The notes under the pieces: generated by a model | Seen by the model: only the letters and a program-made list of their open reading frames with translations | Database searches by the model: none | What the model was told of the DNA's origin: nothing | Part shown: positions 1 to 63,907 of the stretch, piece by piece | Position numbering within the stretch: the first letter of the stretch is position 1 | Layout: every line of letters starts with the position of its first letter | Translations under genes and position numbers: made by a program | Source: Octopus bimaculoides | Lineage: Eukaryota | Reading direction: 5' to 3' | NCBI RefSeq assembly: GCF_001194135.2 | Contig: NC_068990.1 | Span: forward strand, 1,700,991-1,764,897 | Length of the DNA stretch: 63,907 bases

Positions 1-33
<33 letters not shown>

Positions 34-57
34 ACATACACACATATATATATATAT

Positions 58-915
58 ACAAGGTCTGAAGGGTAAATTGTCATTATTTTATATTATAGAT
101 TTCATGCATACACATTGCTTGATTTTGATTTTGTTGACTAGACAGTATAGTAGGGTCAGTTGGGCACCATCTGTCAGAAAAAACTGTACCATGATGCAAT
201 TCACTCTCCCAGAAATTTGGAAACGACATGCTGTACTGCTTGGCATTGAAACCGGATGCTCCAGAGTGTTTGGGTGTCAATCTAAGGACATGTACTGAGA
301 GTGATAGAAGTCAAACATCCAGTCAACATCAATGTGTTCGGAGTGATCACTAGTGATGGTGACGTTATGCCTCCATTAATCTTCCGACATGGCCTTATAC
401 TCAACATGGAGGCCTACACCAAGTGCCTGGGGGAGAGAGTGCTGCTCTGGTCAAGAAGGTGGTTGCTGGAAGACCCTATGTTTTGCAACAGGACTTTGCA
501 CCATACCACACAAGCAGGGGAACCAGTCATGGCTGTCAGACAATTTCTGCGACCGCATCACACCATACATTTGGCCACCTAACTCCCCCGACTGCAACCC
601 CCTTCATTATTATGTGTGGGGCACAGTTGACCAAGAGACCAACAAAGTTCCTTGTAACACCAAAGATGACCTGAAGGCAAGGATTACAGCCGCATTCACC
701 AACTTAAACAAGGAGACCGTCCAGAAGAGTTGAAAAATATTCCAAAGGCATCTGGAGGCTGTGGTCAAAGTGAATGGCAAATTTATTGAATAAATTTACT
801 GTTTAGTATTTCAAGATATTTTTATGTAATTTTTGTAAATATATGTTAAAATGAGATGTCAGTGTTATTTTTCTTTTTACGTAATTTAGACCGACAGTTT
901 ATTCACTGCACCCTT
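58..915 (+). mobile_element. Degenerate Tc1/mariner transposon of the DD37D (maT) type; C-terminal transposase remnant
   Basis: Three overlapping frames give VFGVITSDGDVMPPLIF..., GRPYVLQQDFAPYHTSR and WPPNSPDCNPLHYYVWG. Correcting a 1-nt frameshift gives 37 residues between the QQD aspartate (492) and the last catalytic position (605, now CAT). The right end resembles a TIR (GACCGACAGTTTATTCACTGCACCCT) followed by TA; the left end matches only weakly. Both ends sit in (TA)n. Confidence 0.85.
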
Positions 916-1924
916 TATATATATATATATATATATATGTATGTTAATATGTGAAATTGTATATATCAGAGAAATTGTTTTATTAGCTTGTTTTGTACTT
1001 TTGTTTTTTATTTGCAATAGAAGGAACCAACAACATTGTCCAACCTGATAATAGCAGTCAGTTCTCCCTCAAACTGCATCGTGTCATTAAAAAAAATTAC
1101 AAAATAAAAGCCACACTGAATCATTTAGTGCTAAAAATAGCAAAAAAAATGTGATGGTCTCAATTTGAATATTATTCTTTGTATGTCTGCCTGAATATCA
1201 ACTGTCTAAGGATCATCAATGATGATTTATTATATTTCAATTTACATATGACTACTGTTGTGTATATCTCTGTGTGTTCCAAGTTAAAATTCTCTCTACT
1301 TCAAATCCCCAATTAATATTCTAAAGCAAGGGCTTGAATAATACCTTATTTTCTGGCATGCAAGTTGATGTATTATATATTGTAAACATGTAATATAAAT
1401 ATTCAAATATTGTCATATCTTTTGAAAATCCTGCTGAATTTCATGTGAAATTGTTGGACCACCAAAGATGTCTAGGGGTTTAAGTCAGCCTACCTTTTAT
1501 GACTGTAAATTTTAATCTGAAGAAGTTTGATGTGTATGCCAGAAAATATGATGTTGTCCAGTGTATACTATTTCTCTAAAGGAAAGAAGGACATCGTGGC
1601 TCAAATGCATTTGCTCATAAGTCTTTTCAATCAGGCATGACTTAAAGGTGAACAACAAAATCATAGAAAAGATTAAGGTCACAAGAGAGGTAGATATTAG
1701 ATTTTTTATTTCACTATTAATTTTCTACTGCAGTTGTTGCTTCATATCCCAACAACAACAACTAACAATGGATGGCTCAGTCAAACCCTTGGTCTGAATA
1801 AGTATTATTCATACATTTCTTTACTGTATGAAGCAAACTGAGAATACAATTTATTACAGTAATATTGATATGGTCTGCTGTTGAAGATGTCTAGGTTGTT
1901 GAGAGCATAATTTTAAATGTGACA

Positions 1925-2210
1925 GCCCATCATTGGGGATGACAGTGTCGATACTGGATGTTCATCCTCGTCTGCCTCCAACACATTTTTTCTTGTGGGA
2001 GTAGACAGGGCTGACGCGACCAATATGAGATATATAGACCCTGTGGCACTGAGGGCACTGAAAGGGATCCCCAAACAACAGCTGCAGGGTGTTGATGGTG
2101 ATGTGTCTTCCTCTTTTCATGCAGTCCCCAGCATTCAGTTTCAAAGCACTCCACCCCAGCATCACACATGAAACCTCCATGCCTTCCAATTGTTGAGAGG
2201 CATATTGACT
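1925..2210 (-). mobile_element. Probable RTE-clade LINE 3' coding remnant (C-terminal Cys/His motif)
   Basis: Minus frames give LHEKRKTHHH... and then FQCPQCHRVYISHIGRVSPVYSHKKKC*, resembling the RTE C-terminal pattern EKR.RRK...F.C..C.R.C.SRIGLYSH.RRC with frameshifts. Confidence 0.55.
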
Positions 2211-2241
<31 letters not shown>

Positions 2242-3729
2242 ATATAATATGTAAGATCCCAGTACACCTTTATATCCCATATTGAAATTTTATGTGAAGG
2301 TAAGTTCTTTAATGTTTTATCAATGTCTCTTCAAATTATCAAATGTTAATAGTATTTCCCTGAACATTACAAAATACTCACTTTCTTTCATTTTTTGGTT
2401 TTAATACATTTTAAAAGTTTCCTGGCATTCTGACTACTAGATTGTTATAGTAACAATCAATATAGTTATAATTAATAATGTGTCTATCTTACAACAAGTA
2501 TTCGGAAGTCTTTATTCTCTTTCATCAACTGTTATGACTTCAAATGATCGCAAAACTTAATGTTCCCAAACGTCTTATTCTCTTCATTTAAAATCTTCAC
2601 TAGATAATTTCTATCTGTTTCTTCAAGAAATCTCATTGGAAATGTCACAATAACAAAATTTCAAGCATCATTAATTTTCTTTATGCCTGACCTAAGGAGC
2701 GAAGATCAGGTTTTCATTATTAATTCAATTCTTTAGCGTAAGAATTAATCTCAAGTGACTTACTGACTTATATAGAAATCACAAAAGTTCTTCAAATCGC
2801 ATCAAAGATATTTGTTTGAGATAGATAGACTGAGAAAACTTACACACACACAACACACACATAACACATATGTGCACCTGCACGCACGCACACATGCATG
2901 CATACACACACACTCACACATGCATGCATGCACACACACACAACCAAATGCACACATAAACATACACACACACAAACACCCACCCACACACGTATATATA
3001 TATATATATATATATCAATAGCAGAAGTGATCATAGTGTGAACAAAAATAGAAATTGAACATAGCTTCACTATATTTGAATAAAAGGAAAAATTGAAATT
3101 GTATAAACCATAGATGAATACAATAGATAAGAATATGAACTTATGTTCAGAATCTTTAGATGTAGAATTCATACCAGCACAGAGCTATGGTAAAGAAAGA
3201 AATTGAAAATAGACAAGTGACTAAATTATTAGTGTCATAGGTTTCAAGTTTAAATCTCTTACACGTCTTACTTCTTGTTATGCATTTAGGATGTAGACTT
3301 AATTTTCCATGCCTCGTTTAACCAAGCTACCAATGGAATCGGAACTTTTAAGTTCAGAATTTTACCTGAGTTCAAATAGCATTCTCTCCATGGACCTAAT
3401 TGTCTTTCATCTGCTTAATGTATATGGAACCAGAGCTAAGCCCATTAACACTTCAGAAAAGTATCTTCAATAATTACGTTCATTTTTTTTATTATTGAAT
3501 CTGGCTGGGTTGCTTGGTTTGAAGGCTTTGTATCCCATCAGTGGTACTGTACGTTTAGCTATTCATGGATCAATGTAGTCTGTTGTTATAGTCATTGTTA
3601 ATGTTTAATTCCAGGTTAACTCTGTTGAGCAGACCTATACTCCAAAACATTCCACTCATGACTATCATGTCTTTTTAGAAGTATGCAGGACTACATGATC
3701 CAATGTGTCTTTTCATTTTACATAAAAGT

Positions 3730-4010
3730 AGGCTGTGATTTAAAGCAGATTCAGCTGCTCTTTCTAGCAGGTCAAGCAGCCACGTAGAGGCCTCCTACAT
3801 TTGGTTCAGCATTGAAAATCTGTATGTAGGGAAGGGTTAGTTCACTTCTGGAAGTATCAACAGAAATCTGTTTTTAATTTCTTTGCATAAGAGTAAGGTG
3901 TGATTTAAAGGATATTTGGCTGCTCTTTTTAGCAGGTCATGCAGCCATCTAGAGATAGGAAGGGTTAACTCACTTCGGGAAGTCTCGTCAGAAATCTGTT
4001 TTTAATATCT
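3730..4010. repeat. Direct tandem duplication (~165 bp period) of an interspersed-repeat fragment
   Basis: GTGATTTAAAG...GCTGCTCTTT.TAGCAGGTCA.GCAGCCA...GGAAGGGTTA..TCACTTC.GGAAGT...CAGAAATCTGTTTTTAAT occurs twice in succession. Confidence 0.7.
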
Positions 4011-4583
4011 GTTTATTGTACACAATGTCAATATTTGTGTTTATTTCATTGAGTTTACTTTTTCTCAAGGGATGAAAGGTCATGAAATCTTTGGCAGGAT
4101 TTCAGTTCACACAACTAATTCATCAAATAGTTATGGCCAACTAATGACCCCCACCCCTCTGCTCCACAAAGAAAAAGAAAAAAAAATCTTTTGAAAGGAA
4201 AAAAACCAATGAAGAGGTCTCTGCATACTTGCTTCATTAGTTAGAAATAGCAGCCAAATTTCTCTCAAATTACACTGCAACATCTCAAAAGGTGTGTATG
4301 ACATTGGTTGATGTAATCCTAAATACACAATGCTCTAGAAATGGGTGAAGCAGTCATGAGTGAAATGAATTTCATTATAAACCTGTTCTATTGGGGTTGA
4401 CCTGTGGCTAAATAACAAGATCAACAACAAACTGTGAATGGTACCAAAGGGAAATAGTCTAATGTAGTATATCTTAATAATTACTGCTAACTTTGGTTCA
4501 TTTGTTATTCTTTTTAAAGATTCTTGTTGCTCAGACACCTAAGGGATTCTATATTCCCCTTTGAAGCGGAAACCATTCAAAGC

Positions 4584-4957
4584 TATTCTTTTATTTGCTG
4601 TAGTAATCTTGACTGTGGCCATGCTGGAGCACTGGCTTTTTAGTCAAACAAATCAACCCCAGGACTTATTCTTTGTAAGCCTAGGACTTATTCTATCTGT
4701 CTCTTTTGCTGAACCACTTAGTTATGGGGACGTAAACACACCGACATTGGTTGTCAAGCGATGATGGTGGGACAAACATAAACACACACACACACATATG
4801 ATGGGCTTCTTTCAGTTTCTGTCTACCAAATCCACTCACAAGGCTTTGGTTAGCTCAAGGCTATAGTAGAAGACACTTGCCCAAGGTGCTGCACAGTGGG
4901 ACTGAACTTACAACCATGTGGTTGGGAAGCAAGTCATTTACCACACAGCCACTCCTG
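4584..4957 (-). mobile_element. tRNA-derived CORE-type SINE, family A (octopus OR-like)
   Basis: Reverse complement of head CAGGAGTGGCTGTGTGGTAA...GTTCAGTCCCACTG, CORE-like CCTTGGGCAAGTGTCTTCTACTATAGCC, TG hinge and tail ending CAGCATGGCCACAGTC. Confidence 0.85.
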
Positions 4958-5179
4958 TCAGTCATGGGACTGCAGCCATGCTGGGGCACTGCCTTGAAGG
5001 ATTTTAGCCGATCAAATCAACTCCAGTCCTTATTTTTTGTTATGTCTAATTCTTATTCTATCAAACTCTTTTGCCAGACTGTAGGGAACATACCAAAAAA
5101 GATGTCAAGTGGTGGTGGGGACAAACACAGACACAAAGATTCTCACACATAGGTATATAAATATACATATATGTCACTC

Positions 5180-5332
5180 ACTGTCTTCTTTCAGTTTTTG
5201 TCTACCAAATCCACTCACGAGGCTTTGGTTAAGGTGAAGCTATAGTTGAAGATATTGCCCAAGGTTCCACACAGTGGGACTGAACCTGAAACCATGTAGT
5301 CGGAAAGCAAGCTTTATACCACACAGCCACAT
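5180..5332 (-). mobile_element. Family A SINE head fragment
   Basis: Same head/CORE sequence as 4584-4957. Confidence 0.75.
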
Positions 5333-6379
5333 ATGCTTCTATATTCTTTCTTTTTTTCTTTCCTTACACTATGACCAGTCTCTGTGTGTGTGGGGGCATT
5401 CGGTCTGGTGTGTTGCATTCTTGATTCTCAAAATTGCAGTTTTTATTCCTGAACCAGGTGATAATACTATGTATTCTTGAGCATTTCACATTGTTTCTAA
5501 TCCACCCAGCTGGAAAAAGCAAGCAATCCTGTGATGGACCAATATCCTGTCCAACAGGTGAATATATATATACTTCATTAAATCTGGAAAACCAGTCTTA
5601 TGATCCTATGACTTGGGAAGAACCTTTGATCCTTTTCTTTGATTTAATGTGTGTTTTTGTTTTTGTTTTTAAAGATGGAAGGTTTTTTTAAGATGGAAGT
5701 AGCAAATTCCCAGAATCACTAGAATCACCAGGCAGGCAATGGAAAATCCTCTTTGTAGTCTTCATGGCTTTTGTCAGTGAAGTCACCAAAGGTCTGATTT
5801 CTGTTTCACCCATATGATGTTTATCTTTGTCTTATATAGAACATTAAATTATGTAGGTTCTTCTTACACAATCTCAGGCTCTACCAATTTCTTGCCTCTC
5901 ATTTCTTGCCTTATACCCTAAATAAGTGTATATATTCCAAAAGGAATATTTCCTCTCAGTGAGGAACAGTTTCAACTGACCAGAGTTTTACAGAACAAGG
6001 GTGTACCATCTCCTTTTGAAGTGTGCATCATATAGCTTATTGGAACACAGGATGCCTTTGTTAGGAAAGAAATTTTTTTTCTAAACCATACAGGAAGCAG
6101 TATTGATCCCATTGTGGTGTGAAATCAATATCCACCAGCATATGGATTGTGCTCATACTGTCATTAATCCAAATAATCTAATCAATAGAGGCCAGCAGTA
6201 GCGATGGAAATTTCATAGTGCTTTTGCTGGATCAAAGGTGGGAAACTTTTGATTAGTTGGGCAATCTGATAGCGAGCAGAGACTGAAAAGAAGAAGGCAA
6301 TGATTAACAACATTTTTTTTTTATCTTTGCCAACAAAATTTTATGGATATGAAGAACACCCTTAAAAGAATAATCAATA

Positions 6380-7700
6380 CGAAGCTGAAAGGTAGAACTT
6401 CCTAGTCTGTGAGGCACCTAAGCATTAACCGGACTAGAGTGCCATCAGATCTCTCTGAGTAGGTCTGGAGTTGGTGACACTGGTGGCGTAAAGCCTTGAG
6501 GAATTTTACCGCTTTTACCAGTTCTCAAGAAAGCCTTGTTACTGATGTAACCATCATCAAAAAGAAAGGTTTGTGTTTTATAGGTGCGGATACAGCTGGA
6601 ACTTGTATTGTAGAAACAATGGCTCAAAGAAAACTAGACTTTGTGAAGATAGATAAAGATAGAATAAAAGTTGAGATTCTGGGAATATGTGAAATAAAGT
6701 GGATAGGAGGTGGGACACTTTTCTATGGCATAATTACAAAATATGCTCCACAGAAAATGAGACACATTCAAGAAATAGAGTGACAATGATGCTTAAAAAA
6801 ATGTCAACAGTATTGCATTGGATATAGTCGATTTCTTAGCAGTGAGATCACAGGGATGATCTATAAATTTTACTTTCTGTTCAATGACTTTGGAAACAAA
6901 GGAAGAAAGCAAAGCAATTTCGTGAATCCCCTTCAGCCAGCAATTAATAATATTCTAAAAGGTGATGCATTCTTAATTATGTCTGATCTCAGTGCAAAAA
7001 TTGAAGAGAATGAAGAATTAAATATGGAGGATAAAATAAGGATTAAGAGCCAAGAATGAAGAGAGAACTAAATCTACTGGGTTCTGTTCAGCACAGGATG
7101 TATCCAAAGAGAAGATCTACCTTGGTATTACCTGACAAATAATGTAATAAAATTAATTATGTAGTCTCTGCTAGAAAAAAAAAAAAATGAGAACAGTTCA
7201 GGCTGTCAATACAATGTTAAGAGGTTGGTAATAAAAGAGTTCATTAGCTGCTCATTTCTATGATCAAATTAAAACTGAAGAAACTAGAAACAAAGGACCT
7301 GAGGGATACTATCTTCAGAATAACCTGAAAGCTATACTGAAGAAGTCAAGAACCCAAGTTACAGTCATTAATAACATTGATGGATATTCTAATGAGCTGC
7401 AGCAAGAATTGCAATAAATTGTCCTATAAGTAGCTAGAAATTACCTCACATAAAAACAAGAAGAAATGCATGAAAGACCGAATAATGGACTTAGTGGATG
7501 GTATTATGAAATTTGGAAGACTGAAAGGGAACTTAGTCATGCATAAAATAAAATTTAAAAAAGACAATTATATAAAGAAGAAAAGTAAAGTGGAAGAAGA
7601 AAATCAAGAGAGGTCTAGGAACACTTCCAAGAAAACAGAATAAATTACTAGAAAATTTATCCCAACCCATACACAAATGGAATGTTCTATATCCTTGTTC
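6380..7700 (+). mobile_element. Degenerate RTE (BovB-like) LINE: 5' region and apurinic-like endonuclease remnant
   Basis: GTCIVETMAQRKLDFVKIDKDRIKVEILGICEIKWIGGG matches the RTE endonuclease start (GTWNVRSMNQGKLEVVKQEM.R..VDILGISELKWTG). The later KGDAFLIMSDLSAKI matches the IIGDWNAKVG motif. Many stops and frameshifts. Confidence 0.8.
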
Positions 7701-7854
7701 AACATATAAACTAAATGGGTTGTAAGTCAAGCAGACTGAGTCTTTTAGACTCCATAAGTGTAAAGAGGTATCGTTAATTTCTGTACATGTTCATGCATAA
7801 ATAATGTCAGCTAAAACACTTCTAATAATATGAGTGAAACCTGTTTATCAGCCA

Positions 7855-8205
7855 GTTAAGCAAATTTTGAATTCCACATGTGTAACACATGTGGACATAC
7901 TTACAAAATCATAAGACACAGTACCCATGACTTTTGAAAACATTTTTTTCATGCTCAGAATTGCTGAAGCACGGAATGAACTCCCTGCATCAATTGTTAG
8001 TTGTCGGGACATGACATCCTTCAAAACTTCCATACTTCCTGAAATTTGCCAACCTGATGCCTCTCCCCCACTTTTTTTTTTTTTTATGTGACTTATTCAC
8101 TGTTCACTTTCTGTGTATTATTCTATGTGCTGTCCATGCACTTTTGGCTATCTTTTCTGATGAGTTGTAGTGCACCTGAACATTGTATACAATAAGTTAA
8201 TATTA
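7855..8205 (+). mobile_element. CR1-type LINE 3' end
   Basis: Plus frame TCGHTYKI...HFFMLRIAEARNELPASIVSCRDMTSFKTS matches the CR1 terminal motif RGH.YKL...FFS.RV...WN.LP...V......SFK. Confidence 0.65.
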
Positions 8206-8793
8206 TACTAGCTGGCCCTATGCCATCAAAAATTATGGCTAATTGTAGTGTTTTATATATAATAAGGTACAAAACCAAGTTTTTAGTTTAATAATTCTTT
8301 TATTACCAAATTTTTTGTGAAAAATCTCTCTGCAACTAATATCCCTTGATTGCTTGGTTCCTTCAAAAGAATTTTAAAGTTTTCCTTCCATCTTGTATGA
8401 CTTAAGGCCACATAAAGCTGGCTGTGATTAAATACAGGATAGAAAATGAATGGTAAATCAAATTAACACACTTGTCAATGTTAACTAGTGGTTGTCTTTT
8501 GAGATGTGACAGCGATCATCGTTTGTTACTGAAAGAACACTGGTTTACACATACAAACATTCACACACTTCCCTTGTACATGCACAGACATACACACATA
8601 TACTCACACAGGGTTGAAACACTGTTTGATTTTTCTTTCACTGTAGAACTTCCATCATCCCACTACCAAATTTGCCATCACCCCTCCCTTCCTTATTCAT
8701 CTATCACCCCTTCCTTCCCCATTCAGATGTTGTGACAGAGAAAATCTCAAGAGTATTATTATAGTAGTTCATTATTTATGAACTTTCTATTGT

Positions 8794-8985
8794 GGCAAGC
8801 TGGCAGAATCGTCAGCACATCGAGCAAAATGCTAAGTGAAGGAATCTGAGCTCAAATTCCACCGAGGACAACTTTGCCCTCCGCCCTTTTGGTGTTGATA
8901 AAATAAGTACCAGTTGAAAACTGGGGTTGATGTAGTTGACTGATACCCTCTCCCAAGCTTGTTGGCCATCTGCTAAAATTCAGAA
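8794..8985 (+). mobile_element. Short interspersed repeat, family C
   Basis: GGCAAGCTGGCAGAATCGT...CTGAGTTCAAATTCCACCGAGG...GATAAAATAAGTACCAGTTG...GGGGTTGATG; homologous copies at 26636-27000, 29920-30060 and ~44540-44640. Confidence 0.7.
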
Positions 8986-9059
8986 TCATTATTTATGTAC
9001 TTTCTATTAAGATACAAGTCATCTTTATATCTCATCCTTTGTTAAGTCAAGTGAGATCA

Positions 9060-9277
9060 CAGTCATGGCCAATGTTTGTAACTGGCACCGGTGCCAGTTG
9101 TATGTAAAAATGCCTGCTACACTCTTGAAGTGGTTGTCATTAGGAAGGGCATCCAGCTGTAGAAGCTATTCCAAATCAGATTACAACTTGGTATAGCTCC
9201 CCAGCTTAACAGTTTTCAGCCAAACTATCCAACCCATGCCAGCATGGAAAATGGACATTAAATGATGATGATGATGA
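9060..9277 (+). mobile_element. RTE 3'-UTR-derived repeat with (GAT)n tail
   Basis: TTAGGAAGGGCATCCAGCTGTAGAA...AACCCATGCCAGCATGGAAAATGGACATTAAATGATGATGAT, the same tail as the coding RTE copy at 28464-29284. Confidence 0.8.
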
Positions 9278-9875
9278 GGGTCAATATAAAAAGTACCATT
9301 TGGGGGCAGAGAATTGTTTAGAAGATTGGATGGGCTCCTTGCAGCAGTGTTGGTTCTAGCTTATTGCATTCTGAGTTCAAATCTTACTATGGCCTACGTG
9401 GGGTGGTTGAGTTAATCCATCACCTGGTTTAAAACCTGGTTCTAGCTAGCACCTTAGGTGCCTTTAGCAGAATCTATTTTGTTGCGAACATTCAGGCCAG
9501 CCAAATCTCAAGTTTAAGTTTGCCTCCCTCTCTCCATTCCTTGTAAAAGGTCAAGAGCACTGCCTTATCTTTCTGACTAAAAGATAATAAATAAATAATA
9601 TAAATACTAGCTGTTAGTGGTACCATTTGAACTCTTCATCTGGCAGTTTGTAGATCAGTATCTTAACTAACCTGACACTTACTGGAACTCAAAGCCATTC
9701 ATTATTCATTGCTTCTTACCTTTGGTTTTATCACAAGGAATTTTGGAAACTTTGGACAATATCATTTTTAGCCATATAGTAATGCTCAGTTAATTTCAGC
9801 ATCTGTGATATAACTTGCTTATGTGTTTGTTGAAAACTAATATATATTATATCATATTATATTATATCTTATATA

Positions 9876-9918
<43 letters not shown>

Positions 9919-10860
9919 TGTATGTATGTATGTATATGAATGTATGTATATATGTATAAAATAAATAAAGAAACTAAAAAAAGAAAAACACCATTTTCTG
10001 GAAGCTTCTTTTATATCAGAACAGATTGCTTGAAAACAATTTCTTATCTTTGAAGACATTGACTGGGAGGCTTTAATCACCTGCATGCTCAATTTTCACA
10101 CCAGTTTCATTTCACCATTTCGCCATTTCACACTTCTTTCTTTTTCCTCTTCTTCTCCTTCTTCACTGGTTCACTTTATCAATTCAGCAGCTTTCTACTT
10201 GAAAGCTCTGTCAGGAAAGTGTCAAAAATGAGACCAAAAACAAAACAAAACAAAAAAAGAAATACTAATAAAATAAAATGAAATAAAATAGACCGAAAAA
10301 TAAACAAATAAAAGCTGTTCTCACTTTATTAAGAAACATTTATTCTCATACACTGCCATCATTTACTGCTGCGCTGCTACTTCTTTCACCTCCTCCTCAG
10401 CTCACTTTTCAGATATAAGATTATGTCTTTTAAGGTACCACAACTCATTTCTTTAATAACGTGTTGATTCCATGAATTATAGGTTTCTTCCTTTTCGTAT
10501 AATGGATCTTTCAGTCTTGTCACAACCAGCAATAATGGAATGGAATTTTAATCAAGTAAATATCCCAGAAGAAATACCTGTGGTGGATTTGAATTCAGGA
10601 CCAATGAGCTTGTTGTCCAATAGTCTATTTACATTGCTAAACTGGGGTGCGGTAGCCTGCTAGAAGTAGAAACCAACTTTCCTTATATCATATCCAACCA
10701 CTGTTTTAAAAAGAAATGAAGGACAGATTGGATCATATAATCAGAGATACACTTTCATAGCAAAAAGTTAGGGTGGTACTGAATGGAAGAACTTTCATCA
10801 TTGGTCTGCTCATTCTGGTATAATCTGGAGCTCAACAACAGCATCATCAACAACAGAAGA

Positions 10861-11175
10861 AGACCCCCCTTTGGTCACATATGACCATGGGTTTGCACAT
10901 AGAAAGTTCCCTTCATAGGCACAAACCTGGGAAAGGTTGTGAATGTAAGACCAGCAGTCGCCCATGCATACCAGTCTCCCGTCTCCACACCACTGACGTT
11001 GTGCAAGGGAAAGGCAGAGGCTGATACAATTTGGCACCAGAGATGCTGCTACTCATTTCTACAGCTGAGTGAACTGGAGCAACATGAAATAAAGTGTCTT
11101 GCTCAAGGACACAACACACAGCCTAGTCTCGGAATGAAACTCACAATTCATCTATGACAACAGCAATAATATTAA
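10861..11175 (-). mobile_element. tRNA-derived SINE, family B
   Basis: Reverse complement of the element at 42865-43198 (TGTCCTTGAGCAAGACACTTTATTTCA...CAGCTGTAGAAATGAGT...GAAGGGGGTCT). Confidence 0.75.
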
Positions 11176-11304
11176 CAACAACAGTTTTTGTAAGCCATGT
11201 AAAAGAACTCAAAAGGTTGGGCCTCCATCAAAGCCTTTTGCAATGCTCAAAAGCCAGGAACTTTTTAGCGCTTCCTTGTCCATATGCAATATATATATAT
11301 GTAT

Positions 11305-12000
11305 ATATGATTAATGAGATATATGGAAGATGCAAGATATGAGATTGTTTACTGATCACTACAATTGTTCTGACCCATCTAGCATCGATCCCTCATGGGG
11401 CAAGATACTTAACAACTGGTTTAGGAGTATCTGATGGTGTGGATGTGTCTCTTCATGTGATTACAAAATGTTTCTCATTAAAATAACAACTGTTCCACAT
11501 GATATCTTCTCAGTTTGTGAACAGAAAAGCAGCAAATTAAAGGATGCAGTTTCGTTTTTATATAAGCTCAATAATAAACAGATGCAAAAAGCAATGAATA
11601 CACAATACAGTGAAAAAGTGTTAATTGTAACCGTTAACAGATATGGATGTATAAATGCCCTCACTTATGTTGTATGGCACTCATACACTCGCTTGTACAA
11701 ACGTCCATAAAGATATAAGCATATACGGACATGTGGTTTGTTACACATACGTGTATTCATTATTTTTTTGCTTTTCTGTACACAAACCAAGAAGATATCT
11801 TGCGGAAATGATGTTATTTTAATGAGAAACATTTCGTAATCACCTGAAGAGATACGTCTACACCATCAGATACTCCTAAATCAGTTGTTAAGTATCCCAC
11901 CCCATGGGGATTCGATGCTAGATGGGTCAAAATAATTGTAGTGATCAATAAACATTCTCACATCTTCCATCTTCCCATCTCTCTCAGTAATTAAATATCC
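11305..12000. repeat. Foldback element: ~225 bp inverted arms around a ~240 bp spacer
   Basis: 11305-11530 aligns with the reverse complement of 11770-12000, e.g. GATACTTAACAACTGGTTTAGGAGTATCTGATGGTGT versus ACACCATCAGATACTCCTAAATCAGTTGTTAAGTATC; roughly 85% identity by eye. Confidence 0.92.
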
Positions 12001-12291
12001 AATGAACACTGTGGAAGTGAACATGCTTTACCGGTAAGCTACCAGGTGTGTACCATATCCTTTATTATCTAATAATATATATATATAATGATAAATAATT
12101 TGGACAAATAAGTGTAATTCGATTAGTGTGTTTAAATGTCGAGTAGAGCACTGGTACAGTTTAGGCTACCAGTTGTTATCTGCAATTGTAGTACACTTCC
12201 GTTGGATCTACTTCAGGAACTCCGTAGTGACAGTTAGGGTAATAGTATTAATTAATTGTTGGAGATGGATTTCGTATTAGACTTTTATTAG

Positions 12292-12335
12292 GTACAACAT
12301 GTTTCGACCCATCAGTCTGGGTTTCTTCAGGTATA
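12292..12335 (-). ncRNA. Minimal type I hammerhead ribozyme motif, core intact
   Basis: Minus strand reads TATAC-CTGAAGA-AACCCA GACTGA TGGGTC-GAAAC AT GTT-GTAC, giving CUGANGA and GAAA cores, stem II, a palindromic ACAUGU stem III, a GUU cleavage triplet and a short stem I. One mismatch at the 10.1/11.1 pair. Confidence 0.6.
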
Positions 12336-12608
12336 TTGATAAAGAAGTCACACTAGAGATTTTTAGTGTCAGTTGGATTGTTATATGCCTATCAAGTTAG
12401 GGAAAGGAATAAAAACAAATAATATTATAGAAATAGAAAAAATTCAAAAATGAACAGGGAAATCTTGTGTTCAGGTTTAGATAAAATGAACTAATCAGCT
12501 GTTGCTGTCATAACTGCTTAGAGAGAAAGAAAGCAGAAACAGAAAGGTATACTTAAACAAGTAGTTTCATGTTCATAAATATACATAAAGACAGACTTCT
12601 TTATAAAT

Positions 12609-12653
12609 GTACCTGAATAGACTCGGACTGATGGGTCAAAACATATGTTGTAC
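12609..12653 (+). ncRNA. Degenerate hammerhead ribozyme motif (second arm), probably inactive
   Basis: GTAC-CTGAATA-GACTC GGACTGAT GGGTC-AAAAC ATAT GTT-GTAC. Stems I and II pair, but core positions are mutated (CUGAAUA, AAAA). Confidence 0.5.
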
Positions 12654-12697
12654 CTAATAAAAGTATAATACGAAATCCGTTTCCTGCTATTAATTAA

Positions 12698-25711: not shown

Positions 25712-25975
25712 GTTATCATCATTTAACGTCTGCTTTCCATGCTAGCATGGGTTGGACGATTTGACTGAGGACTGCACCAGGCTCCAATCTGATCTGGCAG
25801 AGTTTCTACAGCTGGATGCCCTTCCTAACATCAACCACTCCGAGTGTGTAGTGGGTGCTTTTACGTGCCACCAGCACGAGGACCAGTCAGGCGGTACTGG
25901 CAACGGTCATGCTCAAATGGTGTTTTTTTATGTGCCACCTGCACAGGAGTCACACCAACACCAGTTTTCAAGCAG
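25671..25975 (-). mobile_element. RTE 3'-UTR repeat
   Basis: Long (CAT)n followed by TTTAACGTCTGCTTTCCATGCTAGCATGGGTTGGACG... Confidence 0.85.
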
Positions 25976-26750
25976 TGGTGGTGGTGGTGGGCTTTTTATC
26001 ACACAGCCATGCCTGCACCCTGTATATATATATATATATATATATATATNNNNNNNNNNNNNNNNNNNNNNNNNNNNNNNNNNNNNNNNNNNNNNNNNNN
26101 NNNNNNNNNNNNNNNNNNNNNNNNNNNNNNNNNNNNNNNNNNNNNNNNNNNNNNNNNNNNNNNNNNNNNNNNNNNNNNNNNNNNNNNNNNNNNNNNNNNN
26201 NNNNNNNNNNNNNNNNNNNNNNNNNNNNNNNNNNNNNNNNNNNNNNNNNNNNNNNNNNNNNNNNNNNNNNNNNNNNNNNNNNNNNNNNNNNNNNNNNNNN
26301 NNNNNNNNNNNNNNNNNNNNNNNNNNNNNNNNNNNNNNNNNNNNNNNNNNNNNNNNNNNNNNNNNNNNNNNNNNNNNNNNNNNNNNNNNNNNNNNNNNNN
26401 NNNNNNNNNNNNNNNNNNNNNNNNNNNNNNNNNNNNNNNNNNNNNNNNNNNNNNNNNNNNNNNNNNNNNNNNNNNNNNNNNNNNNNNNNNNNNNNNNNNN
26501 NNNNNNNNNNNNNNNNNNNNNNNNNNNNNNNNNNNNNATCTATATATATACACACATACATATATATATACACACACATATATATCAATACTTGTTGGCC
26601 ACAGTTGGAATGTTTAATATTATATCTGCTTAATAAGGTGGCAAGTTGGCAGGGTCATTAGTGCTGCAGGTGCTTGGTGTTATTTCACCTGTCACTATGT
26701 TCTGAGTTCAAATTCTGTCGAAGTTGATTTTTGCCTTTCATCCTTTTGGA

Positions 26751-26942
26751 GTTGATTAAATAAGTACCAGTTATGCTTTGGGGTTGATTAAATAAGTACC
26801 AGTTACGCTTTGGGGTTGATTAAATAAGTACCAGTTACGCTTTGGGGTTGATTAAATAAGTACCAGTTACGCTTTGGGGTTGATTAAATAAGTACCAGTT
26901 ACGCTTTGGATTTGATTAAATAAGTACCAGTTACGCTTTGGA
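26751..26942 (+). repeat. 32-bp minisatellite x6 inside a family C repeat (host copy 26636-27000)
   Basis: GTTGATTAAATAAGTACCAGTTACGCTTTGGG units start at 26751, 26783, 26815, 26847, 26879 and 26911. Confidence 0.95.
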
Positions 26943-27388
26943 GTTGATGCAATCAACTTAATCACCTCTGCCAATCTGCCCTTGTGGCAAAAATTTGAAA
27001 TCAATATTATATTTGATTAATAAGAGTTGATCAGAAATGAACTGCAATAACAGTCACAAAAGCAACCACTGGGCAATAAGCAAAGTTGACATCAAAAGCA
27101 ACAACAACAATTATAATAATTACGTTAATTGAATACTAATTAGAATAGCAATGATAATTACAACAAAAGAAAACATGCCACCGACAAAAGCAACAACGTC
27201 AACAATTATGACATCAAGAACAAGAACAATAACAGTGTCAAGATACATCAACAGCAACAAAATGAACTACAGCAGCAACACTAACAATATTAATGATACC
27301 ATCACCAGCAACAAAACCAGTGACAGCTACATCAATTGTGTATTAATTAGTAGAAAAGAGATATGTAGTTGATATTAGCAAATAGTAA

Positions 27389-27745
27389 AGGAAACCAATA
27401 GACATCTTGTTATAAGTCTTCACAAATTGCAAGTTATCATGGAGAATTAATTCATTGATTTATCAGAGAAAGTTGTTGCTACTGAGATGTTTAGGATGTG
27501 AAACTATCATGGATTACCCAAATGGAATTGACATTAGTAATGCTGGAAATGTTTTAGTTGGAAGCAGTCATGGTAACTGCTTTCATTGGTTGCTAAACTA
27601 TAATCTGACACAGTTTCTTATAGCAGAATTTCAATGCTTTTACCTCAAAGTCAGCCATTGTTGTCTCATTATACCATATGAAGGTTACATAGTCATATTT
27701 ACTAAAAGTGACCAAAATGTATTTATTCTAGATGCTTCATACCTT
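27389..27745 (+). pseudogene. brat: Decayed fragment of a brain tumor (brat/ncl-1)-like TRIM-NHL gene, C-terminal NHL repeats
   Basis: LRCLGCETIMDYPNGIDISNAGNVLVGSSHGNCFH...LIAEFQCFYLKVSHCC-LIIPYEGYIVIFTKSDQNVFILDASY compares with remembered Brat [35 protein letters not shown]...[40 protein letters not shown]. Upstream RKPIDILL* resembles REPSDIA. There are in-frame stops upstream, a lost Gly codon and apparent compensating indels. Confidence 0.8.
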
Positions 27746-27767
27746 TTACTTGCTTTAGTTAAAAAAA

Positions 27768-27896
27768 CTGTGACCATGCTGGGGCACTGCCTTGAAGAAT
27801 TTTTAGTTGAATGAATCGACCCCAGTATTTATTTTTTAAAGCCTGATGCTTATTCTATTGGTCCCTTTTGCTGAACTATTAAGTTACAGGGATGTA

Positions 27897-27985
<89 letters not shown>

Positions 27986-28137
27986 CAGGGTTCCTTCATT
28001 TTTTTGTCTATCAAATGCACTCATAAGGCTTTAGTCAGCCTGATGTTGTAGTAGAAGACACTTGCCCAAGGTGCCACATAGTGGGACTGAACCCTGAACC
28101 ATGTAGTTGGGGAGCAAGCTTCTTACTACACAGCTAC
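27768..28137 (-). mobile_element. Family A CORE-type SINE with an expanded (CA)n hinge (27898-27982)
   Basis: Tail, ~85 bp CA tract, then GAAGACACTTGCCCAAGG and the head, all in reverse. Confidence 0.85.
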
Positions 28138-28463
28138 TAATAATTATTATAAATGTATGTTACTTTATATATTACAAAGATTTATAAACTTTTAAATCAG
28201 TTCAAATATGTTTGTAACATATTTGATCTGCATAAAGGCCACTATCACTGCAGTTTGCTATGGAGAAAATTTCTTGCTTTAGACAACAGGTGATAAAACA
28301 CTAACAAGCATTTCTGAGCACCCTTTGTGGACCAATGAATGCATTTCAAGCTTGTTAGCTACAAAGATTTATATTTCATTACTTTGTATCATTGATGCAG
28401 AAAAGTTCCTGGCTTTGGGTAAAAGAAAATAGAGGAGACTCAGTTAATTATGATTTTATTCAA

Positions 28464-29284
28464 CTCTCACTCAAGGTAAAAGGCAGACTGTATGACGCAT
28501 GTGTACGAATAGCCATGCTACATGGCAGTGAAACATGGGCTGTGACTGCTGAGGACATGCGTAAGCTTGCAAGGAATGAAGCCAGTATGCTCCGCTGGAT
28601 GTGTAATGTAAATGTGCATACCCGTCAGAGTGTAAGTATCTTGAGAGAAAAGCTGAACATAAGAAGCGTCAGTAGTGGTGTGCAAGAGAGACAATTGCGC
28701 TGGTTTGGACATGTGGTGAGAATGAATGAGGATAGCTGCGTGAAAAAGTGCCACTCCCTAACTGTTGAGGGAACCCGTGGAAGAAGTAGGCCCAGGAAGA
28801 CCTGGGCTGAGGTGGTGAGGCAAGACCNNNNNNNNNNNNNNNNNNNNNNNNNNNNNNNNNNNNNNNNNNNNNNNNNNNNNNNNNNNNNNNNNNNNNNNNN
28901 NNNNNNNNNNNNNNNNNNNNNNNNNNNNNNNNNNNNNNNNNNNNNNNNNNNNNNNNNNNNNNNNNNNNNNNNNNNNNNNNNNNNNNNNNNNNNNNNNNNN
29001 NNNNNNNNNNNNNNNNNNNNNNNNNNNNNNNNNNNNNNNNNNTGTAAGGTTTTCGAGCGAGATCGTTGCCAGTGCCCCTGGACTGGCTCTTGTGCGGGTG
29101 GCACATAAAAGACACCATTTCGAGCGTGGCCGTTTTCGTTAGGAAGGGCATCCAGCTGTAGAAACTCTGCCAAATTAGATTGGAGCCTGGTGTAGCCATG
29201 CGGTTGCACCAGTCCTCAGTCAAATCGTCCAACCCATGCTAGCATGGAAAGCGGACGTTAAACGATGATGATGATGGTGATGAT
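28464..29284 (+). mobile_element. 5'-truncated RTE LINE: end of ORF, 3' UTR and (GAT)n tail (gap inside)
   Basis: LKVKGRLYDACVRIAMLHGSETW...MLRWMC...LRWFGHVVRM...EGTRGRSRPRKTW are the standard RTE post-RT motifs. The tail ends AAACGATGATGAT. Confidence 0.93.
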
Positions 29285-31072
29285 TCCCCTCTCAGATTCA
29301 CACACTTATTGCAGCAGTCCTCCAGTTTTTCTAAGCCCTGTAAAAGAACTTTGAAAGTTGCACCTTCAACCAGGCCTTTCATGATACCCTTAAAGCGAGG
29401 AACTTTTCAGCACCCTTTGTATGTTTATACAAATTTGTGTTGTGCTAAGTTAACTTTGGTACTTGTCAGCTATGATTGATTAGCAGTCCAATGATCAAAG
29501 ATATTCTTATTGTGACCACTGCATCAATTTAAAGTAGCTGTAGAATAATTATCTAGGACTTCATTATAAGCTGACCATGCATCTGTACATGTGTGTGTAG
29601 TCGTACACAATAGCTCTCAAGCAAACTGTTAGCTGCCCATGCATGTATGTTTCTTCTCTCCATGACAACAATGTTTATCTAAAGGAAAGATTGCTGACTT
29701 GATGTAATACAACTTGGCACCAGAACTGTCACTGGCATTGCTGTTAGATTGCAAAGTGCTGGAAACGATACTACAAGGTATCTGTTTTGATGCCCTGACA
29801 TTTCTGCCAATTCCCCACCTTAGATTTGGTACTCTGCTATCATCCTCAAAAGGCTGAAAAGTTGACTGCAATAAGATTGGGACTCAGAGTACAAAGCAAT
29901 TGGACAAATATTGGTTTTAAATTTTGGCACAAGACCAGCAGGTTTGAGGGAGGAGTTTAAGTTGATTAAATCAACCCCAGTGTTCAACTGGTACTTATTT
30001 TATCAACCCCTAAAGAATGAAAAGCAAAGTCAACCCTGGCAGAATTCAAACTCAGAATGTAAAAAAACAGATGAAATACCAAAAGTGTTTCACCTGGCAT
30101 ACAAATGATTCTACCAGCTCACCACCTTCATTGGGACAAATATCCAAGCTCTAATTCTGCTGCCAGAAGCACAGTATTATCTGATATATTTTCCCTTCTT
30201 TTTCTTCTTTTGATTTTTTTTCCCGGACACTAGTGTGCAGTTTGACATAAAATTTAGTCTGCAATTTCTAGCAGGCCATGTACCTACATAGATGACCAAC
30301 TCAGATCATTTGTTATTTTTTTTATTTTTATTTATTTTTATTTTGATATCAGATAAAATTGTAGTTGCTTATTACTCAGAGCAGTGAACTTTATCTTTCA
30401 GCTTTTGTGGAGGTCAGTAAAATAAAGTACAATTCAAGTACAAGTCACAGCATCACCTTAACCCCCTCTCTTTAAAATTGCTGGCTTTACACCTAAATCA
30501 GAATTTTCATAACAGTCACCTTTCTTGCATACACTGTTTCTTCTGATGCCGAGTTCCTTTGTCGGTTTTCTTGTTCTCAGCTCTCAGAGCATAGCCACCC
30601 TTCTACAGTTATTTCATATCTTATTGCCTTGCTTCGCTTCACTACAAAGCTTTGAGAGAAATTAGAGAGAAAAGGAAGGAGAAAGTGTGTAAAATGAAAT
30701 ATTGCATGAATAATGGAATTGGTGATGACTCTTTCATCAATAAGGTGATCGTCACAAGCACATTATGTATCAGCACCTTCACAAACCCAAGCTTTTCATG
30801 TTGCCTGGACTAATTCTCAAAGCCTAATTGATGACAGTGTTTGCAGCTTTAAGGTGCTTGTAATACCGTTCTCACTGATGAATAAAGAAAAAGAAACCAA
30901 CAAAAAAGCCTAAGCAGAAGAAAACAACATATAAGATAGCAGGAAGTGATGCAAGTTGATGTGTGCAACATTTCTTTTTAAATTATCTTAGGAGTAATCA
31001 ACTCCATTTGAACAATTTCTTAATTAAATCCATCACATTATGATTGATTTTTGTTTCTTTTTTGTTTTCTAG

Positions 31073-31157
31073 TTATGATTGGTACTGGCAGAATGCAGAC
31101 AATGAATTTATAGAAGTATGTTCCAAAAGTGGGAAAGTGTTGGCAAATGAATCACTG
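31073..31157 (+). CDS. CFAP65: Internal coding exon B of the CFAP65-like gene
   Basis: Strong acceptor TTTCTTTTTTGTTTTCTAG, donor CTG|GTATGT; 85 nt, phase 2 to 0; only one open frame. The split codon TG|T gives Cys, then YDWYWQNADNEFIEVCSKSGKVLANESL, aligning to remembered CFAP65 LQFEW...AVQPSRGLIQPNERL. Confidence 0.82.
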
Positions 31158-31303
31158 GTATGTTCTTTTCACTTTTGTTTTCTGGCTATTATATCCTTAA
31201 GCTAACAGTTGTAGTCAGAGGACATGGATTTGAAAGGATCAAAGTTCTCTTCATTAAGGTTTAGGGTTAGGGTTGGGGTTAGGATAGGAAACATTGTTTA
31301 GAT

Positions 31304-31654
31304 CAATGTTTCTCAACCATTTTTTTTCTATCTATTGACCCCTTTGATTACTATTTTATTCTGGTGGACACCAATAATTTTATAGAAGCTTCTTTCATAA
31401 TTCCCATTTTGTTTTTCACACAGTAATTTGTGTAAGCTGAACTTTGTAAAATGCTAGAGAAAGAAACTTACATGTACATACATTTAAATACATACATTTA
31501 AAGCAATACATACCTATACATACATTTAAAGAAAATTTTTTCAGGGGCCCTTAAAATACTTTTGTGGATCCTCAGTTTGCAATTTTGTCGCATGGATCCC
31601 ATCAAAATCTATAAACCCTCAGGGGCCATATTGATCCCCAGTTGAAAACCACTG
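31304..31654. mobile_element. hAT (Charlie-like) MITE
   Basis: TIRs CAATGTTTCTCAACC and GTTGAAAACCACTG; 8-bp flanks GTTTAGAT and GTTTAGGG (6/8 identical), close to the NTCTAGAN target preference. Confidence 0.75.
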
Positions 31655-31909
31655 GTTTAGGGAGAGAACATACCACTCTCGTGGGTGGGAGTCATTGCTC
31701 GTATGGAGAGCAACCAAATACAAAAAGTACTCTTTTATAGGAAGCTAACATATAGCTGGCATTCTTAAAGAGACCAAAACAAGAGATATGAGAACATCTT
31801 GAAATCCCACCTCAAATCAGGTGATATCTTCACAGATGATTGGGAAGGTCTGTACTTATTCACTTCAAAGTGGTAACCGAAAAGTTATGTCTGAATAAAG
31901 GGATTTGAA

Positions 31910-32340
31910 CATCATCATCATCATCATCATCATTTAACTTCCGCTTTCCATGCTAGCATGGGTTGGACGATTTGACCGAGGACTGGCAAGCCAGAAGGCT
32001 ACACCAGGCTCCAATCTGATCTGGCAAAGTTTCTACAGCTGGATGCTCTTCCTAACACCAACCACTCCGAGAGTGTAGTGGGTGCTTTTACGTGCCACCG
32101 GCACGAGGGCCAGTCAGGCGATAATGGCAACGGCCACGCTCAAAAATGTGTTTTTTACATGCCACCTGCACGGGAGCTAGTCCAGGGCACTGGCAATTAT
32201 CTCGCTTGAATGATTTTCTAATGTGCCACCAAAACAAGTGCTAGAAGGCAATGCTGGTAACGATTATGCTCCAATGGTGCTATTTACGGGCCACTAGCAC
32301 AGAAGCGAGACAGCTGCTCTGGCAATGAACATGCTCAACA
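31910..32340 (-). mobile_element. RTE 3'-UTR repeat, long copy
   Basis: (CAT)n tail, then the conserved 3' block and internal TTTTTACGTGCCACC-type repeats. Confidence 0.88.
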
Positions 32341-32932
32341 GCCATATTAATCAGTTACATGACTGTCATACATCTTACTATGCTAAAATTTTAGACAAAC
32401 TCATCACATGTAACAAATACATCTGTTTGATCTCTCAGCATCAACACCAGAGACAGATATGTCTAGTTATTTGTTGCTGATGTTAAAGCAACAAAAAAAT
32501 TTATTTAATGTATAGACAAAGTGAATCCATGAGGTCATGATGACTTAGTTTATTATTATATTGCATGTGTATGTGTGGATATGTATACAAGTTGTGTCTG
32601 TGTGCAGATATGCTTGTCTGAGTGTATGTGTGTCGCTTTTGGAACTTGATTTAAATTTCATGATAAAAATTGAAATTATTAAAATTCAGTATCTGCTATT
32701 TTAATTGTGAATGATAAGTGAATGTATTTTAACTTCATCTGTTTTTCCTGTTTATACAAATTTGCTTCCCCCATTTTTTCACCCTCTCTGTATGTGAGTC
32801 TGTGTGTGTGTGTGTGTGTGGGTGTGTGTGCGTGTGTGTGCGTGCGTGTGTGTGTGTGAGTGTGCGTGCACGTGTATATACACATATACTCATAAATACA
32901 TATGCACACATACATATATTTATATATATGTA

Positions 32933-33096
32933 GGTGCAGGAGTGGTTGTATGGTAAAAACTTGCTTCTCATCCGCATGGTTCCTGGTTCAGTTCCACTGC
33001 ATGGCACCTTGGGCAAGTGTCTTCTTCTATACCCTTGGGCCGACTGGAGCCTTGTGAGTGAATTTGGTAGACACAAACTGAAAGAAGCCTATTGTC

Positions 33097-33135
<39 letters not shown>

Positions 33136-33352
33136 TTGTGTGTCTGTGTTTGTTCCCCACCATTGCTTGATAACTGATGTTGGTGTGTTCGCATCTCTAT
33201 AACTTAGTGGTGTGGCAAAAGAGACTGATAGAATAAGTACTAGGCTTACAAAGAATAAGTCCTGGGGTCAATTTGCTTGACTAAAGGCGGTGCTCCAGCA
33301 TGGCCACAGTCAAATGACTGATATAAGTAAAAGAATAAAGGAATAAAAGAAT
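32933..33352 (+). mobile_element. Full-length family A CORE-type SINE
   Basis: GGTGCAGGAGTGGTTGTATGG head, GGTTCAGTTCC B-box-like, CCTTGGGCAAGT CORE-like block, (TA)n(TG)n hinge, tail ending (AAGAATAA)n. Confidence 0.88.
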
Positions 33353-33553
33353 ATATTTATATACATACGTACACACATACATACATACATACATACATAC
33401 ATACTTACATATATATATTTACACACACACACACCCATATATGGATCTATGAGTGTGTATATATAAATATATATACATATATGTGTGTAGATATATATGT
33501 ATATATATATACATATATGTATGTGTATTGTGTATATATATATTTATATATGC

Positions 33554-33605
<52 letters not shown>

Positions 33606-34990
33606 ATATATATNNNNNNNNNNNNNNNNNNNNNNNNNNNNNNNNNNNNNNNNNNNNNNNNNNNNNNNNNNNNNNNNNNNNNNNNNNNNNNNNNNNNNNN
33701 NNNNNNNNNNNNNNNNNNNNNNNNNNNNNNNNNNNNNNNNNNNNNNNNNNNNNNNNNNNNNNNNNNNNNNNNNNNNNNNNNNNNNNNNNNNNNNNNNNNN
33801 NNNNNNNNNNNNNNNNNNNNNNNNNNNNNNNNNNNNNNNNNNNNNNNNNNNNNNNNNNNNNNNNNNNNNNNNNNNNNNNNNNNNNNNNNNNNNNNNNNNN
33901 NNNNNNNNNNNNNNNNNNNNNNNNNNNNNNNNNNNNNNNNNNNNNNNNNNNNNNNNNNNNNNNNNNNNNNNNNNNNNNNNNNNNNNNNNNNNNNNNNNNN
34001 NNNNNNNNNNNNNNNNNNNNNNNNNNNNNNNNNNNNNNNNNNNNNNNNNNNNNNNNNNNNNNNNNNNNNNNNNNNNNNNNNNNNNNNNNNNNNNNNNNTT
34101 TTGCACACTTCTCCATCTGACTGTGTCCTTCAGAGAATTGGAAGGAATAATTTTTTTGCCATTGAATATATCTTTAATTCAACCATTATTTTCTGTTCAT
34201 GTATTCTTCTGAGAGAGAATTCTTTTTAAAGTTGCAGTCTATATGTTCTTGCGTTAAGCAATTAGAGAGAAATATCTTTTTATTTATTTATTATTTAAAA
34301 AAAAATTTTTGGAAAGTTTTATTGCTACCGCGATTGCATCTGTGCCAAAATATCATTTGAAAAGGTTGGAATGACATCAAAATTTAAAAATAGTTTGGAT
34401 GTCATATTGAAATTAATGAAACGAGTCACAAGAGTGAAGGTTGCGGTTGATGTTGTTATTGTTGTCATCGTCATCTGTTGTCTGTGAATTCTGCCATCAT
34501 TATCATTGACGTTTAGGCATAAATCTACTTTAAAAAAGTGGCTGACTTCTGTCGTGCAGTTTGCTGGTTGAACAAGGTTGTGTGATCCACAAATCTGTTG
34601 CCAAGGTGCCAGTTGGATATAATTATAAAGAAGAATTTTTTCTACTAACTTCAGCAGCTCATGTAAATGTTCCTTCCTTTACTGTGGCTTTTACAGAAGC
34701 AACTCTCTCTAACTTGATAGCTGGATGCCCTTCCAAATGGCAACCACTTTACAGTGTGGACTGGATGCTTTTTATGTGGCAGCAGGACTGGTAGGGTCAC
34801 CAAGTAACTCGTAAGACAAGGGATTTTGAGATGGGAAGGGGGGGGGGCATTTGAAGAAGAGAACTTGTGTCAGAGGATGAAAGCTTAGAGTGTGATAGAG
34901 AGACAGAGAGGCAGAAACAGGTGTCTTGTTATAATGGAGGGGACATTGGAGGAGGTGATCCGATGAAAGAGAAAGAGAGAAGAAAGATAA

Positions 34991-35023
<33 letters not shown>

Positions 35024-35238
35024 ATAGAGAAAGAGAGGGAGAAGAAGGGAGATAGATGTACAAGAAGGGAGACAGAAACAGGTGTGTTGATGTAAAGGAG
35101 ACACTTAGTTACCTAGTCAGAGGGAAAACAACAGAAAGAGAGAGAGTGATCGAGATTGAGGGCAGAAATAGGTGTACTGCTGTAGAGGAGATACATGGCT
35201 ACCCAGACAGAGGGACGAGAGATAGAGTAGGAAATATA

Positions 35239-36529
35239 TCCGGTCATTAAGAATGAAATGTCCGATTTTGAACTGAAAGTTTATTTTGACTTATCTCAAC
35301 AAAGAGCAATGCAGTTAATCAAAGTATGCACCTAAATTATCAACACATGTTTGCCATTTTATCGGTAGCTTATTTTTGCCAGCACTGAAAAATTCTGGAG
35401 AGCAAGAAGTGATGAAATCATGAAAGGCTGTTTTTACATCTTCTTCAGATTTGAAATTTTTTCCTTGCAAAAAGTTGTCTAATGCCTGGAAAACATGTCA
35501 GTCAGTTGGTGCAAGGTTTGGTGAATATGGTGGATGACAGAGTACTTCTAAGATCAGTTCCTGTAACTTGAGTAGCGTTCTTTGTGCAATATGTGGTCAA
35601 GCATTGTCTTGCAAGAGAATCGGCCTGTTTCTATTGACCAATCTTAGTTGTTTAATTGCAAGTTCACTCATCATTTCACCTAATTGGCTGATGTATACAT
35701 CTATTGTAATTGACTTACCAGGTCTCATGAATCTGTAATAGATGACCCCACCCTGGGACCACCAAACAGACATCATTAGCTTCGTTTGGTGAATATTCTT
35801 GTTTGGATTGTATTTTGGCACTTTATCTCTATCCAACCACTGTGCACAATGCTTGCTATTGCTGAAAAGAATCCATTTTTCATCACATGTAACAATATGA
35901 TGCAGAAATAATTCACTTTTATTATGCTGTGACAGCAAAGAACAGCAAGTTTCAAGATGACATGTCATTTGATGCTCGTTTAGTTTGTGTGGCACCCACT
36001 TGTCCAGCTTCTTTACCATGCTGATTTGTTTCAGATGGTCCAATACAGTTGGAATCAAAACATCAAACCTTGCTGCTAACTCACATGTAGTTTGAGGTGT
36101 ATCCATTTCCATTACAGTTTCCAGCTCATCATTATCCACCTTGGTCTCAGGTCTATCATGGGTCTAATTTTCAAGAATAAAGTCACCAGACCAGAACTTC
36201 TCAAACCATTGTCATACAGTGTGCTTGCTCATCTGCCGCATTTTCACCAAACACCTCATTGATCTTTTGAGTTGTCTGGGATGCACTGGTTCCACAATGG
36301 AACTCATATTCATAAACAACACAAATTTTTTATCTATCCATGGGCTCACAAAAATTGATTTACAAGAGAAAACTCACAATTATAATCAGACACCGAACTG
36401 CATTTCGAAAAGTGATGATGTAATTCTTGAATGCTGTAAAACAAAGAATTGTCAGGATAAAACATTAGAGTCAACAACGTTCAAACTTGGTGCATAAGAA
36501 AACCGGATATTTCATTCTTAATGACATGA
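35239..36529 (-). mobile_element. Full-length (1291 bp) inactivated D,D34D mariner transposon
   Basis: TIRs TCCGGTCATTAAGAATGAAATGTCCGATTTT and the complement of TCATGTCATTAAGAATGAAATATCCGGTTTT, each flanked by TA. The transposase has WVPHKL, TCDEKW, QDNA*PH and YSPNLAPTD with 34-residue D-D spacing; it contains stops and frameshifts. Confidence 0.95.
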
Positions 36530-37109
36530 TATTGTAATCACAATAATTTGGCTAACCCAACATCCTATGTAATTCCATATAATAGTGTAAATATATTACT
36601 GATATGATAACACCATCATTAAACGTGAAGTTGAAGTTACTGTGAATGAATTTGATAACTGATATCCAAACTTACGATGGATGAACATTGTCAGAGATGT
36701 TTGAAAGCATAACATGAGATACGTCCTTTAATGAGTGCAAATATTTGAGAATAATGGTATAAAGTACTACCAACCAAACCCATCCACCCATCCATACTGA
36801 CAACCACACACATACATAGAAACATAGAAACATGCATCTGCAGTGTTCGTTAGCAGTTCTCAGTATTTCACAGGCATAATACATTTAACAGGGATCCCCA
36901 ATCGACTGAAAATTTATCTGAAGCACCGTTTCTATTTTGTATCACATTGAAATATTGATTATTACATCCACATACTCTGCTATGAACATATACACATACA
37001 AACACATGCACACACACACAAATATATGCACACGCATTTATACACAAACAAACACACACACACACACATATACACATACAGACATATATACACACACACA
37101 TAATATGTC

Positions 37110-37354
37110 CCGCTAAGTTACGGGGACATAAACACATAAACATTGTTTGGCAAGCGATGGTAGGGAGACAAACACAGGCACACACACACATGATAGGCTT
37201 CTTTCAGTTTCTGTCTACCAAATCCACTGACAAGATTTTGGTCGGACCAAGGCTATAGTAGAAGACACTTGCCCTAGGTGCCATACAATGGTACTGAACC
37301 CGGGACCATGTGTTTGGTAAGCAAGCTACTTACCACACAGCCACTCCTGTGCCT
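37110..37354 (-). mobile_element. Family A CORE-type SINE, tail truncated
   Basis: Reverse copy of head, CORE and part of the tail. Confidence 0.85.
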
Positions 37355-50745: not shown

Positions 50746-51592
50746 CAATATCTATTAATATTAGTTAATATAAAGTTGTATTTTTGATGTGAACACAGAT
50801 ACACACACACAAACATATGCACACACACACTTACACCACCTGTATACACGTATATTTATATATGTAAGTATATATATGTCTCTCTCTCACTCTCTCTGTA
50901 TATATATAGATATATATATAATTTATATGTAAATGCATATATATATGTATATATATATATATTTATAGATGCATGTATATATACATACACTCACACACTC
51001 ACATACACATATATACAAATATATATACATATTTTGTGTGTATATACATGTGTATATGTTTGTGTGTATGTGTGTATGAATGTATGTATGTATGTATGTA
51101 TGTATACAGATATAGATAGACTGGTTCATCAGACTTCTGTTGAGCTTCTATCTCCTAAATTGAATTAGCAAGTCATAGGCTAACTNNNNNNNNNNNNNNN
51201 NNNNNNNNNNNNNNNNNNNNNNNNNNNNNNNNNNNNNNNNNNNNNNNNNNNNNNNNNNNNNNNNNNNNNNNNNNNNNNNNNNNNNNNNNNNNNNNNNNNN
51301 NNNNNNNNNNNNNNNNNNNNNNNNNNNNNNNNNNNNNNNNNNNNNNNNNNNNNNNNNNNNNNNNNNNNNNNNNNNNNNNNNNNNNNNNNNNNNNNNNNNN
51401 NNNNNNNNNNNNNNNNNNNNNNNNNNNNNNNNNNNNNNNNNNNNNNNNNNNNNNNNNNNNNNNNNNNNNNNNNNNNNNNNNNNNNNNNNNNNNNNNNNNN
51501 NNNNNNNNNNNNNNNNNNNNNNNNNNNNNNNNNNNNNNNNNNNNNNNNNNNNNNNNNNNNNNNNNNNNNNNNNNNNNNNNNNNNNNNNNNNN

Positions 51593-51632
<40 letters not shown>

Positions 51633-52905
51633 TATATATATATGTTTATGCATATGTTTATATGTGTATGTACGTATGTATGTGTGCATGTATACATACA
51701 TATATATAGTATATATGTAGGGAGAGGGAGAGAAGGGGAGAGAGGGAGAGTGTGTGAGACAGTGAAAAGCAGTCAGAATTTACATCTCGTGGGTCATTAA
51801 ATCAAAATGAATACAAAGATAGATTTATATAATAAATAGATTTATGTAATTATTTTCTGATATTATTAGCTTCTGAGTGATGTAGCTGAATAGTTTGTAA
51901 TTAATGTTTTGTGTCATTAACTAAGCTTATCTATCAATTGAACTAAGAGAAAAAATGGGTAAAAGTAATGGAAATTATCCCCAATTAAATCTTTGCTTCA
52001 CTATATCTACTTGGCTATTCTGTCGAATTCAGATTCAAATATCAACACACAAATACATACGACACACACACACACACACACATACACACACACATTTACA
52101 CACGCAAATACACATTCTTACTTTGCATAGAGACCCCCTCACATTTATATGCATGTACAAGCACAAACATCTATATAGATATATATACATATACATACAC
52201 GCATGCCTATATCTATTTGTACATATCGATGAATACGTAGATACATATATAAATACATACATAGATACATATATAAACTCAGATATGCACATAGATGCAC
52301 ACACACACACACACACACAATTCAAACTCTACTAAACTCTTCTTTAGCCAATCAGGTCTTCTGAGGCATGCTCTGCATTATTATCATTACTATCATCCTC
52401 CTCCTCCTCCTTCTCTGCTGCCGCCACCACCACCACTACCACCACCAACACCACCACTNNNNNNNNNNNNNNNNNNNNNNNNNNNNNNNNNNNNNNNNNN
52501 NNNNNNNNNNNNNNNNNNNNNNNNNNNNNNNNNNNNNNNNNNNNNNNNNNNNNNNNNNNNNNNNNNNNNNNNNNNNNNNNNNNNNNNNNNNNNNNNNNNN
52601 NNNNNNNNNNNNNNNNNNNNNNNNNNNNNNNNNNNNNNNNNNNNNNNNNNNNNNNNNNNNNNNNNNNNNNNNNNNNNNNNNNNNNNNNNNNNNNNNNNNN
52701 NNNNNNNNNNNNNNNNNNNNNNNNNNNNNNNNNNNNNNNNNNNNNNNNNNNNNNNNNNNNNNNNNNNNNNNNNNNNNNNNNNNNNNNNNNNNNNNNNNNN
52801 NNNNCTCATCATCATCATCATCAGTAGCAGCAGTAATATCTTATCTTTATTATTATTTTCTAGAGAAGAAAAACTTTAATAAGAATATCGACAAGTTTTT
52901 TTTTA

Positions 52906-52959
<54 letters not shown>

Positions 52960-55011
52960 AATAATGGACAGTCAAGTTTGGTGAATTAGCAGAAATGGTT
53001 AAGTGTCAGACTGAGAATTCGAAGCGAATTAATTGTATTCAAGCCACAGGCAAAGCACCTGTTACTCGTTCCTCACTTGCTTTTCCAATAATGGCTTCAG
53101 CGAAGAGTTGCATAAACTTGTGAGAAAGTGGAATGTTCTTTCTGGAAATGGAACCATCCATTGAATAACGTTTGGTCGTTTGATCTAGTTTATGTTGCAT
53201 GTTGTCATTGTGTAGGTGTTATACCCTCCCAGGTCAATTTTAAATGAGTAAACTAATATATACAACCATTCCATTTGTGATTCATCCTGTCTACTTTGCT
53301 TATCTATGACAGCCATTCTTAAATGGTGAACCATGGTACTGTGGTGTACCACAAGTACCACAGGTACTCTGTGGAATTTTTAAAATATAATTTAAGGCTT
53401 TAGAAAATAATTTATGCTTGCTTCGGCATCTTTACCATTTATCTTTTACTTGTTTCAGTTATTAGGCTGTGGCCATACTGGGGCACCGCATTGAAGAAAT
53501 TTTGTTATCGAATTGACCCCAGTATTTATTTTTTTTTTAAGGAGAGATACTTATTTTATTGGTGACTTTTGCTGAACTGCTAAGTGATGGGGACACAAAC
53601 ATACCTGCACTGGTTGTTAAGCAATAGTGATGGACACACAGACACAAACATGCACACACACACGCACACACGCACACACACACACACACACACACACGTA
53701 CACACACATGTACGTACATGCACACACACACACACACAAACGTACACAGACGCTCACACACACACACACACACATGCACACGAGTTAAAGGAAGAGGTAA
53801 AAAAAATGAAGGCAGAACAAGCTTATCAGATCATTGAAGTTATTTTAATTATTATAATGGTGAATGGAAGTAAGCAAAAGTAAATAATAATGTCTTGCAT
53901 CTCTTTCGGGGATATCTCAGATAATGGTTCGATGTGTTGATCCACATTTCCATATACTGGGTATTCTGTCATTGGAGACAAGGTGTACATGCAGGAAATG
54001 TCTATGTAGAGATGTGGATAGAAAGTTTGATGTAGAGGAAAATATGAAGACCAAGGCTCATAGTTCATCCTGACTCTTGACTCCGCTCCCATTATTTGCA
54101 TGAGCATTAAGCTGCTAGATCCCATTTTATCAACTGGATGCATTCCTCAATCTGCTTTCTGAACTATGGACTTACCTGGGATTATTGATAAGGAGGTACA
54201 CCTTCATGGAAATATGTGTCAACCCATACTCTCTAGAAGAGATGGTTAGGTGTGATTTTAGGGAGACTTACTTAGTTCTTCTTACAAGTTAAATAATCTC
54301 TTAATGGCCTTTTCATTAGCTCACTGATTTAGATTACATGCTTTCAAGTAGGTTCTCTGTAAGCTAAAGTTTCATCATATTTTTGTAGTATCAGTTTGTA
54401 GGAGGTGATTTGGAACTTAACACAAGATTTGTTCTTTTGAGAATTGAAACTGAATGACCTAAGGTATGTTGAGCAGCTTTGCTTTTGCTTGGTTTCCTAT
54501 AATATTTGATTTAACTGCAGTAGTAACATGGGGTTTTCTGCATGTAGGCAAATTAGCACAGTTATTAGAGCATGTGACAAAGCACATTGCAGCATTTACT
54601 TCAGCGCCTTGTATTCTGATTTCAAATTCCCCTGAGATCAACTGTGGTCTTTATCTTCCAGGATCAATGAATAAAATGCCAGCCTAGAGTAGTGAACTCT
54701 TAGAATCATTTGAGGATTGGATAGGTTGCATTGCTTTACTTCTAGCTTTTTGCTTTCTGAGTTCAAATCCAACTTACATGGATAGTAATTGAATTTTTGC
54801 CTGGGTTACCCTACCACCATGTATTATTACCACAACCAACAAGGGTATTTTTATCAGAGTTCACTTTGTAGCAAGCATTTGGGCCAGGTCTCCAGTTTAA
54901 TATACCTTCTTCTGTTCATCCCGCCTGTACCAAAGGCCCTCTAGAAGGTCATGGACACTTCCCTCCTCCTTGCCAAGTGATAAAGAAAATGCGATTTTTC
55001 ATTACGTGGAT

Positions 55012-55290
55012 CAGTGATTCTTAACCAGGGTTCATATGAGATTTGGGGTGGGGTGAGGGTCCATGCTAGCAAAGCGGTAAATTGGGGACTGACAGTAGTA
55101 TTTGAAGGGTCCATGTAAAGTTCTGATTTAAGTGTATGTATTGAAAGAAACAATTAGGTTTCTTGCTCTAACATTTTAGGTAGTTCAACTTATACAAGTG
55201 AATGAGTGAATAAGAAAATAGGAATTTAGAAAGAAGTATCTGTAAAATTAGTTTTTAAACAACATCGAATGGTTATAGAGATCCACTAAT
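55012..55290. mobile_element. Probable hAT MITE
   Basis: Left end CAGTGATTCTTAACC is clear; the right end is degenerate. Confidence 0.45.
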
Positions 55291-56169
55291 CTGTAATTTA
55301 GTCTGTGTGGATTGTATATCAATCTGGAAAACCAATCTCTCAAGATTCGGTCAGCAGGTTCCTGTTTAGGCATCGAGAGACACTCTTTAGACATTACTGT
55401 GATATCTCACTCCTTACACTTAGTCAAAAAGTGGAATGGTATTGAGATAGAAATTCTGGATGTCTTGGAGCAACAGAAGGGCATAGAAATACCTAACCAT
55501 TCTCAGACCCTTCTAACTGTCTGATGATGATATTGAATGCATTTTATGAATGCACCATTGTTGGCTTTGTGAATTTACTAAGGGGCTACCCAGGTTTTGT
55601 TCAAATTATTTATTACTTTAGTGGACAAGAGCAGAGGATGGTTTGATGTTTCTATAGTTCAGTGTCGTAATGTTTATGAGTGTCATCAATATGGTATAGT
55701 TGTGGAGAAACCCTGTCAGGGCCTAACTTACTGGAAGCTAATCTCTATCATTCCTGGCGTACAAAACCTGTAGTGACTTCGTTAGGGAACTTGTTAAGGA
55801 CCTCATTAGAAATCTCATTAGTAACCCCAATGATAATCTCATTAGTAATGCAGTTAAGTAGAAATTCACTGAAACTGTTATCAATTATAAACGATGGGAA
55901 TATTTTAAGCATCTCAAAAAACATTTATCTGAATGAAGATGATACACAAATTTGTGAAGCATCTCATATTATAGGAACAGGCATGGCTGAGTGATTAAAA
56001 TGTGGTTTCAAATTCCATCACACATTCAAATATACTATCTTAGGCAAAATATCTTCTGCTATAGACTCAGGCCAACATCAAGGACTTATGAGTGAATTTG
56101 GTAGCTGGAAACTGTAAGATATCTACATGTGTGTGTATGTGTGTTTATGTTTAAATATATATATATATA

Positions 56170-56590
56170 TTGGGTCATACCATAAATAATGCACTTTTTC
56201 AATTGCATGAAATAAAAGTCGGAGGGGGACAGGATAAACTACCTGCATCAACATGCTGTGAAAGCAGGTAGTAATTTTACCTTGCATTTATTCGTAGTGC
56301 AAGTTTTTTGAAGAGTCCAGTTCGATTTTAACAGTTATTTTTTCAAAGCTATAATGGAAGTGACAAAGGAGCATATGCAGCACATTTTGCTTTATGAGTT
56401 AAATAAAGGCAACAACACAATGGAAAATGTGAAGAATATTAATGCAGTGTATGGGGATCTGTTTGGTGGGATATGAAAGGTTTAGTCCACTCTGAACTTT
56501 TAAACCCAGACCAAATGATAACAAAGGAGATATACTGCAAGCAGCTTGGGTGGCTTAAATCTGCACTAGAATGAAAACGAGCATCATTGT
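56170..56590 (+). mobile_element. Internally deleted mariner fragment
   Basis: TA-TTGGGTCATACCATAAATAATG end. ATG 56354 gives MEVTKEHMQHILLYELNKGNN...INAVYGD, fused directly to VWWDMKGLVHSELLNPDQMITKEIYCKQL; the region between is deleted. Confidence 0.85.
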
Positions 56591-59500
56591 TTTTGCAATA
56601 CTGCATTTTTGGCGGTAGTATGTTTCATCGAATAGGAAGAACTCTTAGAGATTCAATGACAAAAGTCTGTTTATGCAGTCCCGAGGTATTTTTCTAACCA
56701 GAATTTTATTGCCACTATCCTGTAGTCATGTGGAACGTTGGTGTAGAGGTTGATGACATTGAAGGAGACTAATAGTGCTCCTTCAAGAAGAAGAAGAAGA
56801 TGATGATGATGATGATGATGATGATGATCATGATGACGATGAAGAATTAACTGAGTTGTTTGACACTGGACTGAATGCTTTGCAGTGTTCTGGCTCTCTG
56901 TATTCTTAATTCAAATGCCGTCAAGGTCAACTTTACCTATCATCCTTTTGAGAGTTGATAAAAAAGAAAGAACCAGCTCAGAGTTGGGTACGGTTCCTTG
57001 CAGTATATCCTGGTTCCTTGCATTCTGATAGGAATATCTGCAACAATGCTGGTGCAAAGCTGTGTGCACTTGAGTTGGTGACCTTTCATCATGGACAGAC
57101 ATGGATTATGCAAAGAAGGGTAGGTGCTTTGGTTCCATTTTGTTAGCCTTCAGATCAGTAGCTATATTTGGATGTAAGTGTATAAATGTCAGTGAAAGAA
57201 TTCCAGTTAGAATTTGTTGCTGTTGTTGTATTTGTTACGGATCAGCAGGTTTATCTTTTTCAAATATTCATTCAATTGTGTTAGATTTATTCTATTTTGT
57301 TTTTGTGACATTGTATTATTACACATGTACTCAACCCAAGCTCTCATATTTCCATTACTGCTTCATTAAGTTCCTTCAGAGAAATTCCCCCAACAAAATA
57401 TTTTATAATGATGGCCTTTTGCCTATATTTTGTTCCTTCTGTTCGATCCTATTGGTAGATATGACATGCAATACTGACATTTCATATTTTATTCTCCCAT
57501 ACCACATTTTAAATAATCATCTTCAGAATTCACTATTGTATAGTTTATAACACATGTATAAGCAACAGTAATTTCGCAAAACATTATTATAACTAAATGA
57601 TTAAGATACATGTATAATTTGCTCAACTAAAATTCAAGAATTCTGGTTTAATTTTTAATTGTATGATACTTTTGCTTTAAATATAATCATTTAAATATAA
57701 TTGCATCACTGTTACTCTTTAAACACATTACTAATAAGTCATAATTTACATATCTTCATTATCTCTCAAAAAATTCTAAGTATCATTATTTTCCTGGCAT
57801 ACAGTAAATAATTCTCTAGACACATTGATTTGTATATTTATTCTTCATATGTTCCAGTAGATTCAAAGACAAATATGCTAGATGTGTCTTCATAACATGT
57901 TTCATTGGTGCAAGGGATTCAAAAACACTCGAGTTTTGACATGTGATTTGTCGTCCAAAAACACCTTAGATATTTGAGCTTAAACAAATGACTGGCTTTG
58001 TTTATAATTTCAGTGAACGAAAATGTTTGCTGATCAGTGCTTATACATGCCAACGGATAAAAAAATCGTTATTTGCACTTTTAATAAGATTAAGTTATAC
58101 CACATTCTTCGAAATCATTGTTATTACTTTTACTAATTTTCTGTTTTTATAAGATAACATTACTTCTAATATGTTTTACTTCGTAATTGCAATGGTTTTT
58201 CACATGAAGTTTTTTAAAAAAAGATAACGCTTCCCTCTCTCTATGTATCTGGTATACTTGGATATTGTTTACTGAGTAACTTAATTACATATTTCTCAGA
58301 ATCTATATATTCAGAATTCTTGTGGTACATTTTTGTCATTATCTGTTGTTCATACGATGAAGCAATAGATTTTGGCTGCAATAAAAACACATCATACTCT
58401 ACTTTTTTTGATAATTAGAATTGGATGGGTTTTTGTTTTGTGTTCTTGTATATATAAATGTCAGATGAACTTTATCTGTGTTTCAGAATACATCTCTTGT
58501 TAGACAGTGTTGCACTGAATCTGATAAAAGTCAATGATTACATTAATAACATAAGAATCTAAGAAATACTCAGTGACTTACACTATAAGTCAGTGTGGAA
58601 GTAGTTCCTTTGCTTAGGCAACTAGAAGACTCTCTGAGGAAATTGATAATCAAACAATCATCAATCAACCAATCAATCAATATACAGAGGGCAGCCACAT
58701 TAGAGTTATCATAAGCAATTTTTAAAATGCTTCATACATTGCTTCTATCTCGAACAGAGGTTTTCTAATGGACTAGTTTCCTAGTTACAAAATCAGTGAT
58801 TGTATAGCACTGTGTTTTCTATATATTGCAAGCAAGGTAAACCGCTACCATACCTGACAACAAGTACCTACCACCGAGGAGATCCAATACAAATCAAAAC
58901 CATGAGTTCAGGTCTTGAAGCTAGGGTGGCAGGCGTTATCTGCCACTTGCAATAACTATTGGGTGTGAGAAGCACACTAAATAAACCAGCTAGAGGAGAC
59001 GTCATCCTGGGGTTAAATAGCAGTAGTGTTGTCTCTTTAAGGACAGCCACATTAAAGTGGCCATAAGTAATATATATATATGGATATATATATACACACA
59101 CCTAAAAACATACGCATAAATTCATGTGGACGTACATATACATACATGCATGCATACAGAAACACAAATCTATACACAGCATACACACAAACACATACAA
59201 ACATTAATAGGCACACATATATATATATATGCACACAGATACATGTAATGTGAATAAATGAAGATGGTGGTTCCAGAGTTATAAGAGAAATGCCGATGAA
59301 GATAACTCATATATGAAAACTCATTTAATTATGTCACAAAGAATATGTCAATCACATTGAATCCAAACAGTACTAGTAGTTCAAAAGTATAAATCAGTAT
59401 AAAAATAACAGATATGAGAACAGTGTGTACTGAAATAGTACTAGAAACGAATGCTTATATACAGAGTTATGGTATTGCTTAACCATGAAAATAGATAAAA

Positions 59501-60415
59501 ATTTCAGCTTATAATGCATGATGAAGTTAACAGAAGATGATAGCAGTTCATAGCAATGTGATCAATTAAATAATGATTGAATTAGACACAATCAGACTTC
59601 ATATTTTATGAAGACGCTCACAAGAAAATTATTGTGGAATAATTAAAAAAATTCTAGACAATATTTCAAACTGATTTGTGTATCTTCTACATAATGTGTG
59701 TGTGTGTCACTTAATAAGCTAAAAGATATATTCTTTACATAATGTATGTGTGGGTTGCAGAGCATGTGTATCAAAGCGTATGTGTCTGTGTGACAGTGTT
59801 GTTTTCTGAGTGATGATATGAGCTCATGTAAATCGTAGAACATGTTCTGGCTGTCTACAAAAAGACTATGGGATGTTTTGTGGCTCATAGAATTTGTCAG
59901 TCTTTCTGTAAGAGTGATTCATGCTAGCAAAGTAAAGTAGATGGATGAGCTGGAAGTAGCCAAGAGAAAGAACCAACTATATAACTAACATGTCTAAGAG
60001 TTAATCTTCATTTAATTAAGGTATTCTCGGACTGGTGATTAACTAAATTGAGTACCTGTCATTGAGTAATTAATACAGCAGAGGATCAACCAGCTAAGGA
60101 AAATATGTAGCCTGCATTTTATCCATTCCACTCCCTCAATTTGAATTTTTATTCGTATTTGTGGCAAGTGTAGTCATGATTTCTAGCAAGAATAGTTGCC
60201 ATAGCGAGGTATACAGAAACTTCCAGCTTATTGAATTTTCTTGTAACTTTGATGTGGGAAAACATGTGTGACCTTTGATGCCAGTAAAATGTTATTGTCT
60301 CTGATTGTATACGTCCCCTTGTTTTCTATACCAGCTTACAGACTGCTTGAAGCATGCAGACTTCCTGCACTTGGATACCTGGATCTTACCTTTACATATC
60401 GATGTATATATATAT

Positions 60416-60497
<82 letters not shown>

Positions 60498-61639
60498 TTA
60501 ATAAAGAGAAAGTTCTCGGTACAGTATTATATATATTTGAAAGAATGAGTAGAAATAGTTCTTTTGAAGGGATCATTTTTGTAAACATTATTATTAAGAT
60601 TAAAATAAAAATTATCCCCTCAAAAAAGGCATCTCTACTAATTTTTTCAAACACACACACACACACACACACTCACACACACAGACACACACACACACAC
60701 ACACATATATACAAGCAGAAGGAACAAGTTTCACTTGGGTTATAAACTTAACACTTTGCTTGTAGTGTAATTTGAGACCTTCCTTCTAGGCATGGTTAAA
60801 TAAATATTTTGCAAATCACCCGTTCGTACATTGGTGTGAAATAATTTTTTTCCACAAGATATTGTGAGTATATTCAATGTATCTGACCTCCAAACCTGAT
60901 GCAAACCACATTTTTCTGAAAAAGAAAGAGGAGGACCTCGGAGTTTTGTTTGGGAGGTTTTTGTTTTTCTTTACCGGGTTATTTTGCATATTTTCAACGA
61001 ATGTGACATTGAAATCACATATAAATGGCTCCTTTCCCCAGAAAAGGAAAGATTTGGCTTCTAAAGGACCCACCAATATTTTGCTGTGAAATAATTTTCG
61101 ACCCCTCCCCACTTTTCTTTTCTAGGAAATAACTGGCTTGCAGTGGGTTTGGAGGTCATGTACGTTCAATGCACTTGAAAAACATGAGGAAAAAAATTAT
61201 TTTACACCGAGGTATGAACAGATCATTTATGAAATATCTACCCATGGTTATTTACTGATGCACAAATACACCAGTACAGGGATTTTGTTTGACCCTTCAG
61301 CCTTTCTAACATTTTGTTTATGTGTTTGTGATACAGAAGATTGTGAACACTGAAAATAATGGCAATAACTTTTTTCTTGCCAGACATCATTACAACGGTA
61401 AATGCTAGACAGAATGGTTGACAAAATAAAGAGAATGATAGAGATGTGACGTCGTTGTCATCGTCATATAAAATATCCTTTATTATCTTGTATGTGACAA
61501 ATGTGCAAACAGGTACACATTCACAGACGCATACACACTCATACAAAATGTGACATCATCATCGTTATCATGGTATAAAATGTTCGTTACTATAATTAAC
61601 TATAGAAAATTTATTTCTGAGAAAATGTTATAATGTTTC

Positions 61640-61787
61640 AATCTAAATGAAAATAAAAATTACATGTTGACACAAACGGATGTGCAATACTATTACCTCG
61701 TAAAATTTGATTTAATTTGGTGGAACCATTTGAAAAGGCATAGGGAACAGACAAACAGACAAAGAATTTTATAATTATATATGTAGA
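61640..61787 (-). mobile_element. Non-autonomous Helitron-like 5' end
   Basis: The minus strand begins TCTACATATATAATTATAAAATTCTTTGTCTGTTTGTCTGTTCCCTATGC, the TC...ATAAAA(TGTC)n pattern of Helitron 5' termini. Confidence 0.55.
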
Positions 61788-61960
61788 GGTATGATCAATA
61801 AGTATCCGGACTGTTGCCATAGTAATGAAGCTAAAGCATGCAGAGTGAAGCTGCTTGGCACAAGTATACCTTGAACTCTGCTGTGCATGTGCATTGAGTT
61901 TTGACATTCTAGCTCACTTCTGCTGTTTACAGCATTGCTTGGAATGAACGTGTGTAACAT
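61784..61960 (+). mobile_element. Mariner left-end fragment
   Basis: TAGAGGTATGATCAATAAGTATCCGGACTG resembles mariner TIRs of the TACGAGG..TGATCAATAAGTATCCG type. Confidence 0.55.
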
Positions 61961-62474
61961 GTATATATAAGTAACAATTAACCATTCCTAATGATTTTTT
62001 TAATTGATGAATGGGTATATTATATCATTATGAGAAACAGTTTTCTTGAGATGAATACATGAATTTTATAATCAAGGACATTAAAAAAATGTTAAATGCA
62101 TGGCACATACATATTTAATAATTTCATGACCGACTCTGGCAAGAGCTATTAATCAATTAAAAAATTTGTTAGAAATGGCTGTCCATCAATTATGACTCAT
62201 CTATTTTCAATTCACTTCTCTTGGAACCCTCCCCTTGCATATTCTAAAGTATCTCACGAACTGTATAGTTAATAAAATGTGCATGTCTGAATAGCTCAAG
62301 GGAAGGTTATATACTCGCTTGGCTCCAATTAATTGTTTACATTACCCAAATACTCTGCCAATGCTTCTGTACTTCTGTACCAAGGTTGGTATTCAACTAT
62401 AATTGTTGTGTTAGCATTCTATTCTGACCTAACTAGGTGCATCACCTTTAAGTACCTTATTCAAATGAATCTTG

Positions 62475-62520
<46 letters not shown>

Positions 62521-62735
62521 GAAAGATAATCAATAAATTAAATGATCAAGTTAAATCAACACTGCATGTTTGGGCTCAAGAGTACCACTTGCAAAACTTA
62601 GGTAAAAAAAAAACCCATTCAGATTAATGGCTATGGCTAAGTTGAAAGGATTGTTCATTGGTATCCAGTATGCTGCAAATTCAAAAGTGTCAATGGAGTA
62701 ATTGATAGATTTAATGTAGCATAATTATAGCAATG

Positions 62736-63020
62736 TGGAGGCACAATGGCACAATGGGCAGCGGACTCGTGGTCGGAGGATCGTGGTTTCGATTCCCAGA
62801 CCGGGCATTGTGTGTTTATTGAGCAAAAACACCTAAAGCTCCACAAGGCTCTGGCAGGGGGTGGTGGCGACCCTTGTACTCTTTCGCCCCAACTTTCTCT
62901 CACTCTTTCTTCCTGTTTCTTGAGTAATGCTGCGATGGACTGGCATCCCGTTCAGCTGGTGGGAACACATACGCCATAGAAACCCGAGAAACCGGGCCCA
63001 TGAGCCTTTAAAAGGGCACA
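62736..63020 (+). mobile_element. tRNA-derived SINE, family D, with a V/Meta-domain-like block
   Basis: TGGAGGCACAATGGC...GTTTCGATTCCC head; central CTGCGATGGACTGGCATCCCGTTCAG resembles the conserved domains of V-/Meta-SINE superfamilies. Confidence 0.65.
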
Positions 63021-63848
63021 TAAATAAAAAAAAGAAAGAAAGAAAAAAATTATAGCAATAAGGATGAATGGATGATTTGAGTGTCACTACATATGTTTCA
63101 GTAGCAAATTTTATTATTAACAGATTGCATCATAAAATTTGGTGTGAAATAGCATGCAACATCATAAAAATTATACAATAATGTGTTTTGATAATTAACC
63201 ACATCGTCAGAGATTTATTAGGTGATATTCCACCAATGGGATTATGATAGGTACTACAATTCCATTGGTGGAATAAAATCACCAAATAAACCTTAAATGG
63301 AGTATTACTTAATGACATGATCACAATCCCTTTGATGGCATATCACTTAATGAACCGCTAATGAAATATTAGTGATGATGTGGCAAGATATATAAATGCA
63401 TTACTGCATAATCTTATATGGTCTCACATGTTATTGCATGTGAAATTATATGAGACAATTTATCTATAATAAAATTTCTTACTGAAAGATATGAGGTAAT
63501 ACTTAAATCATCCATTTGTTTCATCTTTATCTATAATATAAATTGAACACGAGCGACCGTTGTATTCTTTCTTGTATCGAGGTTCACGACCAAATGGCTG
63601 GGTGGCTTCGCGTGCATAGATTGGAATGCACTTTATATTTTTTCCTAGCCCCCATAGTTACCGAGATAATAGATTAAAACAACCTGCGTGTATGTGAGTG
63701 TGAGTCACTGAAGCCATTCATACATACATACATACATAGTTACTCTCTCTTTTCCACTACCACTCGGTTTTTCTGTGAATCATTCACACATTCACTCACT
63801 ACGAAAACTGAATAAAAAATTTCAGTTATCTCTCTCTCTGTCTTTCTT

Positions 63849-63907
<59 letters not shown>

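Follow-up and report, generated by a model that had tools for sequence, protein, structure and literature searches.

The window, by which we mean the whole stretch of 63,907 nucleotides analysed here, contains one segment that encodes the end of an NHL domain. This segment is probably a non-functional, exon-sized relic, left either by partial duplication at the DNA level or by a dead paralogue of which no other exon is recognisable. The earlier note on this DNA had described it as a C-terminal piece of a TRIM-NHL gene, strongly diverged at almost invariant residues, and that description holds.

An open frame joins the NHL segment to a repeat

The + strand frame of position 27299, translated as LGCETIMDYPNGIDISNAGNVLVGSSHGNCFHWLLNYNLTQFLIAEFQCFYLKVSHCCLIIPYEGYIVIFTKSDQNVFILDAS, stays open between 27416 and the stop codon at 27812–27814. 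Stops in the same frame lie upstream of the ORF at 27413–27415 and 27383–27388. The following features were defined along this frame.

27455–27814, + strand: ORF of 119 codons from the mechanical listing, a chimera of exon relic and repeat read-through
27455–27739, + strand: supported homology to a Mei-P26-type TRIM-NHL terminal coding exon, in a single open frame
27740–28138, no strand assigned: SINE-like interspersed repeat, delimited by alignment with other copies in the window

The homologous segment covers the last strand of blade 4 together with blades 5 and 6 of the six-bladed, RNA-binding NHL beta-propeller. The peptides from which an NHL-domain gene had first been recognised, YPNGIDISNAGNVLVGSSHGN, EFQCFYLKVSHCC and EGYIV, are present in the 27455–27814 ORF. 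A 51-nt stretch within the relic (27573–27623, + strand) starts with GTAACT and ends with TTTCTTATAG, and its excision would keep the frame; this splice-like arrangement is probably a coincidence.

The segment resembles Mei-P26 more closely than Brat

phmmer was used to compare the translated segment with all PDB chains. The top match was the NHL domain of Drosophila Mei-P26 (PDB 7NYQ; E = 2.2e-19, 73 bits), with query positions 17–109 aligned to residues 207–299 of 301. Brat (1Q7F, 4ZLR, 5EX7) gave a much weaker match with a fragmented alignment (E = 1.8e-8, 38 bits), followed by C. elegans NHL-2 (8SUC; E = 2.7e-6, 31 bits), and no LIN-41, TRIM71 or TRIM2/3 chain appeared among all PDB chains at E values up to 10. 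An exhaustive phmmer search of 1.84 billion representative proteins returned 156 matches, the best of them 53–55% identical, and all 156 lie at the extreme C-terminus and stop two residues short of the protein end. The top named match is a 922-residue 'protein meiotic P26-like' of the gastropod Babylonia areolata (XP_076446481.1, here P0003), which has RING, B-box and NHL-repeat domains; other top matches carry the automatic labels 'ncl-1' or 'Brain tumor'. A last-exon profile HMM built from 117 homologues matched the six-frame translated window with E = 2.2e-25 over profile positions 6–99 of 101, starting at about 27461. These E values reject chance similarity and establish that the NHL peptide match reported earlier is real.

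Mei-P26/NHL2 and Brat/NCL1 are distinct sister subfamilies (PMC5908797). The bit score against Brat is about half that against Mei-P26 (38 versus 73), which led to rejection of a Brat/NCL-1 orthologue, and sequence comparison places the source of the fragment in a TRIM-NHL gene of the Mei-P26/NHL2 subfamily and not in Brat proper. The original assignment to the Brat/NCL-1 family thus stands at the level of the TRIM-NHL branch and fold, which Brat and NCL-1 share, but fails at the level of the subfamily. The fragment has the same blade 5–6 motifs as Mei-P26 (7NYQ, P0003), namely PNGIDIS, SHGN.FH, EF.C, KVS.CC and EGY.V, and is colinear with it to within two residues of the protein C-terminus. 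It differs from Mei-P26 and P0003 in comprising only about 100 of some 920 residues at 49–53% identity, in having no RING, B-box, coiled coil or blades 1–4, and in having its native end replaced by a repeat.

The segment begins at a conserved exon boundary

Thirteen coding exons of the Babylonia gene (locus L001) were mapped. The last intron is in phase 0 between ...EYFVCDFK and GHCVVVFNEDG..., and the last exon encodes residues 821–922, which form blades 5 and 6 together with the closing strand of blade 4. The same break, after ...Q and before GHC..., occurs in five further genomic ORF matches (P0001/P0151, P0014, P0017, P0023 and P0119), and the last intron is therefore widely conserved. The window match to the last-exon profile begins at profile position 6 of 101, the fragment corresponds approximately to residues 825–918 of P0003, and by alignment its start coincides with the conserved last-exon boundary. 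Two features lie upstream of the supported homology.

27441–27454, + strand: predicted first five exon codons, G-H-C-V-V, from frameshift-aware alignment and the Babylonia L001 boundary
27389–27440, + strand: upstream extension of the earlier note, RKPIDILL followed by TAA at 27413–27415; flanking DNA with chance-level similarity

The GHCVV strand is recognisable only via a +2 frameshift at about 27447–27453, in a reading where GGA at 27441 encodes the Gly. Position 27441 is not directly preceded by an intact AG acceptor, and in-frame AG acceptors are present at 27432–27433 and 27465–27466.

The left edge had previously been set at about 27389, with the stops upstream counted as decay. RKPIDILL (27389–27412) was compared with REPSDIAV by frameshift-tolerant alignment. 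When the alignment was anchored inside the exon, 0–5 of 100 shuffles scored as well, and when it was anchored at the exon boundary, 20–72 of 300 shuffles (7–24%) did so. Neither the preceding exon nor residues 700–821, searched as profile HMMs, had a match on either strand of the window. Boundary-anchored shuffles that score as well and blank upstream-exon HMMs led us to reject 27389–27440 as part of the relic. With five full-length homologues as tblastn queries, 27455–27748 was the sole matching segment of the window, and the N-terminal 800 residues of P0003 had no tblastn match at a meaningful E in the window, in which 5839 N, like sequence beyond it, could conceal exons. Because supported homology starts at 27455–27461, the upstream stops fall outside demonstrable homology, and the edge at 27389 is not upheld.

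A SINE-like repeat replaces the native C-terminus

NHL homology stops at 27739 (...ILDAS versus ...VLNTL), three codons before the parental stop, and the native C-terminus and stop codon are absent. The repeat takes the place of the last three codons of the exon and its stop. Its boundary at 27740 is shown by copies at 53440 (+), 23484 (−) and 17317 (−), which begin matching exactly at the equivalent position, and the SINE expected downstream is thereby confirmed as a repeated SINE-like element. The element holds an internal (CA)n run at 27898–27982. The tail of the ORF (27740–27814) reads YLLLALVKKTVTMLGHCLEEFLVE and then a stop, and consists of 25 repeat-encoded codons. Neither ARAGORN (tRNA) nor Rfam found anything in or near the repeat.

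A short A-run had been taken as the end of the fragment. This run (27761–27767) lies inside the repeat, at a place where other copies have ATTTGA or ATTAGG, and it is not a poly(A) tail because it is internal to an element that starts at 27740. It also stands only 10 nt beyond the expected stop position, and there is no 3' UTR and no poly(A) tail.

The SINE-like family is abundant in the window in both orientations, mostly adjoins runs of (CA)n or (TA)n, and has left and right halves that are also found separately. Further copies lie at approximately 4588–4953, 17075–17317, 23403–23484, 32941–33358, 37256–37345, 38076–38492, 45017–45264, 48691–48785 and 53440–53711. A target-site duplication had been proposed as a check on the origin of the fragment. 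No direct repeat brackets the fragment, and a duplication would probably be unrecognisable at such divergence; the one candidate, 28144–28160 against 27723–27739, agrees at 11 of 17 positions, which is chance level in AT-rich DNA. Past the repeat, 28160–28177 (+), with the codons TTA CTT TAT ATA TTA CAA, translates as L L Y I L Q and resembles the missing parental T L Y I V stop, again at chance level in AT-rich DNA.

Conserved residues and the Pfam signature are lost

The fragment and the gastropod last exon are 48–49% identical in amino acids and 58% identical in nucleotides, and BLASTN against the Babylonia last exon gives 70% identity over 172 nt. Intact orthologues from insects, spiders, rotifers and molluscs share 77–91% identity over the whole NHL domain. 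An exon of a true orthologue was rejected on this comparison, about 49% identity against the 77–91% kept among orthologues across phyla.

Divergence extends to positions that seldom change. Among columns at least 95% conserved in the 117 homologues, the fragment keeps 14 of 20 and loses six, whereas the most diverged real homologues keep 17–21 of 21, apart from one that keeps only 14. Among the losses, Asp has become Ser in GDSHGN, Arg is gone from GNRFH and Gly from CCGL, and the LAKNNHH motif is missing; the GDSHGN and CCGL changes had been noticed before, and both are seen in the alignments. The retention ratio differs little between conservation classes, the pattern that unconstrained change would give. 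The Pfam NHL repeat (PF01436) has no match in the fragment at E values up to 10, and the intact P0003 exon scores 22.9 bits against a Pfam NHL cut-off of 20. These comparisons show that conserved residues and the Pfam signature are gone. Two length differences were located in alignments.

27587–27589, + strand: extra codon relative to all homologues, W in FHWLLNY
27662–27667, + strand: position of the absent Gly codon; homologues have RCCGL, this segment HCC-L

The extra W can also be read as two compensating insertions, +2 near 27587 and +1 near 27596 (FH[tg]VAK[c]YN), which together restore V-A and the frame; this reading and a simple insertion of one codon have similar scores. The assembled sequence of the window contains no complete six-bladed NHL domain, RING, B-box or coiled coil beyond the segment from the end of blade 4 to blade 6. 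The fragment is likely a pseudogene. With approximately two of six blades it cannot form an NHL propeller, and it most likely does nothing.

Weak signs of possible past constraint

The 97 homologous codons contain no stop and differ in length only by whole codons. Neutral change was simulated with AT-biased substitution starting from two parent-like exons. About 0.25–0.35 substitutions per site were needed to reach 47–60% identity, and only 5–10% of runs stayed stop-free over 97 codons. The mean BLOSUM62 score of the mismatches is −0.22 for the fragment and −0.70 ± 0.25 in the simulations (P about 0.02–0.03), a signal that is inflated by using the gastropod in place of the true parent and that falls to P ~0.1 after a rough correction. 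Both the stop-free and the BLOSUM62 figures carry ascertainment bias, and these signs of constraint are weakened because the region was chosen for its open frame. They suggest that part of the divergence arose in a functional, fast-evolving paralogue before its death; that the exon is still read is less likely.

A set of Drosophila proteins shows comparable divergence. Paralogues of the obscura group (GL17617, GL16630, GL21455 and others; D. obscura 'ncl-1-like') are 48–65% identical, like the fragment, but keep a whole NHL domain of 277–379 residues where the fragment has one exon's worth, and P0215 and P0109 keep 19 of 21 near-invariant residues. D. persimilis and D. obscura have many such short, diverged, Mei-P26-like, NHL-only paralogues (P0024, P0109, P0203, P0215, P0260 and P0184), which look like a lineage-specific expansion.

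Surroundings of the segment

The segment had been placed inside the intron of a ciliary gene, of which the window yields a sole trace.

14916–15056, + strand: putative CFAP65-like ORF, VYLKPTCIGTKSEALYSFKNVTS, 47 codons, with sub-threshold top matches in Pfam and PDB

These matches are to Pfam Ig_CFAP65_7th (E = 0.086) and to residues 801–834 of PDB CFAP65 9ijj_h (E = 0.41), and a homology search with the ORF returned nothing. The ORF lies 12 kb upstream of the fragment, and these similarities make it a possible exon of a ciliary gene like CFAP65. No host-gene exon was found downstream of the fragment within the window. Concatenated + strand ORFs of at least 50 codons had no PDB match, and concatenated ORFs of at least 25 codons had only a mariner match in Pfam, in a scan whose concatenation costs sensitivity. 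The intronic placement was thus not borne out by these searches; a position in an intron on the same strand as a ciliary gene is plausible.

The neighbourhood is rich in repeats and transposon remnants. Directly upstream of the relic, a 32-bp tandem repeat (26745–26948; 6.4 copies, 97% match) gives way to A/C-rich low-complexity DNA, which extends to about 27370. Mariner-type transposase remnants lie at 35597–36139 (−) and 56312–56600 (+), with PF01359 at E = 2.6e-23, Mos1-type HTH_48 at E = 4.6e-7 and a partial DDE match in the concatenated scan. The ORFs at 28392–29108 (+) and 43216–43977 (−), RQLRWFGHVVRM, look by eye like C-terminal regions of non-LTR retrotransposon proteins and have no Pfam match; the former is on the strand of the relic, 250 bp past the SINE-like repeat. 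Two other ORFs, 13768–14205 (+) and 60743–60970 (−), share an MPRRKVSN… start and a C-x2-C…CC motif without a Pfam match, and we presume from this motif a likeness to Helitron-type proteins. Many assembly gaps account for the N in the window, for example at about 15.7–16.6, 19.1–19.6, 21.2–21.7, 22.3–22.8 and 26.05–26.54 kb.

Origin of the segment

We infer both a DNA-level origin and a loss of function. The ancestor of the sequence from about 27441 to 27739 would be the terminal coding exon of a TRIM-NHL gene in the Mei-P26/NHL2 subfamily, copied at the DNA level either by partial duplication or as the last recognisable piece of a duplicated and diverged paralogue. The SINE-like repeat would have inserted later, three codons before the stop, and the frame would since have run into the repeat. 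This reading presupposes that the conserved last intron has the same position in the source genome's intact gene. In a DNA-level copy, protein homology is confined to the exon and the intron flanks have decayed past recognition; decayed, stand-alone copies of exons are frequent in large animal genomes that are rich in repeats. A DNA-level copy is favoured here because homology is found only within the exon, because random truncation near a junction would be a coincidence of about 7%, and because there is no 3' UTR or A-tail.

No second copy of the fragment was found in the window by repeat comparison, tblastn or HMMs, and exact look-ups of two products together with homology searches found no close or identical ORF in protein collections, transcriptome assemblies included. 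The suggestion that NHL modules are being copied around this genome is not supported, given a single copy in the window and no close relative in protein collections. A parent was sought and rejected among the top matches and their 90% clusters (gastropod, arthropod, flatworm, metagenome and Logan). None of the top matches is the parent, because their contigs lack the window repeats and third-codon identity between the fragment and their loci is 36–40%.

The mode of copying was weighed against two others. A 5'-truncated retrocopy, as the earlier note had proposed, would here be a processed copy of a Mei-P26-like mRNA truncated at, or decayed back to, the last junction, and we consider it quite unlikely. 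RKPIDILL lies roughly where REPSDIAV of the preceding exon would fall, the exon-anchored alignment reaches it with few shuffles scoring as well, and ORFs that resemble non-LTR retrotransposons by eye lie nearby. Like a processed pseudogene, the fragment is a truncated, diverged, promoter-less coding copy in non-coding DNA. Unlike one, it starts at the start of the last exon, spans no parental exon junction (the intron position in the source genome being deduced) and has no poly(A) tail, its A-run lying within the SINE-like repeat 10 nt past the expected stop. The upstream extension is matched by 7–24% of shuffles once it is anchored at the boundary, the upstream profile HMMs are blank, no target-site duplication is convincing, and by our own estimate random truncation would fall within ~10 nt of one of ~12 junctions in only ~7% of cases. 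Cargo of a mobile element, for instance a Helitron-type or Pack-type capture present as one of several genome copies, appears very unlikely. Its surroundings would suit such an origin, being very repeat-dense, with the tandem repeat, low-complexity DNA and SINE-like element flanking the fragment and Helitron-like and mariner remnants in the window; yet the fragment is single-copy there, its immediate left flank is unique, only weak inverted matches of 10–19 nt stand in place of bracketing terminal repeats, and no close paralogous ORFs are found in protein collections.

Loss of function was weighed against continued use. The segment could be the live terminal exon of a fast-evolving, lineage-specific Mei-P26-like paralogue, the rest of whose exons would fall in assembly gaps or beyond the window, or be exonised in the surrounding gene, in both cases with a repeat-derived C-terminus. 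The frame is stop-free, an outcome with the low neutral probability given above, and its length differences all come in whole codons; replacements are milder than under neutrality, acceptor-like AGs lie in frame near the expected exon start, and the obscura-group paralogues at 48–65% identity show that persistence in a short, diverged form is possible. We nevertheless consider a live exon unlikely. No upstream exon is detectable over 27 kb, and the segment has lost six residues that hardly vary among homologues, along with Pfam's NHL signature and its native C-terminus. The AG at the ancestral exon start is missing and the GHCVV strand is frame-shifted, no matching ORF or protein occurs in collections that include transcriptome assemblies, and the region had been selected for its open frame. 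In its specific form, with the exon belonging to a lineage-specific Mei-P26-like paralogue or exonised in a possibly CFAP65-like gene and the C-terminus rebuilt from the SINE-like repeat, we hold it to be improbable. A live exon of this kind would mean an NHL module that had been cut short or reshaped and had taken on a new role.

Implications

The fragment itself matters little, and nothing suggests a function for it. The useful outcome lies in the corrections: the segment is of Mei-P26 type and not Brat, it corresponds to one conserved exon, which leaves the retrocopy idea unsupported, and the apparent poly(A) lies inside a SINE-like repeat. If the constraint is real, the segment would record a rapidly evolving paralogue, specific to its lineage, of a protein that regulates translation in the germline and in stem cells, which would be moderately interesting.
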